A DNA stretch of 64,000 bases from an uncultured Gammaproteobacteria bacterium (GTDB lineage: Bacteria > Pseudomonadota > Gammaproteobacteria > UBA4575). The notes below the pieces were generated by a model. That model was not told the origin of the DNA and searched no databases. It was given only the letters and a program-made list of their open reading frames with translations. Position numbers and translations under genes: made by a program. Of the stretch, positions 1-64,000 are shown piece after piece. The stretch is from positions 1,849,712 through 1,913,711 of the forward strand of contig OX638335.1 of NCBI GenBank assembly GCA_951812785.1, given 5' to 3'. The stretch's first letter is position 1, and each line of letters opens with the position of its first letter.

Positions 1-78
1 CGACCTAATTATTCGGTAATTTGGTTAGTCAAAGGTAAGCAACCCGTACCATTTGGCCAACGTATCCAATTGAACTGA
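1..78 (+). CDS. 3' end of an unidentified upstream gene (partial)
   Basis: Frame 1 is open from the window edge (..VIWLVKGKQPVPFGQRIQLN*). Its TGA overlaps the next ATG as TGATG. No family recognised. Confidence 0.3.
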   Translation, partial: RPNYSVIWLVKGKQPVPFGQRIQLN

Positions 79-1178
79 TGGATTTATCTCACGAAGACAA
101 ATTGCGCCTTAATGTATTACTCGCGCAGTCATTACACGCTATTCGCATCGACGAATCACGTATGGAACTCTATGCGCTATCTGAAAAGGGTGAAGCGAAA
201 GTTACTTTGCACGCAAACTGCAAAGATGAGAAATATTTGAAAATAGTCCGTCAACGGCTATCTACTCACGTACTAGGCTCACCTGGAGGCTACCCAGTAT
301 TCATGCGCGGATGGACGCGCATGGGGCAAGCGCGTGATAACAGCTTAGAAAAATTACTCCTATTGGCCGAGCCTGAAGCGGTTGTTGCTGTTGCACATGC
401 CAATGGGCTTACCAATGAAATTGCCAGGCATGCATGGTGGTGTGCGCCCAATGCTGAAAATGCACGCTGCTTATTGGAATCTGAACAAGTTGCGCAGGGA
501 TCGATGGGCCAAGAACTTGCAAAATTTTTGGTTGAATTCTTACCATTCGAAGAATCATCCAGAGCACTAATGAAATCAGTGCGATTAGTATTACAGCCCA
601 ATTTAATTGATGAGAAAACCAAGCTAGATATCTGGAAGCGCGGTAAGCGCCGCAATACATTTTACCTAGGTTTCATCAGACAGTGTCCAAACTCATTACC
701 GATAGAAGCACAAACACATTCGCTATACGATAAACTCGGGCATATTAATCCTACTAATATATATACACAGAAATTAAAATCGCTATTTAGTCCGCAGGGA
801 CAAGCCGCATTGGAAGCAATTATTACCGTGATTAAGAAACCAAATGATCAAGATGTTGCAGTAGAAATATTTAACACTATTGGGACGCACTTCTGCACCG
901 ACAAGCAACAGATATTTCGTTGGCGAGAGATTAATGAGCTTGATGATTGCACTGAAAAAATACTTAACAACCCAGCAAAAGATATAAATAGCATTATCAA
1001 TGATTGGCCAGATGCCAAACCTTTCATATATGCCGTAATATACTTATCCATGGTAAGCGAGACTTTACTAGACCCGGTATTCAGCGTCAGCGATGCGATC
1101 GGTTCTGTCATGCGCAAACGTATCTCTCACTTAACAGACCCAATATTAAAACAATTAAACACACTTAAAGAATCATGA
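78..1178 (+). CDS. Conserved hypothetical protein, 366 aa; possibly DsrS-like (low-confidence assignment)
   Basis: Long ORF overlapping its neighbours at both ends (TGATG upstream, ATGA with cysG). About 41 kDa, soluble, no motif I can name. The DsrS idea rests only on size, the cysG link and the DsrN/DsrR-like genes elsewhere in the window. Confidence 0.55.
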   Translation: MDLSHEDKLRLNVLLAQSLHAIRIDESRMELYALSEKGEAKVTLHANCKDEKYLKIVRQRLSTHVLGSPGGYPVFMRGWTRMGQARDNSLEKLLLLAEPEAVVAVAHANGLTNEIARHAWWCAPNAENARCLLESEQVAQGSMGQELAKFLVEFLPFEESSRALMKSVRLVLQPNLIDEKTKLDIWKRGKRRNTFYLGFIRQCPNSLPIEAQTHSLYDKLGHINPTNIYTQKLKSLFSPQGQAALEAIITVIKKPNDQDVAVEIFNTIGTHFCTDKQQIFRWREINELDDCTEKILNNPAKDINSIINDWPDAKPFIYAVIYLSMVSETLLDPVFSVSDAIGSVMRKRISHLTDPILKQLNTLKES

Positions 1179-2578
1179 GCCTTCTTCCCCTTTTCATAGA
1201 CATCAAAGACAAACCTTGCTTAATTGTAGGAGGAGGGAAAATAGCAGCACGAAAATTAAAAATGCTGTGCAAAGCACAAGCCAAAGTCACTATTATCGCA
1301 CCCAACATCTGCGATGAAATAAAATTGTTGCGTGAAGCACATTCGCTGACTTCACACCAGCGCAATTTTTCTAATTCTGACATTACTAACCAGAGTTTAA
1401 TTATCGCAGCGACTAATAATTCATTATTAAACAAACACATTAGCGATTTAGCCAAACAAAAAAATATTCTTGTTAATGTGGCTGATGATTTCAAACAGGG
1501 CGACGTTGTTCTGCCTTCAGTGATTGATCGGGACCCAATTCAAATCGCTGTGACTACCGGCGGCGCTTCGCCTGTATTAGCGCGATTACTGCGTAGAAAT
1601 TTAGAGCGCTGCACGCCTTCTGCATATGGTGCATTAGCTTCTTTAGTTGAGAAATATCGCCAAGAAACTGCAGATAAAATTAATGATAAGGATTCACGCA
1701 GACGTTTTTGGGAAGAAGTATTACAAGGTCCTATTTCTGAGATGGTATTGGCGGGAAAAGTAGCGGCAGCTGAAGCATCACTGCAACGCAAGTTAGCAAG
1801 CAAGAATTTCATCAGCAATGATAACGGAGAAGTCTATCTGGTTGGCGCAGGCCCAGGTGATCCAGACTTGCTGACATTCCGCGCATTACGCTTAATGCAA
1901 CAGGCAGATGCCGTTGTATATGATCGTTTAGTTTCAGATCAAATTATGAATTTAGCCAGAAAAGATGCAGAAAAAATTTATGCCGGCAAGCAACGTGCAA
2001 ATCACGCCATCCAGCAAGAATCAATTAACCAGTTGTTAGTACGTCTAGCTAAAGAAGGTAAACGTGTACTTAGATTAAAAGGTGGAGATCCTTTCATTTT
2101 TGGTCGCGGCGGAGAGGAGATCGAAACTTTAATGGAAGAAGGCATCCATTTTCAAGTTGTACCAGGCATTACTGCAGCGGCAGGTTGCGCTGCCTATTCA
2201 GGAATACCTCTCACTCACCGTGATCACGCGCAAGCATGCACCTTTGTTACCGGCCATTTAAGAGATGGAACAGTTAGCCTTAACTGGAAAATGTTAGCAC
2301 ACGCTAATCAAACCCTCGTTTTCTACATGGGACTACATGGCTTAAATATTATTTGCCAGCAATTAGTCAAACATGGCTTATCAGCAGATACACCTGCGGC
2401 ATTAATCACCAAAGGAACCACACCTGATCAGCGCGTATTAATTGGAGATCTAATCAGCCTGCCTAACTTGGTCGATGAACAACATGTTCAAGGCCCAACA
2501 TTAATTATTGTGGGCTCAGTTGTTTCCTTGCACACTAAACTTCATTGGTATCTGACTGATAAAGAAATTAAAGCATAA
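1175..2578 (+). CDS. cysG: Siroheme synthase (precorrin-2 dehydrogenase / sirohydrochlorin ferrochelatase / uroporphyrinogen-III C-methyltransferase)
   Basis: N-terminal LPLFIDIKDKPCLIVGGGKIAARK Rossmann motif. C-terminal VYLVGAGPGDPDLLT and GGDPFIFGRGGEE SUMT motifs. 467 aa. Confidence 0.92.
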   Translation: MSLLPLFIDIKDKPCLIVGGGKIAARKLKMLCKAQAKVTIIAPNICDEIKLLREAHSLTSHQRNFSNSDITNQSLIIAATNNSLLNKHISDLAKQKNILVNVADDFKQGDVVLPSVIDRDPIQIAVTTGGASPVLARLLRRNLERCTPSAYGALASLVEKYRQETADKINDKDSRRRFWEEVLQGPISEMVLAGKVAAAEASLQRKLASKNFISNDNGEVYLVGAGPGDPDLLTFRALRLMQQADAVVYDRLVSDQIMNLARKDAEKIYAGKQRANHAIQQESINQLLVRLAKEGKRVLRLKGGDPFIFGRGGEEIETLMEEGIHFQVVPGITAAAGCAAYSGIPLTHRDHAQACTFVTGHLRDGTVSLNWKMLAHANQTLVFYMGLHGLNIICQQLVKHGLSADTPAALITKGTTPDQRVLIGDLISLPNLVDEQHVQGPTLIIVGSVVSLHTKLHWYLTDKEIKA

Positions 2579-2678
2579 TGACTAAATGTTGTTACGCTTT
2601 TTTGGGACAGCTTGCATTTGATTTATAGAACAATACACATTGAGATACTAATAAATCACACCACTCCACACAATATAA

Positions 2679-3218
2679 ATGCATCAACTTACAATACGAT
2701 TTATATTTTCAACTATCCTGCTTATATCTATTAATATGTTTAATTGTTCGCGAGCTAATGCAATCAAAGTTGGGAATATGGCCCCCGAGTTTCAATTAAT
2801 TGACCAGCATGGACAAACACACACATTGGAAAAGTATCGTGGCCGATGGATTGTTCTATATTTTTACCCTAAGGACGATACTCCTGGATGCACAAAACAA
2901 GCGTGCGCGTTTAGAGATGACTACAAGATCATTAGTGCACAAAACATCCAGGTGCTAGGTATTAGCCTAGACTCAACTAAAAGCCACGCCAAGTTCGCAG
3001 AAAAATATAACTTACCGTTTCCATTACTAGCAGATAAACAAGGAAGTATTGCCAAAAGCTATCAGGCCCTCACATCGTTAGGATTTTTCAAGCTGGCTAA
3101 ACGACATACATTTATTATCGATCCTAACGGAATAATAAAAATGATTTACCGCAAAGTAGATGTCGCCACACACAGCGATCAGATATTGACTGATCTAAAA
3201 AAATTACAATCCAAGTAA
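2679..3218 (+). CDS. bcp: Bcp-type peroxiredoxin (thiol peroxidase) with N-terminal signal-like segment
   Basis: YFYPKDDTPGCTKQAC peroxidatic-Cys motif. Hydrophobic N-terminus ending ..SRANA. Confidence 0.85.
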   Translation: MHQLTIRFIFSTILLISINMFNCSRANAIKVGNMAPEFQLIDQHGQTHTLEKYRGRWIVLYFYPKDDTPGCTKQACAFRDDYKIISAQNIQVLGISLDSTKSHAKFAEKYNLPFPLLADKQGSIAKSYQALTSLGFFKLAKRHTFIIDPNGIIKMIYRKVDVATHSDQILTDLKKLQSK

Positions 3219-3290
3219 ATAATTATAGTAGTATCCAGTTAACAACTCTTTCGGATAGTAGTCCAAAAGAAAAGATTGATTTTTAATTCA

Positions 3291-3498
3291 GCAGTACAGG
3301 TGTCCACTTCTTAATTTAAAGAAGCTGGATTAAACAGGGAATCTGGTGAAATCCCAGAGCTGCCCCCGCAACGGTAATCAAGTATAAATAAACAACTGTG
3401 TCACTGCACATTAGTGTGGGAAGACTGTTTATTCGCAAGCTCAGCAATACAATATTGCAGGCAAGCAACTTGAGAGCCCGGAGACCGGCCTGTCACTG
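3291..3498 (+). promoter_or_regulatory. Cobalamin (B12) riboswitch aptamer upstream of btuB
   Basis: Core 'aacagggaatctggtgaaatcccagagctgcccccgcaacggtaa', 'gtcactg...gggaagac' and 'agcccggagaccggcctgt', with P1 acagg/cctgt. Downstream 'cttcctcct' (3546-3554) is complementary to the btuB SD 'aggag' (3631-3635). Confidence 0.88.
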
Positions 3499-3640
3499 AG
3501 CGGCAAATTGCGGTGGGCGATTCAGGCTGTTTAGACTTCACACTACTTCCTCCTGAATTTAAGAGGCATACCAGTCGGTGTGTTGTTTATGCATTCTATT
3601 GTCACTGCGTTTGCTCGTCATGTTCTAACTAGGAGAACAC

Positions 3641-5548
3641 ATGAGCTACTTACGCAACCTCGGTTTATTCACAGCACTACTTTGTTATTGCAGCACTAGT
3701 TTAGCCGAACCACTTCCCCCTATTTCAATTACGGCCAGCCGCATCGCAGTTCCTATAAATGAAGTTGCAGGTGCGATCACGGTGATTTCTAAGCAACAAA
3801 TTGAGAATCAAAATGCAGTTTATGCCTCGGACTTACTGCAAACAGTGCCAGGTTTAAACGTCAGCACACAAGGAAGCGCAGGTAGCATGACTCAAATACG
3901 CGTGCGTGGGGCCGAAGCAAATCATATTTTAGTGATCATTGATGGGATTGAAGTGAATGACCCAGCCAATTCATCTGAATTTAATTTTGCTCATTTACTC
4001 GCTGACAATATTGAGCGCATAGAGATACTAAGGGGGCCACAAAGTGCTTTATGGGGTAGTGATGCCTTGGCCGGCGTTATCAATATTACTACCTCCCGCG
4101 CAGATTCTGGCACGGAGTTCATCGCATCTAGTAGTTATGGGTCAGAAAACACCTATCACGGCGCGCTGAAGTACTTATTAGGCACTGAAACATTTAACCT
4201 CGTTCTGAATGGAAATTTTATTGACTCTGATGGTTTTAATACCGCGACCACAGGAAACGAACAAGATGGATACGACAACTCAACCTTAAATTTAAAATCT
4301 ACTTACCAAATAAATGATGCAATTAATGTTGGTATGAATTCTCGTTATACCAATGCTAGCAACGAATTTGACCCAGCACCTTTAGGTGTACCGGTTGATG
4401 GTTTTGGCAAAAATGATGTCGAACAAATTTATGCTCGTGGGTTTTTTGAGTTAAAACTCTTCAATGACGATTGGGTTCAACTTATAGAAGCCTCAATACT
4501 AAATACAAGCAACGATTCCACTGATGGAATATTTGGCAGGTCACAATCTGAGTCAACTAAAGAAAAATTTTCTTACCAGTCAACATTTACTTTACCTGAA
4601 TTAGAATCCGTACCACTTAAACAATCACTCACCTTCGCGCTGGAACGCGAGCAGGAACGATTTAGCCAGCAAGGTGCTTCTTTTCCTGGCTTCGACCCAA
4701 ATCAGCATCAGAAGATTACTAACTACAGCAGAATAGCAGAGTACAGAATTAAATTTCTTAAGCAGTGGGCGCTATCCGCTTCATTTCGTCATGATGATAA
4801 TGATGAATTTAGCAATCAAAACACTTATCAAATTGGGATTAATTATGTACATCCCTCGACACATACTAAAACCTATGTGACACATTCAACTGGCGCAAAG
4901 AATCCTACATTCACCGAATTATTTGGCTTTGCTCCGAACAATTTCGCTGGCAATCAAAATTTAAACACGGAAACTTCTGAAGCATGGGAAATTGGTTTAT
5001 CTCAAGATTTATTTGATAACCGTTTTCATTTCCAGGCTGCTCTTTTCTGGGAAGATTTGATTGATGAAATTCAGACAATTTTTCTCCCTACTTTTCAATC
5101 TACAGTAATCAATAACGAATCCCGTAGCGAACGTAATGGGTTAGAGCTATCAGTTCAAGGACAATTGAAAAACAACTTAACCGCGAGCGCGGCATATACT
5201 TATTTAGATGCCAGCGAACCAGACGCCTCTGGAAATAGTCGCACAGAAATAAGGCGACCAATTCACCAATGGTCGGGGCATGCGAATTACTCTTTTTTGG
5301 CCGACAAAGCCAATCTTAATGTTAGTATCAATCATATTGGCGACCGTAGAGATATAGATTTTAGCACTGGAAATAGACTGACTTTAGATGACTACACGCT
5401 GGTCAATATCGCAATGAATTATCAATATAACGATACTTTAAAAATGTTTGCACGCATTAACAATTTACTAGACGAGGAGTATCAAGATGCATTTGGTTTT
5501 GAGACAAGAGAGTTTTCCGGCTTAATCGGCCTCGAAATAAAATTATAG
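3641..5548 (+). CDS. btuB: TonB-dependent vitamin B12 outer-membrane receptor
   Basis: Signal peptide, plug domain (ITASR..VISKQQIE, IEILRGPQSALWGSDALAGVINI), C-terminal beta-barrel ending ..GLEIKL. Preceded by the B12 riboswitch. Confidence 0.88.
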   Translation: MSYLRNLGLFTALLCYCSTSLAEPLPPISITASRIAVPINEVAGAITVISKQQIENQNAVYASDLLQTVPGLNVSTQGSAGSMTQIRVRGAEANHILVIIDGIEVNDPANSSEFNFAHLLADNIERIEILRGPQSALWGSDALAGVINITTSRADSGTEFIASSSYGSENTYHGALKYLLGTETFNLVLNGNFIDSDGFNTATTGNEQDGYDNSTLNLKSTYQINDAINVGMNSRYTNASNEFDPAPLGVPVDGFGKNDVEQIYARGFFELKLFNDDWVQLIEASILNTSNDSTDGIFGRSQSESTKEKFSYQSTFTLPELESVPLKQSLTFALEREQERFSQQGASFPGFDPNQHQKITNYSRIAEYRIKFLKQWALSASFRHDDNDEFSNQNTYQIGINYVHPSTHTKTYVTHSTGAKNPTFTELFGFAPNNFAGNQNLNTETSEAWEIGLSQDLFDNRFHFQAALFWEDLIDEIQTIFLPTFQSTVINNESRSERNGLELSVQGQLKNNLTASAAYTYLDASEPDASGNSRTEIRRPIHQWSGHANYSFLADKANLNVSINHIGDRRDIDFSTGNRLTLDDYTLVNIAMNYQYNDTLKMFARINNLLDEEYQDAFGFETREFSGLIGLEIKL

Positions 5549-5550
5549 CG

Positions 5551-6120
5551 GTGATGGGAAATCGACTCACAAAAATATACACGCGCAAAGGTGATGATGG
5601 CAGCACAGGCCTAGCCTCAGGTCATCGCGTTAGCAAAGATGGCTTGTTGATTCAATCTATCGGCGATGTCGATGAACTTAATTCCACTATCGCTTGTGTT
5701 CGAGCAAGTCAAACCAATAAGAAGATTGACGGATTATTGATAGCTATTCAACACCATCTATTCAATATAGGCGGTGAGCTTAGTGCACCACAATGCATAC
5801 TTATTAATACGAGCAACATAGATTGGCTAGAACGTTGGATAGACTTCTTCAATCAAGATTTACCTCCCTTGAAAGAGTTTATACTCCCTGGTGGCGACAT
5901 TGGTATTGCTAATTGTCATCTTGCACGCACAGTATGTCGACGCGCAGAAAGAAGCCTGGTTGCATGGTCGCGACACAGTGCAATACGTACCGAACTCATC
6001 CAATATATTAATCGTCTTTCAGATTTATTATTTGTGTTAGCCAGAGTACTTGAAACTGATAAAAATTGCTCACCGACTTACTGGAATAAAGAGTTAGTAT
6101 TACCTGAGCCAAATGAATAA
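5551..6120 (+). CDS. PduO-type ATP:cob(I)alamin adenosyltransferase
   Basis: N-terminal KIYTRKGDDGSTGL motif typical of PduO-type adenosyltransferases. 189 aa. Starts 2 nt after btuB. Confidence 0.88.
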   Translation: MMGNRLTKIYTRKGDDGSTGLASGHRVSKDGLLIQSIGDVDELNSTIACVRASQTNKKIDGLLIAIQHHLFNIGGELSAPQCILINTSNIDWLERWIDFFNQDLPPLKEFILPGGDIGIANCHLARTVCRRAERSLVAWSRHSAIRTELIQYINRLSDLLFVLARVLETDKNCSPTYWNKELVLPEPNE

Positions 6121-6134
6121 TAGGTGACTTATCT

Positions 6135-7028
6135 ATGCGCATCGGTATTGATTTAGGCGGAACAAAGATTGAGTTATTGGCTTTAGATGATAATGGTGAA
6201 GAATTACATCGTCAGCGAATAAAGACACCTCAAGGGGACTATCAAGCAATTATTGATTGCATCAATAAACTAGTTGCATCCACAGAATCAAAGTTAAAAG
6301 CCAAAGGAAGCATTGGTATTTGTACACCCGGATCTATCTCTCCTACCAGTCATTTACTACGTAACAGTAATTCGACATGCTTAAACAACCAGCCTTTCAA
6401 ACGTGATTTAGAAAAATCTTTGTCGCGCAACATTCGTATGGCTAATGATGCTAATTGCTTTGCGCTTTCCGAAGCAACTGATGGTGCAGCTAATAATGCA
6501 GGCATTGTCTTTGGTGTCATTATTGGTACAGGTTGCGGTGCGGGTATCGTTATCAACAAACAACTTATTGATGGCCCAAATTCAATTACCGGTGAATGGG
6601 GGCATAATCCTTTACCTTATTTATCTGACGATGAGATAAATACCACACAGTGTTGGTGCGGCAATTTCGGTTGTATAGAAACTTTCTTATCTGGCATTGG
6701 CTTTGAGACCGATTATCAACTCACCACGGGTATCACTCAAGACAGCAAACAAATTGTTGCTGATGCTAGTGCAGGTGATACTGACGCTACTAATGTGCTG
6801 TCTCGCTACCAACAAAGACTCGCAAAAAGCTTGGCTCATGTGATCAATATCCTTGACCCTCATATCATCGTGCTGGGTGGCGGCATGTCTAACATTGAGT
6901 CTCTGTATTCAACTGTACCAAATCTCTGGCAACCTTATGTATTTTCAGATACTGTAAAGACTAAATTAGTTGCACCAATACACGGTGACTCTAGCGGAGT
7001 TCGTGGCGCAGCATGGCTATGGAATTAA
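6135..7028 (+). CDS. ROK-family sugar kinase (N-acetylglucosamine kinase / fructokinase-like)
   Basis: MRIGIDLGGTKIE ATP-binding start. ROK zinc motif GEWGH...CWCGNFGCIETFLSG. Confidence 0.8.
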   Translation: MRIGIDLGGTKIELLALDDNGEELHRQRIKTPQGDYQAIIDCINKLVASTESKLKAKGSIGICTPGSISPTSHLLRNSNSTCLNNQPFKRDLEKSLSRNIRMANDANCFALSEATDGAANNAGIVFGVIIGTGCGAGIVINKQLIDGPNSITGEWGHNPLPYLSDDEINTTQCWCGNFGCIETFLSGIGFETDYQLTTGITQDSKQIVADASAGDTDATNVLSRYQQRLAKSLAHVINILDPHIIVLGGGMSNIESLYSTVPNLWQPYVFSDTVKTKLVAPIHGDSSGVRGAAWLWN

Positions 7029-7549
7029 CTATGTCTAAAAATTTTGAACACCCATCTTGGCAATGGCTCGCTGCAATCATTTTGTTTCTTGCATTTAGCC
7101 GCTTAATTCCCCACGCACCCAATTTCACCCCATTAGGCGCAATGGCATTGTTATCTGGGGCATTCATTAAGAATCTTAGAGTGTCAATATCGATACCAAT
7201 TATTGCCATGTTCCTAAGCGACGCGATAATTGGATTTCATAGCTCCATGCTATATGTCTACGGAGCTGTTGCACTCATCGTGGTTGGCAGCCATTATTGG
7301 CTTAGACGCTTATCCTTAGTGTCCATAAGTTTGGCGGCTATAATTTCTGCGCTAGCATTCTTTCTTATTACAAACTTTGGAGCATGGTTATCTCACGACA
7401 TGTATGCGCATACCGCTAGTGGCTTAGCTCAAGCTTATGTTGCAGGGATTCCTTTTTTCAAGAATACACTTATCAGTAATATACTTTTTACGGCGGTAGG
7501 TTTTTACGCATCGCAGCAACTCCCTAGCAAGCAACTTGCGGGCAGTTAA
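7013..7549 (+). CDS. Small polytopic membrane protein (about 5 TM), function unknown
   Basis: Hydrophobic throughout. Last gene of the riboswitch-headed string. The alternative start at 7031 (MSKNFEH..) avoids overlap with the ROK kinase. Confidence 0.6.
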   Translation: MAMELTMSKNFEHPSWQWLAAIILFLAFSRLIPHAPNFTPLGAMALLSGAFIKNLRVSISIPIIAMFLSDAIIGFHSSMLYVYGAVALIVVGSHYWLRRLSLVSISLAAIISALAFFLITNFGAWLSHDMYAHTASGLAQAYVAGIPFFKNTLISNILFTAVGFYASQQLPSKQLAGS

Positions 7550-7558
7550 TCCAAGAAA

Positions 7559-7936
7559 CTACTTAACTACTTTTAAGTGTGATCGCTTAGTAGAGGGGTT
7601 ATCTGGATCTGGTGGAGGCGTAATTTCATTATCTTCACCGAACATCATGCCTTGACCATTCTCACGCGTGTAAATAGCAAGAACAAATTCTACCGGAATA
7701 TAAACTGAGGTTGGTTCACCATCGAATCGTGCATTAAAGGTAACGGTATCGTTAGATATTTCTAAATTTTGTGTCGCCGTAGGGCTTATATTGAGGACTA
7801 TTTTACCTTCTTGCTCATATTGTCTAGGAACATGAACACTATCGTCTTTAGTATCGACTAGAAGGTGGGGTGTCATCCCGTTATCCAGGATCCACTCAAT
7901 CATCGCGCGGATCAGATACGGACGTGTGGAAGTCAT
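7559..7936 (-). CDS. sspB: ClpXP adaptor, stringent starvation protein B
   Basis: N-terminus MTSTRPYLIRAMIEWILDNGMTPHLLVD matches SspB. Acidic tail ending ..LKVVK. Downstream of sspA. Confidence 0.92.
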   Translation of the reverse strand: MTSTRPYLIRAMIEWILDNGMTPHLLVDTKDDSVHVPRQYEQEGKIVLNISPTATQNLEISNDTVTFNARFDGEPTSVYIPVEFVLAIYTRENGQGMMFGEDNEITPPPDPDNPSTKRSHLKVVK

Positions 7937-8009
7937 TGCCTATCCTTTGTCATCAAGAAAAGACAATGAACACTGGTTTTATCTTCAAACAATCGCTTAG
8001 ATTAACGAT

Positions 8010-8639
8010 TTAGATTGGTCGCATTTCTAGTTCTTCTTCAGTCAAGCTACTACGGAAAGAAGGACGATCAAATACTCGATTACTATATTCAACAATAGCT
8101 TTAGCTTCGGAAGGAAGATTGATATTCAAGCTAGGCAATCTCCATAACAATGGTGCGATGGAGCAGTCCACTAGGCTAAACTCATCACTTAAGAAGTAAG
8201 GCTTAACACTGAAAAGTTCTACTGAACTAATCAAGCTATCTTCTAAAATTTTACGCCCTCTCTCGCTTTCTTCTGCGTTGCCATTAAGGATAGCATCCAC
8301 AGGAGCGTACCAATCTTTTTCAATATGGAACAATGCCAGGCGTGACTTAGAGCGTGACACAGGGTCGACAGGCATTAACGGAGGATGCGGGAATCTCTCG
8401 TCAAAATATTCCATGATCACACGTGAGTCATATAACACTAAATCACGATCAACCAGGGTTGGTACAGAATTGTATGGATTGAGTCCCGACAGATCTTCCG
8501 GTTTATTATTTTGATCTATTTGCACAACATCCGCTGTGATGTCTTTTTCCGAAAGAACTATTCTAGTGCGATGACTTTGAAGACAGGCAGGGTCTGAAAA
8601 CAAAGTCATCACGGATCTTCGATTAGCGATTAACGCCAT
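8010..8639 (-). CDS. sspA: Stringent starvation protein A (GST-like)
   Basis: GST fold, 209 aa. Conserved sspA-sspB order downstream of petABC. Confidence 0.9.
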   Translation of the reverse strand: MALIANRRSVMTLFSDPACLQSHRTRIVLSEKDITADVVQIDQNNKPEDLSGLNPYNSVPTLVDRDLVLYDSRVIMEYFDERFPHPPLMPVDPVSRSKSRLALFHIEKDWYAPVDAILNGNAEESERGRKILEDSLISSVELFSVKPYFLSDEFSLVDCSIAPLLWRLPSLNINLPSEAKAIVEYSNRVFDRPSFRSSLTEEELEMRPI

Positions 8640-8670
8640 ATATATTCCAAAGTTTAGTTAATTATTATTG

Positions 8671-9423
8671 TTAGTGGATATCTTTCCAATAGTCGCGCTT
8701 CATGAAGTACACAAATACCCCAAGAAAGGCTAGGAAGAATAACACAGCAACACCGATACCTTGACGCTTAAGCTGAGCCGGCTCTCCCATATAAACCAAG
8801 AAATTAACCAAATCGACAATCATTGCATCATATCCTTTAGGCGTTAGCTTACCTGGAACTTCTATTTCAAACGGTGACGCATGGCTATTACCGTGGCCAT
8901 CGTCATGCGCATCATGATGATCATCTTTTGCAGCTAACTTTTGAAGACCTTGATACTCCCACAATACATGAGGCATTGATGTTCCAGGAAACTGTAGATT
9001 GTTAACACCACGTATGGCTGATTCATCAATGTAAAAGGATTTTAGATAGCTATAAATCCAATTAGCTCCACGCGATCTTGCTTTTACGCTTAAATCTGGT
9101 GGCGGCGCACCAAACCATTCTTTACCTTGGTCCACTGTTAACGCAACCGTCATAGTGTCACCAAACTTTCTACCAGTGAACATCATGTTTTCACGCATAT
9201 TCTTTTCACTAATCCCTAAATCAGCAGCAACACGATTGTAGCGACTGAAAGAAGCAGAATGGCAAGATAAACAGTAGTTCACAAATGTCTTGGCGCCACG
9301 TTGCAATGACTTTTGATGATGAACGTCAACGTGCATTTCAAATAGAGGTCCACCGCCAGCTGCCCAGCCGGACGATGAAGACACAAGAGCAACTACACAG
9401 ATTAATTTACAAATATTCTTCAT
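8671..9423 (-). CDS. petC: Cytochrome c1 of the bc1 complex
   Basis: Signal peptide, CLSCHS haem motif, C-terminal TM anchor. Confidence 0.92.
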
Positions 9424-10811
9424 GAAGTAACCCTCTCTGGAACCGGTTTATCTTGGTCTAGATTAGTAAATGCTGCACCTATTAAAGTAACAAATAGATA
9501 TGCAACAGGAATGATCCATGTCTTCCAGGTTAATTCTGCAATTTCTGGATTATTTCTGAATACATCATATAAAGTAATTAATCCAACAAAGATGATGAAC
9601 CACATGATGTAGTAGCCTGCTGAACGTCGCGTGCTGTAAATAGCCAACACGGCAAAGAACAAGAAATACAATTCAGACAGTCTTAATGCCATTTGTGAAG
9701 CCGTTGGCGTAACAGCCTGTACTCCGTAATAACCGAGCCATACAAACGCAATTAAGAAAACAAATAAGTTCACTTTATACAAAGCACTTCTATAACGAAT
9801 CGACTTAACCACGTTTTTATCTATCCAAGGTAACAGGAATAAGATAAATACCGCAGCACCCATGGCAACCACACCCCAGAACGGATTTGGTATCGCTCTA
9901 AGAACTGTGTAGAACGGTGTGAAGTACCATACTGGTGCGATATGTTCTGGTGTCGCCAGTGGATTCGCTGGTTCAAAGTTAGCGTGCTCTAAAAAGTAAC
10001 CCCCCATTTCCGGAGCAAAGAACACCACTAATGCAAAGATGAACAAGAATACTACCGTGCCGACAATATCCTTCACTGTGTAGTAAGGATGGAATGGAAT
10101 GCCATCGAGTGGAACACCATCTGCGTCTTTATTCTTTTTAATTTCAACACCGTCAGGATTGTTTGAGCCCACAGTGTGCAATGCTGCGATATGAGCAACG
10201 ACTAGTCCTAGCAAAACAATTGGCACCGCAATCACGTGTAGTGCGAAGAAACGATTCAACGTAGCATCTGAAACAACAAAGTCTCCACGAATCCATAATG
10301 CTAAATCATCGCCAATCACTGGAATAGTGCCGAAGAGGTTCACAATGACCTGGGCACCCCAGTAAGACATTTGTCCCCAAGGAAGCAAGTAACCCATGAA
10401 AGCTTCTGCCATTAAACACATATAGATCATCATGCCGAACAACCAAATTAGTTCACGTGGTTGTTTGAATGAGCCATACATCAAGCCTCGCAACATATGT
10501 AGATAGATGACAATGAAGAATGCCGAGGCTCCGGTTGAGTGCATATAACGCACCAGCCAGCCCCAATTGACATCTCGCATGATGTACTCAACCGATGCAA
10601 AGGCTAATTCAGCATCTGGCTTATAGTGCATGGTTAGGAAAATACCGGTAACAATTTGAAGCACTAGTATTAATAATGCTAGTGATCCAAAAAAGTACCA
10701 GAAGTTAAAATTCTTTGGTGCGTAATATTTAGAAAGATGTGCTTCCCAAAATTCGATAACAGGCAATCGTGAATCGACCCATCCGATAATTCCGCCTACT
10801 TTATTAGTCAT
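9420..10811 (-). CDS. petB: Cytochrome b of the bc1 complex (463 aa, extended C-terminus)
   Basis: [13 protein letters not shown].., [10 protein letters not shown] and PEWYF-like (VWYFTPFY) motifs. Overlaps petC start. Confidence 0.95.
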
Positions 10812-11411
10812 TTATGCAGCCCCTTCATCAAGTTCGCCAACCACAAGTACGTTGTCGCTAAGAAATTTATAGGGTGGGACTTCAAGATTTTTATTTGCCG
10901 GAACGTTCTTATACACGCGTCCAGCCATATCGAAACTTGATCCGTGACATGGGCAATAGAAACCACCTACCCAATCTGGACCCAAATCTGCGGGTGCTAA
11001 TTCTGGTCTAAATGTCGGAGAACAACCCAAATGTGTACAAATTCCAACCAGTACAAGTACTTCAGGTCTTAGTGAGCGTTCTTGGTTACGCGCAAATTCT
11101 GGCTGTTGGGCTAATTCGTCTGAGTTGGGATCTCGCACTCTTTCTTCAGTTGAATTCAGTAAAGAAACCATTTCCTCAGAACGACGTACGATCCATACAG
11201 GCTTACGACGCCATTCCACCTGGATCTTTTGGCCTGGCTCTAATTTGCTGACATCCACCTCTACAGGGGCTCCAGAAGCCAATGCGCGAGCACTTGGGCT
11301 CATAGTGGATACAAACGGTACAACCGCAACGGCTGCACCTAATGCACCCACTACACTTGCACTCACCGTCAACATTTTTCGACGACCCGTGTCTACAACG
11401 TGCTCCGACAT
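10812..11411 (-). CDS. petA: Ubiquinol-cytochrome c reductase Rieske Fe-S subunit
   Basis: CTHLGCSP and CPCHGSSF Rieske boxes. Confidence 0.95.
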   Translation of the reverse strand: MSEHVVDTGRRKMLTVSASVVGALGAAVAVVPFVSTMSPSARALASGAPVEVDVSKLEPGQKIQVEWRRKPVWIVRRSEEMVSLLNSTEERVRDPNSDELAQQPEFARNQERSLRPEVLVLVGICTHLGCSPTFRPELAPADLGPDWVGGFYCPCHGSSFDMAGRVYKNVPANKNLEVPPYKFLSDNVLVVGELDEGAA

Positions 11412-11570
11412 GTAAATCTCCTTATCGATTACCTAATAACCTGCATTTAGTCAGCTTTCTTATGCTATAGAATAGTCCTTGCATAACGAGTCTTACTCTG
11501 CCACCTAAAAGCGCGGTAGGATGGCGTAACTAGTAAAAAACGTCAAGGCAAATTCAGTGATCCTAGTCAG

Positions 11571-12329
11571 TTAAGCTGGATTAATTTCATCAAAGTATTG
11601 ATGTTCTAGGCTAAATATTTCTGCCAAATGCCCAGCCAAGGCCTAAACCCCGTAACGTTCAGTGGCGTGATGCCCCGCGCCAATAAAATGCATATTACAC
11701 TCTCGTGCAATATGCACTGTCTGTTCAGAGATTTCGCCAGTCAAATAAACGTCAGCCTGACATTCAACGGCATCTTCAATCATGTGCTGTGCGCCGCCTG
11801 TGCACCAGGCAATTCGTTGAACTTAGCGCGGACCGGCGTCTATGTGTATAGGATCACGCATTAAACTTTGAGCGCATTTTCCTACAAATTGTTTAATATC
11901 CAAAGGGGTGTCTAGCATTCCTACATTTCCAATCGGTGTTTTGCTAGTTTTCTGAAGTGGTTCTAGATTTGAAATGTCTAATCGGCGAGCAATTTGGGCA
12001 TTATTTCCGACTATTGGGTGCGCATCTAACGGGAGATGATAAGCCAGCAAGCTGATATCAGCACCCAGTAATGCTTGTAGACGTCTCTTTTTCATTCCTA
12101 CCACTTGCGCACGCTCATTCTTCCAGAAATAGCCATGATGAACGATTAGGCAATCTGCCCCCCATTCAGCCACTTGTTCAATAATGGATAAACTTGCCGT
12201 GACCGCAGTGGCTACTTTTACGACATTTTGCCTTCCTTCAACTTGAAAGCCATTCGGGCAGTAATCGTGAAAGTTAGTAATGCGTAGATAACGATCAGCG
12301 TAATTCGTAATTGCAGCTAATGTACTCAT
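11571..12329 (-). pseudogene. Nif3-family dinuclear-metal-centre protein (YbgI-like) interrupted by one in-frame TAA
   Basis: 253 codons in a single frame. The 168 aa ORF ends ..IHIDAGPR-TAA (11823-11825), then the same frame continues [63 protein letters not shown]. This matches my recollection of the YbgI C-terminus. Confidence 0.85.
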
Positions 12330-12412
12330 GGAATTTGGTAGAAAAATATACCGTTATGATAACAGGGGTGTCTGCTGACGTCAGGCACAACGCATGATAG
12401 TGTGACCACCCC

Positions 12413-13558
12413 ATGTTGCCTCGTAAATTTTTCATATTCTTAGCCCAATCTGCTGCCGTCGGAATAATGGCGGCTGCGATATTAATATTTCTATTGCCCA
12501 ACACTTGGCTGCAATCTAGCAATGGTGGTATCAGCACGAATAGCTTAGCCAATATTGGCCCGTATTCTTATTCTGATGCGGTGTCAAAGGCTGCTCCCGC
12601 CGTAGTAAATATTTACACCAAAAAGTTGGTTAAAGGCTCGCGCACCTTTTCAACTAACAACCCTCAATTAGAACGCATATTAAGAAACATGTATGGGAGA
12701 AATTTAGACCGTACCGTTACTAGCTTGGGTTCAGGAGTAATCGTCACAGCAGAAGGTCATATTCTGACTAATAACCACGTCATAGAAAACGCGGAAGAAA
12801 TTGAAGTGTACTTGCGTGATGGCCGCCAACTCAGCGCCAAAGTAGTAGGAGCAGACCCTGAAACAGATCTTGCGGTATTACAAATTCCAACCACCGAAGT
12901 GCCTAATATTACATTTGGTATTGCAAAACCACTGGCAGTAGGTGACGTGGTACTTGCGATAGGCAATCCATTTGGTCTAGGTCAAACAGTATCACAAGGA
13001 ATTATTAGTGCGACAGGGAGAAATCAATTAGGTGTCAATGTATTTGAAAATTACATTCAGACTGATGCTGCCATTAACCCTGGCAATTCGGGAGGCGCAC
13101 TGATTAATGCTAAAGGTGAACTGATTGGCATTAACACTATCACTTCCTCAAAAAACGGAACCTCTGTAGGCATCGGTTTTGCCATTCCTATTGTGCTCGC
13201 TAAAGAAGTAATGACACATATGATTGAATATGGGCGCGTATTACGTGGCTGGATAGGAGTACGCGTGCAGAATATTTCTCCGCAGTTATCAGAGTCCTTT
13301 AAATTAACTGAGAGTGGCGGCGTACTAGTTTCTGGTATCGTGCGTAACGGACCTGCTCATACAGCCGGACTATATCCCGGCGATATAATCATTTCCATGA
13401 ACGACCAAATTCTCACTGAAGAGCGACAAGTGCTCAACGAAGTCATTCGTTATCGCCCCCAACAAAAGCTAAATGTTAAAGGTATTCGCAATGGCAACCT
13501 AACAGAATGGACTATAGAAGTTGGCCAGCGCCCTATCTATGGAGCATTAACCTATTAA
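12413..13558 (+). CDS. DegS/AlgW-like periplasmic serine endoprotease (trypsin domain plus one PDZ)
   Basis: N-terminal TM. Catalytic TNNHV / DLAVL / GNSGGAL. Single C-terminal PDZ. Confidence 0.87.
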   Translation: MLPRKFFIFLAQSAAVGIMAAAILIFLLPNTWLQSSNGGISTNSLANIGPYSYSDAVSKAAPAVVNIYTKKLVKGSRTFSTNNPQLERILRNMYGRNLDRTVTSLGSGVIVTAEGHILTNNHVIENAEEIEVYLRDGRQLSAKVVGADPETDLAVLQIPTTEVPNITFGIAKPLAVGDVVLAIGNPFGLGQTVSQGIISATGRNQLGVNVFENYIQTDAAINPGNSGGALINAKGELIGINTITSSKNGTSVGIGFAIPIVLAKEVMTHMIEYGRVLRGWIGVRVQNISPQLSESFKLTESGGVLVSGIVRNGPAHTAGLYPGDIIISMNDQILTEERQVLNEVIRYRPQQKLNVKGIRNGNLTEWTIEVGQRPIYGALTY

Positions 13559-13811
13559 CGCGACTTGATGTAAGGCCACTTGCATCGCACATCGCGAGCA
13601 AAAACTGAATGCAAACTTATTCCTTGTTATGCAGCCATAAATCAGCGCAATACTGATTACGTTATGCGGCATAATCTACGCTACTTATATGGAGAGATCT
13701 AAGACCAACTTATTTGCTATGAATCGCTTTGGTTACACGCTGAAAGTAGAGGGTAAAAATATTCTTTCAGGCATAAACACTGACGACGAAGTTATCGACT
13801 CACAAATAAAT

Positions 13812-14894
13812 TTAACTATTTAATGCGCCATTTAACGCATCACAAAATATTTTATTCTCTTCTTTAGATCCAACCGTTACACGTAAGCATTGTCCTAACC
13901 CCGCTTGCTTACTAACATTTTTAATTAGCACTTTTTGTTCCAGAAGATTATCAAATACTTCACCAGCATCACGCGATAGCATCTTAATTAAAATAAAATT
14001 AGCCTCGCTAGGATACGGTTTCACACCTTCTATAGCAGACAAATGCCCAAACAATGAACCACGCAATGATCGAATGGTTTCAGCTTGCTCAGCAAACAAT
14101 GCATAGTTATCTAGTGCAAACTCCATGGTCAGTTGAGTTAACTGATTAATGTTATACGGCAAACGAATTTTATTAAACTCCGCGATTAACTTCGCATCTC
14201 CAGCAAGCCAACCGAATCGTATGGCAGCCAAACCTAATTTAGATGCGGTTCTAAGTAACAGCATATTGCTATTCTTTACTAGAACGTCAGTTAAACTATC
14301 GCCAGCAAATGGGCCATACGCTTCATCGACGACAACAATGCCCTGACTTTTATTTAGAATTTTGTGGATATCATTCTTGCTCCACAAGTTACCTGTTGGG
14401 TTATTTGGATAGGCAAGAAATATTAGCGCCGGATCGTATTTACCAATGGCAGCAAGCATCGCTGCCAGATCTAGTTGATAACTTTCATCCAACGGAACAA
14501 TATGACAATCAACCCCAATCATCTCTGCAATCATTTGATACATTGAAAAGCTTGGGCTAACCGTTAGAATACATGCTCCTGGCTTAGCAATCGCTAATAC
14601 TAATAGTTGAATTAGTTCATCAGAGCCATTCCCTAGCAGCAGGTCACCGCCATCATGTGGACCAAACTGGTCTTTCAGTTTTTGCTTTAAGTTCTCTGGA
14701 TTAGGTTCTGGATATCGGTTTACTTGCGCATGACTCATGTGGTCAAGCCACTTGCTGCGCATATCCACAGGCAAAGTAAATGGATTTTCCATTGCATCCA
14801 ACTTCACCAAGCCAGTTGCATCAGGGACTGCATATGCTTGTAATTTATTTAATTCCGGCCGCAACCGAGATAAAACATTGTTAGACATATTCAA
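13812..14894 (-). CDS. hisC: Histidinol-phosphate aminotransferase
   Basis: Class-II aminotransferase, 360 aa. PLP-lysine region LLRTASKLGLAAIRFGW. Adjacent to hisD. Confidence 0.9.
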   Translation of the reverse strand: MNMSNNVLSRLRPELNKLQAYAVPDATGLVKLDAMENPFTLPVDMRSKWLDHMSHAQVNRYPEPNPENLKQKLKDQFGPHDGGDLLLGNGSDELIQLLVLAIAKPGACILTVSPSFSMYQMIAEMIGVDCHIVPLDESYQLDLAAMLAAIGKYDPALIFLAYPNNPTGNLWSKNDIHKILNKSQGIVVVDEAYGPFAGDSLTDVLVKNSNMLLLRTASKLGLAAIRFGWLAGDAKLIAEFNKIRLPYNINQLTQLTMEFALDNYALFAEQAETIRSLRGSLFGHLSAIEGVKPYPSEANFILIKMLSRDAGEVFDNLLEQKVLIKNVSKQAGLGQCLRVTVGSKEENKIFCDALNGALNS

Positions 14895-16199
14895 TTACTT
14901 AGCCGAACCTCTAAATTCCGCAGACCTGGCATGCGCAGTTAAACCTTCACTATTCGCTAATGTACTCGCGATACCGCTTAACTTTGATGCTCCTTGATCA
15001 GAGCAGTTCAAAATAGTCATACGTTTTTGGAAGTCGTACACTCCTAATGGCGATGAAAATCTTGCTGTCGCGCTGGTAGGTAAAACGTGGTTAGGGCCTG
15101 CACAATAATCACCGAACACTTCAGGTGTGTAATGACCCATAAATACTGCACCTGCATGTTGAATGCTTTCTAATAGTTTCGCTGGATCTTGCACAGACAG
15201 CTCCAAATGCTCAGGAGCGACTTGATTACTAATTTGGACAGCTTGCTGCAAACTATCAACCTTGACATAGCTACCAAATGTATTGATCGCTCGCTTAATA
15301 ATATCAGCACGTTCAAGTGTGGGCAGTAATTTATTCATTGCTGCTTCAACTTTATTTAGCATGTCTTCCGAGGTGGATATTAGAGTTGTACGTGCTAACG
15401 CATCGTGCTCAGCTTGAGAAAACAAATCCATGGCAATCCAATCTGAATTAGCTGAATCATCACATATCACCAGCACTTCAGATGGCCCAGCAATCATGTC
15501 AATACCAACCTTGCCAAACACCATTCTCTTTGCAGTTGCGACATAAATATTTCCTGGTCCAACAATTTTATCTACTGCTGGTACGGTTTCTGTTCCATAG
15601 GCTAACGCGGCCACTGCTTGTGCTCCTCCAATACGAAACACACGATCTACACCTGCCACTGCAGCGGCTGCTAGCACTGTAGAATTTATTTTCCCATCAG
15701 GGGTCGGTGCGACCATAACTATTTCAGGCACACCTGCTACTTTTGCCGGTACTGCATTCATTAACACAGAAGAAGGATAAGCCGCAGTCCCTCCGGGCAC
15801 ATAGATACCTACACGGTCTAGTGGTGTCACACGTTGGCCTAGTAACGAGCCATGCTCATCGGTGTATTCCCAAGACTGAAGTTTTTGGTGTTCAGCATAA
15901 TCTTTCACCCGCTGATGCGCCTGCTCCAATGCATCGCGTTGCGCAGGGGCTATCGCCTGTAAAGCGTTTTTCAGTTCTACTTGAGGTATTTCTAATTGCT
16001 GTGCATTTGCCAGTTCTAGGCGATCAAACTTATGCGTAAAATCAAGTAACGCACTATCACCTTTTGCACGAATTTGAGCAATGATGTCTTGCACAATATG
16101 CGAGACATCAGACTCATATTCCGTGTTGGCTTCTAGAAAATCAGAAAATTCTTTTTGAAAGGATTCCTGTTGCGAATTAAAGCGTCGAATTGTAAGCAT
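14895..16199 (-). CDS. hisD: Histidinol dehydrogenase
   Basis: 434 aa. [10 protein letters not shown] and SQAEHD motifs. Confidence 0.95.
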
Positions 16200-16219
16200 A
16201 TAGAAGCAAATGACCTAAT

Positions 16220-17293
16220 CTACGCAGCCGCAGAATCTTTTGCCTGGCGACGCGCTCGTACAGCTTTAGCAAATTGCTCTAGCAACTGTTCTGTATCCGC
16301 CCAATTTATACAAGCATCAGTGACACTTTGACCATAAGTTTCAGCTTTGCCATTAACCACGTTTTGGCGACCCTCGACAATATGGCTTTCTACCATAACC
16401 CCAAAAATTCTTTTCTCGCCAGCTGCTAGTTGTTTACATATATCCGCACCAACATCTTTTTGCCTGTCGTGCTGCTTCAAGCTATTAGCATGACTACAGT
16501 CAACCATAACGCGCGGCGCCAAACCTGCTTTATCTAAACTGGCACATGCATCTTCAATACTTGCTGCATCATAGTTGGTTGCTTTACCACCACGTAAAAT
16601 AACGTGGCAATCTAGGTTACCCGCAGTAGAAAATATTGCAGACTTGCCATCTTTTGTAACAGAAAGAAAATGATGTGGGCGCATGGCTGAACCAATTGCA
16701 TCCACTGCAACTTGCAAACCACCATCAGTACCATTCTTAAATCCTACCGGGCACGACAAACCAGAGGCTAATTCGCGATGCACTTGGCTTTCGGTAGTTC
16801 GCGCACCAATAGCACCCCAACTAACCAGGTCAGCAACATACTGCGGACTAATAAGATCAAGATATTCTGTACCGGCAGGAATACCCATATTATTTAAATC
16901 TAATAATAATTCTCTAGCTAGTCTTAAGCCTTTATTGATTTCAAAACTGTTATCTAAATTAGGATCATTAATTAGGCCTTTCCAACCTACAGTTGTACGT
17001 GGCTTCTCAAAGTACACGCGCATCACTATATGCAAATCATCTGACCACTTATTGCGTTGCTCTAACAAACGCTTAGCATAATCACGCGCTGCATCTGGAT
17101 CGTGAATAGAACACGGGCCAACGACAACCACTAAGCGATCATCATCACCATGAAACACTTTTTGAATATCAGTGCGTGCTTGATGCACGCAGCTAGAAGA
17201 TTCGTCTGACAGAGGAAATTCTTCAAGCACCTGCATAGGAGTGCTTACTTCCTTCATTTCTATAATTCGTAGATCGTCAGTTTGGTATTTCAT
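16220..17293 (-). CDS. Class I 3-deoxy-7-phosphoheptulonate (DAHP) synthase
   Basis: VVVGPCSIHD, KPRTTVGWKGLINDP and DCSHANS motifs. 357 aa. Confidence 0.92.
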   Translation of the reverse strand: MKYQTDDLRIIEMKEVSTPMQVLEEFPLSDESSSCVHQARTDIQKVFHGDDDRLVVVVGPCSIHDPDAARDYAKRLLEQRNKWSDDLHIVMRVYFEKPRTTVGWKGLINDPNLDNSFEINKGLRLARELLLDLNNMGIPAGTEYLDLISPQYVADLVSWGAIGARTTESQVHRELASGLSCPVGFKNGTDGGLQVAVDAIGSAMRPHHFLSVTKDGKSAIFSTAGNLDCHVILRGGKATNYDAASIEDACASLDKAGLAPRVMVDCSHANSLKQHDRQKDVGADICKQLAAGEKRIFGVMVESHIVEGRQNVVNGKAETYGQSVTDACINWADTEQLLEQFAKAVRARRQAKDSAAA

Positions 17294-17306
17294 GTTATTT
17301 TCCTAT

Positions 17307-17942
17307 TTAACTTTCTTCAATCGCATTGCGAAATTGTTCAACAATGTTTTGTAGTGTACCAACTCTAACTTTTAAAGACGCCTTATTCGCGACTAAGCGA
17401 GAGCTAATGTCTTCTATATGCTCAAGTGGCTGCAGGCCATTTGCACGTAATGTATTTCCTGTGTCAACCAAGTCGACAATCAGATCAGCAAGACCGGTTA
17501 ATGGAGCTAGCTCCATCGAACCATAGAGCCTGATTATTTCAATTTGTTTTCCCTGCTGAGCAAAATACTGCTGCGCCGAGCGAACATATTTAGTAGCCAC
17601 TTTTAGTCTTTTGCCAGGATCTGGAAGTTCAGATCTTCCTGCCACCATTAATTTACATTTACAGATGCCTAAATCAAGCAACTCATATATACCCTCCCCT
17701 TGAGTTTCCATCAGTGTGTCTTTGCCCGCAATACCGAGATCAGCTGCACCATATTGCACATAAGTTGGCACATCAGTAGCACGTATAACCACCACTCTTA
17801 CATTTGGATCTTCTGTGTCTATCAGTAGCTTACGTGTCTTATTAAGATCTTCTACAGGCGCCATCCCCATACGCTCTAGTAATGACACAGTGTCTTCAAG
17901 AATTCGACCCTTAGAGATCGCTAATGTTATTTTACTATTCAT
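17307..17942 (-). CDS. hisG: ATP phosphoribosyltransferase, short form
   Basis: 211 aa, LAISKGRILE start, DLVDTGNTLRANGL motif. It lacks the C-terminal regulatory domain of long HisG. Confidence 0.9.
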   Translation of the reverse strand: MNSKITLAISKGRILEDTVSLLERMGMAPVEDLNKTRKLLIDTEDPNVRVVVIRATDVPTYVQYGAADLGIAGKDTLMETQGEGIYELLDLGICKCKLMVAGRSELPDPGKRLKVATKYVRSAQQYFAQQGKQIEIIRLYGSMELAPLTGLADLIVDLVDTGNTLRANGLQPLEHIEDISSRLVANKASLKVRVGTLQNIVEQFRNAIEES

Positions 17943-17955
17943 TTAACTAGACCAT

Positions 17956-19224
<1,269 letters not shown>

Positions 19225-19287
19225 CTAATCTAGAATGTGCGTTGCTAGCTTACAACGCTGATAGAGAAATAGAAGAATTTTCTTACT

Positions 19288-19587
19288 TTAAGCAGAATAA
19301 AATAGCTTTTCTAATTGGTTATTTTCAATTAGCACAGCGAGTTGACCAGACTTTCCCTGTAGCGCAAATTTCTTGTTTCTAAAATTAGCCCAGCGCACCC
19401 AAGCAACCAGCAGAGCTAATCCACCGCTATCCACATGCACGACATTACTGACATCAATGCTGATAAACGATGCATCTGTAGGTGGGAACAACTTTTTTGA
19501 CTGCGCCCACAAATCAGGCACCGTCACCGTAGTCAAATCGCTACTTACCCGAAAATTACCCCCACCTAAACTTTGCAATTCACTCAT
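19288..19587 (-). CDS. mlaB: STAS-domain protein, MlaB-like
   Basis: 99 aa STAS-like protein at the end of the mlaFEDC string. Confidence 0.7.
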   Translation of the reverse strand: MSELQSLGGGNFRVSSDLTTVTVPDLWAQSKKLFPPTDASFISIDVSNVVHVDSGGLALLVAWVRWANFRNKKFALQGKSGQLAVLIENNQLEKLFYSA

Positions 19588-19605
19588 TGGAGCAATTGAT
19601 GCTTA

Positions 19606-20205
19606 CTAGCCAGCGTTGGTAGATGCTAAGCGATTAATCAGTGCGTCTAACGATGTCTCGCTAATCTCCTGAGAGAAACTAGTGCGAAAGTTTTTAATTA
19701 AACTTAACCCATCAACCACTAAATCAAATACTTTCCAAGAATCATCTTTTCTTCGAAACACATAATCCACTTGTAATGGTGCCCCGCTACCAATATCCAG
19801 ATGTGACTTAACGCGATGACGCTTACCTTTTTGCTCGCCTTGCGGAGGAAATACCTTAACCTTTGCATGACCATAATCAGCCACTGATTTAGCATAAGTA
19901 CGTACTAACATAGATTTAAATTGATTTATAAATTGTTCTCTTTGTTCTTCGCTAGCCGTTTTCCAGTGTTTCCCAAGAATCAACTTCCCCATTGATTGAA
20001 GATCAATCAATGGCAAAATAACGTTATTGATAACTTCGTTAACATAACCCTCTTCAGTCTTAATTCTTTCAGACTGCTGGTTAATTATCTGCAATAATTC
20101 AGACGAAGTTTGCTCAACGATTTGCTCTGGCGTTTGCTCTTCAGCACTCACCCATGTATTCACAGTACAAAACGTCAAGATTAAAATTGTAATCAGTTTA
20201 TTCAT
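19606..20205 (-). CDS. mlaC: Periplasmic phospholipid-binding protein MlaC (Ttg2D family)
   Basis: Signal peptide, 199 aa. Position between mlaD and mlaB. Confidence 0.8.
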   Translation of the reverse strand: MNKLITILILTFCTVNTWVSAEEQTPEQIVEQTSSELLQIINQQSERIKTEEGYVNEVINNVILPLIDLQSMGKLILGKHWKTASEEQREQFINQFKSMLVRTYAKSVADYGHAKVKVFPPQGEQKGKRHRVKSHLDIGSGAPLQVDYVFRRKDDSWKVFDLVVDGLSLIKNFRTSFSQEISETSLDALINRLASTNAG

Positions 20206-20221
20206 TAGATTTCCTTAAAGC

Positions 20222-20680
20222 TTAGCCAGAACTAGCATTTGATATAAATTTACTAATTATTTCCTCTAAAACCACAGCCGATTGAGTGAATTCAATTTCA
20301 TCGCCATTGCTTAGAGTGTCATCCTCGGCTCCAGGTTCCAGGGCAATATACTGTTCCCCTAATAATCCTGCCGTATAAATACTAGCTGCCGTATCGGATG
20401 AAAAGTAATTATGCCTAAGATCGACGCGCAACGTCACCTTAGCTTGGAGTCGTTCTGGATCGAACACGATATCACTGATCTGGCCAACACGAACACCTGA
20501 CACAGTAATCGCAGAACGTACCTTTAATCCACCTATATTCTCAAAATATGCGGTTAGGTAGTAACCTTCTTTGGATGATATGGAACCGAAGTTACTCACG
20601 CTCATCGCTAGTACAAATAAAGCAGCACCTCCAATTACCACAAACAACCCAACTGCTATTTCCATAAACCTTGTTGTCAT
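20222..20680 (-). CDS. mlaD: MCE-domain protein MlaD
   Basis: N-terminal TM plus MCE domain (GLKVRSAITVSGVRVGQI). Confidence 0.87.
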   Translation of the reverse strand: MTTRFMEIAVGLFVVIGGAALFVLAMSVSNFGSISSKEGYYLTAYFENIGGLKVRSAITVSGVRVGQISDIVFDPERLQAKVTLRVDLRHNYFSSDTAASIYTAGLLGEQYIALEPGAEDDTLSNGDEIEFTQSAVVLEEIISKFISNASSG

Positions 20681-20698
20681 AAGTTATCTCTCAAAATT

Positions 20699-21481
20699 TT
20701 AGATATCGCTAAACATCAATGCCGTCAGAACAAAGTCAAGCGCCAATATCGCCAACGCTGAACGCACAACTGTCTTAGTCGTGGCACGGCTAACGCCCTC
20801 AGCCGTCGGTATAGCGTCATAACCTTCATATAAGGCAATCCAGTTACAGGCAATCCCAAATACGACACTCTTAATTACACCGTTAATAATATCGCTAGAA
20901 AAATCTACATTGGCTTGCATCTGTGACCAGTAAGAGCCGGAATCCACACCTAATAAACCGACCCCAACAAAATAGCCTCCCAAAATACCTACTGCACTGA
21001 ATATCGCGGCCAGTAAAGGCATAGAAATAATTCCCGCCAAGAAACGTGGCGCAATTATTCTGCGAATCGGATCCACTGCCATCATTTCCATTGAGGCAAG
21101 TTGCTCTGTAGTTTTCATCAAACCTATTTCTGCTGTTAAAGCAGAACCTGCCCGTCCCGCATATAGCAGGCCGGTCACGACTGGACCAAGCTCACGCACC
21201 AAAGATAATGCTACAAATATTCCAAGAGACTCTTCCGCATTAAACTTGGCAAAATTTACATAGCCTTGCAGGCCAAGCACCATACCGACAAATAGCCCAG
21301 ATACCGCAATAATAACTAACGACAGAACGCCCACTGAGTGGATTTCACGTAAAGTTAAACGGAATCTAATCAACGCAACACCAATTCCCTCCAGTACCCC
21401 GATGAAAAACAAGGCGGAACGACCTAGAGACTCAACCACATTCAGCCCTTTCTGGCCAACATTTTGCAGCCAATCAAGCAC
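20699..21481 (-). CDS. mlaE: Mla ABC transporter permease
   Basis: 260 aa polytopic permease, MlaE-like sequence. Conserved position. Confidence 0.9.
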   Translation of the reverse strand: MLDWLQNVGQKGLNVVESLGRSALFFIGVLEGIGVALIRFRLTLREIHSVGVLSLVIIAVSGLFVGMVLGLQGYVNFAKFNAEESLGIFVALSLVRELGPVVTGLLYAGRAGSALTAEIGLMKTTEQLASMEMMAVDPIRRIIAPRFLAGIISMPLLAAIFSAVGILGGYFVGVGLLGVDSGSYWSQMQANVDFSSDIINGVIKSVVFGIACNWIALYEGYDAIPTAEGVSRATTKTVVRSALAILALDFVLTALMFSDI

Positions 21482-21483
21482 TA

Positions 21484-22308
21484 TTATCTACCCGCCAATA
21501 AATCTTGAGTGTATTCAGCCGCAGGATAATGAAATGGCACTGGTCCATCTGGATGGCCATTTAAGAACTGTTGCACCCATTTCGAACTACTACTGCGCAA
21601 GCTTACTGGCGTACCAGATTCGATAACTTTTCCGTCAGAAATAACATAAATGTAGTCCGCGATAGAAAGCGTCTCTTCAACATCATGTGAAACAATAATA
21701 CTGGTGAGTCCCAACACATTATTTAACTGTTTAATTAAAGTAACAATAGTTCCCTTAGTAATTGGATCCAGACCAGTAAATGGCTCGTCATACATAATCA
21801 TCATTGGATCTAACACAATTGCACGTGCTAGTGCGACGCGACGTGCCATGCCCCCTGACAACTGACTCGGCATAAGCTTGCGTGCTCCTCGCAGACCAAC
21901 CGCTTCAAGTTTCATTAATACTAGGTCGCGAATAATTTGCTCTGGGAGTTTCGTATGTTCACGCAATGGGAAAGCAACATTTTCGAACACATTAATATCT
22001 GTCAGCAGAGCGCCACTTTGAAACAACATGCCCATGCGCTTTCGCAACTCAAATAATGATGAACGACTGATAGCATTGACATCTTGGTCTTGTATACAGA
22101 CTTTCCCAGCCAGCGGCTTCAACTGACCACCAATAAGCTTAAGTAGAGTGGTTTTTCCGGTACCACTAGGACCCATAAATCCCGTGACTTGGCCACAACG
22201 GATATCCAAACTTAGGCCTTTAAATATCTTATTAGAGCCACGCGAGAAATGCATATCGCGTATTTCTACTAGGGGCTCGGAACTTATATATTCGTTCGCA
22301 TCAGTCAT
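21484..22308 (-). CDS. mlaF: Mla ABC transporter ATP-binding protein
   Basis: Walker A GPSGTGKTT, signature LSGGMARRVALARA, Walker B IMYDEP. Confidence 0.92.
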   Translation of the reverse strand: MTDANEYISSEPLVEIRDMHFSRGSNKIFKGLSLDIRCGQVTGFMGPSGTGKTTLLKLIGGQLKPLAGKVCIQDQDVNAISRSSLFELRKRMGMLFQSGALLTDINVFENVAFPLREHTKLPEQIIRDLVLMKLEAVGLRGARKLMPSQLSGGMARRVALARAIVLDPMMIMYDEPFTGLDPITKGTIVTLIKQLNNVLGLTSIIVSHDVEETLSIADYIYVISDGKVIESGTPVSLRSSSSKWVQQFLNGHPDGPVPFHYPAAEYTQDLLAGR

Positions 22309-22452
22309 TAGGATGTTTTTTTTAAATAGGCAATCATACGTGGTCTATTGCTATTAGTGAATATGAGTGATTATCAAACAATAAATAACTGAATTTAAAA
22401 TTTAGCCAAAATCAAAACATGTATAATCGCCCCTTTCTAAATAAATAGACAT

Positions 22453-23397
22453 ATGACGACTATCATCCTCGGCTTGTTAATTGGCTTTGCATTACTTCTC
22501 TGGAGTGCTGATCGCTTCGTCATAGGCGCAGTAGGCTTGGCTAAAAATTTAAATATCTCACCTCTAGTCATTGGTGTAGTCATTATTGGCTTTGGCACCT
22601 CTGCACCCGAATTACTCATATCAGGCGTTTCCGCATGGCATGGCAATAGCGGCTTAGCCATCGGTAATGCCATAGGCTCGAATATTACCAATATTGCTCT
22701 AATTCTCGGAGTCACTGCCTGCCTCACGCCGATTATAATATCGCGCCAAGTCATGCTACGGGAATTTCCACTTTTATTTGTAGCGATGGGTTTAGCTTGG
22801 TTCCTATTGAGGGACTCCATTTTATCTCTTACCGATGCATTGATTTTGCTGGCAGCATTGGTGATCGTAATCGGCTATCTCGCTACCAGCTCTGCAAGCT
22901 GCAAACAAGAAGAAGATGAACAAGACTGTACTATTGCAAAGTCTTTACTCTGGACCATACTAGGCTTAGTTTTATTACTTATCAGTTCCAATATTCTTGT
23001 TTCATACAGCGTTAAGCTTGCGCAGCTATTTGGAATATCAGATTTAGTCATTGGATTAACCATTGTCGCTATTGGAACCAGCTTACCAGAGCTAGCAGCA
23101 TCAGTGACCGGTGCACTTAAACTCCACACTGATCTGGCCATCGGAAATGTGCTTGGATCAAATATATTTAATACCTTAGGCGTCATTAGCGTACCTGGCT
23201 TGATTAATGCTTACACAATCCCGAGTGAAGTTTTCACTCGGGATTTCCCAATCATGGTCGGGTTAACTGTTTTTCTTTTAGGTTTGGCTTACTTCACCCA
23301 CAAAGGCAAAGGCATGCATCGAGCAAGTGGAATATTATTGCTGATTTGCTTTATCGGCTATCAAATTGCCCTATACATCCAAAGCGTTCAAAGTTAG
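22453..23397 (+). CDS. yrbG: CaCA-family sodium/calcium antiporter (YrbG-like)
   Basis: Two alpha-repeat motifs (GTSAPEL.. and GTSLPELA..). Divergent from mlaF, as in enterobacterial synteny. Confidence 0.82.
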   Translation: MTTIILGLLIGFALLLWSADRFVIGAVGLAKNLNISPLVIGVVIIGFGTSAPELLISGVSAWHGNSGLAIGNAIGSNITNIALILGVTACLTPIIISRQVMLREFPLLFVAMGLAWFLLRDSILSLTDALILLAALVIVIGYLATSSASCKQEEDEQDCTIAKSLLWTILGLVLLLISSNILVSYSVKLAQLFGISDLVIGLTIVAIGTSLPELAASVTGALKLHTDLAIGNVLGSNIFNTLGVISVPGLINAYTIPSEVFTRDFPIMVGLTVFLLGLAYFTHKGKGMHRASGILLLICFIGYQIALYIQSVQS

Positions 23398-23401
23398 CGA
23401 C

Positions 23402-24382
23402 ATGGTTGATATAGATTCAAAACAAGCGATTCAACTCGCGAAAGCAGTTATTCAAGAAGAAGCCAATGCTATCCTGGACCTCTCCGATAGAATCAATGAT
23501 AACTTCATTTCTGCTTGCAAATATTTACTCAATCCAGCCGGGCGTATTGTTGTTTTAGGCATAGGCAAATCGGGCCACATCGGCCGCAAGATTGCAGCCA
23601 CCCTAGCAAGCACAGGCAGTCCAGCTTTTTTTGTTAGTGCTGCGGAAGCGACACATGGTGACTTGGGTATGATTGATAAACAGGATGTTGCCATTCTGTT
23701 ATCAAACTCTGGTCAATCAGATGAACTTTTGTCTTTACTGCCCCCATTAAAAAGACTTGGCATCACTCTGATTACACTTACTGGTAACAACCAGTCAACG
23801 CTGGCAACAAATGCAGATGTTAATCTTGATGTATCCGTCAAGCATGAGGCCTGTCCATTAGGCCTAGCTCCAACTACTAGCACAATTGCTATGTTAGCAA
23901 TGGGAGACGCATTAGCCATTGCATTGTTAGATGCGCGTGGTTTTAATGAGCAAGATTTTGCACGTTCACACCCTGCTGGCAGATTAGGAAAACGATTACT
24001 AATAAAAGTCGCTGATATTATGCACCGCGACAATGAAGTTCCAAGCGTACGCGCAGACATGAACCTAAAACAAGGGTTACTAGAAATGACTAGCAAAGGT
24101 TTAGGCATGACTGCAATCACAGATAATCGAAATCATTTACTTGGCATTTTTACTGACGGTGATTTGCGGCGTGTGTTAGACACAGGCGTGAATGTTAATT
24201 CCACTATCATGCAAGACGTCATGACCGCTAATTGCCATACCGCTAACGATAATCAGCTAGCAGCAGAAATACTTAAAATAATGCAAACACTTCGCATCAA
24301 TTCTATCCCTGTTACGAACAGTAAAAACGAACTGATCGGCGCACTGAATATGCACGACTTACTCAGCGCTGGTGTTATTTAA
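23402..24382 (+). CDS. kdsD: Arabinose-5-phosphate isomerase (SIS plus 2 CBS domains)
   Basis: VLGIGKSGHIGRKIAATLASTGSPAFF SIS motif with tandem CBS. I prefer the ATG at 23402 over the ORF-track start at 23366, which overlaps yrbG. Confidence 0.9.
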   Translation: MVDIDSKQAIQLAKAVIQEEANAILDLSDRINDNFISACKYLLNPAGRIVVLGIGKSGHIGRKIAATLASTGSPAFFVSAAEATHGDLGMIDKQDVAILLSNSGQSDELLSLLPPLKRLGITLITLTGNNQSTLATNADVNLDVSVKHEACPLGLAPTTSTIAMLAMGDALAIALLDARGFNEQDFARSHPAGRLGKRLLIKVADIMHRDNEVPSVRADMNLKQGLLEMTSKGLGMTAITDNRNHLLGIFTDGDLRRVLDTGVNVNSTIMQDVMTANCHTANDNQLAAEILKIMQTLRINSIPVTNSKNELIGALNMHDLLSAGVI

Positions 24383-24402
24383 TCCAACTACAAGTAATTA
24401 AT

Positions 24403-24936
24403 GTGGAAAAACAAGCTTTAAGCAAACTTGCAACCGACATTCAAATGGTCATATTTGATGTTGACGGTGTATTTACTGACGGCCGCATTTGGATTAACCA
24501 TTTAGGCGAAGAAACAAAATCGTTCCATGTGCGTGATGGTCACGGTATACGCATGCTTATCTATTATGGCGTTCAAGTTGCTGTACTATCCGGTCGCGAA
24601 TCAAAAGCAGTCAATGTACGTATGCAAGAACTCGGTGTCACTGATGTCTTGCAAGGACAAATAGACAAACGTACTGCGTTTACCCAATTCGTTAACTCTA
24701 AAAATCTACTCGCAGAACAAGTAGCATTTGTTGGCGATGATATTATTGATGTCCCTGCCATGCAGCTCGCTGGACTATCTTTTGCCGTTGCAAATGCACA
24801 TGAATGGGTGAAATCTCATGCAGATCACATCACCGAAGAGCTAGGTGGTCATGGCGCCGTGCGAGAAGTATGTGAACTGATTCTTGACTCCAAGGGTCTA
24901 CTAACCAAAGCCCTTAATTATAATGTAACTCTATAG
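24403..24936 (+). CDS. kdsC: KDO 8-phosphate phosphatase
   Basis: HAD motif VIFDVDGVFTDG, 177 aa, GTG start, after kdsD. Confidence 0.9.
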   Translation: MEKQALSKLATDIQMVIFDVDGVFTDGRIWINHLGEETKSFHVRDGHGIRMLIYYGVQVAVLSGRESKAVNVRMQELGVTDVLQGQIDKRTAFTQFVNSKNLLAEQVAFVGDDIIDVPAMQLAGLSFAVANAHEWVKSHADHITEELGGHGAVREVCELILDSKGLLTKALNYNVTL

Positions 24937-24960
24937 TCCTGAGACAATATATTAGAGCCA

Positions 24961-25521
24961 ATGATTAAAACACTACTAATAACACTGTTATTTGCTGCCA
25001 TTATTGCAGCAACAGGAGGCTATTTACTGGCGATTGAATCAGACTACAGCAGTCAGTTACAGAACACACCTGAACAGCAATACTTCACCCATAAATTTAA
25101 AAATTTTGCCCTCACCAACACCAATAATCTAGGTCAAGCACACTCTGTTATCCGCTCCCCTAGCACGCATTTATTGGTTGCCGAGCAAAAAACACTGATG
25201 GACTCACCCAAAATGGCCATGTACCGTGACCAAGAGCCGCCAATTATCATTACGGCAAACTCTGCTGAAGTTTTCCACCAACAAAACATCACTATATTAA
25301 ATAATAATGTGAATGTTTCTATGCCTGATCAGCGCAATAACAATATCGTCATGAGAACCGAGCAACTAACATTAGACAATATTTCGCAAAGCGCTAAAAC
25401 CGATCTGCCAGCAACCATTATTCACGCTAAGGGCAATATGCGTGGAACTGGACTAGAATTTAATCCGCACACCAAACAAATAAAATTTTTAAATAAAGTA
25501 CGTGGCACTTATGAACGCTAA
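24961..25521 (+). CDS. lptC: LPS export protein LptC
   Basis: N-terminal TM anchor, 186 aa, position kdsC-lptC-lptA-lptB. Confidence 0.78.
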   Translation: MIKTLLITLLFAAIIAATGGYLLAIESDYSSQLQNTPEQQYFTHKFKNFALTNTNNLGQAHSVIRSPSTHLLVAEQKTLMDSPKMAMYRDQEPPIIITANSAEVFHQQNITILNNNVNVSMPDQRNNNIVMRTEQLTLDNISQSAKTDLPATIIHAKGNMRGTGLEFNPHTKQIKFLNKVRGTYER

Positions 25522-26014
25522 AACACTTCTGTTACTTACCCTATTCACCTGGTCATGCGTTGTTAACAATGCGTATGCTCGCACAGATGATGGAGAAAAA
25601 CCCATACACATAACTGCTGATAGCGCAGAGTTAGATGAAAATTCTGGCATAAGCATTTATCGCGGTGATGTTAAGATGGTGCAAGGCACAACTATTCTAC
25701 ATGGCGACATTATTACTGTGTATACCGCGAATGATGAAGTAGAAAAAATGATTTCTGTCGGCAACTTAGCGACCTATGAGGAAACCACTGATGATGGCGA
25801 TATCATTTATGCCGAGTCAGAGGAAATGATTCACAACAGCGCAAAGAAAAAGGTCGAACTGTTCCGTCGAGGGAAAATCACTCAGGTAGGTCATGTGATC
25901 CGTAGCGATTACATTCTTTACTTAACAGAAGAGGGCTTAATTGATACCGGCACTAAAAAAGATCGCATTGAAATAACTATTCAACCCAAAACTAAAACTA
26001 ATGCAATCAAATAA
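25502..26014 (+). CDS. lptA: LPS export periplasmic protein LptA
   Basis: Signal peptide, OstA-like motif PIHITADSAELD. 170 aa. Confidence 0.83.
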   Translation: MALMNAKTLLLLTLFTWSCVVNNAYARTDDGEKPIHITADSAELDENSGISIYRGDVKMVQGTTILHGDIITVYTANDEVEKMISVGNLATYEETTDDGDIIYAESEEMIHNSAKKKVELFRRGKITQVGHVIRSDYILYLTEEGLIDTGTKKDRIEITIQPKTKTNAIK

Positions 26015-26735
26015 TCGCTTGTGGGCAAAACAGCTCGCTAAAAGCTATAAAAAACGCCAAGTTGTCCAAAGTGTCGACGTACAAGTCAACAGCGGCGAAA
26101 TCGTAGGTTTGCTTGGGCCCAATGGTGCAGGCAAAACGACTACTTTTTATATGATTGTAGGCTTGATTCAGCCAGATGCTGGCAGTATTGGTTTAAACGA
26201 TCAAGAGCTAACCAAACTACCCATGCATGCACGTGCTCAACAAGGCGTGGGATATTTGCCTCAAGAAGCTTCCGTATTTCGTGGGCTAACTGTCGAAGAA
26301 AATATCCTTGCTGTACTGCAGTTAAGAAAAAACATCCACAAACAAAAACAGCGTGAAATTTGTGATCGTTTATTGCTAGATTTACAAATAGAACATATTC
26401 GCAATAGCAAAGGCTTTAGTTTATCTGGTGGAGAACGCAGGCGAGTTGAGATTGCACGTACCTTAGCCATTCAACCTAAATTTATTTTATTAGACGAACC
26501 CTTCGCAGGCGTTGACCCTATTTCAGTTATGGATATTCAACGTTTGTTAAAACAACTCACCGAACGCGGCATCGGTTTATTAATTACCGATCACAATGTG
26601 CGCGAAACGCTTGGCATATGTTCGCGCGCTTACATCCTTAGCCAAGGTCAAATCATCGCAGAGGGAACACCGAACAACTTGCTAAATGATCAACAAGTAC
26701 GCGATGTCTATTTAGGCTCTGAGTTTCAGCTTTAA
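26001..26735 (+). CDS. lptB: LPS export ABC ATPase LptB
   Basis: GLLGPNGAGKTTTFYM, LSGGERRRVEIAR, LLDEPFAGVDP. Confidence 0.96.
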   Translation: MQSNNRLWAKQLAKSYKKRQVVQSVDVQVNSGEIVGLLGPNGAGKTTTFYMIVGLIQPDAGSIGLNDQELTKLPMHARAQQGVGYLPQEASVFRGLTVEENILAVLQLRKNIHKQKQREICDRLLLDLQIEHIRNSKGFSLSGGERRRVEIARTLAIQPKFILLDEPFAGVDPISVMDIQRLLKQLTERGIGLLITDHNVRETLGICSRAYILSQGQIIAEGTPNNLLNDQQVRDVYLGSEFQL

Positions 26736-26867
26736 TTGTTACACAACATATAAGTAATACTTGGTCGGATTTGCATCGTGCTCATCACTTAGCAATGCTT
26801 CTCAAGGCTAATTTTTTGTGTAACCATCAGCACTCAGACACAGAGCAATAATTATGCCAATTTTTTA

Positions 26868-28319
26868 ATGCTAAAGCCTTCCCTCCAACTACGTGTCGGC
26901 CAGTCTTTATCAATGACGCCGCAATTGCAGCAAGCTATCAAGCTTCTGCAACTATCCTCATTGGAATTACAACAAGAAATCCAACAGATTTTTGAAACTA
27001 ACCCTATGCTGGAGAGAGACGAAGAATCCGCACTCAGCAATCAAGAGGCAGCTGAAGAAACTGAAGATGCCTCATCCAACGTACCTGCAGAACAAGATAT
27101 CACTACAACAAAAGAGCAAATCTCAGACGAATTACCTATAGACAGCAACTGGGAAGATATTTACCAGGCATCTAATATTTACAGCGAAGCTCCACAAGAA
27201 CCTTCGCGTGATGTATATGAAAACGAAAGTGGCGCAAGCAATTCTCTACAACAACACCTTCTTCAGCAAATTGATTTAATAAATCTCAGTGATGTTGATC
27301 GCGTCATAGGGATTACCTTAATCGACGAGATCGATAATAACGGTTACTTGACAGATAGCGTAGAAAACATTCATCAAGGCTTAGTCGAAACATTTGCAGA
27401 ATTAGATGAAGTCGAGGCTGTACTACATTTAATTCAACATCTAGACCCTATTGGCACTGGCGCTAAAGATTTATCTGACTGCTTAGAAATTCAGTTACGT
27501 ATCCTACCTTCAGATACACCCTACCTAGAGCAGGCGGTTGGTGTAGTGAAAAATTATATTGAAGTACTAGGCAGTCATAACACCAAGCTAATCCAGAGAC
27601 GCATGGATTTATCCGAAGCGGAGCTACAAACAACCATAGAGCTTATACAATCTCTCAATCCTCGCCCAGGTGCACAGATATCAAGTATCAGCACTGAATA
27701 CGTGGTGCCTGATGTATTCGTTGTAAGGCGCAGTAATTCGTGGAGAGTAGAGTTGAATACCGACTCTGCACCAAAACTTCGTATAAACAATACTTACGCT
27801 GACCTTATTAAGCGCGCCGACAGCAGTATCGATAACAACTATATACGCACACAACTCCAAGAAGCACGTTGGTTCATCAAAAGCTTACACAGTAGAAATG
27901 AAACATTACTGCGCGTAGCCACATCAATTATTGAACACCAACGTAAGTTTCTAGACTATGGGCCTGAGGCAATGAAGCCTTTAGTACTCCGAAATATTGC
28001 AGAAGAATTAGAATTACACGAATCGACTGTGTCGCGTGTAACCACAAACAAATACATGCATACACCTAGAGGAATTTTTGAATTCAAGTATTTCTTTTCT
28101 AGTCATGTTGGGACTTCCGATGGAGGCGTATGTTCTGCCACCGCTATACGCGCTATGATTAAGAAACTTATCGAAGAAGAAAATAATGCAAAACCATTAA
28201 GCGACAGTAAAATATCCAACTTGCTTGACGAAAAAGGCATCAATGTCGCACGCCGAACTGTGGCTAAATACCGCGAAGCTTTATCAATCCCCCCATCTAA
28301 TGAACGCAAGCAACTGTAA
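26868..28319 (+). CDS. rpoN: RNA polymerase sigma-54 factor
   Basis: MLKPSLQLRVGQSLSMTPQLQQAIKLLQLS start. C-terminal RpoN box ARRTVAKYRE. Confidence 0.96.
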   Translation: MLKPSLQLRVGQSLSMTPQLQQAIKLLQLSSLELQQEIQQIFETNPMLERDEESALSNQEAAEETEDASSNVPAEQDITTTKEQISDELPIDSNWEDIYQASNIYSEAPQEPSRDVYENESGASNSLQQHLLQQIDLINLSDVDRVIGITLIDEIDNNGYLTDSVENIHQGLVETFAELDEVEAVLHLIQHLDPIGTGAKDLSDCLEIQLRILPSDTPYLEQAVGVVKNYIEVLGSHNTKLIQRRMDLSEAELQTTIELIQSLNPRPGAQISSISTEYVVPDVFVVRRSNSWRVELNTDSAPKLRINNTYADLIKRADSSIDNNYIRTQLQEARWFIKSLHSRNETLLRVATSIIEHQRKFLDYGPEAMKPLVLRNIAEELELHESTVSRVTTNKYMHTPRGIFEFKYFFSSHVGTSDGGVCSATAIRAMIKKLIEEENNAKPLSDSKISNLLDEKGINVARRTVAKYREALSIPPSNERKQL

Positions 28320-28557
28320 TCCATTAATTTTTCTGTGTTTTTATAGTCAATACTACCATTTATACCGGCAATTAAAATAATCGACATTGCCCGCACATTA
28401 AGCCCTCTTGTTGCGCTATGATTAGCTTAACAACAGGGAAATTGCACATTGACTTGTGCGCATAACTGCCTAAGAAATGCAACTGGAATTGCTTGCAGAA
28501 GAAGGTTATAAAGAAGCTGAAGAAATAGTCATTAAGTAACAATTCACGGAGGGATAA

Positions 28558-28878
28558 ATGCAAATAGAATTAACCGGTCATCATCTTGATATTACCCCCG
28601 CAATACGAAATTTTGTTAATGAAAAATTCAAACGTCTAGAAAGGCACTTTGATCACGTCATCAACACCCATGTAGTATTATCTGTAGAAAAAGTTCGCCA
28701 CCAAGCTGAAGCTTCTATGCTAGTCAGCCGAAATAAAATCTTTGCGAACGCTACAGCAGACGATATGTATGTCGCTATCGATAATCTCATCGACAAACTC
28801 GATCGACAGATTGTTAAGCATAAAGAAAAAATTAAAGACCATCACAACGAAGAAGGCGCGCACAGAAATCTGGCTTAG
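28558..28878 (+). CDS. hpf: Ribosome hibernation promoting factor
   Basis: MQIELTGHHLDITPAIRNFV.. start, 106 aa, downstream of rpoN. Confidence 0.92.
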   Translation: MQIELTGHHLDITPAIRNFVNEKFKRLERHFDHVINTHVVLSVEKVRHQAEASMLVSRNKIFANATADDMYVAIDNLIDKLDRQIVKHKEKIKDHHNEEGAHRNLA

Positions 28879-28902
28879 CGCGATCAATGCTTAATTATCA
28901 CC

Positions 28903-29379
28903 ATGGAAAATGTCTCACTAGCTCGTTACCTTGACGCAAGTCGAATTTTACTCCTGCAAAATGTCAGCAGTAAGAAGCGAGTGTTTGAGTTGCTTGGAGA
29001 GCTTTTAGCCGAAGACATAGACGAGGTACAAGCAACTCAAGTGAGCGCTGGCCTACAGGCGCGCGAGCGCTTAGGTGCCACCGCTTTAGGCGAAGGCGTG
29101 GCAATTCCACATTGCCGTATCGACAATATCAGCGAAATTCGTAGCGCCGTTATTAAGCTCGAACAGCCAGTTGACTTTGATGCTCCCGATGAGCAGAAAG
29201 TATCATTATTTTATGCTCTATTGGTGCCTAATGAAGCCACTGATGAACATCTAAACACCTTAGCATCTCTCGCTGAATTCCTATCAGAGCAGGACAATCG
29301 CAACCAGCTTCGAAACTGCGACTCTGCCAAACAATTACTCGATATATTTGCTAAAACCTCAGACAAGCATGCCGCATAA
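28903..29379 (+). CDS. ptsN: Nitrogen-regulatory PTS EIIA (EIIA-Ntr)
   Basis: EIIA(Fru/Ntr) fold with GEGVAIPHCR phospho-His motif. Confidence 0.87.
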   Translation: MENVSLARYLDASRILLLQNVSSKKRVFELLGELLAEDIDEVQATQVSAGLQARERLGATALGEGVAIPHCRIDNISEIRSAVIKLEQPVDFDAPDEQKVSLFYALLVPNEATDEHLNTLASLAEFLSEQDNRNQLRNCDSAKQLLDIFAKTSDKHAA

Positions 29380-29442
29380 CACTAGCACTTAGCCGCCAGT
29401 ACGCCTAGACTTCCAATAGCACCCATTCAATGTTCGCGTAAC

Positions 29443-30384
29443 ATGCCAGAAAACACCACTCCACAATTGATTCTAGACTCATTAAGCAAAGAGCTAGATC
29501 TCTCTATTTGGCATGGTGAGCAATACATAAACCACCCCTTTTCACATCATAGCTTTAGTGATGACTCGGCTACCCTTGTAGGCTACTTTAATTTAATCCA
29601 TTCCAATCAGGCACAGGTGCTAGGCAAAGTAGAATCAAATTATCTTCAATCTTTAGGAGACCAAGAAAAGAAAAAAGCCTACCAACGATTATTTGGCTCC
29701 GAGACAATCGCTATCTTTTTTACTGACGGCTTAATGCCGCCATTAGAATTAAAATCCTTTGTCGATGAGTATAAGGCCCCGATATTTTGCTCCAACCTTT
29801 CATCCACCGAAGTAATCACTCATTTGCGTTATTTTTTATCACGCGCGCTAGCAGCCAAAGTTACTTTACACGGTGTGTTTATGGAAGTAATCAGCCTCGG
29901 TGCCATGCTCACTGGTGAAAGTGGCTTAGGTAAAAGCGAATTAGCATTAGAGCTAGTGACGCGCGGGCATCGACTAATTGCTGATGACGCGCCTGAGTTT
30001 ATGCGTATTGCGCCAGACATTGTTGTAGGATCATGCCCGCTAATATTAAGGGATTTCCTGGAAGTGCGTGGGCTAGGCATCCTCAATATACGTGAAATGT
30101 ACGGTGACAGTTCGATAAAATTCAGCAAATATTTACGTTTAATAATTCATCTAACCTCAATGCAATCAATTCCCAAATCTGAAGATAGACTCGCCACACC
30201 ACAGCTGACTAAAAATGTGCTGGGTTTAGAAATTCCTGTGATTCGATTACCTGTTGCTGCAGGCCGCAACCTTGCAGTTATGACTGAGGCCGCAGTGCGC
30301 AATCATTTATTAATGATAAAAAACTATAATGCTGCAGACGATTTCATTGAACGCCAACAGCGCTCTATTCAGCAGGATTCATGA
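29443..30384 (+). CDS. hprK: HPr kinase/phosphorylase
   Basis: Walker A GESGLGKSELALEL followed by LIADD, and EVRGLGILNI. 313 aa. Confidence 0.88.
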   Translation: MPENTTPQLILDSLSKELDLSIWHGEQYINHPFSHHSFSDDSATLVGYFNLIHSNQAQVLGKVESNYLQSLGDQEKKKAYQRLFGSETIAIFFTDGLMPPLELKSFVDEYKAPIFCSNLSSTEVITHLRYFLSRALAAKVTLHGVFMEVISLGAMLTGESGLGKSELALELVTRGHRLIADDAPEFMRIAPDIVVGSCPLILRDFLEVRGLGILNIREMYGDSSIKFSKYLRLIIHLTSMQSIPKSEDRLATPQLTKNVLGLEIPVIRLPVAAGRNLAVMTEAAVRNHLLMIKNYNAADDFIERQQRSIQQDS

Positions 30385-31244
30385 TGAGGATATTAATAAT
30401 CACAGGCCTGTCTGGCTCAGGTAAATCTGTTGCTTTAAATACATTAGAAGATGATGATTTTTACTGCGTAGACAACTTGCCCGTAGCACTACTGCCAACA
30501 TTTATTAATCAGTGTTTAGAAGAAGAAAAACACTACCACAAAAAAATTGCTGTCGGCATAGACTCACGAGCAGGAAATGAAAGCATCGACAATCTAATTA
30601 ATATCGTACAAAAATTTAAAAATAACAAGATTCCTGTAGAGGTTCTATTTTTCAGCGCTGAAATCAATACGCTTATTAAAAGATTTAGCGAGACACGTCG
30701 CAAACATCCTCTTACAACAAATGATATTCCTCTAATCAAGGCAATTCACTTAGAAAAAGAATTGCTCAGCAAAATTGCTGATTATGCCGACTTAAATATC
30801 GACACCACTAAAACCAATGTTAGGCAGTTGCGCACATTAGTCAATCAAGTCGTGATTGAAAAATCATCGACCGGCTTAACCATTATCTTGCAATCATTTG
30901 GTTTTAAACACGGCATACCTAATGACTCGGACTTCATGTTTGACGTGCGCTGCTTACCAAACCCATATTGGCAGCCAAATCTTCGCAGCCTATCCGGCAA
31001 AGATGCCGCCGTGATGAGTTATTTAAACTCATACAGCGAAGTCGATAGAATGATAAAATCGATTATTGAATTTATGCAGGAATGGATCCCATTATTCGAA
31101 GAAGAAAACAGAAGTTACTTAACAATATCCATTGGCTGTACAGGCGGGCATCACCGTTCTGTATATTGCATTAATCAAATCGCCCATGAATTAGAAAAAA
31201 AAATGCAACAACCAATTACTGTCAGACATAGGGAATTTGAATAG
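30381..31244 (+). CDS. rapZ: RNase adapter protein RapZ
   Basis: ITGLSGSGKSVALNTLED P-loop and C-terminal IGCTGGHHRSV motif. Confidence 0.92.
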   Translation: MMRILIITGLSGSGKSVALNTLEDDDFYCVDNLPVALLPTFINQCLEEEKHYHKKIAVGIDSRAGNESIDNLINIVQKFKNNKIPVEVLFFSAEINTLIKRFSETRRKHPLTTNDIPLIKAIHLEKELLSKIADYADLNIDTTKTNVRQLRTLVNQVVIEKSSTGLTIILQSFGFKHGIPNDSDFMFDVRCLPNPYWQPNLRSLSGKDAAVMSYLNSYSEVDRMIKSIIEFMQEWIPLFEEENRSYLTISIGCTGGHHRSVYCINQIAHELEKKMQQPITVRHREFE

Positions 31245-31250
31245 AACATC

Positions 31251-31649
31251 ATGCCAGTAGGAATACTTATTATTACTCACGGAGAAATTGGCGAAGAACT
31301 ACTAGCGACAGCCAGATCCACTTTAGGAGGCACGCTACCTATTAATTGCAGAGCGCTATCCGTATCCCCTAACTGCGACCCTGACTCTCAGCACAAAAAG
31401 GCAGAAGCCATGATAGCCTCAGCAAATGATGGCAGCGGCGTGCTAATTCTCACTGATATGTATGGCTCCACTCCAAGTAATATCGCCAATGGCTGTAAAA
31501 ATATTGCCGCTATAGAGGTGATTGCCGGCGTCAACTTACCTATGTTTATTCGTGTACTAAATTATTCTAACTTAACCTTGTCAGATATGACTGAAAAAGC
31601 ATTGTCCGGCGGACACGACGGCATAATTTTATGCCAACAAGGAAAATAA
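31251..31649 (+). CDS. PTS EIIA component, mannose/fructose family
   Basis: MPVGILIITHGEIGEEL start (His in ITHG), 132 aa. Confidence 0.78.
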   Translation: MPVGILIITHGEIGEELLATARSTLGGTLPINCRALSVSPNCDPDSQHKKAEAMIASANDGSGVLILTDMYGSTPSNIANGCKNIAAIEVIAGVNLPMFIRVLNYSNLTLSDMTEKALSGGHDGIILCQQGK

Positions 31650-31655
31650 CAACCC

Positions 31656-31925
31656 ATGTTAGAAGATCAAGCGACCATATGTAACAAGCTAGGATTACAC
31701 GCACGCGCAGCAGCAAAATTTGTTGCCGCTGCTAGTGAATTTGAATCCGAAATTGAAATTGAAAAAGATGGCAAGCGTGTCAACGGCAAAAGCATTATGG
31801 GCGTGATGATGTTAGCTGCCAGTAAAGGTACCAATATTAAACTTTTCATCGATGGCGCGGATGCCGAAGATGCTATGATTAAAATTAAAGATTTAATTGT
31901 TTCTCGTTTCGGCGAAGACGAATAA
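31656..31925 (+). CDS. ptsH: Phosphocarrier protein HPr/NPr
   Basis: GLHARAAAKFV (His-15 site) and GKSIMGVMMLAA (Ser-46 site, the HprK target). Confidence 0.88.
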   Translation: MLEDQATICNKLGLHARAAAKFVAAASEFESEIEIEKDGKRVNGKSIMGVMMLAASKGTNIKLFIDGADAEDAMIKIKDLIVSRFGEDE

Positions 31926-31949
31926 CACAACCATTACAAACAAACACAC

Positions 31950-33683
31950 ATGGCGTTAATTATTAGTGGACTAGGTGCATCAAGAGGCATTGCTATCGGC
32001 AATGTGCATTTGCTATTACGCAGCTCTCTAGAAGTATACGAACGCACACTGTATCCAGATGAAATAAGTACAGAAGTAAAACGATTTAAGTCGGCAGTTG
32101 ACCGTGCAGGAAAACAATTACACAAGATTCAAGACTCTATTCCACCTGAAGCACCTAAAGAGATTGCTTCTTTTATCGAATCACACCTACTGATGCTGAA
32201 AGATTCGATGCTTTCCAAGGCTCCAATAGAAATCATCAAGGAAATTTATTGCAATGCAGAATGGGCATTGAAGTTGCAGCGCGACAAATTGATTGCAGTA
32301 TTCGAACAAATGGAAGATGACTATTTACAGACTCGTCAAAATGATATTGATCACGTCATTAATCTTATTCAGAAAATGTTATTTGATCATCAATATGAAG
32401 TTGAAAAAGAAATTCAAACATTACGCGGTTCTATTATTGTTGCCGATGACTTAACACCGGCAGATACAGTAGTCCTGCAACATCAAAACATTGCTGGCTT
32501 CATTACCGAACTAGGCGGCCCACTTTCACATACTGCTATTATTGCACGCAGCTTGGGCATACCCGCCATCGTTGGCATGCAAGATGCTCGCTTTCTACTA
32601 AAAGAAAACGAACAAATTATTATCGATGGCTCTGAGGGTATGGTACTTGCCGGTGTCGACGACAAAACCATCAAAGAATATAAAGCCAAGCAAAGAGAGC
32701 AAAAAGAAGAACGTAGAAAACTAGAATCTCTGCGTGATGTAAAAGCCAGAACTAAAGACGGCATTGCTATCAACCTGCAAGCTAATATTGAATTAACCGA
32801 TGATATTAAAGCGCTCAAACAAAGCGGCGCACAAGGCGTAGGCTTATATAGAACTGAGTTTTTATACATAGATCGCGATGAACCCGCCTCAGAAAACGAA
32901 CAATTGAGCGCATATAAAAAAGTAATTCGCGCACTTAAAGGACTGCCTGTAACAATTCGTACTTTAGACTTAGGTGCAGAAAAAGAATTCGATCCAAAAT
33001 ACAAAGGGCCACTAGTACAAAATCCTGCTTTGGGTTTACGCGGGTTAAGACGCTCTCTTAAAGACACTGAATTATTCAAGCTACAGCTGCGGGCAATTTT
33101 ACGTGCTTCTATCATTGGTCCAGTACGCATCATGTTCCCAATGATCACCAGCCACGAAGAGTTAATGATGGCGTTAACAGTACTTGATCAGGCCAAGCGC
33201 GAACTCAAAGAAAAAGACAAAGAATTTGATAATGAAATACCTATCGGCATTATGATCGAAGTGCCTGCTTCCGCTTTAGTGGCAGCGCGCTTTGCCAAGC
33301 AGCTTGATTTCTTATCAATAGGCACTAACGATTTAATCCAATATACGCTCGCCATCGACCGTATCGACGAATCGGTCAACTATTTATATGATCCGCTACA
33401 CCCTGCCGTGTTGAGGCTAATCCAGCTAACCTTACAAGCAGGTAATCGAGCTAAAATTCCTGTATCTATGTGTGGAGAAATGGCGGGAGATCCTCGTTAT
33501 ACACGTTTATTACTAGGCATGGGCCTAAGACATTTTAGTGCGCATCCTGCTACCGTGCTTGATGTGAAATCGATTATTAATTCTAGCTCTGTAAAAAAAT
33601 TGGAGCCTCAGTGTAAGCGCATTGTTAGCGCTGCAACTCGACCGGATAAAATTCACCAGTTAGTTGACCAACTAAACGAATAA
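31950..33683 (+). CDS. ptsI: Phosphoenolpyruvate-protein phosphotransferase (Enzyme I)
   Basis: GGPLSHTAIIARSLGIPA phospho-His region, FLSIGTNDLIQYTLA and CGEMAGDP motifs. Confidence 0.93.
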   Translation: MALIISGLGASRGIAIGNVHLLLRSSLEVYERTLYPDEISTEVKRFKSAVDRAGKQLHKIQDSIPPEAPKEIASFIESHLLMLKDSMLSKAPIEIIKEIYCNAEWALKLQRDKLIAVFEQMEDDYLQTRQNDIDHVINLIQKMLFDHQYEVEKEIQTLRGSIIVADDLTPADTVVLQHQNIAGFITELGGPLSHTAIIARSLGIPAIVGMQDARFLLKENEQIIIDGSEGMVLAGVDDKTIKEYKAKQREQKEERRKLESLRDVKARTKDGIAINLQANIELTDDIKALKQSGAQGVGLYRTEFLYIDRDEPASENEQLSAYKKVIRALKGLPVTIRTLDLGAEKEFDPKYKGPLVQNPALGLRGLRRSLKDTELFKLQLRAILRASIIGPVRIMFPMITSHEELMMALTVLDQAKRELKEKDKEFDNEIPIGIMIEVPASALVAARFAKQLDFLSIGTNDLIQYTLAIDRIDESVNYLYDPLHPAVLRLIQLTLQAGNRAKIPVSMCGEMAGDPRYTRLLLGMGLRHFSAHPATVLDVKSIINSSSVKKLEPQCKRIVSAATRPDKIHQLVDQLNE

Positions 33684-33849
33684 TATTTCATGAGTATGAC
33701 AAAGCGAATATTATCTAGAATGGAATATTCGCACATTATTTGTTCAATATTTTTAAACGTCATTACTTATAAATCCTTTTTTGCATTCGCTTTACTAACA
33801 GGTACACTTGATTACATCTATACTCGAGCAGCGCGATCAAGGACCAGCC

Positions 33850-35196
33850 ATGCCAGATACTCAAGCACGCGACAATCTACAAGTCATCACAGAAGCTCTC
33901 GATTCAGGAGAGATGCAACGTGCTGGGCATATATTAAATGCATTTCACCCGGCTGAAATCGCTCACCTATTAGAATCATTGCCACATTCTCAACGCATGT
34001 TCATTTGGAATATGCTAGATCGTGACGACGACGGTGAAATCTTACTTCACTTAGGTGATGAAGTGCGTAGCGGCCTTATTGAGGTGATGGATAAGAACCA
34101 GTTGATTTCTGCCACCGAAGGTCTGGACCTTGATGACTTAGCCGACTTACTAGCCGACTTACCAACTGCCGTTACTGATACCGCCCTTAGTAACCTTGAT
34201 ATAAGCGACCGCCAACGTTTACAAGCTGTTTTGTCTTTCGATGAAGATAGTGCTGGCGGCTTGATGAACACTGACACTATCACCGTTCGCAAAGAAATTA
34301 GCCTTGATGTGGTATTAAGGTATTTACGCTCACGCAAAAATCTTCCTGCTCATACTGACAGCTTATTTGTCGTTGACCGATATGAAAAATACATAGGCAC
34401 ATTAACTCTAGCTGATGTACTTACAAATGATCCTTCCACACTTGTTCAAGATCTTTTACAAGAAAATATAGAACCGATACTCGCCAACGATAGCGCCACC
34501 GATGTTGCACATACATTCGAAAATCTGGATTTAATTTCTGCCCCAGTAATCGACGAAAACCAAAAGCTACTAGGTCGTATTACAATCGATGATGTCGTTG
34601 ATGTGATTCGTGAAGAAGGCGCGCACTCTATTATGAGTATGGCGGGTTTAACTGAAGAAGAAGATCTATTCGCACCAGTGACTAAATCCACACGCCGCCG
34701 CGCACTATGGTTAGGCGTCAACATGCTTACTGCCTTTTTAGCCGCTTGGGTAATTAGTTTATTTCAAGATACGCTTGAGCAAATTATTGTACTTGCAGTA
34801 CTGATACCGGTAGTTGCAAGCATGGGTGGAATTGCTGGCAGTCAAACCTTAACCTTGGTAATTCGCGGATTAGCTCTTAAACAAATTGGTAAAGCCAACT
34901 CACGCATATTATTAATGCGAGAATTCGGCATTGGCATTCTTAACGGCTTACTTTGGTCAGTGATTGTCGCCATTATTGCTATTTTGTGGTTTCACGACCT
35001 ACAGCTTGGTTGGATTATCGCACTAGCGATGATGGCAAACTTAGTTTGTGCAGGACTCGCTGGTGTAGTGATACCGATCGCATTAAAAAAGTACGGCATT
35101 GACCCGGCGCTTGCAGGAGGTGTCATGTTAACAACCATCACCGACGTAGTAGGAATCTTCGCTTTTCTAGGATTAGCTACGTTTCTACTATTGTAA
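33850..35196 (+). CDS. mgtE: Magnesium transporter MgtE
   Basis: N-domain, 2 CBS domains, 5 TM C-terminal domain (GGIAGSQT.., TTITDVVG). I prefer the ATG at 33850 over the TTG at 33808. Confidence 0.9.
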   Translation: MPDTQARDNLQVITEALDSGEMQRAGHILNAFHPAEIAHLLESLPHSQRMFIWNMLDRDDDGEILLHLGDEVRSGLIEVMDKNQLISATEGLDLDDLADLLADLPTAVTDTALSNLDISDRQRLQAVLSFDEDSAGGLMNTDTITVRKEISLDVVLRYLRSRKNLPAHTDSLFVVDRYEKYIGTLTLADVLTNDPSTLVQDLLQENIEPILANDSATDVAHTFENLDLISAPVIDENQKLLGRITIDDVVDVIREEGAHSIMSMAGLTEEEDLFAPVTKSTRRRALWLGVNMLTAFLAAWVISLFQDTLEQIIVLAVLIPVVASMGGIAGSQTLTLVIRGLALKQIGKANSRILLMREFGIGILNGLLWSVIVAIIAILWFHDLQLGWIIALAMMANLVCAGLAGVVIPIALKKYGIDPALAGGVMLTTITDVVGIFAFLGLATFLLL

Positions 35197-35218
35197 TAAC
35201 TCTTCGAACTTCACTCCG

Positions 35219-35455
35219 ATGAAAAAACTAAAGAATGAAAAAGAACTAGTTAAAAAAGCGATTGCAGCCGGTGTTAAGTACGGCGAACAAAGAGGTGTGG
35301 TTGAATTTGAAGCAACTGACTCAGCCAGTGAAAAAATAGAATATATTTATCGCTTATTAGTACACGACAAAGTAATTCAAGCTATTCCTCAAGAACAGAT
35401 CTCACAGCAATCAATGCGCCATAGGCTAGCCATTTGGGCCTCTAAGTTAGAATAA
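35219..35455 (+). CDS. Hypothetical 78 aa protein
   Basis: Only an intact ORF in a tight intergenic slot. No family recognised. Confidence 0.35.
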   Translation: MKKLKNEKELVKKAIAAGVKYGEQRGVVEFEATDSASEKIEYIYRLLVHDKVIQAIPQEQISQQSMRHRLAIWASKLE

Positions 35456-35480
35456 CCTAGAAAATAACAAGGCGTTTTTG

Positions 35481-35864
35481 TTACCTGGCTTGATTGACCA
35501 TCAAAATAGTTTTTTCTTCAACCTCTTGAGCTATTTTTGCCAAAACCTCATCCTCAGATAATGCAGAAAGCATCTCTTGCGGCTTAATTAATCCAATTTT
35601 AGTTTTATTGTTTTCAGTAAACACCGATATTCGACAGGGTAAAGCCATATTTAGGCGCATATCTGTAGACAAAACTTTAGCAGCCTGCTGAGGATTACAA
35701 ACCTCAAAAATTTTGCAATCATCCTTAAATTCAACACCTTTGCTGCGCAGCGTTTCTCCAATATTATGTATATGCAACACACCAAATCCATTCTGTTTGA
35801 CAGCGACATCCAGATCGGTAGCTGCCTGTTCAAAAGATTTGTCTGATTCAACAATGTAATACAT
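35481..35864 (-). CDS. DUF302-domain protein
   Basis: 127 aa. The pattern ..SFEQAATDLDVAVKQNGFGVLHIHNIGETL..FEVCNPQQA is typical of DUF302. Confidence 0.75.
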   Translation of the reverse strand: MYYIVESDKSFEQAATDLDVAVKQNGFGVLHIHNIGETLRSKGVEFKDDCKIFEVCNPQQAAKVLSTDMRLNMALPCRISVFTENNKTKIGLIKPQEMLSALSEDEVLAKIAQEVEEKTILMVNQAR

Positions 35865-36160
35865 TAACCACCTCTCAAAATAAACGTCATCGCTACTAGT
35901 ATAAACTTACTAACTCAAAACAGTATCCATATCGATTCATAAACTAAGCCACGAGGAATAATTGCAGCTGCTTTACTCGTCAGAGCTTATAAATAGCCAG
36001 AGCATTTTCTCCCAGCTGCTCTCTATAATCTTCAAATAGAAAAGTATATATCTAGCAGCACCCCATATACATTAAACACACTTAATATAGCGAAATCAAT
36101 CAATTACATTATTTTTAATTTATGCAAGCATTAGAGAAATGCTTGTTTTACAGTACAGAC

Positions 36161-36727
36161 TTAAGCCTTGGGGAGTGTGACGCCAGTCTGTCCCTGGTAC
36201 TTACCACCGCGATCCTCATACGACGTCTCACATTCTTCATCAGATTCAAAAAACAACATCTGGGCAACACCCTCGTTAGCATAAATTTTTGCAGGCAATG
36301 GTGTAGTGTTTGAAAACTCTAAAGTTACATGCCCTTCCCATTCTGGTTCTAGCGGGGTTACATTAACAATAATGCCACAACGTGCGTATGTCGATTTACC
36401 CAAACACACAGTCAACACCGATCTAGGAATACGAAAATATTCCACCGTGCTAGCCAACGCAAACGAGTTAGGCGGGATAATACAAACATCCCCTTCGAAG
36501 TCGACAAAACTTTCAGGATTGAATGCTTTAGGATCAACGACAGCAGAATTAATGTTGGTAAAAATTTTAAAGTGATTTGAGCAACGTACATCGTACCCAT
36601 AACTAGAAGTGCCATAGGAAATGATTTTCTCATCATTAACTTGTTTTACTTGGCCGGCAACAAAGGGCTCTATCATTTGTTGCTGATCCGCCATTTGCCG
36701 AATCCAGCGATCAGATTTAATCGACAT
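36161..36727 (-). CDS. dcd: dCTP deaminase
   Basis: [13 protein letters not shown].. start, 188 aa, GYDVR and EPEWEG motifs. Confidence 0.95.
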
Positions 36728-36737
36728 AGGAATTTAC

Positions 36738-37206
36738 TTATTTAAATGGTGAAACGAATGGCAGCTTAAAGTCGCCCTGCTTGGAAAATGGAATCGCGTA
36801 ATTAAATATTGATGTTTTGATATTGCCCTTAACCGTGTAGTCCGCATGGCCAGTTCTTAGCACTTCCGGCAATGTTTCGATAATACCGAGGTAAGATAGA
36901 CGCGCAGGCAACTCAATTGCCTCACGACCAAACGCAGGCACTGAAATTGAATGATCATCTTGACCAGTCACTAATTTTCCCCCAGAGACAAACACTTCGT
37001 AACTCAATCCGCGTGCACTCAATCGAACGTCATTTAGGATTATCAATATCAAGCGTAGCAATCGCATCAATACCACTTAATGTCGCATCAGTAATTTCCA
37101 AGCCACGCACCTGAACATTAGGCTCAATTAGCGGCTTTGAAAGAGGTCCCGCACATCCTGCCACTAGCAGCACGATACTCAGTAAGCTAACAACAATACG
37201 AAACAT
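36738..37206 (-). pseudogene. LEA_2/NDR1-HIN1-like lipoprotein gene split by a 1-nt frameshift
   Basis: The 5' piece, MFRIVVSLLSIVLLLVAGCAG.. (lipobox), runs to ..TLDIDNPK*. The 3' piece continues in another frame as NDVRLSARGLSYEVFVSGGKLVTGQ... Removing one A from the AAA run (plus-strand TTT, 37033-37035) restores ..DIDNPNDVRL... Confidence 0.75.
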
Positions 37207-37227
37207 CGAGAAAATCCTTAATAATTA

Positions 37228-38319
37228 TTATGTATTTTGAATAACGATTTTAGGGAATTTAGCACTATAGTCTTTACTTTTCACGGCTAATTTAGCCGCT
37301 GTTTTGCGCGCAATTTCCTTATAAATTTGACTAACCCGGCTATCTGGGGCGGCAATGACTGTTGGTTCACCACCATCGACTTGCTGACGTATGCTCATAT
37401 CAAGAGGAAGTTTACCAAGCAATTCCACGTCACTTTCTTCTGCCATCTTTTCACCGCCGCCAGTGCCAAATATAGCTTCTTCATGACCGCATTCGCTGCA
37501 TATATGCAAGCTCATGTTCTCGACCACACCCAGTACAGGCACTTCAACCTTTTCAAACATCTTCAGACCCTTGCGCGCATCTAACAAAGCGATGTCTTGT
37601 GGTGTCGTCACAATCACAGCACCACTCACTGGAATCTTTTGCGCGAGTGTTAATTGCACATCCCCAGTGCCCGGTGGCAAATCAACAACCAAATAATCGA
37701 TATCTCTCCAGCGCGTATCGTTAAGCAGTTGCTCTAATGCCTGTGTCACCATAGGACCACGCCAAATCATTGGAGTTTCTTCATCAATTAAAAAACCAAT
37801 CGACATTGCTTGAAGGCCGTGGCCTTCCATTGGCTCCAGACTTTTGCCATCACTGGATTCTGGTTGGCCTGAAATACCCAACATGCGTGGCTGACTCGGG
37901 CCGTATATATCAGCATCAAGCACCCCCACCGTGGCACCTTCTGCTGCCAATGCTAAGGCCAGATTCACTGAGGTGGTTGACTTACCAACCCCCCCTTTAC
38001 CCGAAGCCACCGCAATTACATTCTTAATATTTTCCATAGGCTTGAGGCTTTTCTGAACGGCATGCGCCCGTATATTCCACCCGATAGTAATATCCACGTC
38101 CACAACGCCATCTAATTTACTGACTTCTGTGCCAATTTTTTCTGACATTTCCTTGATCATACTCTTAGCAGGATAGCCAAGCTCAATCACAATGGAGACT
38201 GTATCGCCGTCCACTTTAATATCTTTTACCCACTTTGCAGCAACTAAGCTCTTGCCGATATTGGGGTCTTCAATGGTCTTTAGGGTATCTTCTACTTGCT
38301 GTGGGCTAACGCTCGCCAT
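37228..38319 (-). CDS. apbC: Fe-S cluster carrier ATPase ApbC/Mrp
   Basis: N-terminal DUF59-like domain, deviant Walker A SGKGGVGKSTTSVNLA, CxxC (CSECGH). Confidence 0.92.
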   Translation of the reverse strand: MASVSPQQVEDTLKTIEDPNIGKSLVAAKWVKDIKVDGDTVSIVIELGYPAKSMIKEMSEKIGTEVSKLDGVVDVDITIGWNIRAHAVQKSLKPMENIKNVIAVASGKGGVGKSTTSVNLALALAAEGATVGVLDADIYGPSQPRMLGISGQPESSDGKSLEPMEGHGLQAMSIGFLIDEETPMIWRGPMVTQALEQLLNDTRWRDIDYLVVDLPPGTGDVQLTLAQKIPVSGAVIVTTPQDIALLDARKGLKMFEKVEVPVLGVVENMSLHICSECGHEEAIFGTGGGEKMAEESDVELLGKLPLDMSIRQQVDGGEPTVIAAPDSRVSQIYKEIARKTAAKLAVKSKDYSAKFPKIVIQNT

Positions 38320-38458
38320 GGGGTGAATCCTCTCAGTGACTAATTTCTATAAAATGGGGTGCAGTTAAACACTCCAGCACGCTTATTCCTAGCTCCTGAT
38401 TGAGATATTCAGTGTCTACGCAATCTATCTAGCCGCACTTTTAGTAAGCTGGTAAGGT

Positions 38459-40513
38459 ATGCCCTCATTAAGCAATTTGTTCTGTAAACACGTGAATAAT
38501 CGAAGAATTTTAGTCACCAGCGCCCTTCCGTACGCCAATGGATCGATCCATTTAGGCCATCTTGTCGAGTACATCCAGACGGATGTGTGGACGCGCTTCC
38601 AAAAAATGTGCGGGCACCAATGTATTTATGTCTGTGCCGATGATGCCCATGGCACGCCGATCATGATTCGCGCACAACAGGAAGGAATCACCCCCGAAGA
38701 ACTGATTGCCAACACCAAGCAAGAACATGAACAAGATTTTGCTGACTTTCATGTTAACTTCGATAACTTCCATAGCACTCATTCGGAAGAGAACAAATAT
38801 TTTGCAACCAGTATGTTTAAAGCGTTGCAAAAAAATGATTACATCAGTACTAAAACTGTTACAGATTTATTTGATCCTAGTGAAAAAGTATTTTTGCCCG
38901 ATCGTTTCGTGCGCGGGACCTGTCCGAAATGCAAAACAGAAGATCAATACGGTGATAACTGCGAATCTTGTGGGGCTACTTATACACCGTCAGATCTAAT
39001 CAACCCTCGCTCCGCACTCAGTGGCGCTGAACCAATTGAAAAAGAAAATTTACATTACTTCTTTAAACTCAGCACATTAGAACCTGCGCTAAAAGAGTGG
39101 ACTCAATCGGGCAGCTTACAACCAGAAATTACCAATAAAATTTCAGAATGGTTTGAGGATGGCTTGCAAGACTGGGATATTTCTCGTGACGCTCCCTATT
39201 TTGGTTTTGAAATTCCTGATGCACCAGGTAAATATTTTTATGTGTGGCTAGATGCGCCGATTGGTTATATGGCTAGCTTCAAGCATTATTGCAATCGTAC
39301 GGGTGAGAATTTCGATTCATTTTGGAAGCTAGGCAGCGATGCTGAGTTGTATCATTTCATCGGTAAAGACATTGCTTACTTTCATACTTTGTTTTGGCCG
39401 GCCACATTAATGGGCTCAGGCTGGCGTACACCCACCAGTGTTTACTGCCATGGCTTCTTAACTGTAAACGGACAAAAAATGTCTAAGTCGCGTGGCACTT
39501 TTATTAAAGCGCACACTTACTTAAATCATTTACAGCCCGAATATTTACGCTATTACTTCGCAGCCAAATTAAATGATGGCGTGTCCGACATTGATTTAAA
39601 CCTTGAAGATTTTCAACAGCGTGTCAACAGCGATGTCGTCGGAAAACTAGTGAATATCGCTAGCCGATGCGCAGGATTTATTTACAAAAAGTTTGACGCC
39701 AAATTAACTTCTCAATTTATCCCGGAAGGTACCAATGCTTTAAAACTTGCTAGCGAAAAAAATATAAAGATAAAAAATCTATACGAAGCACGCAAATATT
39801 CTGAAGCCATGCGAACTATTATGAGCCTTGCTGACACTGCCAACCAAGTCATTGATCAGTACAAACCTTGGGAACTAATCAAAGACGAAGCTAATCGCAC
39901 CGAAGTTCATCAAGTTTGTAGTTTTGGTTTAAATATATTTCGCTTACTCATTGGTTATTTAAAACCAGTAATGCCAGAACTAGCCAAAAAATCTGAAGCT
40001 TTCTTAAACACTGAAATCAGCTGGAATGATTTAGCTAGCGGAAAACCCTTTATTGAAGGCCATGAAATTAACAAGTTCAAACCTCTCATTACGCGTATTG
40101 CAAAAGAGTCTATTGAAAACATGATTGAAGAAACCAAACAAGATGCAGCACCTAAAGCCAGCGATCCTATTAGTGATGAAATTTCATTTAATGACTTTTC
40201 TAAGTTAGATTTACGCGTAGCGCGTATTGCAAAAGCCCAACACGTCGAAGGCGCTGACAAATTACTCCAACTCACTTTAGACCTCGGCGAACCGACTGGC
40301 GGTTTACAAAAAAATGTATTTGCTGGCATCAAAAGCGCCTACAAACCAGAAGACTTAGAAGGCAAACTCGTGGTGATGGTTGCCAATCTTGCTCCTCGTA
40401 AAATGCGTTTTGGTTTATCCGAAGGCATGGTGCTGGCTGCTAGTGGTACTGGTAGCGGATTATTTGTGATTCATCCTGATGATGGTGCAGCACCAGGAAT
40501 GCGTGTCAAATAG
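38459..40513 (+). CDS. metG: Methionyl-tRNA synthetase (with C-terminal tRNA-binding domain)
   Basis: [13 protein letters not shown] (HIGH), KMSKS, and zinc knuckle CPKC..CESCG. Divergent from mrp, as in E. coli. Confidence 0.96.
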
Positions 40514-40521
40514 TACATCAC

Positions 40522-41157
40522 ATGAAATCTGCGGCGATCTCATTTAGCAAAACACTTGCTGTAATCGATGAAGACCGCTGCATTGGTTGCACGCTATGCA
40601 TCAAAGCCTGTCCATTCGACGCCATACTAGGGGCATCAAAACAACTACACAGTGTGATCAATCAATTCTGCACGGGTTGCAAACTATGCATTAACCCCTG
40701 TCCTGTTGATTGCATCTCAATGCAACCTAATCACGCATTACAGAAAATTGAACCTGTTACTCCAGACTTTAGTCAACATAAGGCTTGCGTTCATTGTAGT
40801 GATTGTATTCCTGCTTGCCCAAACAACTTAAACCCAGATTCCTTATACGCAAATATTCGCAGTAAACATTTCATCCTGGCCGAAAAAAATTCGCTAAATT
40901 CATGCACACAATGCGGTGAATGCAATCAGGTATGCCCCAGCAGTATCCCATTGTCACAGACTTTTACTTTCGGCATTAACATGCTGCAATACAAAACCGA
41001 CAAAAAAATCTTTACTCACGAAAGTAAGCAACGCGTTAATATTCGCAAACAACGACTAATACAGAAAAAAACTCAACAGCTGGATTTTTTATCCAGCAAT
41101 AAACAGAGGCTTGCAGATAAACTACAAGCACTTAAGAACTCAGCTTTAGAAAAATAA
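40522..41157 (+). CDS. 4Fe-4S dicluster ferredoxin, RnfB C-terminal-domain-like
   Basis: [36 protein letters not shown] and [12 protein letters not shown] cluster motifs. Directly upstream of nth. Confidence 0.72.
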
Positions 41158-41183
41158 TTCATTTCAGTGACTTCCTTCCGATC

Positions 41184-41816
41184 GTGAACAAAACCAAACG
41201 CACAGAAATATTTAGTCGCTTACGCGAACTGAACCCGCACCCCACTACCGAACTAAACTTTAACAATGAATTTGAATTGCTGATTGCAGTAATTCTTTCT
41301 GCGCAGGCAACTGACGTTGGCGTTAATAAAGCCATTGGTCCACTTTACAAAGTTGCCAACACACCTGAGGCTATTTATAAGTTGGGTGAGAAAAAGCTAA
41401 AGACTTATGTTAAAACCATTGGCCTGTACAACACAAAAGCTAAGAATATTATTAAAACATGCAAGATTTTGATAGATGAGCATAATGGCCAGGTCCCTGA
41501 GAACCGAGAAGCATTAGAAGCTTTACCTGGAGTCGGTCGAAAAACAGCCAATGTGGTGTTGAATACAGTATTTGGGCATCCCACCATTGCAGTCGATACA
41601 CATATATATAGGGTGTCTAACAGAACAGGCATTGCACCAGGCAAGAATGTCATTGAAGTTGAGAAACGTCTGCTGCGCCTAGTTCCTGAAGAATTCAAAC
41701 GCGATGCCCATCATTGGCTGATACTTCATGGCCGCTACACCTGTATTGCACGCAACCCTAAATGCTTAAATTGTACAATACATGATCTATGCGAATTCAC
41801 TAAAAAATCTTCCTGA
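41184..41816 (+). CDS. nth: Endonuclease III
   Basis: HhH-GPD (LEALPGVGRKTANVVL), catalytic Lys/Asp region, C-terminal Cx6Cx2Cx5C cluster loop. GTG start. Confidence 0.95.
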   Translation: MNKTKRTEIFSRLRELNPHPTTELNFNNEFELLIAVILSAQATDVGVNKAIGPLYKVANTPEAIYKLGEKKLKTYVKTIGLYNTKAKNIIKTCKILIDEHNGQVPENREALEALPGVGRKTANVVLNTVFGHPTIAVDTHIYRVSNRTGIAPGKNVIEVEKRLLRLVPEEFKRDAHHWLILHGRYTCIARNPKCLNCTIHDLCEFTKKSS

Positions 41817-42032
41817 TCAAAAACATATCAGCATCATCCGATAGAGTGGGAACTCTATTATTTTTATTACCTCTAAAAAATTGCAACCATTTTACCTTAC
41901 TTATAGAAAAGTAATAAATAACGCTAAATAATTTGTAATATAAGCTCTATACCCAAGGTCTTTATATTCAGAAAGTAATGATCCAAAAATAATTTTAAGT
42001 AATACCTCAACAAACAAGTACGGAGAACGTAA

Positions 42033-42341
42033 ATGTCTAAGAAATTTGAACTTAAGCCAATCGCTGCGGCAGTCGGTGCTGCATTAACTGCAAGTGTTAT
42101 CGCTATGCCTACCGCTAATGCTGACGCAAACCCATTTGATCTAACAGAGCTTTCTTCGGGCTACATGGTTGCAGGCAACCACGAAGGTAAGTGCGGTGAA
42201 GGCAAATGTGGCGAAAGCAAAGCCGGTGCTAAGAAAATGAAAGACGGTAAATGCGGTGAAGGTAAGTGTGGTGAAGGTAAGTGTGGTGAAGGTAAGTGTG
42301 GTGAAGGTAAGTGTGGTGAAGGTAAGTGCGGCGAGAAGTAA
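42033..42341 (+). CDS. Secreted Cys-repeat RiPP precursor, HvfA-like (8 x GKCGE)
   Basis: Sec signal peptide ending ..PTANA/DANPF, then a conserved-looking NPF..LSSGY segment, then GKCGEGKCGE ... (GKCGE)x6. Good SD (ggaga). Every Cys lies in a repeat. Confidence 0.85.
   Translation: MSKKFELKPIAAAVGAALTASVIAMPTANADANPFDLTELSSGYMVAGNHEGKCGEGKCGESKAGAKKMKDGKCGEGKCGEGKCGEGKCGEGKCGEGKCGEK
42186..42335 (+). repeat. 15-bp coding tandem repeat (ggtaagtgtggtgaa): 2 copies at 42186-42215, 6 copies at 42246-42335
   Basis: Counted directly. The four units at 42261-42320 are nucleotide-identical. The flanking units differ at synonymous positions. Confidence 0.95.
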
Positions 42342-42423
42342 TTCCCGGCAACTAAGCTCCACTGGTATCAGGATTGATACTGACATACTAGATTTAAATT
42401 TACATTGAATCTAGAACACTGAA

Positions 42424-42457
42424 ACGGCGGGATCCTAATAGGACCCGCCGTTTTTTT
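42424..42457 (+). terminator. Rho-independent terminator after the precursor gene
   Basis: acggcggg(a)tcc-taata-gga-cccgccgt stem-loop followed by TTTTTTT. Confidence 0.85.
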
Positions 42458-42507
42458 ACCCATAACATATATACTAAACATCAAACATAAGATGTTGGAG
42501 AGTACTA

Positions 42508-44007
42508 ATGGAAATGCATGAATTATCGAGATTCGCATTAACAACCCTGGAGATTCTAGCGTTCCTATTTATATTTATTGTTGGCGCCAGCATTATTATT
42601 GTGGCGGTTTTATATGTTATTGACCGCTCTCAAACCAAACAAGCTATTCGACATAACTATCCTGTCGTAGGTCGTTTTCGTTATTTCTTTGAACATATGG
42701 GTGAATTTTTTCGCCAATATTTCTTCGCTATGGATCGCGAAGAATTACCGTTTAATCGCGCTGAACGATCCTGGGTCTATCGCGCATCGAAAAATATCGA
42801 CTCTACTATTGCATTTGGATCAACGCGTGATCTTTACAAGCCTGGCACCGTTATTTTTGGTAACTGTCCATTCCCTAAGCTAGGTATAGATTCTGCTGAG
42901 CCTGAAGAAATCACGATAGGCCAGTATTGTAATCAGCCTTATAGCACTCGTTCTATCTATAATATTTCCGGAATGAGCTTTGGAGCAATTTCTAAACCCG
43001 CAGTACTGGCACTTTCAAACGGAGCACGTGAAGCAGGCTGCTGGATGAACACCGGTGAAGGCGGATTATCTCCTTATCACCTAGAAGGTGGCGCAGATAT
43101 TGTTTTCCAAATTGGTACTGCCAAATATGGCGTACGTGACCATGAAGGAAATTTAAATACAGAAAAATTAAAAGCAGTCGCTGATCATAAACAAGTAAAA
43201 ATGTTTGAGCTCAAACTGGCACAAGGTGCCAAACCTGGTAAAGGCGGTATTTTACCTGGTGCTAAAGTCAATGAAGAGATTGCCAATATCCGCGGTATTC
43301 CTGTCGGCACCGACTCAATTAGCCCTAACAGACATGTAGATATCAATTCAGTGGATGAACTACTCAACATGCTTAAAACTATCCGGGAAACAACCGGTAA
43401 ACCGGCAGGATTCAAAACGGTTATTGGTGCTAGAGATTGGTTAGATGATTTATTCAAAAAAATCAGTGAACGCAGCGTTGAAGATGCGCCTGACTTCATC
43501 ACATTAGACAGCGGCGATGGCGGAACAGGCGCAGCACCCATGAGTTTAATGGATAATGTTGGTTTACCTATCAAGCAGAGCTTGCCTCTACTGATAAACA
43601 AACTGAAACAATATGGTTTACGTGAGCGCATAAAAGTCATCTCTTCAGGAAAATTAGTGACGCCAGTAGAAGTTGCTTGGGCGCTTGCAACTGGCGCAGA
43701 CTTCATCACTTCAGCACGTGGTTTTATGTTCTCAATAGGTTGTATTCAAGCCTTGCAATGCAATAAAAACACCTGTCCGACGGGTATCACTACCCACGAC
43801 AAAGACCTACAAAGTGGATTAAACCCAGAAAATAAAGCAGAGCGTGTAAGGAATTACATCAAAAACATGGTCTATGAGGTAGGTGTCATTGCTCACTCTT
43901 GTGGTGTCACAGAACCAAGGCAATTACGCAGGAAGCATGCCTACATTGTTAATCCGCAAGGCAGATCAATACCGCTAGATGAACTTTATTCAAGCGAAAC
44001 CACTTAA
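42508..44007 (+). CDS. Membrane-anchored FMN-binding glutamate-synthase-family protein (GltB FMN-domain homologue)
   Basis: N-terminal TM (LEILAFLFIFIVGASIIIVAVLYVI). ISGMSFGAIS, NTGEGGLSPYH, KLAQGAKPGKGGILPGAKV and LDSGDGGTGAAP motifs of the GltS FMN domain. Confidence 0.88.
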   Translation: MEMHELSRFALTTLEILAFLFIFIVGASIIIVAVLYVIDRSQTKQAIRHNYPVVGRFRYFFEHMGEFFRQYFFAMDREELPFNRAERSWVYRASKNIDSTIAFGSTRDLYKPGTVIFGNCPFPKLGIDSAEPEEITIGQYCNQPYSTRSIYNISGMSFGAISKPAVLALSNGAREAGCWMNTGEGGLSPYHLEGGADIVFQIGTAKYGVRDHEGNLNTEKLKAVADHKQVKMFELKLAQGAKPGKGGILPGAKVNEEIANIRGIPVGTDSISPNRHVDINSVDELLNMLKTIRETTGKPAGFKTVIGARDWLDDLFKKISERSVEDAPDFITLDSGDGGTGAAPMSLMDNVGLPIKQSLPLLINKLKQYGLRERIKVISSGKLVTPVEVAWALATGADFITSARGFMFSIGCIQALQCNKNTCPTGITTHDKDLQSGLNPENKAERVRNYIKNMVYEVGVIAHSCGVTEPRQLRRKHAYIVNPQGRSIPLDELYSSETT

Positions 44008-44045
44008 TGTACACAATAAAAATATACCAGAACTTAGGAGTAAAC

Positions 44046-44654
44046 ATGATGGGAATATTTAATTTCATAAATTCGATTTTTGACAAACTACGGGTACTAG
44101 ATTTTTTAGGACCTCTCGCTTTGCGCCTTTATCTAGCACCTGTTTTCTGGATGGCTGGCGCCAACAAAATTGACTTTTCAACCTTTATGCCATTTGAGTC
44201 AACCGTTAGTTGGTTCGGCAACCCCGAATGGGGACTTGGTTTACCTCTCCCCACTTTGATGGCTTTCCTTGCTGGGTGGACAGAAGTGCTGGGTGCAATA
44301 TTTCTACTCATCGGTTTTGGTGTGCGCTGGATTTCCATCCCATTAATGATCACCATGTTAGTGGCGATTTTCTCTGTACATATTAGTAACGGGTGGCTAG
44401 CAATCTCATCTGGCTCAGGAATATTTGCGACAGAGCGAACCATAGAAGCAGTAGAACGTTTAGGTATAGCAAAAGATATTTTAAAAGAACACGGAAATTA
44501 TTTATGGTTGACTGAAAATGGTAGCTTAGTTGTACTAAATAACGGCATTGAATTTGCGACTACCTACTTCATTATGTTGTTAGTATTATTTTTTATTGGT
44601 GCTGGGAAATTCTTCAGCCTTGATTATTACTTAAACTTCATTAACAAAAAATAG
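44046..44654 (+). CDS. DoxX-family membrane protein
   Basis: 4 TM helices, DoxX-like LALRLYLAPVFWMAGANK motif. Strong SD 'aggag' upstream of the ATG at 44046. The ORF-track start at 44007 is less likely. Confidence 0.8.
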   Translation: MMGIFNFINSIFDKLRVLDFLGPLALRLYLAPVFWMAGANKIDFSTFMPFESTVSWFGNPEWGLGLPLPTLMAFLAGWTEVLGAIFLLIGFGVRWISIPLMITMLVAIFSVHISNGWLAISSGSGIFATERTIEAVERLGIAKDILKEHGNYLWLTENGSLVVLNNGIEFATTYFIMLLVLFFIGAGKFFSLDYYLNFINKK

Positions 44655-44709
44655 GATCTATAAAAACGGCGGAAGCAATCAAAATAATAGCTTCTAAAAA
44701 GAGAATATT

Positions 44710-45567
44710 ATGTCTAAGGAATACTGTGTAAATGGTGCTGGCCTAGGTCTTAGGCGTGGACACATGATGGAAGAGCTTCTGGAGGTTAATCCCGCACAAG
44801 TTCAGTTCATGGAAGTTGCTCCCGAAAATTGGATTGGCATGGGTGGCCGTTTAGGTAAACGCTTTCGCGAATATACTGAACGTTATGACTTTGTTACGCA
44901 CGGCTTATCTTTATCTATCGGTGGACCAACGCCGTTAGACTTAGCACTAGTCAAAGACATTAAAACGTTTATGCAACAGCATAATATTCTCAAGTACACC
45001 GAACATTTAACTTACTGTTCTGATCAAGGCCACTTGTACGATTTAATGCCAATCCCTTTCACCACTGAAGCAGTACATTACGTAGCAGACCGAATTAAGC
45101 AAGTACAAGACATACTCGGCCAACGCATTGCCATGGAAAATGCGTCTTGCTACGCAACACCTGGCAAAGAAATGGAAGAAATTGACTTTCTTAAAGCCGT
45201 ACTTGAAGAAGCAGACTGTGAACTTCTGTTGGATGTTAATAACATTTACGTGAATTCAGTGAATCACAAGTATGACCCTATTACATTTTTACAATCTCTT
45301 CCTAAAGAACGCATTACATATTGCCATATCGCAGGACACTACAATGAAGCAGAAGACTTGATTGTAGACACACATGGTGCGGATGTGATTGATCCAGTAT
45401 GGGCAATATTGGACAAAGCGTACGAAGCATTTGGTGTGTTTCCCACGCTATTGGAAAGAGACTTCAATATCCCCGAAATACCAGTATTAATGAAAGAGAT
45501 CGATCAAATTTGCCAGCTACAACAAAAATGGAGTTGCTCAAACAATACGGTGAGCGCTCATGCCTGA
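44710..45567 (+). CDS. DUF692 / MNIO (MbnB-like multinuclear non-haem iron oxidative) enzyme, HvfB/BufB-like
   Basis: GLGLRRGH.., FMEVAPENW, HGLSLSIGG, TEHLTYC, DLMPIPFT, AMENASCY, LLDVNNIYVNSVNH and CHIAGH. This is the DUF692 motif series. Confidence 0.88.
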   Translation: MSKEYCVNGAGLGLRRGHMMEELLEVNPAQVQFMEVAPENWIGMGGRLGKRFREYTERYDFVTHGLSLSIGGPTPLDLALVKDIKTFMQQHNILKYTEHLTYCSDQGHLYDLMPIPFTTEAVHYVADRIKQVQDILGQRIAMENASCYATPGKEMEEIDFLKAVLEEADCELLLDVNNIYVNSVNHKYDPITFLQSLPKERITYCHIAGHYNEAEDLIVDTHGADVIDPVWAILDKAYEAFGVFPTLLERDFNIPEIPVLMKEIDQICQLQQKWSCSNNTVSAHA

Positions 45568-46345
45568 GGCTGAACAAAAATTTAAAGAGGTGCAGTATGA
45601 ATTTACTGCACACTTAAGAGATCCAGATAACAACCCTGCGCCATCAGAAATTGAAGATCGACGTTTAGAAATTTATCGGGGTTTATTATTTCGAAACGTG
45701 CAAGGCTTTTTAGCCAGCGGATTTCCTGTGACTCGCAAGCTTTATAGTGATGATGCTTGGCATAGAATGGTTAGAGATTTTTTCTCCAACCATCAAAGTC
45801 ATTCCCCTTATTTTAGGGATATTTCTAAAGAATTCCTTATCTACCTAAACGAAGAACGTAAACCACAACCTGAAGATCCTAATTTTTTATTAGAGCTTAC
45901 TCACTACGAGTGGTTAGAAATAATGTTGTCGTTTATTGATACCGAAATAAAGCTAGATGGCATCAATCAGGATGGCAATTTACTTAAGCAAATACCTGTG
46001 TTGTCGCCGTTAACACGACTTAATCGTTACAATTACCCTGTCCATAAAATCAAGCCTGATTTTCAACCTAAGACCGCACCAGAACAACCAACATTCATTC
46101 TGGTTTATCGAGATCAACAAGATAAAGTGGGGTTTATGGAGATGAATCCTATGACAGCCCGTTTAGTAGAGCTAGTAGCGGGCAATGAAACTCAAACTGG
46201 CGAGGAAATTTTATTATCCATCGCCAAGGAAATTCCTTCACTCTCACAGGACGTCATCATGCATGGAGGACACACAACGCTTACTCAACTACGCGAGAAA
46301 GACATCGTGTTAGGAACAAAAATAGAAACTAAAGCAGAATCGTAA
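45560..46345 (+). CDS. DUF2063-domain RiPP maturation partner, HvfC/BufC-like
   Basis: F..HLRDP, RLEIYRGLLFRNVQGFLASGFPVTRKL, SHSPYFRDISKEF. Overlaps the DUF692 gene by 8 nt. Confidence 0.82.
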   Translation: MPEAEQKFKEVQYEFTAHLRDPDNNPAPSEIEDRRLEIYRGLLFRNVQGFLASGFPVTRKLYSDDAWHRMVRDFFSNHQSHSPYFRDISKEFLIYLNEERKPQPEDPNFLLELTHYEWLEIMLSFIDTEIKLDGINQDGNLLKQIPVLSPLTRLNRYNYPVHKIKPDFQPKTAPEQPTFILVYRDQQDKVGFMEMNPMTARLVELVAGNETQTGEEILLSIAKEIPSLSQDVIMHGGHTTLTQLREKDIVLGTKIETKAES

Positions 46346-46347
46346 GC

Positions 46348-47364
46348 TTATAATCTTGCAATGATATTATCAGCAAACTCCATAGTATTCACTGTCCCAC
46401 CAAGATCACCCGTCAAACCTTCACCACTGGTTAGCTGCGCATCTATTGCTTCTCTAAGTCGAGTCGCTTTATCAGCTTCACTTACGTGATCTAGCATTAA
46501 AGCCGAGGCTAACATCAAAGCAGTTGGGTTAGCAATTTTCTTTCCGGCGATATCAGGCGCAGAACCGTGTACGGCTTCAAATATAGAAGCATCTTTACCA
46601 ATATTTGCTGCCGGCGCTAAGCCTAAGCCCCCCACCAACCCTGCTATCTCATCTGAAAGAATATCGCCAAACATATTAGTCGTCATCAACACATCAAATT
46701 GATTTGGATTAAGCACCAATTGCATTGCACAGTTATCAACAATGCGCTCTTCAATTTCCAGCTGACCCTCGTATTTTTTACCAACTTCCATTGCAATTTC
46801 TAAAAATAAACCCGTGAGCTTTTTAAGAATATTAGCCTTATGAACAATAATGACTTTTTTACGCTTGTTTTTAATGGCCCAATTAAATGCAAACTCTACA
46901 AAGCGAGTACACCCATATCGAGTAATAATTCCTGTTGCTTCTGCAACCGCCTTAGGGTCATCCGCAATAGGAATGTAATGCTCTACCCCTACGTACAAAC
47001 CTTCTAGATTTTCACGAATCAGTACGATATCTACATTTTCAAATCGCCCGCCCTGTAAAAAAGTTCGTGCAGGGCGAACATTTGCAAATAACTCAAACTC
47101 TTCTCGCAAACGTACGTTAATGGAACGAAAACCACTGCCCACTGGCGTAGTCAAAGGTCCTTTAAGGGCTAATTTAGTGCGACGAATACTATTTAGTGTT
47201 TTTTCTGGTAACGGATCTCCGCATACAGTTTCAGCAGCAACTCCCGCTAATTGCTCTTCCCATTCAAAGGGTGACTCTAATGCATCCAACACTTTTAGAG
47301 TAGCTTTAACAATCTCTGGGCCAATACCATCACCTGGAATTAACGTAGTAGGTATTTTTTCCAT
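46348..47364 (-). CDS. NAD-type isocitrate dehydrogenase (beta-decarboxylating dehydrogenase family)
   Basis: 338 aa. TLIPGDGIGPEI, RSINVRLREEFELFANVRP, NMFGDILSDE, GSAPDIAGK. Substrate call (isocitrate rather than isopropylmalate or tartrate) is from overall resemblance only. Confidence 0.72.
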   Translation of the reverse strand: MEKIPTTLIPGDGIGPEIVKATLKVLDALESPFEWEEQLAGVAAETVCGDPLPEKTLNSIRRTKLALKGPLTTPVGSGFRSINVRLREEFELFANVRPARTFLQGGRFENVDIVLIRENLEGLYVGVEHYIPIADDPKAVAEATGIITRYGCTRFVEFAFNWAIKNKRKKVIIVHKANILKKLTGLFLEIAMEVGKKYEGQLEIEERIVDNCAMQLVLNPNQFDVLMTTNMFGDILSDEIAGLVGGLGLAPAANIGKDASIFEAVHGSAPDIAGKKIANPTALMLASALMLDHVSEADKATRLREAIDAQLTSGEGLTGDLGGTVNTMEFADNIIARL

Positions 47365-47625
47365 GTTATCGTTCCTTTGTAGTTAGCTATAAACTGATGA
47401 ATTAGTATTCAATGCAACACTTATTGAATAGTGACTATTATCTCTTTATTCAAGCAACATGAAAACCGCTTTAGTCGAACATTACGGATCAAACGTAACA
47501 ATAATTCGATCTAAAAAACATATAAAACAATGGCGCAGACACTAACGCTTATTTACTAAGCTTTGATGAAATTTATATTTATAGTGAAGTGAGAAAGGTA
47601 GATAGAACCCATTTAATGATGACCA

Positions 47626-47799
47626 TTAATCATGCTGATTAATAAAGTCACGAATAAAACGTCGAATCTCGCGTGCCGCACTCGTATCCAGTTCATCGCA
47701 AAGCGACACAAATTCGTCACGCTCTTTTTTATTGATGCGTATAACCAACTGACTATCTTTATTCTTATTTTTATTTTTGCTTTTACTTTTATCGCTCAT
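47626..47799 (-). CDS. Small (57 aa) ribbon-helix-helix (CopG/Arc-like) protein; not in the ORF track (below 60 aa)
   Basis: MSDKSKSKNKNKNKDSQLVIRINKKERDEFVSLCDELDTSAAREIRRFIRDFINQHD. Basic tail, then a beta-strand (LVIRI) followed by two helices, the RHH pattern. Confidence 0.5.
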   Translation of the reverse strand: MSDKSKSKNKNKNKDSQLVIRINKKERDEFVSLCDELDTSAAREIRRFIRDFINQHD

Positions 47800-47950
47800 T
47801 ACTTTTGGATCATCCTGACCGAAGGATATACAATGTATATACAGTATAGAATCTGAAGATTCGTCTTGTCAATGCAATCTATCCATACATTTAACCAGTA
47901 AAGCACAGTTTCAAGCTTTATTCGGTTGATATAAACATTTTTACAGTGCG

Positions 47951-49276
47951 TTAAACCTCAGAACCAATCAAGTCATACTCTGTTGCTTCTTCAATCACGA
48001 CTTGTACCATATCACCCACTTGCAATTCTTGATTTGCATAAACATGTACCGCACCATCTATTTCTGGTGCATCCGCATAACTTCTACCGATTGCTTGTTC
48101 TTCAGTCACTTCATCAATTAACACCTCTAAAGTCTGACCCACTTTTTCTTCTAATTTGTTTTCGCTGATTTCCTGTTGCAACTGCATCAATCGATGCCAA
48201 CGCTCCTGCTTCACTTCTTCAGCGACTTGACCATCCAGCTGATTAGATTTTGCCCCTTCAACTGGAGAATATTGAAAACAACCCACACGATCCAACTCGG
48301 CCTGTTTTAAAAACGTTAACAACTGTTCAAAATCATTATCAGTTTCGCCGGGAAAGCCAACAATAAATGTGCTGCGTATGGCTATTTGCGGACACAGCTC
48401 TCGCCAGCGTTGAATTTGTTCTAAGGTACGATCACTTGATGCAGGTCGACGCATACGTTTTAAGACATCGTAACTTGCATGTTGAAACGGCGCATCGATA
48501 TAAGGGAGAATTTTTCCTTCTGCCATTAGTGGAATAACCTCTTCTACATACGGATACGGATACACATAATGCAAGCGCACCCAGATACCCAACTCACCCA
48601 AAGCTTTACATAAATCCAACATTGAGTTGTTATACACTTTGCCCCGCCACAATTGAGACTCGTGCTTTATATCCAAGCCATAGGCACTAGTATCTTGAGA
48701 GATAACAAGCAATTCTTTGACACCAGCCTCTGCTAATTTTTCCGCCTCTTCCATCACATCATGTAATTGACGACTTTGCAGCTTTCCACGCATAGAAGGA
48801 ATAATGCAAAATGTGCATTTATGATTACAACCTTCGGAAATTTTTATATAGGCATAATGTTTGGGTGTTAATTTGATTCCTTGTGGTGGAAGTAATTCTA
48901 TAAATGGATCATGTTCGATTAGCGCTGCCTTGCGTACAGCACTCATCACTGAATTCACATCTTGAGGCCCCGAGATACTCAACACTTCTCTAGGTATAGC
49001 CTCCAGGTCTTCAGTATTCACCCCCATACACCCTGTCACTATTACTTTGCCGTTTTGTGTTAACGCCTCACTAATTGATTCTAACGATTCTTGTTTGGCA
49101 GAATCAATAAAGCCACAGGTATTAACTATCACCGCATCAGCGCCTTCATATTCATTTGAGATTTGGTAGCCCTCACTGCGTAGCTGAGTAATAATGCGCT
49201 CAGAATCCACTAGTGCTTTAGGGCAGCCTAAGCTGATCATCCCCACAGAGGGACTATTATTATTTTCAGTAGACAT
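47951..49276 (-). CDS. rimO: Ribosomal protein S12 methylthiotransferase
   Basis: UPF0004 N-domain ([13 protein letters not shown]), radical-SAM CNHKCTFC, C-terminal TRAM. Confidence 0.94.
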
Positions 49277-49361
49277 AAATAGCTATCGATTACGGGTAGT
49301 GCTTGTTAAATTATTTATATAGTACGCTTTAACCTTGGACCTCATTAAAACATACTAAGCC

Positions 49362-50729
49362 ATGGGTCAGATATTATTCTCCGCCGCACACAAATCCTCA
49401 GGAAAAACCATTGTTACTACAGGAATTTGTGCCGCACTGCGCGCTAACAACAAAACCGTACAGCCTTTCAAGAAAGGCCCGGATTATATAGACCCAATGT
49501 GGTTAGCAACAGCCTCACAACGCAGTTGCTATAACTTGGATTTCTGGACTCAATCCAATCAAGAGATATTACAGCTGTTTCATACTAAGAGTGCAGATGC
49601 TGACATTTCCATTATTGAAGCTAATAAAGGTCTTTATGATGGTTTAGCTTTAGATGGCAGAAATAGTAATGCCGCATTAGCCAAGTTACTCAGATCTCCG
49701 GTAGTGATGGTATCAGATTGCCGAGGCACTATTCGTGGTATCGCACCCCTGTTATTAGGTTATCAACAGTTTGATCCTGAAGTAAATATTCGAGGCGTGA
49801 TCTTAAATTTTGTTGGTGGTGATCGTCATGAAAAAAAACTCCGCCAAGTCGTAGAGCACTACACTGATTTAAAAGTACTTGGCGCAATACACCGCGATGA
49901 TGCATTAATGCTAGAAGAAAGATATCTTGGTTTAATTCCTAGCAATGAAGATCAACTAGCCACTGAGAAAACACAATTACTAGCAAACATTATTGGCAAC
50001 CAAATTGATCTTGATGCACTAGTTGAAATTTCCACCCCTATACCACCGGTGCATTTCACCACGAAAAAAGTTTACGCATCATTAAATTTACGTATTGGCT
50101 ACGCAAAAGATCGTGCCTTTGGTTTCTATTATCCCGACGATTTAGAAATGTTCCAGCAGTTGGGTGCAACGCTAGTTCCGTTTGACACTTTGAATGATAA
50201 AGATTTACCCGCTGTAGATGCAATTTTTATTGGCGGTGGCTTCCCAGAAAAATGCATGAATGAGTTAGAGAGCAATCAATCCATACGCACACAAATAAAT
50301 AACGCACTCACTCAAGGGCTACCTGCTTATGCAGAATGTGGTGGGCTAATGTATCTATGCAACAACATTCAATATCAAGGCAGCAGCGCAGCAATGGCCG
50401 GCGTAATTGATGCGGATTGCATAATGACACCTACTCCTCAGGGACGCGGCTACATTCAGTTCAAAGAAAATCAGCATGCCTTTTGGCCAGCCAGCCCATC
50501 TCCAGCGATTAATGCCCATGAATTTCATTATTCGCATTTATCTGGATTAACAGAACACAGCACCCTGGTGTTTGATGTGATTCGCGGTAGTGGCATTCAA
50601 AACAAACAAGATGGAATACGCATCAACAATACGCTCGCATGTTATGCACACCAGCGCCACAGCGTTCACAACCCATGGATACTACAATTTTTGAATTTTA
50701 TCGAATCCTGCCAATCCAAACAGGCTTAA
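49362..50729 (+). CDS. Cobyrinate a,c-diamide synthase family amidotransferase (CbiA/CobB-like; DsrN-like candidate)
   Basis: N-terminal ATPase loop AAHKSSGKT. C-terminal GATase with AECGGLMYL nucleophile. Followed by a Cys-less IscA-like gene, as in dsrN-dsrR. Confidence 0.8.
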   Translation: MGQILFSAAHKSSGKTIVTTGICAALRANNKTVQPFKKGPDYIDPMWLATASQRSCYNLDFWTQSNQEILQLFHTKSADADISIIEANKGLYDGLALDGRNSNAALAKLLRSPVVMVSDCRGTIRGIAPLLLGYQQFDPEVNIRGVILNFVGGDRHEKKLRQVVEHYTDLKVLGAIHRDDALMLEERYLGLIPSNEDQLATEKTQLLANIIGNQIDLDALVEISTPIPPVHFTTKKVYASLNLRIGYAKDRAFGFYYPDDLEMFQQLGATLVPFDTLNDKDLPAVDAIFIGGGFPEKCMNELESNQSIRTQINNALTQGLPAYAECGGLMYLCNNIQYQGSSAAMAGVIDADCIMTPTPQGRGYIQFKENQHAFWPASPSPAINAHEFHYSHLSGLTEHSTLVFDVIRGSGIQNKQDGIRINNTLACYAHQRHSVHNPWILQFLNFIESCQSKQA

Positions 50730-50782
50730 GTGCACTAACCCAGGTATAATACGTTCAACAATATCTTTGGAAGTGACACACT

Positions 50783-51118
50783 ATGGATGAAGTATCAATT
50801 ACGCAAACAGCTGCACAGCAAATTAAAAAGTCAGCAGTAGAATCACAAACAGACAATTTGCCTTTACGCATTGCTGTCACGGTAAAGCCAGATGGATCGT
50901 TTCACTATGGCATGGGCTTTGATGATGTTGGCAACGCTAAAGGCGTAGATATCACTTATCATTCAAATGGCGTAGATATCGTCATCGCTAAGACTAGCTA
51001 TGAATTACTCAAAGGTACTGTAGTTGATTACGCAGAGTTAGAACCAAAACAGTTTCACTTTGTGTTCTTAAATCCCAACGATCCCAACTACACTCCTAGT
51101 GTTTCCACTAAAGAATAG
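50783..51118 (+). CDS. IscA/HesB-fold protein lacking all cysteines (DsrR-like)
   Basis: LRIAV...YGMGFD...VDY.E....F.F.NPN scaffold of A-type carriers, but the 111 aa sequence has zero Cys. Confidence 0.78.
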   Translation: MDEVSITQTAAQQIKKSAVESQTDNLPLRIAVTVKPDGSFHYGMGFDDVGNAKGVDITYHSNGVDIVIAKTSYELLKGTVVDYAELEPKQFHFVFLNPNDPNYTPSVSTKE

Positions 51119-51141
51119 CACCACTAACACTGCTACGAATT

Positions 51142-52698
51142 TTGCCTATTTTATTCTCAGTGCAATCTTTCCTGAAAAAATTATCCAGCAACTTTAATCT
51201 GTCAATTGCAGGAATGTTGCTAGGTTTGAGTCTAGCTTGCACAAGCATATTTACTTCAACTTGGTCGCCGTGGATTTTGTGCTTGGGACTGATCCTAATC
51301 ATATTAGCGTTTTGTAATTTATGGTCAAGCCATGTCATCCCTGCACAGCAAGTCAAGCACTGGACTCAAATGATTCGTGCTGGCGAATTGGGCGCAAAGT
51401 TTACGCACAAACCCAGCGGCGATTACATCAACATTTATCAGGATCTACAATTCATTGGCGAAATGTTGCAATCACTTTCAACTAACGCTGAAACACAGGT
51501 ACAGAAACATACTGACCACATTGCACAAAAAACTCGATCACTATCTATTTTATATGATGTCGCTAACAGTATTAACTTATCGAGAGATATTGACTCACTA
51601 TTAAGTCAGTTTCTTTTTAATATGACAGAGCTTGTAGATGCTCAAGCCGCTGTCGCTTACTTAGTTAACAATGATGATGAAGTTGAGTTGCTAACACATA
51701 TCAACAGTAACGAAGAGATCATTACTGAACATGCAAGACATTGTCTGATCAGCCACCCCAGCAACATTCAAGAAGACGGTTTTGGAATCTTAAGTATAAA
51801 ACTTTTAGATTGTGATGATATTTTCTGTAAAAAGTATTTCGCCAATGAAGAAATCTGCATCCTAGTTATACCACTGCAATATCAAGAGAAACTAATGGGC
51901 GCATACAACTTTTACGTCCGCAAAAATTCACTAATCAATTTTGAGGATTTTGATGAGTTGTTTACCAGTATTGGTCGACACCTAGGTGCAGCAATCGAAA
52001 AATCACACTTGGACAAAGAAACCACAGCTTTGTCGATCATGCGTGAACGTAATCATATATCTAACGAATTACATGACTCACTAGCACAAACACTAACCAG
52101 TATTCGCTTCCAAGTACGCGTGTTAGACGAAACCTTACATCAAGGTAATGAAGCTCAAAGCTGGGCCGAAATGGAGAAGATTGAAGCTTCGATTAATGAA
52201 GCACATACTGAGATTCGTGAACTAATTTCTCATTTTCGATCGCCTACTGTATTAGTCAGCCTTATTTCATCGATAGAACAATCAATTGATCGTTTTCGCC
52301 AAGTAAATGATGAAATTCAAGTGTTTTTCCAAAATGAGTGGCCAGAAATCACCTTACCAGCAGAAACAGAGTTCCATATTCTGCGTATAATTCAGGAGTC
52401 GCTAACCAACATAAGAAAACACAGTGACGCCGAAAATGTACGCATTATGATGTGTGCAAGCGGACCACACAGTTATAAAGTGCTAATAGAGGATGATGGC
52501 GTTGGATTTTCTAAGCCACAAACAAGCTATCATTCCGGTGAACATATCGGCTTATCGATTATGCAAGACCGAGCAAAGCGCTTTGACGGGGAGTTCACGC
52601 TAGAAAGTGAACCAGGCGAAGGCACACGAATTGTTTTAGAATTCACAGATAATGATCCATCCACAACCACAACTGACCAAATAAATAATGAGCTCTAA
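51142..52698 (+). CDS. Sensor histidine kinase, NarX/NarQ-like (2 TM, HAMP-like, GAF-like, HisKA_3, HATPase)
   Basis: H-box ISNELHDSLAQTLTS, N-box ESLTNIRKHS, G-box DDGVGF..GLSIM. The ORF-track start is a TTG; the true start is uncertain. Confidence 0.85.
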   Translation: MPILFSVQSFLKKLSSNFNLSIAGMLLGLSLACTSIFTSTWSPWILCLGLILIILAFCNLWSSHVIPAQQVKHWTQMIRAGELGAKFTHKPSGDYINIYQDLQFIGEMLQSLSTNAETQVQKHTDHIAQKTRSLSILYDVANSINLSRDIDSLLSQFLFNMTELVDAQAAVAYLVNNDDEVELLTHINSNEEIITEHARHCLISHPSNIQEDGFGILSIKLLDCDDIFCKKYFANEEICILVIPLQYQEKLMGAYNFYVRKNSLINFEDFDELFTSIGRHLGAAIEKSHLDKETTALSIMRERNHISNELHDSLAQTLTSIRFQVRVLDETLHQGNEAQSWAEMEKIEASINEAHTEIRELISHFRSPTVLVSLISSIEQSIDRFRQVNDEIQVFFQNEWPEITLPAETEFHILRIIQESLTNIRKHSDAENVRIMMCASGPHSYKVLIEDDGVGFSKPQTSYHSGEHIGLSIMQDRAKRFDGEFTLESEPGEGTRIVLEFTDNDPSTTTTDQINNEL

Positions 52699-53353
52699 TC
52701 TACGCGTACTGATTATTGATGACCACACTCTCTTTAGGGATGGCTTACAAGGCCTGCTGGAGCGACATAATATTGATGTTATTGGCTCATTAGGCGATGG
52801 TCACGAGGGTATCCGCCTGGCTCAAGAATTAAAGCCGGACATTATTCTTCTCGATATGCGTATGCCTAGCATTTCCGGTTTAGACGTATTAAAGCAATTG
52901 CAGCAAAATAATTTTGAAGCACCCATTGCCATGCTCACCACTAGTAATGACGAGCGTGATCTAGTCGAAGCGTTACGCAATGGCGCAAAAGGTTACTTAT
53001 TAAAAGACATGGATCCAGATGACGTGGTCGCGGCATTACGCGAAATCGTCAAAGGCGAAACGGTGGTTGCGCCTAATCTTACCCAAATATTAGCGCGCGT
53101 GGTTAAAGGCGAGCCCATTTTGGAATCTGAACCCAGCCCTATTGATGACTTAACTCCTAGAGAAGCCGAGATTTTAAGCTTGTTAGCAGAAGGCCAGAGC
53201 AACAAGGTGATTGCCAGAAACCTGGGTATTTCTGATGGCACAGTAAAATTGCATGTGAAAGCCATTCTGCGCAAATTAAATATTCATTCACGCGTAGAAG
53301 CTGCGGTGATTGCGGTTGAACAAGGACTTCGCGCCAACAAAAAACCACTGTAG
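52688..53353 (+). CDS. NarL/FixJ-family response regulator (REC plus LuxR-type HTH)
   Basis: VLIIDDH.., DIILLDMRMP, LTPREAEILSLLAEGQSNKVIARNLGISDGTVKLHV. Overlaps the kinase gene. Confidence 0.92.
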   Translation: MSSNLRVLIIDDHTLFRDGLQGLLERHNIDVIGSLGDGHEGIRLAQELKPDIILLDMRMPSISGLDVLKQLQQNNFEAPIAMLTTSNDERDLVEALRNGAKGYLLKDMDPDDVVAALREIVKGETVVAPNLTQILARVVKGEPILESEPSPIDDLTPREAEILSLLAEGQSNKVIARNLGISDGTVKLHVKAILRKLNIHSRVEAAVIAVEQGLRANKKPL

Positions 53354-53377
53354 TTTATTTCCACTGAAGTTGACTAA

Positions 53378-53806
53378 ATGAAAACGTTTGATCAGCTGGT
53401 CGCCGCAACGGCTGAGCATATTAGCGAATTAATGCCCTGGGATCTTGAACAAAAGCTTACTGACAACCAACCATTGTTATTAGTTGATGTGCGCGAAGCA
53501 GAAGAATTCAATGCCATGCATATTATCAATTCCATAAATATTCCACGTGGTATTCTAGAAGCAGCAGCAGAAACGGGTTATGACGAAACCAACTCAGAAC
53601 TAGCTAATGCACGAGAAAAAAACGTGTTGGTAATTTGTCGATCCGGCAAATGCAGCTGTATGGCCGCTTACACATTACAGCAGCTTGGCTTTCAGAATGT
53701 GGCATCACTCAGAACAGGTTTGCGCGGCTGGCATGACTATGACCAGCCGATGGCAGATCAGCACGACCACGAAGTTGACGGCGACTTCGCTGAGCACAAT
53801 ATCTAA
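53378..53806 (+). CDS. Single-domain rhodanese-like sulfurtransferase
   Basis: LLVDVRE.EEF...HI..SINIPRG and active-site loop ICRSGKCS. Confidence 0.82.
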   Translation: MKTFDQLVAATAEHISELMPWDLEQKLTDNQPLLLVDVREAEEFNAMHIINSINIPRGILEAAAETGYDETNSELANAREKNVLVICRSGKCSCMAAYTLQQLGFQNVASLRTGLRGWHDYDQPMADQHDHEVDGDFAEHNI

Positions 53807-54145
53807 GACCACATGTTAGCTAGCTAATGCGTTATATACTAACTAGCGTCGTCATTTTAGTTACTCTAGTTTGAAGCGCTTTTTATATGACAGGAATTTT
53901 TAACACTTAACCTTATTCGTACAGTAGACATGAAACCTTGGCAAAGAAATCGGTTCGCATTAGTCGCAGTGATTTTCGCAACTATAATCACCACCAATAT
54001 CCCTGGTTTAACCACAGCACAAATTGTGTCACTGACTGCACTATATATTTTATTATTTTTTCTATATCTGAAATTTTTTAATCGCTATCAGAAATAATTT
54101 TGTGTGATTTCTATATAACTCACCTCCCCTAAAATACATCCTATC

Positions 54146-54237
54146 ATGCCCATGCAAATGGGCATCCAGTAATATATGACACCACTTTAATTTGCTTCCC
54201 AGATTTAGATAGACTGGATTCCCGCCTGCGTGGGAAT
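54146..54237. repeat. Two intergenic hairpins, REP-like
   Basis: atgcccat-gcaa-atgggcat (54146-54165) and attccc-gcctgcgt-gggaat (54218-54237). The second resembles the cccgc..gcgggaat extragenic palindromes seen in several gammaproteobacteria. There is only one copy here. Confidence 0.35.
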
Positions 54238-54286
54238 AACGCATAGGGCTGGAATAACCTGGAAAGTTTTATATAACCTAAAGAAT

Positions 54287-54631
54287 TTAATCGTAATGTT
54301 TATGATACGCTCTTCTAGCACCTGCTCTTTGCGTAATCACACCACGCACGACACTTGGGCCTTCTATTTCAACAGGCTTATACCCTGGATTAATCGGTCG
54401 TAAAAAAAACTTCCCACCTTGTTGAAAAAGTTGACGAAAAATATACTCTCCATCTATTTCTGCGATCACATATCTACCGCTTTCCACATTAGCAGCAGGA
54501 TCAATAATAATAATGCAGCCATCTTTGAATTCTGGCTCCATGCTATCGCCTAGCACACGCAGTGCGAATGGCTCATCACTGGCACAGCCACCGCCAGCAT
54601 CGAGGTCTAATAACTCTGGATTGTCACTCAT
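54287..54631 (-). CDS. Stand-alone S24 (LexA/UmuD-type) peptidase domain protein without HTH
   Basis: FALRVLGDSMEPEF (Ser motif) and the downstream beta-core. 114 aa. Start overlaps the ABC pseudogene stop (ATGA). Confidence 0.78.
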   Translation of the reverse strand: MSDNPELLDLDAGGGCASDEPFALRVLGDSMEPEFKDGCIIIIDPAANVESGRYVIAEIDGEYIFRQLFQQGGKFFLRPINPGYKPVEIEGPSVVRGVITQRAGARRAYHKHYD

Positions 54632-56438
54632 AATATTTGATTTATTGATTTGTCTTGTTCAGCGTCTTTTTGTTGTAAAGTCCACAGCTGTGAGTATAAC
54701 CGATTCCCTGCGAGTAATTGAGCATGCGTACCTTGCTCCACTACTTTCCCACTATCGACCACATAAATTTTGTCAGCATCAACAACGGTTGATAAGCGAT
54801 GCGCAATCATTAAAGAAGTGACATTTTTTATGACCTCCTGAATCGCCTTCATTACTGCCACTTCTGTGTTTGTATCCAAGCTAGAAGTAGCTTCATCAAA
54901 TACAATAATTTTCGGTTTCTTGAGGATCGCACGAGCAATAGCAACACGTTGTACTTCACCGCCAGACAATTTCAAGCCGCGTTCACCAACCACGGCATCT
55001 AAACCATCGGGTAACTTAGCAATTAATTTATCCAGATTTGCCAATGACACGGCTTGTTGTAATTCTTGTTCGCTTGCTTGCGGATTACCATATTGAATAT
55101 TAAAACGAATGATTTCGTTAAATAGCATAGTATCTTGCGGCACCATACTGATATGACTACGCAAACTATCTTGGCTACAGTTTGCAATGTTTTCGCCATC
55201 CACATAAATGCCGCCTTCACTCACGTCATAAAACCTAAACAGCAAGCGCGCGATAGTAGATTTACCTGAACCAGATGGGCCTACCACTGCAACTTTTTAC
55301 CCTGGCTTAATTTCCAATGACACTTGATCAAGTATGTTGCGATCTGGCGTATATGAAAAACTTACATTATCAAAGCAAATAGCGCCATCAGTGATTTTCA
55401 GAACACTAGCATTAGCTTGATCTTGTACTTCTGGTAATTTTTCTAACAACTTAGCTAGCAAATCCATATCCGCTAATGAATATGTGATTTGTCGATACAC
55501 AATTCCCAACATGTTCATGGGCACAAATAATTGCAGCATTAACGCATTCACTAACACTAAGTCACCAATAGTCATTTCACCAGCGACTACACCTTGCGCA
55601 GCAAATATCATAATCCCAGTCACCCTTAAAGCAATAATGGTTGCCTGACCAAAATTTAATAACGACATAGTGAAAGTGCTTTTAACTGAGACTTGCTCCC
55701 ACTTACTCAAGGTTTTGGCATACCGATCCACTTCATATTCCTCATTATTAAAATATTTCACTGTCTCGTAATTGAGCAAACTATCGACTGCTTGAGAGTG
55801 GACTTCAGAATCTAATTTATTTGCAAGATGGCGATAGTGCATACGCCAATTGGTAAACAGAATGGCGAAAACCACGTACGCAGCCACAGTAACCAAAGTA
55901 ATCAGTGTGAATTGAACACTATAGGCACTGAATTAAATTGCTGTCACTAGCAGTATTTCAAACACAGTGGGAATCACAATAAACACAAAGTAATTTGATA
56001 AAGAGCTGAGACTTTGGGTGCCACGCTCCAGATCGCGCGTTACCGAGCCGGTGCGACGATCCAAGTGAAAGCGCAAAGATAGCTGGTGCAAATGAACCAG
56101 CACTTCGGATGACAACCGCCTTATGGCGTGGAAACGTGCACGCGCAAAGAACACATCACGTAATTCATTGAATAATCAGTGGAAAGACGCAATACGCCGT
56201 AACCCAACAGCAATACGATAGGCAGTTGTAGAACGATTTTTTCCATATTGAGCGAATCGACAATATGCTTAAGCACCAACGGTACGGCCACCGTGGCAAC
56301 CTTTGCGGCAATCAAACAGCCAAGTGCCAGCAATATACGCCCGCGAAATTCCCATAAATAAGGAAAAAGGCGGCGCAAATTTTTCCAATCTGTACGAGTT
56401 GTGTGCGGATCTTCGGTACGCGCGTGAATTCCTTTCAT
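54628..56438 (-). pseudogene. ATM1/HMT1-type ABC exporter (fused TMD-NBD), inactivated by one frameshift and two in-frame TAA codons
   Basis: Four ORF pieces align in order to one roughly 600 aa half-transporter. The frameshift is near 56175-56181 (LRLST / LFNELRDVFFARARF). There is a TAA at 55933-55935 (..LLVTAI*FSAYSVQF..). A second TAA lies at 55297-55299, inside ..LEIKPG*KVAVVGPSGSGKST (Walker A). LSGGEVQRVAIARA and IVFDEATS are intact. Confidence 0.9.
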
Positions 56439-56683
56439 GGCACTTTATTTATCCCTATTCAAAATTATTTTTACTCATAAAGTTAATAAAAAATTTCTAT
56501 TTAACTTAATAAACTAGTTTTAGCTCACTTTCATTTATTCTTAAAATTGTAAGTCCACAATCGTACGCATTATTTTTATTTCGAGCTTGTTATTTACAAG
56601 TGAAGCTTGACATACACTACACGATAGTGCAGCGTATGTATAACTTATGTAATTAAAAAAACCAAGAAATAGAATGGCAACCT

Positions 56684-57258
56684 GTGATGAAAGAATTAAG
56701 CGAAGATGCTGTAAACAAAGAAACCCCAGAAGCTCGAATAGCTGCTGCAAGCAATTTGCCTCTGCCGATAAATTTAACAAAAGGTCAAGCAACACAAGAT
56801 GAAGAGCTGTTGCGATTTGAAAGCAACACATCGACAGACACAAAAGCAGGTAAAGTTCTGAGAGAGAATTTCGCAGAACAAAATCAGCTATTACACCACA
56901 ACTTTGATCGTCTTATCGACAAAACGGGCGCAAAAATAGATGCAGGAGAATTAGACCAGATTGGTTATGACGTAGATAAGGCTTTGCAGAATCGGATGCA
57001 AGTCTAGCGAAATTCAAAAATATTATTAGCGAGTTAGAAAAATCTGGGAAATTAAATTTAATTTTTGAAAAAGAAATAGCTGATTACTTACGATCGTTGA
57101 ATAGAGCTGCAAAAAGCATTTTGAACATTCCGCCAACCCAAACCGCGGCAGAAGCTTGGCTTAACAAGCTTGAAAATATACCGGAAATTTCTGCGAAAGC
57201 AATCGCGTTTTTAGGAAAAAGGAAAGAAGAAAACGTGCGCCGCGTTAGCGGGTTATAA
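56684..57258 (+). pseudogene. Unknown gene, apparently frameshifted (107 aa ORF plus about 84 codons of start-less open frame)
   Basis: The ORF at 56684-57007 ends ..ALQNRMQV*. Another frame is open from 56980 to 57258 with no start codon (..LAKFKNIISELEKSGKLNLIFEKEIADYLRSLNRAAKSIL..VRRVSGL*). No family recognised. Confidence 0.45.
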
Positions 57259-57373
57259 GAATGTGAATGTAAAAAAAAACAAAAATCGAAAGATGTTGAA
57301 ATACAGAGGGGTCAAACACTTTATGGGTAAGGAAGAATAATGACAGCATCTGCAAACTTATCAGCCCGAAATT

Positions 57374-57706
57374 GTGCCCGGCGGTGATCGACTCGACGAA
57401 GAAAAAAGAAGAAGAACTAAAGAGTGGATGGCTGAGCGAAGAAAGATTTTTGCAGAGACGCAAGCAGAAGGTTTGGAGCTCGGCTTAAGTCGAAAAGAAG
57501 CTAATAAATTAGTGTATGAAAAAATAAGCGAGCCCAGCGAAACAGGCAAAGGAATTGCCGAAGCCCTGGTGACAGCGGGAAGTGCAATGACCGGCGGAAC
57601 CGTCGGCGCAATTGCTGGTGGGATTTTAGGAGTGACTGAATCTGTGATCGGAAATTTAACAGATGAAGGATTTTCATATCGCGACGCGCGCAAAAGAGAG
57701 TCTTAA
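57374..57706 (+). CDS. Hypothetical protein with glycine-zipper segment, stop overlapping the nrdA start
   Basis: GTG-start ORF. Charged N-half, then GGTVGAIAGGILG (GxxxGxxxGxxxG). TAATG overlap with nrdA. Confidence 0.4.
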   Translation: MPGGDRLDEEKRRRTKEWMAERRKIFAETQAEGLELGLSRKEANKLVYEKISEPSETGKGIAEALVTAGSAMTGGTVGAIAGGILGVTESVIGNLTDEGFSYRDARKRES

Positions 57707-60558
57707 TGCAACCTAATAATACAACTACACCCCTCGCAGATGTCCCCAGCGAGCTAGAATTACAGTCTACAGCATCTAATCACTATAGAGTAATCCGCCG
57801 AAACGGAAAAGTCACTCGCTTTAATCGCGACAAAATCACCATTGCAGTCACTAAGGCATTCCTCGCAGTCGAGGGAGACGCAGCAGCGTCATCAACGCGT
57901 GTTCATGACACTGTCGCTCAGCTAACACTGAGCGTAGAAGGTGCGCTGACTCGCAATCAGCACAATGGCGGCACGTTCCATATCGAGGATATTCAGGATC
58001 AAGTCGAGCTTGCACTCATGAGAGCTGGCCACCATCAAGTGGCTCGTGATTACGTGCTATACCGTGAGCAACGTGCATTAGAGCGCACTGAAAAGCAACA
58101 GGTCGCGCAACAAACAGCGGACGGCATCAGCATTAATGTGACGGATGCGGCTGGCAACGTAACACCACTTGATATTCAACGAATGAGCACGGTTGTAGAC
58201 GATGCCTGTCACCATCTAGACAATGTCTCAGCACAACTCATTATTAATGATACGCTCCGCAACTTATATGACGGTGTGCCAGAGCGCGATGTCTCTACAG
58301 CAGTCACGATGAGCGCACGCGCACTCATCGAACGTGAGCCTAATTACACCTATGTTGCAGCACGTTTGCTGCTTGATCACCTTCGTTGCGAAGCACTTAG
58401 CCATATTTTTGGCACACCTAGCCGAGCGACTCAGGCAGACATGACAACTGAGTATGCCATTTACTTTGAAAACTATATTGAAGCCGCCGCCGCGCGTGGG
58501 TTAATCGATGCGAGATTAGCGCAAGAGTACGATCTAAAAGCACTCGGCACTGCACTGGACCCTGCACGTGATTACAAGTTTACTTACCTAGGTCTACAAA
58601 CGCTGTACGACCGCTACTTTATTCATACTCAAGAAGGCACTCGCATAGAATTGCCGCAGGCTTTCTTCATGCGCGTGGCGATGGGCTTAGCGATTAATGA
58701 AGTAGACCGCGAAACACGTACTATTGAGTTTTATCGCTTACTGTCTTCTTTTGATTTTATGAGTTCTACTCCAACATTATTTAATGCAGGCACATTACGA
58801 CCCCAGTTATCGTCTTGCTATCTGACCACGGTGCCCGATAATCTGAGCGGCATCTTTGACTCAATTAAAGATGATGCCATGCTATCTAAGTTTGCTGGTG
58901 GCCTGGGCAATGACTGGTCACGTGTTCGCGCCATGGGGTCACACATCAAGGGCACTAACGGGAAATCTCAAGGCGTTGTGCCTTTTCTGAAGGTTGCCAA
59001 CGATACTGCGGTGGCAGTCAACCAGGGCGGCAAGCGCAAAGGGGCGATGTGTGCTTACCTTGAAACCTGGCACCTGGATATTGAAGAGTTCTTAGACTTA
59101 CGCAAGAACACGGGTGATGATCGCCGCCGTACTCATGATATGAATACGGCGCACTGGATTCCTGATGTATTCATGAAGCGTGTGAGTCAACAAGGTGAGT
59201 GGACCTTGTTCTCACCGGATGACACTCCTGACTTACATGGCTTATATGGTGCAGCGTTTGAAACGCGTTACTGTGAGTACGAGCACCTCGCAGACGCCGG
59301 CGAAGTGACACACTATAAACGCGTTCCTGCGGTTGATTTATGGCGCAAGATGTTAAGCATGTTGTACGAAACAGGGCATCCATGGATCACATTTAAAGAT
59401 CCTTGCAACATCCGTTCGCCACAGCGTCATAGCGGGACAGTGCATTCATCTAACCTGTGTACTGAAATAACCTTGAATACATCAGATGATGAAATCGCTG
59501 TATGTAATTTGGGCTCGGTCAACTTGGCGGCGCATATTACTGAGCACGGGTTAGACCAAGAAAAGTTAGCAAAGACGATTAACACCGCTTTGCGCATGCT
59601 CGATAACGTGATTGACATCAACTATTACAGTGTTGATAAAGCACGTGATTCAAACATGCGCCACCGCCCGATCGGTCTGGGCTTAATGGGTTTCCAAGAT
59701 GCGCTGTATCAGTTACGTATTCCTTACGCAAGTGAGCAAGCCGTTGAGTTTGCTGATCTCTCGATGGAGATGATCAGCTACTACGCGATTCACGCCTCAA
59801 CTGATCTTGCGGTAGAGCGTGGCACTTACGTCTCTTACGAAGGCTCGTTATGGTCTCAAGGTGTGTTGCCGATCGACTCTGTTGAGTTGTTAGAAAAAGA
59901 ACGCGGTGGAGACTTAACAGTAGATCGCTCGACAACGTTGGATTGGGACACATTACGCACACGCGTGCAGTCTGTTGGGATGCGCCATTCAAACACCATG
60001 GCCATTGCACCCACCGCGACAATATCGAATATTTGCGGTGTCACTCAGAGTATTGAGCCGACATACCAAAACCTGTTTGTTAAGTCGAACTTGTCTGGTG
60101 AGTTCACCGTCTCTAACCCCTATCTCATTGCTGACCTTAAGCGACACAACTTATGGGATAACGTGATGATCAATGATCTTAAATACTATGACGGTAGCGT
60201 ACAACACATTGATCGTGTCCCTGATGACATTAAAAACATGTATCGCACGGCGTTTGAAATCGATCCGCGCTGGTTAATTGAAGCGGCATCGCGCCGCCAA
60301 AAATGGATCGATCAAGCACAATCCCTTAATCTGTATATGGCTGAACCCTCCGGGCAAAAGATGGACAACTTGTACACATTAGCCTGGGTACGTGGATTAA
60401 AAACCACGTATTACTTACGTTCTATGGGTGCAACTCACGTTGAAAAGAGCACCATGCAACATCACCAAGAAAACAAGCTCAACGCCGTGCAACAACGCGC
60501 ACTGAGCACACCAAGCGCATGTTCATTGCTTGACTCTGATTGCGATGCTTGTGAGTAA
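57706..60558 (+). CDS. nrdA: Class Ia ribonucleotide reductase alpha subunit (long, Pseudomonas-type N-terminus with extra ATP-cone)
   Basis: 950 aa. YRVIRRNGKVTRFNRDKITIAVTKAFL ATP-cone, active-site SNLCTEI and NLGSVNL, C-terminal CxxC-type tail (..SDCDACE). Confidence 0.96.
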   Translation: MQPNNTTTPLADVPSELELQSTASNHYRVIRRNGKVTRFNRDKITIAVTKAFLAVEGDAAASSTRVHDTVAQLTLSVEGALTRNQHNGGTFHIEDIQDQVELALMRAGHHQVARDYVLYREQRALERTEKQQVAQQTADGISINVTDAAGNVTPLDIQRMSTVVDDACHHLDNVSAQLIINDTLRNLYDGVPERDVSTAVTMSARALIEREPNYTYVAARLLLDHLRCEALSHIFGTPSRATQADMTTEYAIYFENYIEAAAARGLIDARLAQEYDLKALGTALDPARDYKFTYLGLQTLYDRYFIHTQEGTRIELPQAFFMRVAMGLAINEVDRETRTIEFYRLLSSFDFMSSTPTLFNAGTLRPQLSSCYLTTVPDNLSGIFDSIKDDAMLSKFAGGLGNDWSRVRAMGSHIKGTNGKSQGVVPFLKVANDTAVAVNQGGKRKGAMCAYLETWHLDIEEFLDLRKNTGDDRRRTHDMNTAHWIPDVFMKRVSQQGEWTLFSPDDTPDLHGLYGAAFETRYCEYEHLADAGEVTHYKRVPAVDLWRKMLSMLYETGHPWITFKDPCNIRSPQRHSGTVHSSNLCTEITLNTSDDEIAVCNLGSVNLAAHITEHGLDQEKLAKTINTALRMLDNVIDINYYSVDKARDSNMRHRPIGLGLMGFQDALYQLRIPYASEQAVEFADLSMEMISYYAIHASTDLAVERGTYVSYEGSLWSQGVLPIDSVELLEKERGGDLTVDRSTTLDWDTLRTRVQSVGMRHSNTMAIAPTATISNICGVTQSIEPTYQNLFVKSNLSGEFTVSNPYLIADLKRHNLWDNVMINDLKYYDGSVQHIDRVPDDIKNMYRTAFEIDPRWLIEAASRRQKWIDQAQSLNLYMAEPSGQKMDNLYTLAWVRGLKTTYYLRSMGATHVEKSTMQHHQENKLNAVQQRALSTPSACSLLDSDCDACE

Positions 60559-60620
60559 TTAAGCGCACTTATCGATATTGATAGATATCGATCAACTTTG
60601 AATAAATTGATAGGAAAAAA

Positions 60621-61667
60621 ATGAAAAATATGAAAGATATCGACATCGGTGCAGCGCGGATTCGCGTTGACGATAAACAGATTATTAACTGTCATGCTGA
60701 TCTTAACCAGTTAGTCCCATTCAAATACGAGTGGGCGTGGCAAAAGTATCTCGATGGGTGCGCCAACCACTGGATGCCTCAAGAAATCAACATGACACAA
60801 GACATCGCGCTTTGGAAAGACCCGGATGGGCTCACCGAGGATGAACGGACGGTTATTCAACGCAACTTAGGTTTCTTCTCAACCGCAGATTCACTCGTGG
60901 CGAACAACTTAGTGTTAGCGGTCTATCAACACATTACCAACCCTGAATGCCGTCAGTACTTGTTGCGCCAAGCGTTTGAAGAAGCGGTACATACCCATGC
61001 TTATCAATACTGCATTGAGTCGTTGGGGTTAGATGAAGGCGAAGTCTTTAACATGTATCGTGAAATCCCCTCTGTTGCGAAGAAAGCAGAATGGGCATTG
61101 CCGTTCACACAAAGCTTGAGCGATCCGCACTTTTCAACAGGCACACCCGACATGGATCAACGTTTATTGCGTGATCTCATTGCATTCTACGTGGTGTTTG
61201 AAGGCATCTTCTTTTATGTTGGCTTTGTCCAAGTCCTGTCGATGGGGCGGCGTAACAAAATGACTGGGACTGCTGAGCAATTCCAATATATTTTACGTGA
61301 TGAATCGATGCACATGAATTTTGGCATTGATGTCATCAATCAAATTAAAGTAGAAAATCCGCATCTTTGGAGCAGCGCGTTTCAACAAGAGATGAGTGAG
61401 CTGATTGCGAACGCCGTTGAGCTTGAGATTCAATATGCACACGACACGATGCCGCGCGGCATTCTTGGCTTAAACGCAACCATGTTTACCGAATACCTTC
61501 AGTTTATTGCCAACCGCCGTTGCGCTCAAATTGGTTTAGCAGAACAGTATGCGGGTGCTACTAACCCATTCCCATGGATGTCTGAAGTGTTAGATTTGAA
61601 GAAAGAAAAGAACTTCTTTGAGACGCGTGTCACTGAATATCAAACAGGCGGAGCACTGGTCTGGTAA
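60621..61667 (+). CDS. nrdB: Class Ia ribonucleotide reductase beta subunit
   Basis: FFSTADSLV (Asp ligand), [10 protein letters not shown] (Glu-x-x-His plus the radical Tyr four residues on), DESMH. Confidence 0.95.
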
Positions 61668-61739
61668 GTATAGCATTGAGCTATCTGTAAAGTAGCCTTT
61701 TACACAGCGTTATGGGGCCCAGCGCGGCGGTAAAGCTTA

Positions 61740-61769
61740 GGCGGCAAACCTCTCTTTTGCCGCCTTTTT
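61740..61769 (+). terminator. Rho-independent terminator after nrdB
   Basis: ggcggcaaa-cctctct-tttgccgcc followed by TTTTT. Confidence 0.85.
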
Positions 61770-61807
61770 AATGCTGCTAATAAATCCTAGAATAATTTAC
61801 AAATGAT

Positions 61808-62239
61808 CTACTCAACAGTAATGGTGATCTTTTCAGACAGCACGGGGTTATCGTGAGGAATATGATTATGATTGCCCAACAACAACTGAAGTGTATGTGT
61901 GCCTGGTTTTAAGCTGAGTGTTGTTTCGGTTTGCCCACCACCAAAGTGGTTTATATTGTCATTTGCAGGAAGCGGCTTAGTCATGTCAGGAAGTAATTCC
62001 AAATCAATTAAAATATGATGGTGCCCGGTGTGCTCACGCTCAATGCCAGCAGGCGCCACACCCATTCCTCTTAAACCGAATTTAACAGAGAATGTTTCTC
62101 CAACCACCGCACCATCAGCTGGTTCAATAAAATACACCTTAGCATTTGCTGCGGCTTCAGAAACTGGACTGTCATCCGCATACACAAGTGATGTGCTAAA
62201 CGCTACCCATATCAACACACTAAATATTAAACGAAGCAT
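61808..62239 (-). CDS. DUF4399-domain secreted protein
   Basis: Signal peptide MLRLIFSVLIWVAFSTSLVYA, then GHHH.L.D and GGGQTE..L.L.PG.HTL.L motifs. I prefer the start at 62239 over the ORF-track 62326. Confidence 0.72.
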   Translation of the reverse strand: MLRLIFSVLIWVAFSTSLVYADDSPVSEAAANAKVYFIEPADGAVVGETFSVKFGLRGMGVAPAGIEREHTGHHHILIDLELLPDMTKPLPANDNINHFGGGQTETTLSLKPGTHTLQLLLGNHNHIPHDNPVLSEKITITVE

Positions 62240-62427
62240 AAACGTTCCTTTTATCAATTGACTTTGCGTTAAATTATATAGGCCGTATATAACATCTGAA
62301 CAATGAATTAAACAGATAATAGGCATATATAATATAAATAAACTACATGCATTATTCTATCAGGTAGTATCCACTGTCATAAGCAATTAAAACCTCATGT
62401 TTTATCCACTTACTCATACTAAAAGTT

Positions 62428-63135
62428 ATGATCACCCTAAACAATAAAGTCGTACTCATCACTGGCGCAACTGGCGCTCTTGGCAATACTACGGCTAATA
62501 TATTTGCGCAGACCAATGCCAAGTTAGCCTTAACGGGTCGCAGCCAGAAGAAATTAGAAGCTCTACACCCTGCTTTCTCTGCTAATGACTGTGCACGCAC
62601 CGACCTATGTGACGAGCAAGCGACTCAAGATCTCATAGATGAAGTGATTGAGCACTACGGACGCATTGATGTGTCACTCACCATTGCCGGCGGCTTTGAT
62701 ATGGGCAAACGTGTACACGAACTGACTTCAGATGATGATTTCAACAAAATGTTTAATATGAATTTCATCAGCACACTCAACACTTGCAAGAAAGTTATCC
62801 TGCACATGCAAAAACAAGGTGAAGGAAGAATTGTCAACGTATCCGCACACGCCGCTACAAAAGGCAAAGCTAAAATGGCACCTTACTGCATTTCAAAAAG
62901 TGCAGTCATCACGTTAAGCGAAAGCTTAACCGCAGAACATAAAGACAACGACATCAACATTAACTGCATCCTTCCAGGGACAATAGACACACCCACCAAT
63001 AGAAATGATATGCCCAATGCAGATTTCTCCACATGGGTACCGACAGAAGACATTGCTAACGTCATGTTGTATTTGAGTTCTGAATTAGCTAACTCAGTGA
63101 ATGGTGCAATTTTACCTGTGGTTGGGAAAAGCTAG
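62428..63135 (+). CDS. Short-chain dehydrogenase/reductase (SDR) family oxidoreductase
   Basis: VVLITGATGALG cofactor motif. YCISK (YxxxK) catalytic motif. Confidence 0.88.
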   Translation: MITLNNKVVLITGATGALGNTTANIFAQTNAKLALTGRSQKKLEALHPAFSANDCARTDLCDEQATQDLIDEVIEHYGRIDVSLTIAGGFDMGKRVHELTSDDDFNKMFNMNFISTLNTCKKVILHMQKQGEGRIVNVSAHAATKGKAKMAPYCISKSAVITLSESLTAEHKDNDININCILPGTIDTPTNRNDMPNADFSTWVPTEDIANVMLYLSSELANSVNGAILPVVGKS

Positions 63136-63304
63136 GTATTCACCCCACAAAGCGCACTGAAACAGCGTTATAAGCTTGATTAAGGAATGGGGAGAAAGCG
63201 CAATGCACACCTCTTCCTGGAAAACTCAGGCGGAGCAATCATTAAAAATTGAAGCAGAGCTTCAGGTAAGATACAAAAAATTATAACCCAAAAATTAACA
63301 CTGA

Positions 63305-63610
63305 CTAATAAGCACGTTCGTTTACAAAACCACGAAAAATAGTCAGAGCAATAATTTTTACATCAAGCCATAGCGACCAATTTTTGATATACCATAAATC
63401 ATGATCAATGCGCTGCTCCATTTTATCCAATGTATCGGTTTCACCACGCCAGCCATTAACCTGAGCCCAACCTGTAATACCGGGCCGAACAGTATGCCTT
63501 AACATATAACCGGAGATCTGTTGTCGATATAATTCGTTGTGCGCTACAGCATGAGGTCGTGGCCCAACAATCGACATGTGACCTTGCAAAACATTATCAG
63601 GTTTGAAGTT
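63305..63610 (-). pseudogene. 3' fragment (about 100 codons) of a polyprenyl-phosphate sugar phosphotransferase (WbaP/bacterial sugar transferase family)
   Basis: NVLQGHMSIVGPRPH...RPGITGWAQVNGWRGE...DLWYIKNWSLWLDVKII..T is the C-terminal half of the domain only. The upstream part of the listed ORF is non-homologous read-through. Confidence 0.8.
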
Positions 63611-63641
63611 CCTTAGGTCTTTTCTAAAAGAAGATGAGCTC

Positions 63642-64000
63642 AGAAAAAAAAATTTACTTTTCTTAATAAATCCTAGTGAAACTGATAACACTATTAACCA
63701 TAACTATTTATGCGGGTTAGGAATAAAAATTACCGCCCAAGATCATTACGTAGCACCTATATATTCAAAAGAAGATATTATCGATAAAGAACTAGTCCGC
63801 ATATTGGAAGTCAGGAGACCAAAATATATTCTGATCAATATAGGAGGAGGCGTGCAGGAAAGACTCGGGTATTATTTAAAAATTGCACTTTCATATAAAC
63901 CAGGTATTATATGTACTGGAGCCGCAGTGTCATTTTTAACTGGCAATCAAGCATCAATACCTAGGTGGGCTGATGATTATTATTTTGGTTGGCTCTTTCG
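63642..64000 (+). pseudogene. 5'-truncated WecG/TagA/CpsF-family glycosyltransferase (runs off the window end)
   Basis: Open frame with no start codon: ..KKNLLFLIN...RRPKYILINIGGGVQERLGYYL....ICTGAAVSFLTGNQASIPRWADDYYFGWLF. It matches only the C-terminal two-thirds of the family. There is an in-frame stop at 63579. Confidence 0.7.

Follow-up and report, generated by a model that had tools for sequence, protein, structure and literature searches.

The oxazolin operon of Haemophilus influenzae consists of four genes, hvfX-hvfA-hvfB-hvfC (Manley et al. 2024, PMC11252979). The structure of oxazolin has been revised to a 5-thiooxazole (PMC13097082; bioRxiv 10.64898/2026.07.17.739211), which makes the oxazolone/thioamide product named in a preliminary description of the DNA analyzed here outdated. 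Metallophores of the 5-thiooxazole type (oxazolin, bufferins, fontiphorin, and gonophorin) are a newly recognized, widespread copper defense, and H. influenzae uses one of them as a virulence factor. The Buf1 bufferin clusters, exemplified by bufABCD of Caulobacter (PMC11626156), have a core of MNIO, DUF2063, and DoxX genes, and their product is a copper-binding 5-thiooxazole peptide. DoxX is encoded in ~68% of 5-thiooxazole metallophore clusters (PMC13097082, Table S1). No function has been assigned to DoxX/HvfX (PMC11626156, PMC11252979), and DoxX of Caulobacter was not needed for modification or copper protection (PMC11626156).

The locus described here shares the MNIO, DUF2063, and DoxX core with the Buf1 clusters but has a precursor of a different family (that of Buf1 is DUF2282) and carries a flavoprotein gene that the characterized Buf1 clusters lack. 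Like the H. influenzae operon, it encodes a putatively secreted EGKCG-repeat precursor, an HvfB MNIO, an HvfC DUF2063/RRE protein, and an HvfX DoxX protein. Unlike that four-gene operon, which has no flavoprotein gene, its elements are arranged in the order precursor, terminator, flavoprotein, hvfX, hvfB, hvfC. With a PF01645 gene inside the operon, the cluster exceeds the described hvf/buf core of precursor, MNIO, DUF2063, optional DoxX, and regulators.

Layout of the Hvf-type cluster

The open reading frame (ORF) listing for the window (the whole stretch of 64,000 nucleotides that was analyzed) placed the five genes, with the features stated for them, where the preliminary description had them. 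The locus is laid out as follows:

41817..42032, + strand: hvfA upstream region, from nth to hvfA, with conserved blocks and the inverted repeat ACCTTA-N7-(T)AAGGT
42033..42341, + strand: hvfA-type precursor, ORF of 102 aa, with a putative Sec signal, an NPFxLxxLSSGY segment, and eight GKCGE units
42246..42328, + strand: 15-nt tandem repeat GGTAAGTGTGGTGAA, x5.5 copies, 97% match, encoding GKCGE units
42421..42461, + strand: putative intrinsic terminator or attenuator (hairpin and U7) separating the precursor gene from the enzyme genes
42508..44007, + strand: the extra gene, encoding a GltS FMN-domain-type flavoprotein with a membrane anchor, 499 aa, PF01645 match
44046..44654 (longest-ORF start alternative 44007), + strand: hvfX, DoxX-family membrane protein, NF050144 and PF07681
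44710..45567, + strand: hvfB, MNIO (DUF692) peptide maturase, 285 aa, NF003818 and PF05114
45560..46345, + strand: hvfC, DUF2063/RRE partner, 261 aa, NF050145 with PF09836 and PF22106

Curated models assigned four of the five genes, and by sequence the locus is an Hvf-type cluster (the EGKCG-repeat "oxazolin" peptide pathway), as originally proposed; HvfB, HvfC, and HvfX scored above their NCBIfam cutoffs, as did the repeat domain of HvfA. The DUF692, DUF2063, DoxX, and Glu_synthase FMN-domain assignments likewise held in a Pfam HMM search. HvfB matched NF003818 with 438.2 bits (cutoff 360) over residues 9-271 of 285 and PF05114 at 9e-102, and the BufB model gave this MNIO 258.9 bits, below its cutoff of 310. 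Residues H64, H99, E143, D175, N178, H206, D220, H222, and E249 of HvfB were invariant in 11 homologues; these His/Asp/Glu/Asn positions are candidate counterparts of the iron ligands of MbnB/HvfB. HvfC, encoded directly after the MNIO gene with the expected 8-nt overlap (45560-45567), matched NF050145 with 305.3 bits (cutoff 142), and both PF09836 and PF22106 matched as well. HvfX scored 222.8 bits against NF050144, the HvfX family (cutoff 80), and 2.8e-20 against PF07681. With its start at 44007, the longest hvfX ORF overlaps the flavoprotein stop codon. However, the ATG at 44046 is the better start because an AGGAG Shine-Dalgarno sequence at 44036-44040 precedes it, which favors the 38-nt gap between the flavoprotein and DoxX genes given previously.

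The translated precursor contains exactly eight Cys residues, each within a GKCGE unit, in agreement with the earlier count. By inspection, its putative signal peptide comprises a positively charged n-region (MSKKFELK), a hydrophobic core, and PTANA|DA with an A-N-A cleavage motif. Residues N33, P34, F35, L40, S42, G43, and Y44 were invariant in eight homologues. The precursor scored 49.7 bits against NF050137 (KCGExKCG_twice; cutoff 19.5) but, unlike H. influenzae HvfA, only 42.5 bits of the 95 needed for the HvfA equivalog model NF050188. Sequence comparison thus assigns it to the HvfA / Buf_EGKCG family, not as an HvfA equivalog. Precursor size varied from 97 to 122 aa between close relatives.

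The strong terminator previously noted 3' of the precursor gene was borne out by an RNA hairpin at 42421-42454 (dG -23.7 kcal/mol, z = -6.8, 0/200 shuffles folding as well) that is followed by U7. A hairpin and T-run with different stem sequences were found at the equivalent position in eight relatives (L001-L004, L082, L088, L096, and L097). The spaces between the flavoprotein gene, hvfX, hvfB, and hvfC are too short for a terminator. Operon coupling of the flavoprotein gene with hvfXBC is supported because the terminator after hvfA is conserved and none fits between the later genes. Upstream of hvfA, conserved blocks were apparent in an alignment with L001-L004, L081, and L082. The inverted repeat in this region (41894-41912) resembles a CueR palindrome; it was rejected as evidence for copper regulation because it is confined to one lineage, with exact copies limited to L001-L003, and occurs in the window no more often than chance predicts.

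A membrane-anchored relative of glutamate synthase

PF01645 was the one domain matched in the flavoprotein (3.5e-87), and its top PDB matches were GltS large subunits (1e-32). Like GltB (PDB 1EA0, 1OFD, 7MFM), it has the PF01645 TIM-barrel FMN domain with the KxxQGAKPG loop, DGGTGA, and C-x5-C-x4-C, and it retains residues matching Q969, K972, and R992. Both the FMN site and the three-Cys [3Fe-4S] motif known from glutamate synthase are kept, and K236, Q239, K242, K245, R262, C412, C418, and C423 were invariant in 77 orthologues. Unlike GltB, whose architecture has four domains (amidotransferase, central, FMN, and beta-helix), it has the FMN domain alone. It also differs in its N-terminal membrane helix and conserved juxtamembrane segment and in two substitutions that are invariant in the family (GltS numbering: E975K and Q978I). 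A hydrophobic N-terminal segment was found throughout the 77 orthologues. The GltB equivalog model gave 127.9 bits (cutoff 1047), and from its sequence the flavoprotein is not a glutamate synthase. Its catalytic domain is predicted to lie in the cytoplasm because the net charge is -1 before the helix and +4 after it. No gene for a GltD-like reductase was found in the cluster or the flanking ORFs across 38.4-50.7 kb.

The preliminary description placed this gene in neither described layout, and the published record agrees. It is not among the four genes of the H. influenzae operon (PMC11252979), and PF01645 is absent from the PMC12452194 and PMC13097082 co-occurrence tables and is not mentioned in the text or supplementary files of Antoine et al. 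2025 (PMC12452194). The PMC12452194 survey took in unrelated genes only if no more than 10 bp separated them from a core gene, and many flavoprotein layouts would escape it because of this criterion. That survey also described EGKCG clusters with oxidored_molybd or ferric-reductase domains, which are similar to the present cluster in that a minority of clusters carry an accessory membrane/redox module; however, those redox genes belong to different protein families. Literature searches for DoxX with 'glutamate synthase' returned no description of a pairing with a GltS-type flavoprotein, searches for glutamate synthase with DUF692/DUF2063 gave no relevant overlap, and searches under YerD and family names yielded nothing relevant to the flavoprotein family. 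The N-methylglutamate synthase MgsABC was rejected as a described counterpart, being a different paralogue. An exact look-up found no database record for the flavoprotein sequence of the window.

Gene neighborhoods of the flavoprotein and of HvfB

Neighbors within 10 kb were counted for 80 flavoprotein orthologue loci, one per species. An MNIO gene was present in 18/80 and a DoxX gene in 21/80 of these loci, which, like the HvfB-side sample below, are biased to marine Gammaproteobacteria and are not phylogenetically independent. When counting was restricted to the 55 loci flanked by 5 kb or more of sequence in both directions, 14 had MNIO and 15 had DoxX. Chance expectation is ~1% per locus (P < 1e-16 for 18/80, ~1e-4 when only seven independent clades are counted). 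Thus, in answer to the concern that such genes might adjoin these clusters no more often than chance, adjacency was far above expectation. The loci with MNIO/DoxX represented at least seven clades and several gene orders, and the precursors found alongside the flavoprotein came from two families that are not related, EGKCG and DUF2282. In about 58 of the 80 loci, neither DoxX nor MNIO was encoded within this 10-kb range. The commonest neighbors overall were a TPP enzyme (31/80), whose best solved relatives are labeled acetolactate synthase, and an aldehyde dehydrogenase (ALDH; 27/80); neither partner gene is present in the window.

DoxX was the immediate co-directional neighbor of the flavoprotein, on either side, in ~16 loci. 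Layouts varied: the order was EGKCG-MNIO-GltS-DoxX-HvfC in L032, MNIO-HvfC-DoxX-GltS in L006, and DUF2282-rhodanese-BufB-DUF2063-DoxX-GltS-TPP-ALDH in L017, L022, L034, L036, and L042. Buf1 clusters of SUP05/Thioglobus and Thiodiazotropha also adjoin this flavoprotein family, and the DoxX-GltS gap of SUP05-type loci ranges from -4 to +13 nt. The SUP05 loci carry a rhodanese gene in the same operon as DoxX-GltS. L010 and L014 had a DoxX-GltS pair but no MNIO gene, over the ~5.7 kb of upstream and ~4.2 kb of downstream sequence available on the contig of the former and over 10 kb in the latter. A short (~150 aa) DoxX subtype occurred almost exclusively alongside the flavoprotein. Fusions of DoxX and GltS were absent from the ten longest family representatives, whose extensions were GreA/Rnk, MFS, or without a Pfam match, and from 168 loci.

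The converse sample comprised 80 metagenomic hvf loci, of which 10 had the flavoprotein gene and 70 did not. DoxX was encoded in 39 of the 80 loci, including all 10 that had the flavoprotein gene; the 41 loci lacking DoxX had no flavoprotein gene (Fisher p = 4e-4). The flavoprotein was directly beside DoxX in nine of the 10, in four gene orders. These counts fit the earlier guess that the flavoprotein is linked to the pathway through DoxX. The layout was also seen in 4/7 long-contig look-ups from the HvfB side, including L083, which has an unrelated genome context and adjoins a Cu-ATPase. At the nth-icd site, L005 has the flavoprotein without hvf, and L081 has hvf without the flavoprotein, with no remnant of its gene at E <= 1e-3. 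Presence of the flavoprotein differs between near-identical clusters.

Possible roles of the flavoprotein

We give roughly even odds (probability about 0.5) to the flavoprotein being an accessory, DoxX-coupled membrane redox module in a 5-thiooxazole metallophore operon, not a peptide-tailoring enzyme. HvfA would be made with a Sec signal, and its Cys residues would be converted to 5-thiooxazoles in the cytoplasm by the multinuclear iron oxidase HvfB together with its recognition partner HvfC, with the modified peptide then exported to bind copper. The flavoprotein gene would be co-transcribed with hvfX-hvfB-hvfC, and the conserved partner of its product would be DoxX, rather than the peptide or the MNIO. 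Facing the cytoplasm, the flavoprotein could oxidize or reduce a substrate of the 2-oxo-acid/amino-acid type, and single electrons might pass via the [3Fe-4S] cluster between the flavoprotein, membrane DoxX, and the quinone pool. Judged from their potentials, GltS-type FMN and [3Fe-4S] centers need a stronger reductant than quinol, and thus only the substrate-to-quinone direction is plausible. In many other genomes a TPP decarboxylase-like enzyme and an aldehyde dehydrogenase appear to join the pair. Such a module would have been recruited repeatedly into metallophore operons and would be dispensable for Cys modification.

DoxX/DoxD membrane proteins are associated with soluble or anchored redox enzymes in the Acidianus DoxDA thiosulfate:quinone oxidoreductase and in the DoxX-SseA-SodA complex of M. 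tuberculosis. The pairing proposed here would be similar in kind, but with a GltS-type flavoprotein as the partner. That DoxX and a flavin/iron-sulfur enzyme recur together at the operon level is a first testable clue to the role of DoxX, and gives functional context to a large uncharacterized flavoprotein family. If the link is co-regulation only, it would be a useful annotation rule with little mechanistic weight.

A possible, though unlikely, alternative is that the flavoprotein is an independent enzyme of the glutamate/2-oxoglutarate type, often accompanied by the TPP decarboxylase and aldehyde dehydrogenase, that shares no more than location or regulation with copper or oxidative-stress genes and has no mechanistic tie to DoxX or the peptide. 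For example, it might be a back-up for a copper-sensitive glutamate synthase, and E. coli GOGAT is inactivated by copper. Consistent with this alternative are the predominance of TPP enzyme and ALDH among its neighbors, retention of the GltS 2-oxoglutarate-contact residues K972 and R992, its solitary occurrence in L005, and the finding that bufferin function does not need DoxX (PMC11626156). Against this alternative, the gene is inserted within hvf operons, as in L032, where it separates hvfB from hvfC, and it stays next to DoxX regardless of the end of the cluster at which DoxX lies. Translational coupling of DoxX and GltS in SUP05 loci and the absence of the flavoprotein from all 41 hvf loci without DoxX also argue for a tie to DoxX.

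A more specific form of the DoxX-coupled module, which we offer tentatively and regard as rather unlikely in its details, is an electron-transfer module of DoxX and flavoprotein (with TPP decarboxylase and aldehyde dehydrogenase in many genomes) that would link oxidation of cytoplasmic amino or 2-oxo acids to the membrane/periplasmic side, for example, keeping thiooxazole/thiol groups and copper reduced. Were this form to hold, it would provide a function for the DoxX genes of about two thirds of MNIO-PME1 clusters.

The electron supply to the MNIO suggested in the preliminary description, with the flavoprotein as the physiological reductase of the pathway, is improbable. HvfBC requires DTT or ascorbate in vitro, its in vivo reductant is not established, and its active state is mixed-valent (bioRxiv 10.64898/2026.07.17.739211). 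A [3Fe-4S] cluster carries one electron at a time, the predicted location of the catalytic domain is the cytoplasm, where HvfBC would act, and the gene is predicted to be co-transcribed with hvfB and hvfC. However, adjacency of the flavoprotein tracks DoxX, not HvfB/HvfC, and DoxX-GltS is retained without a nearby MNIO in L010 and L014. In addition, many functional hvf/buf clusters, including those of H. influenzae and Caulobacter, have no flavoprotein gene, and L081 is the same cluster without it.

The peptide-tailoring role also raised in that description, an extra modification of HvfA or its thiooxazoles, is very improbable: operon position is the one point in its favor, and against it the gene follows DoxX rather than the precursor or MNIO, occurs with both EGKCG and DUF2282 precursors and mostly outside RiPP loci, encodes a highly conserved GltS active site of the small-molecule type, and comes and goes between near-identical clusters, as the L081 hvf cluster illustrates.

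The metallophore locus and its additional gene

On the basis of profile matches, four of the five genes in the cluster were assigned to an Hvf-type metallophore system. Three products exceeded the cutoffs of the corresponding NCBIfam family models, HvfB (438 bits; cutoff 360), HvfC (305 bits; cutoff 142), and HvfX (223 bits; cutoff 80). The precursor matched the KCGExKCG repeat domain model (49.7 bits; cutoff 19.5) and scored 42.5 bits against the H. influenzae HvfA equivalog model, not reaching its cutoff of 95. Pfam matches agreed, so the DUF692, DUF2063, DoxX, and EGKCG-precursor assignments of the preliminary description stand. The ORF list also reproduced the five-gene layout that it had reported:

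41184-41816, upstream flank, nth
42033-42341, co-directional with the other four cluster genes, hvfA-type precursor ORF, 102 aa
42508-44007, co-directional, flavoprotein ORF, 499 aa
44007/44046-44654, co-directional, DoxX (hvfX) ORF
44710-45567, co-directional, hvfB ORF, 285 aa
45560-46345, co-directional, hvfC ORF, 261 aa
46348-47364, downstream flank, icd, convergent to the cluster

The flavoprotein gene has the same orientation as hvfX, hvfB, and hvfC and is tightly packed with them. An AGGAG Shine-Dalgarno sequence precedes the 44046 start of the DoxX gene, which is most likely the true start and leaves the 38-nt gap after the flavoprotein gene that had been described. The noted 8-nt overlap of hvfB and hvfC was also found. 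The strong terminator reported after the precursor gene corresponds to a hairpin 80 nt past the stop codon (dG -23.7 kcal/mol, z = -6.8) that is followed by U7; hairpin and U7 span 42421-42461. Eight relatives have a hairpin and T-run at the same position with differing stem sequences, and this conservation of position despite different stems favors a genuine attenuator that separates the precursor gene from the genes for the enzymes.

All eight cysteines of the 102-aa precursor are within GKCGE units, as previously noted. A near-perfect 15-nt tandem repeat (42246-42328) codes for part of this array, and precursor length ranges from 97 to 122 aa among close relatives (L001 to L004 compared), which together suggest that the metallophore precursor varies in repeat number. 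The segment NPFxLxxLSSGY (HvfA residues 33-44; window 42129-42164) was invariant in an alignment of eight HvfA-type precursors and sits just past the predicted signal-peptidase site. This segment is probably a recognition element for HvfC, and as such it would stay on the exported peptide.

In the window (41894-41912) and in three close relatives (L001, 9229-9247; L002, 8290-8308; L003, 9364-9382), hvfA is preceded by a conserved inverted repeat, ACCTTA-N7-TAAGGT. It was found only in this lineage, and its 2 matches in the window, versus 1.74 expected, were not above chance. The repeat resembles CueR/MerR-type dyads.

The product chemistry proposed in the preliminary description, oxazolone/thioamide, is outdated because the cysteine modification has been reassigned to 5-thiooxazole (PMC13097082; bioRxiv 10.64898/2026.07.17.739211); the expected loss of 4 Da per cysteine still applies. 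HvfX has been termed uncharacterised (PMC11252979; bioRxiv 10.64898/2026.07.17.739211), and in Caulobacter DoxX is dispensable for modification and copper protection (PMC11626156).

The flavoprotein family and its gene neighborhoods

The flavoprotein matches glutamate synthase in the FMN domain only (PF01645, 3.5e-87), with 128 bits against the GltB equivalog model (cutoff 1047), and its closest solved relatives are GltS large subunits. Invariant or nearly so in 77 orthologues are a KxxQGAKPG loop, an arginine aligned with GltS R992, a DGGTGA motif, a C-x5-C-x4-C [3Fe-4S] motif, and two changes equivalent to E975K and Q978I, positions at which the family holds K and I, unlike GltS. The orthologues share a hydrophobic N-terminal segment, and the charges around it suggest that the catalytic domain faces the cytoplasm. 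The domain-restricted match, conserved motifs, family substitutions, and N-terminal segment thus mark a distinct and highly conserved family of flavin/iron-sulfur enzymes anchored in the membrane. An exhaustive search yielded 626 representative clusters at E <= 1e-30, and no fusion with DoxX was present among the ten longest representatives.

Neighbors were analyzed by tblastn and unbiased clustering of all adjoining ORFs, which were our own simple calls, at 80 orthologue loci (63-92% identity) from a scan that took a single genome for each species. Within 10 kb we found an acetolactate-synthase-like TPP enzyme (PRK08322) at 31/80 loci, aldehyde dehydrogenase (ALDH) at 27/80, DoxX at 21/80, and MNIO at 18/80. 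In the 55 loci having 5 kb or more of flank on both sides, DoxX was present in 15 and an MNIO gene in 14. At about 16 loci DoxX was the directly adjoining co-directional gene, either upstream or downstream of the flavoprotein gene.

Gene layouts at flavoprotein orthologue loci
hvfA-GltS-hvfXBC (window layout): L001-L004
EGKCG-MNIO-GltS-DoxX-HvfC, pair inserted between hvfB and hvfC: L032 (HTCC5015)
MNIO-HvfC-DoxX-GltS: L006
DUF2282-rhodanese-BufB-DUF2063-DoxX-GltS-TPP-ALDH, gaps -8 to +90 nt, annotations confirmed: L017, L022, L034, L036, L042 (SUP05/Thioglobus)
Buf1 cluster divergent from TPP-GltS: L009, L011, L012 (Thiodiazotropha)
DoxX-GltS-TPP-ALDH, no MNIO gene within reach: L010 (~5.7 kb upstream, 4.2 kb downstream), L014 (10 kb)

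The flavoprotein gene repeatedly adjoins hvf/buf-type clusters, much more often than chance would allow, contrary to the chance-level result that the preliminary description had named as a refutation. With 1 or 2 MNIO genes per 3-Mb genome, adjacency would be expected at about 1% of loci; for 18/80, P is <1e-16, or about 1e-4 even when counting only 7 independent events. The surveyed linkage events are not phylogenetically independent. In a neighbor-joining tree the linkage occurred in at least seven clades. The sampling, including the HvfB-side surveys below, leans toward marine Gammaproteobacteria and toward relatives of the window HvfB.

Linkage was also evident from the side of HvfB. Of seven HvfB homologues (69-80% identity) selected solely for long contigs, four were in [hvfA]-GltS-DoxX-HvfB-HvfC loci (L082, L083, L085, L088) and three in hvf loci without the flavoprotein (L081, L086, L087). 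L083 has an unrelated genome context and adjoins a Cu-ATPase gene; at L085, TPP and ALDH genes are present in divergent orientation. A metagenome scan by HvfB alignment gave 80 loci (61-71% identity), 10 of them with the flavoprotein gene; DoxX was detected at every one of these 10 (10/39 loci with DoxX, 0/41 without; Fisher p = 4e-4). The proportion was about 10/30 for DoxX-bearing loci with enough flank. In nine of the ten the flavoprotein gene directly adjoins DoxX, whether DoxX precedes hvfB or follows hvfC. Adjacency is to DoxX specifically. Two loci (L104, L142) have TPP, or TPP and ALDH, genes inside the hvf cluster as well. In a DoxX tree the short subtype (~150 aa) was almost always paired with the flavoprotein; paired and unpaired members were interspersed in the long HvfX subtype.

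The components tabulated in two systematic surveys of MNIO clusters include DoxX, DUF2282, and regulators, with molybdopterin-oxidoreductase or ferric-reductase domains in small numbers; PF01645 is absent from both (PMC12452194; PMC13097082). The H. influenzae operon comprises four genes, for DoxX, HvfA, HvfB, and HvfC (PMC11252979). The FMN oxidoreductase is therefore outside the described layouts, as had been supposed. One survey accepted unrelated genes only <=10 bp from a core gene (PMC12452194), a rule by which many of the layouts found here would be missed. As far as could be found, the locus is a known kind of system with a recurrent, apparently undescribed component.

The SUP05/Thioglobus gene string is co-directional (e.g., L022, 7340-14486), with a short-type DoxX and a YHS-domain protein close by. 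Its combination of rhodanese and DoxX is reminiscent of the M. tuberculosis SseA-DoxX complex. At three loci (L041, 7119-8854; L044, 7161-8830; L012, 11577-13313) a second MNIO-DUF2063 pair directly adjoins the flavoprotein gene, and each locus also has a full hvf or buf cluster a few kilobases away; in L041 and L044 an ORF of 152-172 aa lies upstream of this pair.

Possible roles of the flavoprotein

We consider it about an even bet (probability roughly 0.5) that DoxX and the flavoprotein act jointly as one membrane redox unit that delivers electrons from a substrate to quinone. Electrons from a cytoplasmic substrate of the 2-oxo-acid or amino-acid type would likely pass through FMN, the [3Fe-4S] cluster, and DoxX to quinone, and the carbon skeleton would be processed by the TPP enzyme and ALDH in genomes having them. 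The argument builds on GltS residue roles and redox potentials taken as background.

Three gene arrangements were found at the nth-icd site:

hvfA-GltS-hvfXBC: window 41184-47364, L001-L004; L082 matches on the upstream flank only
hvfA-hvfXBC without the flavoprotein: L081 6691-9636, HvfB 80% identical
flavoprotein without hvf: L005 1390-6792, 74% identical

No remnant of the flavoprotein gene was found in L081. Because each component occurs alone at the same site in related genomes, the link is facultative, with neither strictly needing the other. It is possible, if rather unlikely, that the flavoprotein is an independent metabolic enzyme that is merely co-located or co-regulated. In L005, unrelated membrane-protein ORFs occupy the hvf position.

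HvfBC requires a reductant in vitro, and its physiological reductant is unknown (bioRxiv 10.64898/2026.07.17.739211), which makes it attractive to regard the flavoprotein as a reductase that would prime the iron cofactor of the MNIO. However, the flavoprotein gene tracks DoxX rather than HvfB and stays beside DoxX where no MNIO gene was found nearby, and we judge this role improbable. That the flavoprotein is a peptide-tailoring enzyme seems very improbable.

Other features of the window

A cobalamin riboswitch (RF00174, 104.8 bits; 3281-3507, + strand) immediately precedes the gene for a TonB-dependent receptor (3641-5548, +), an ordinary BtuB-type arrangement. Other annotated genes are housekeeping genes. 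A gene for an RnfB-type poly-ferredoxin (40522-41157, +) stands alone between metG and nth; one hvf locus without the flavoprotein (L087) has a full rnf operon in its place, and the window gene may be what is left of an rnf-nth operon. The locally higher G+C content is attributable to the class I ribonucleotide reductase large and small subunit genes (57706-61667, +).
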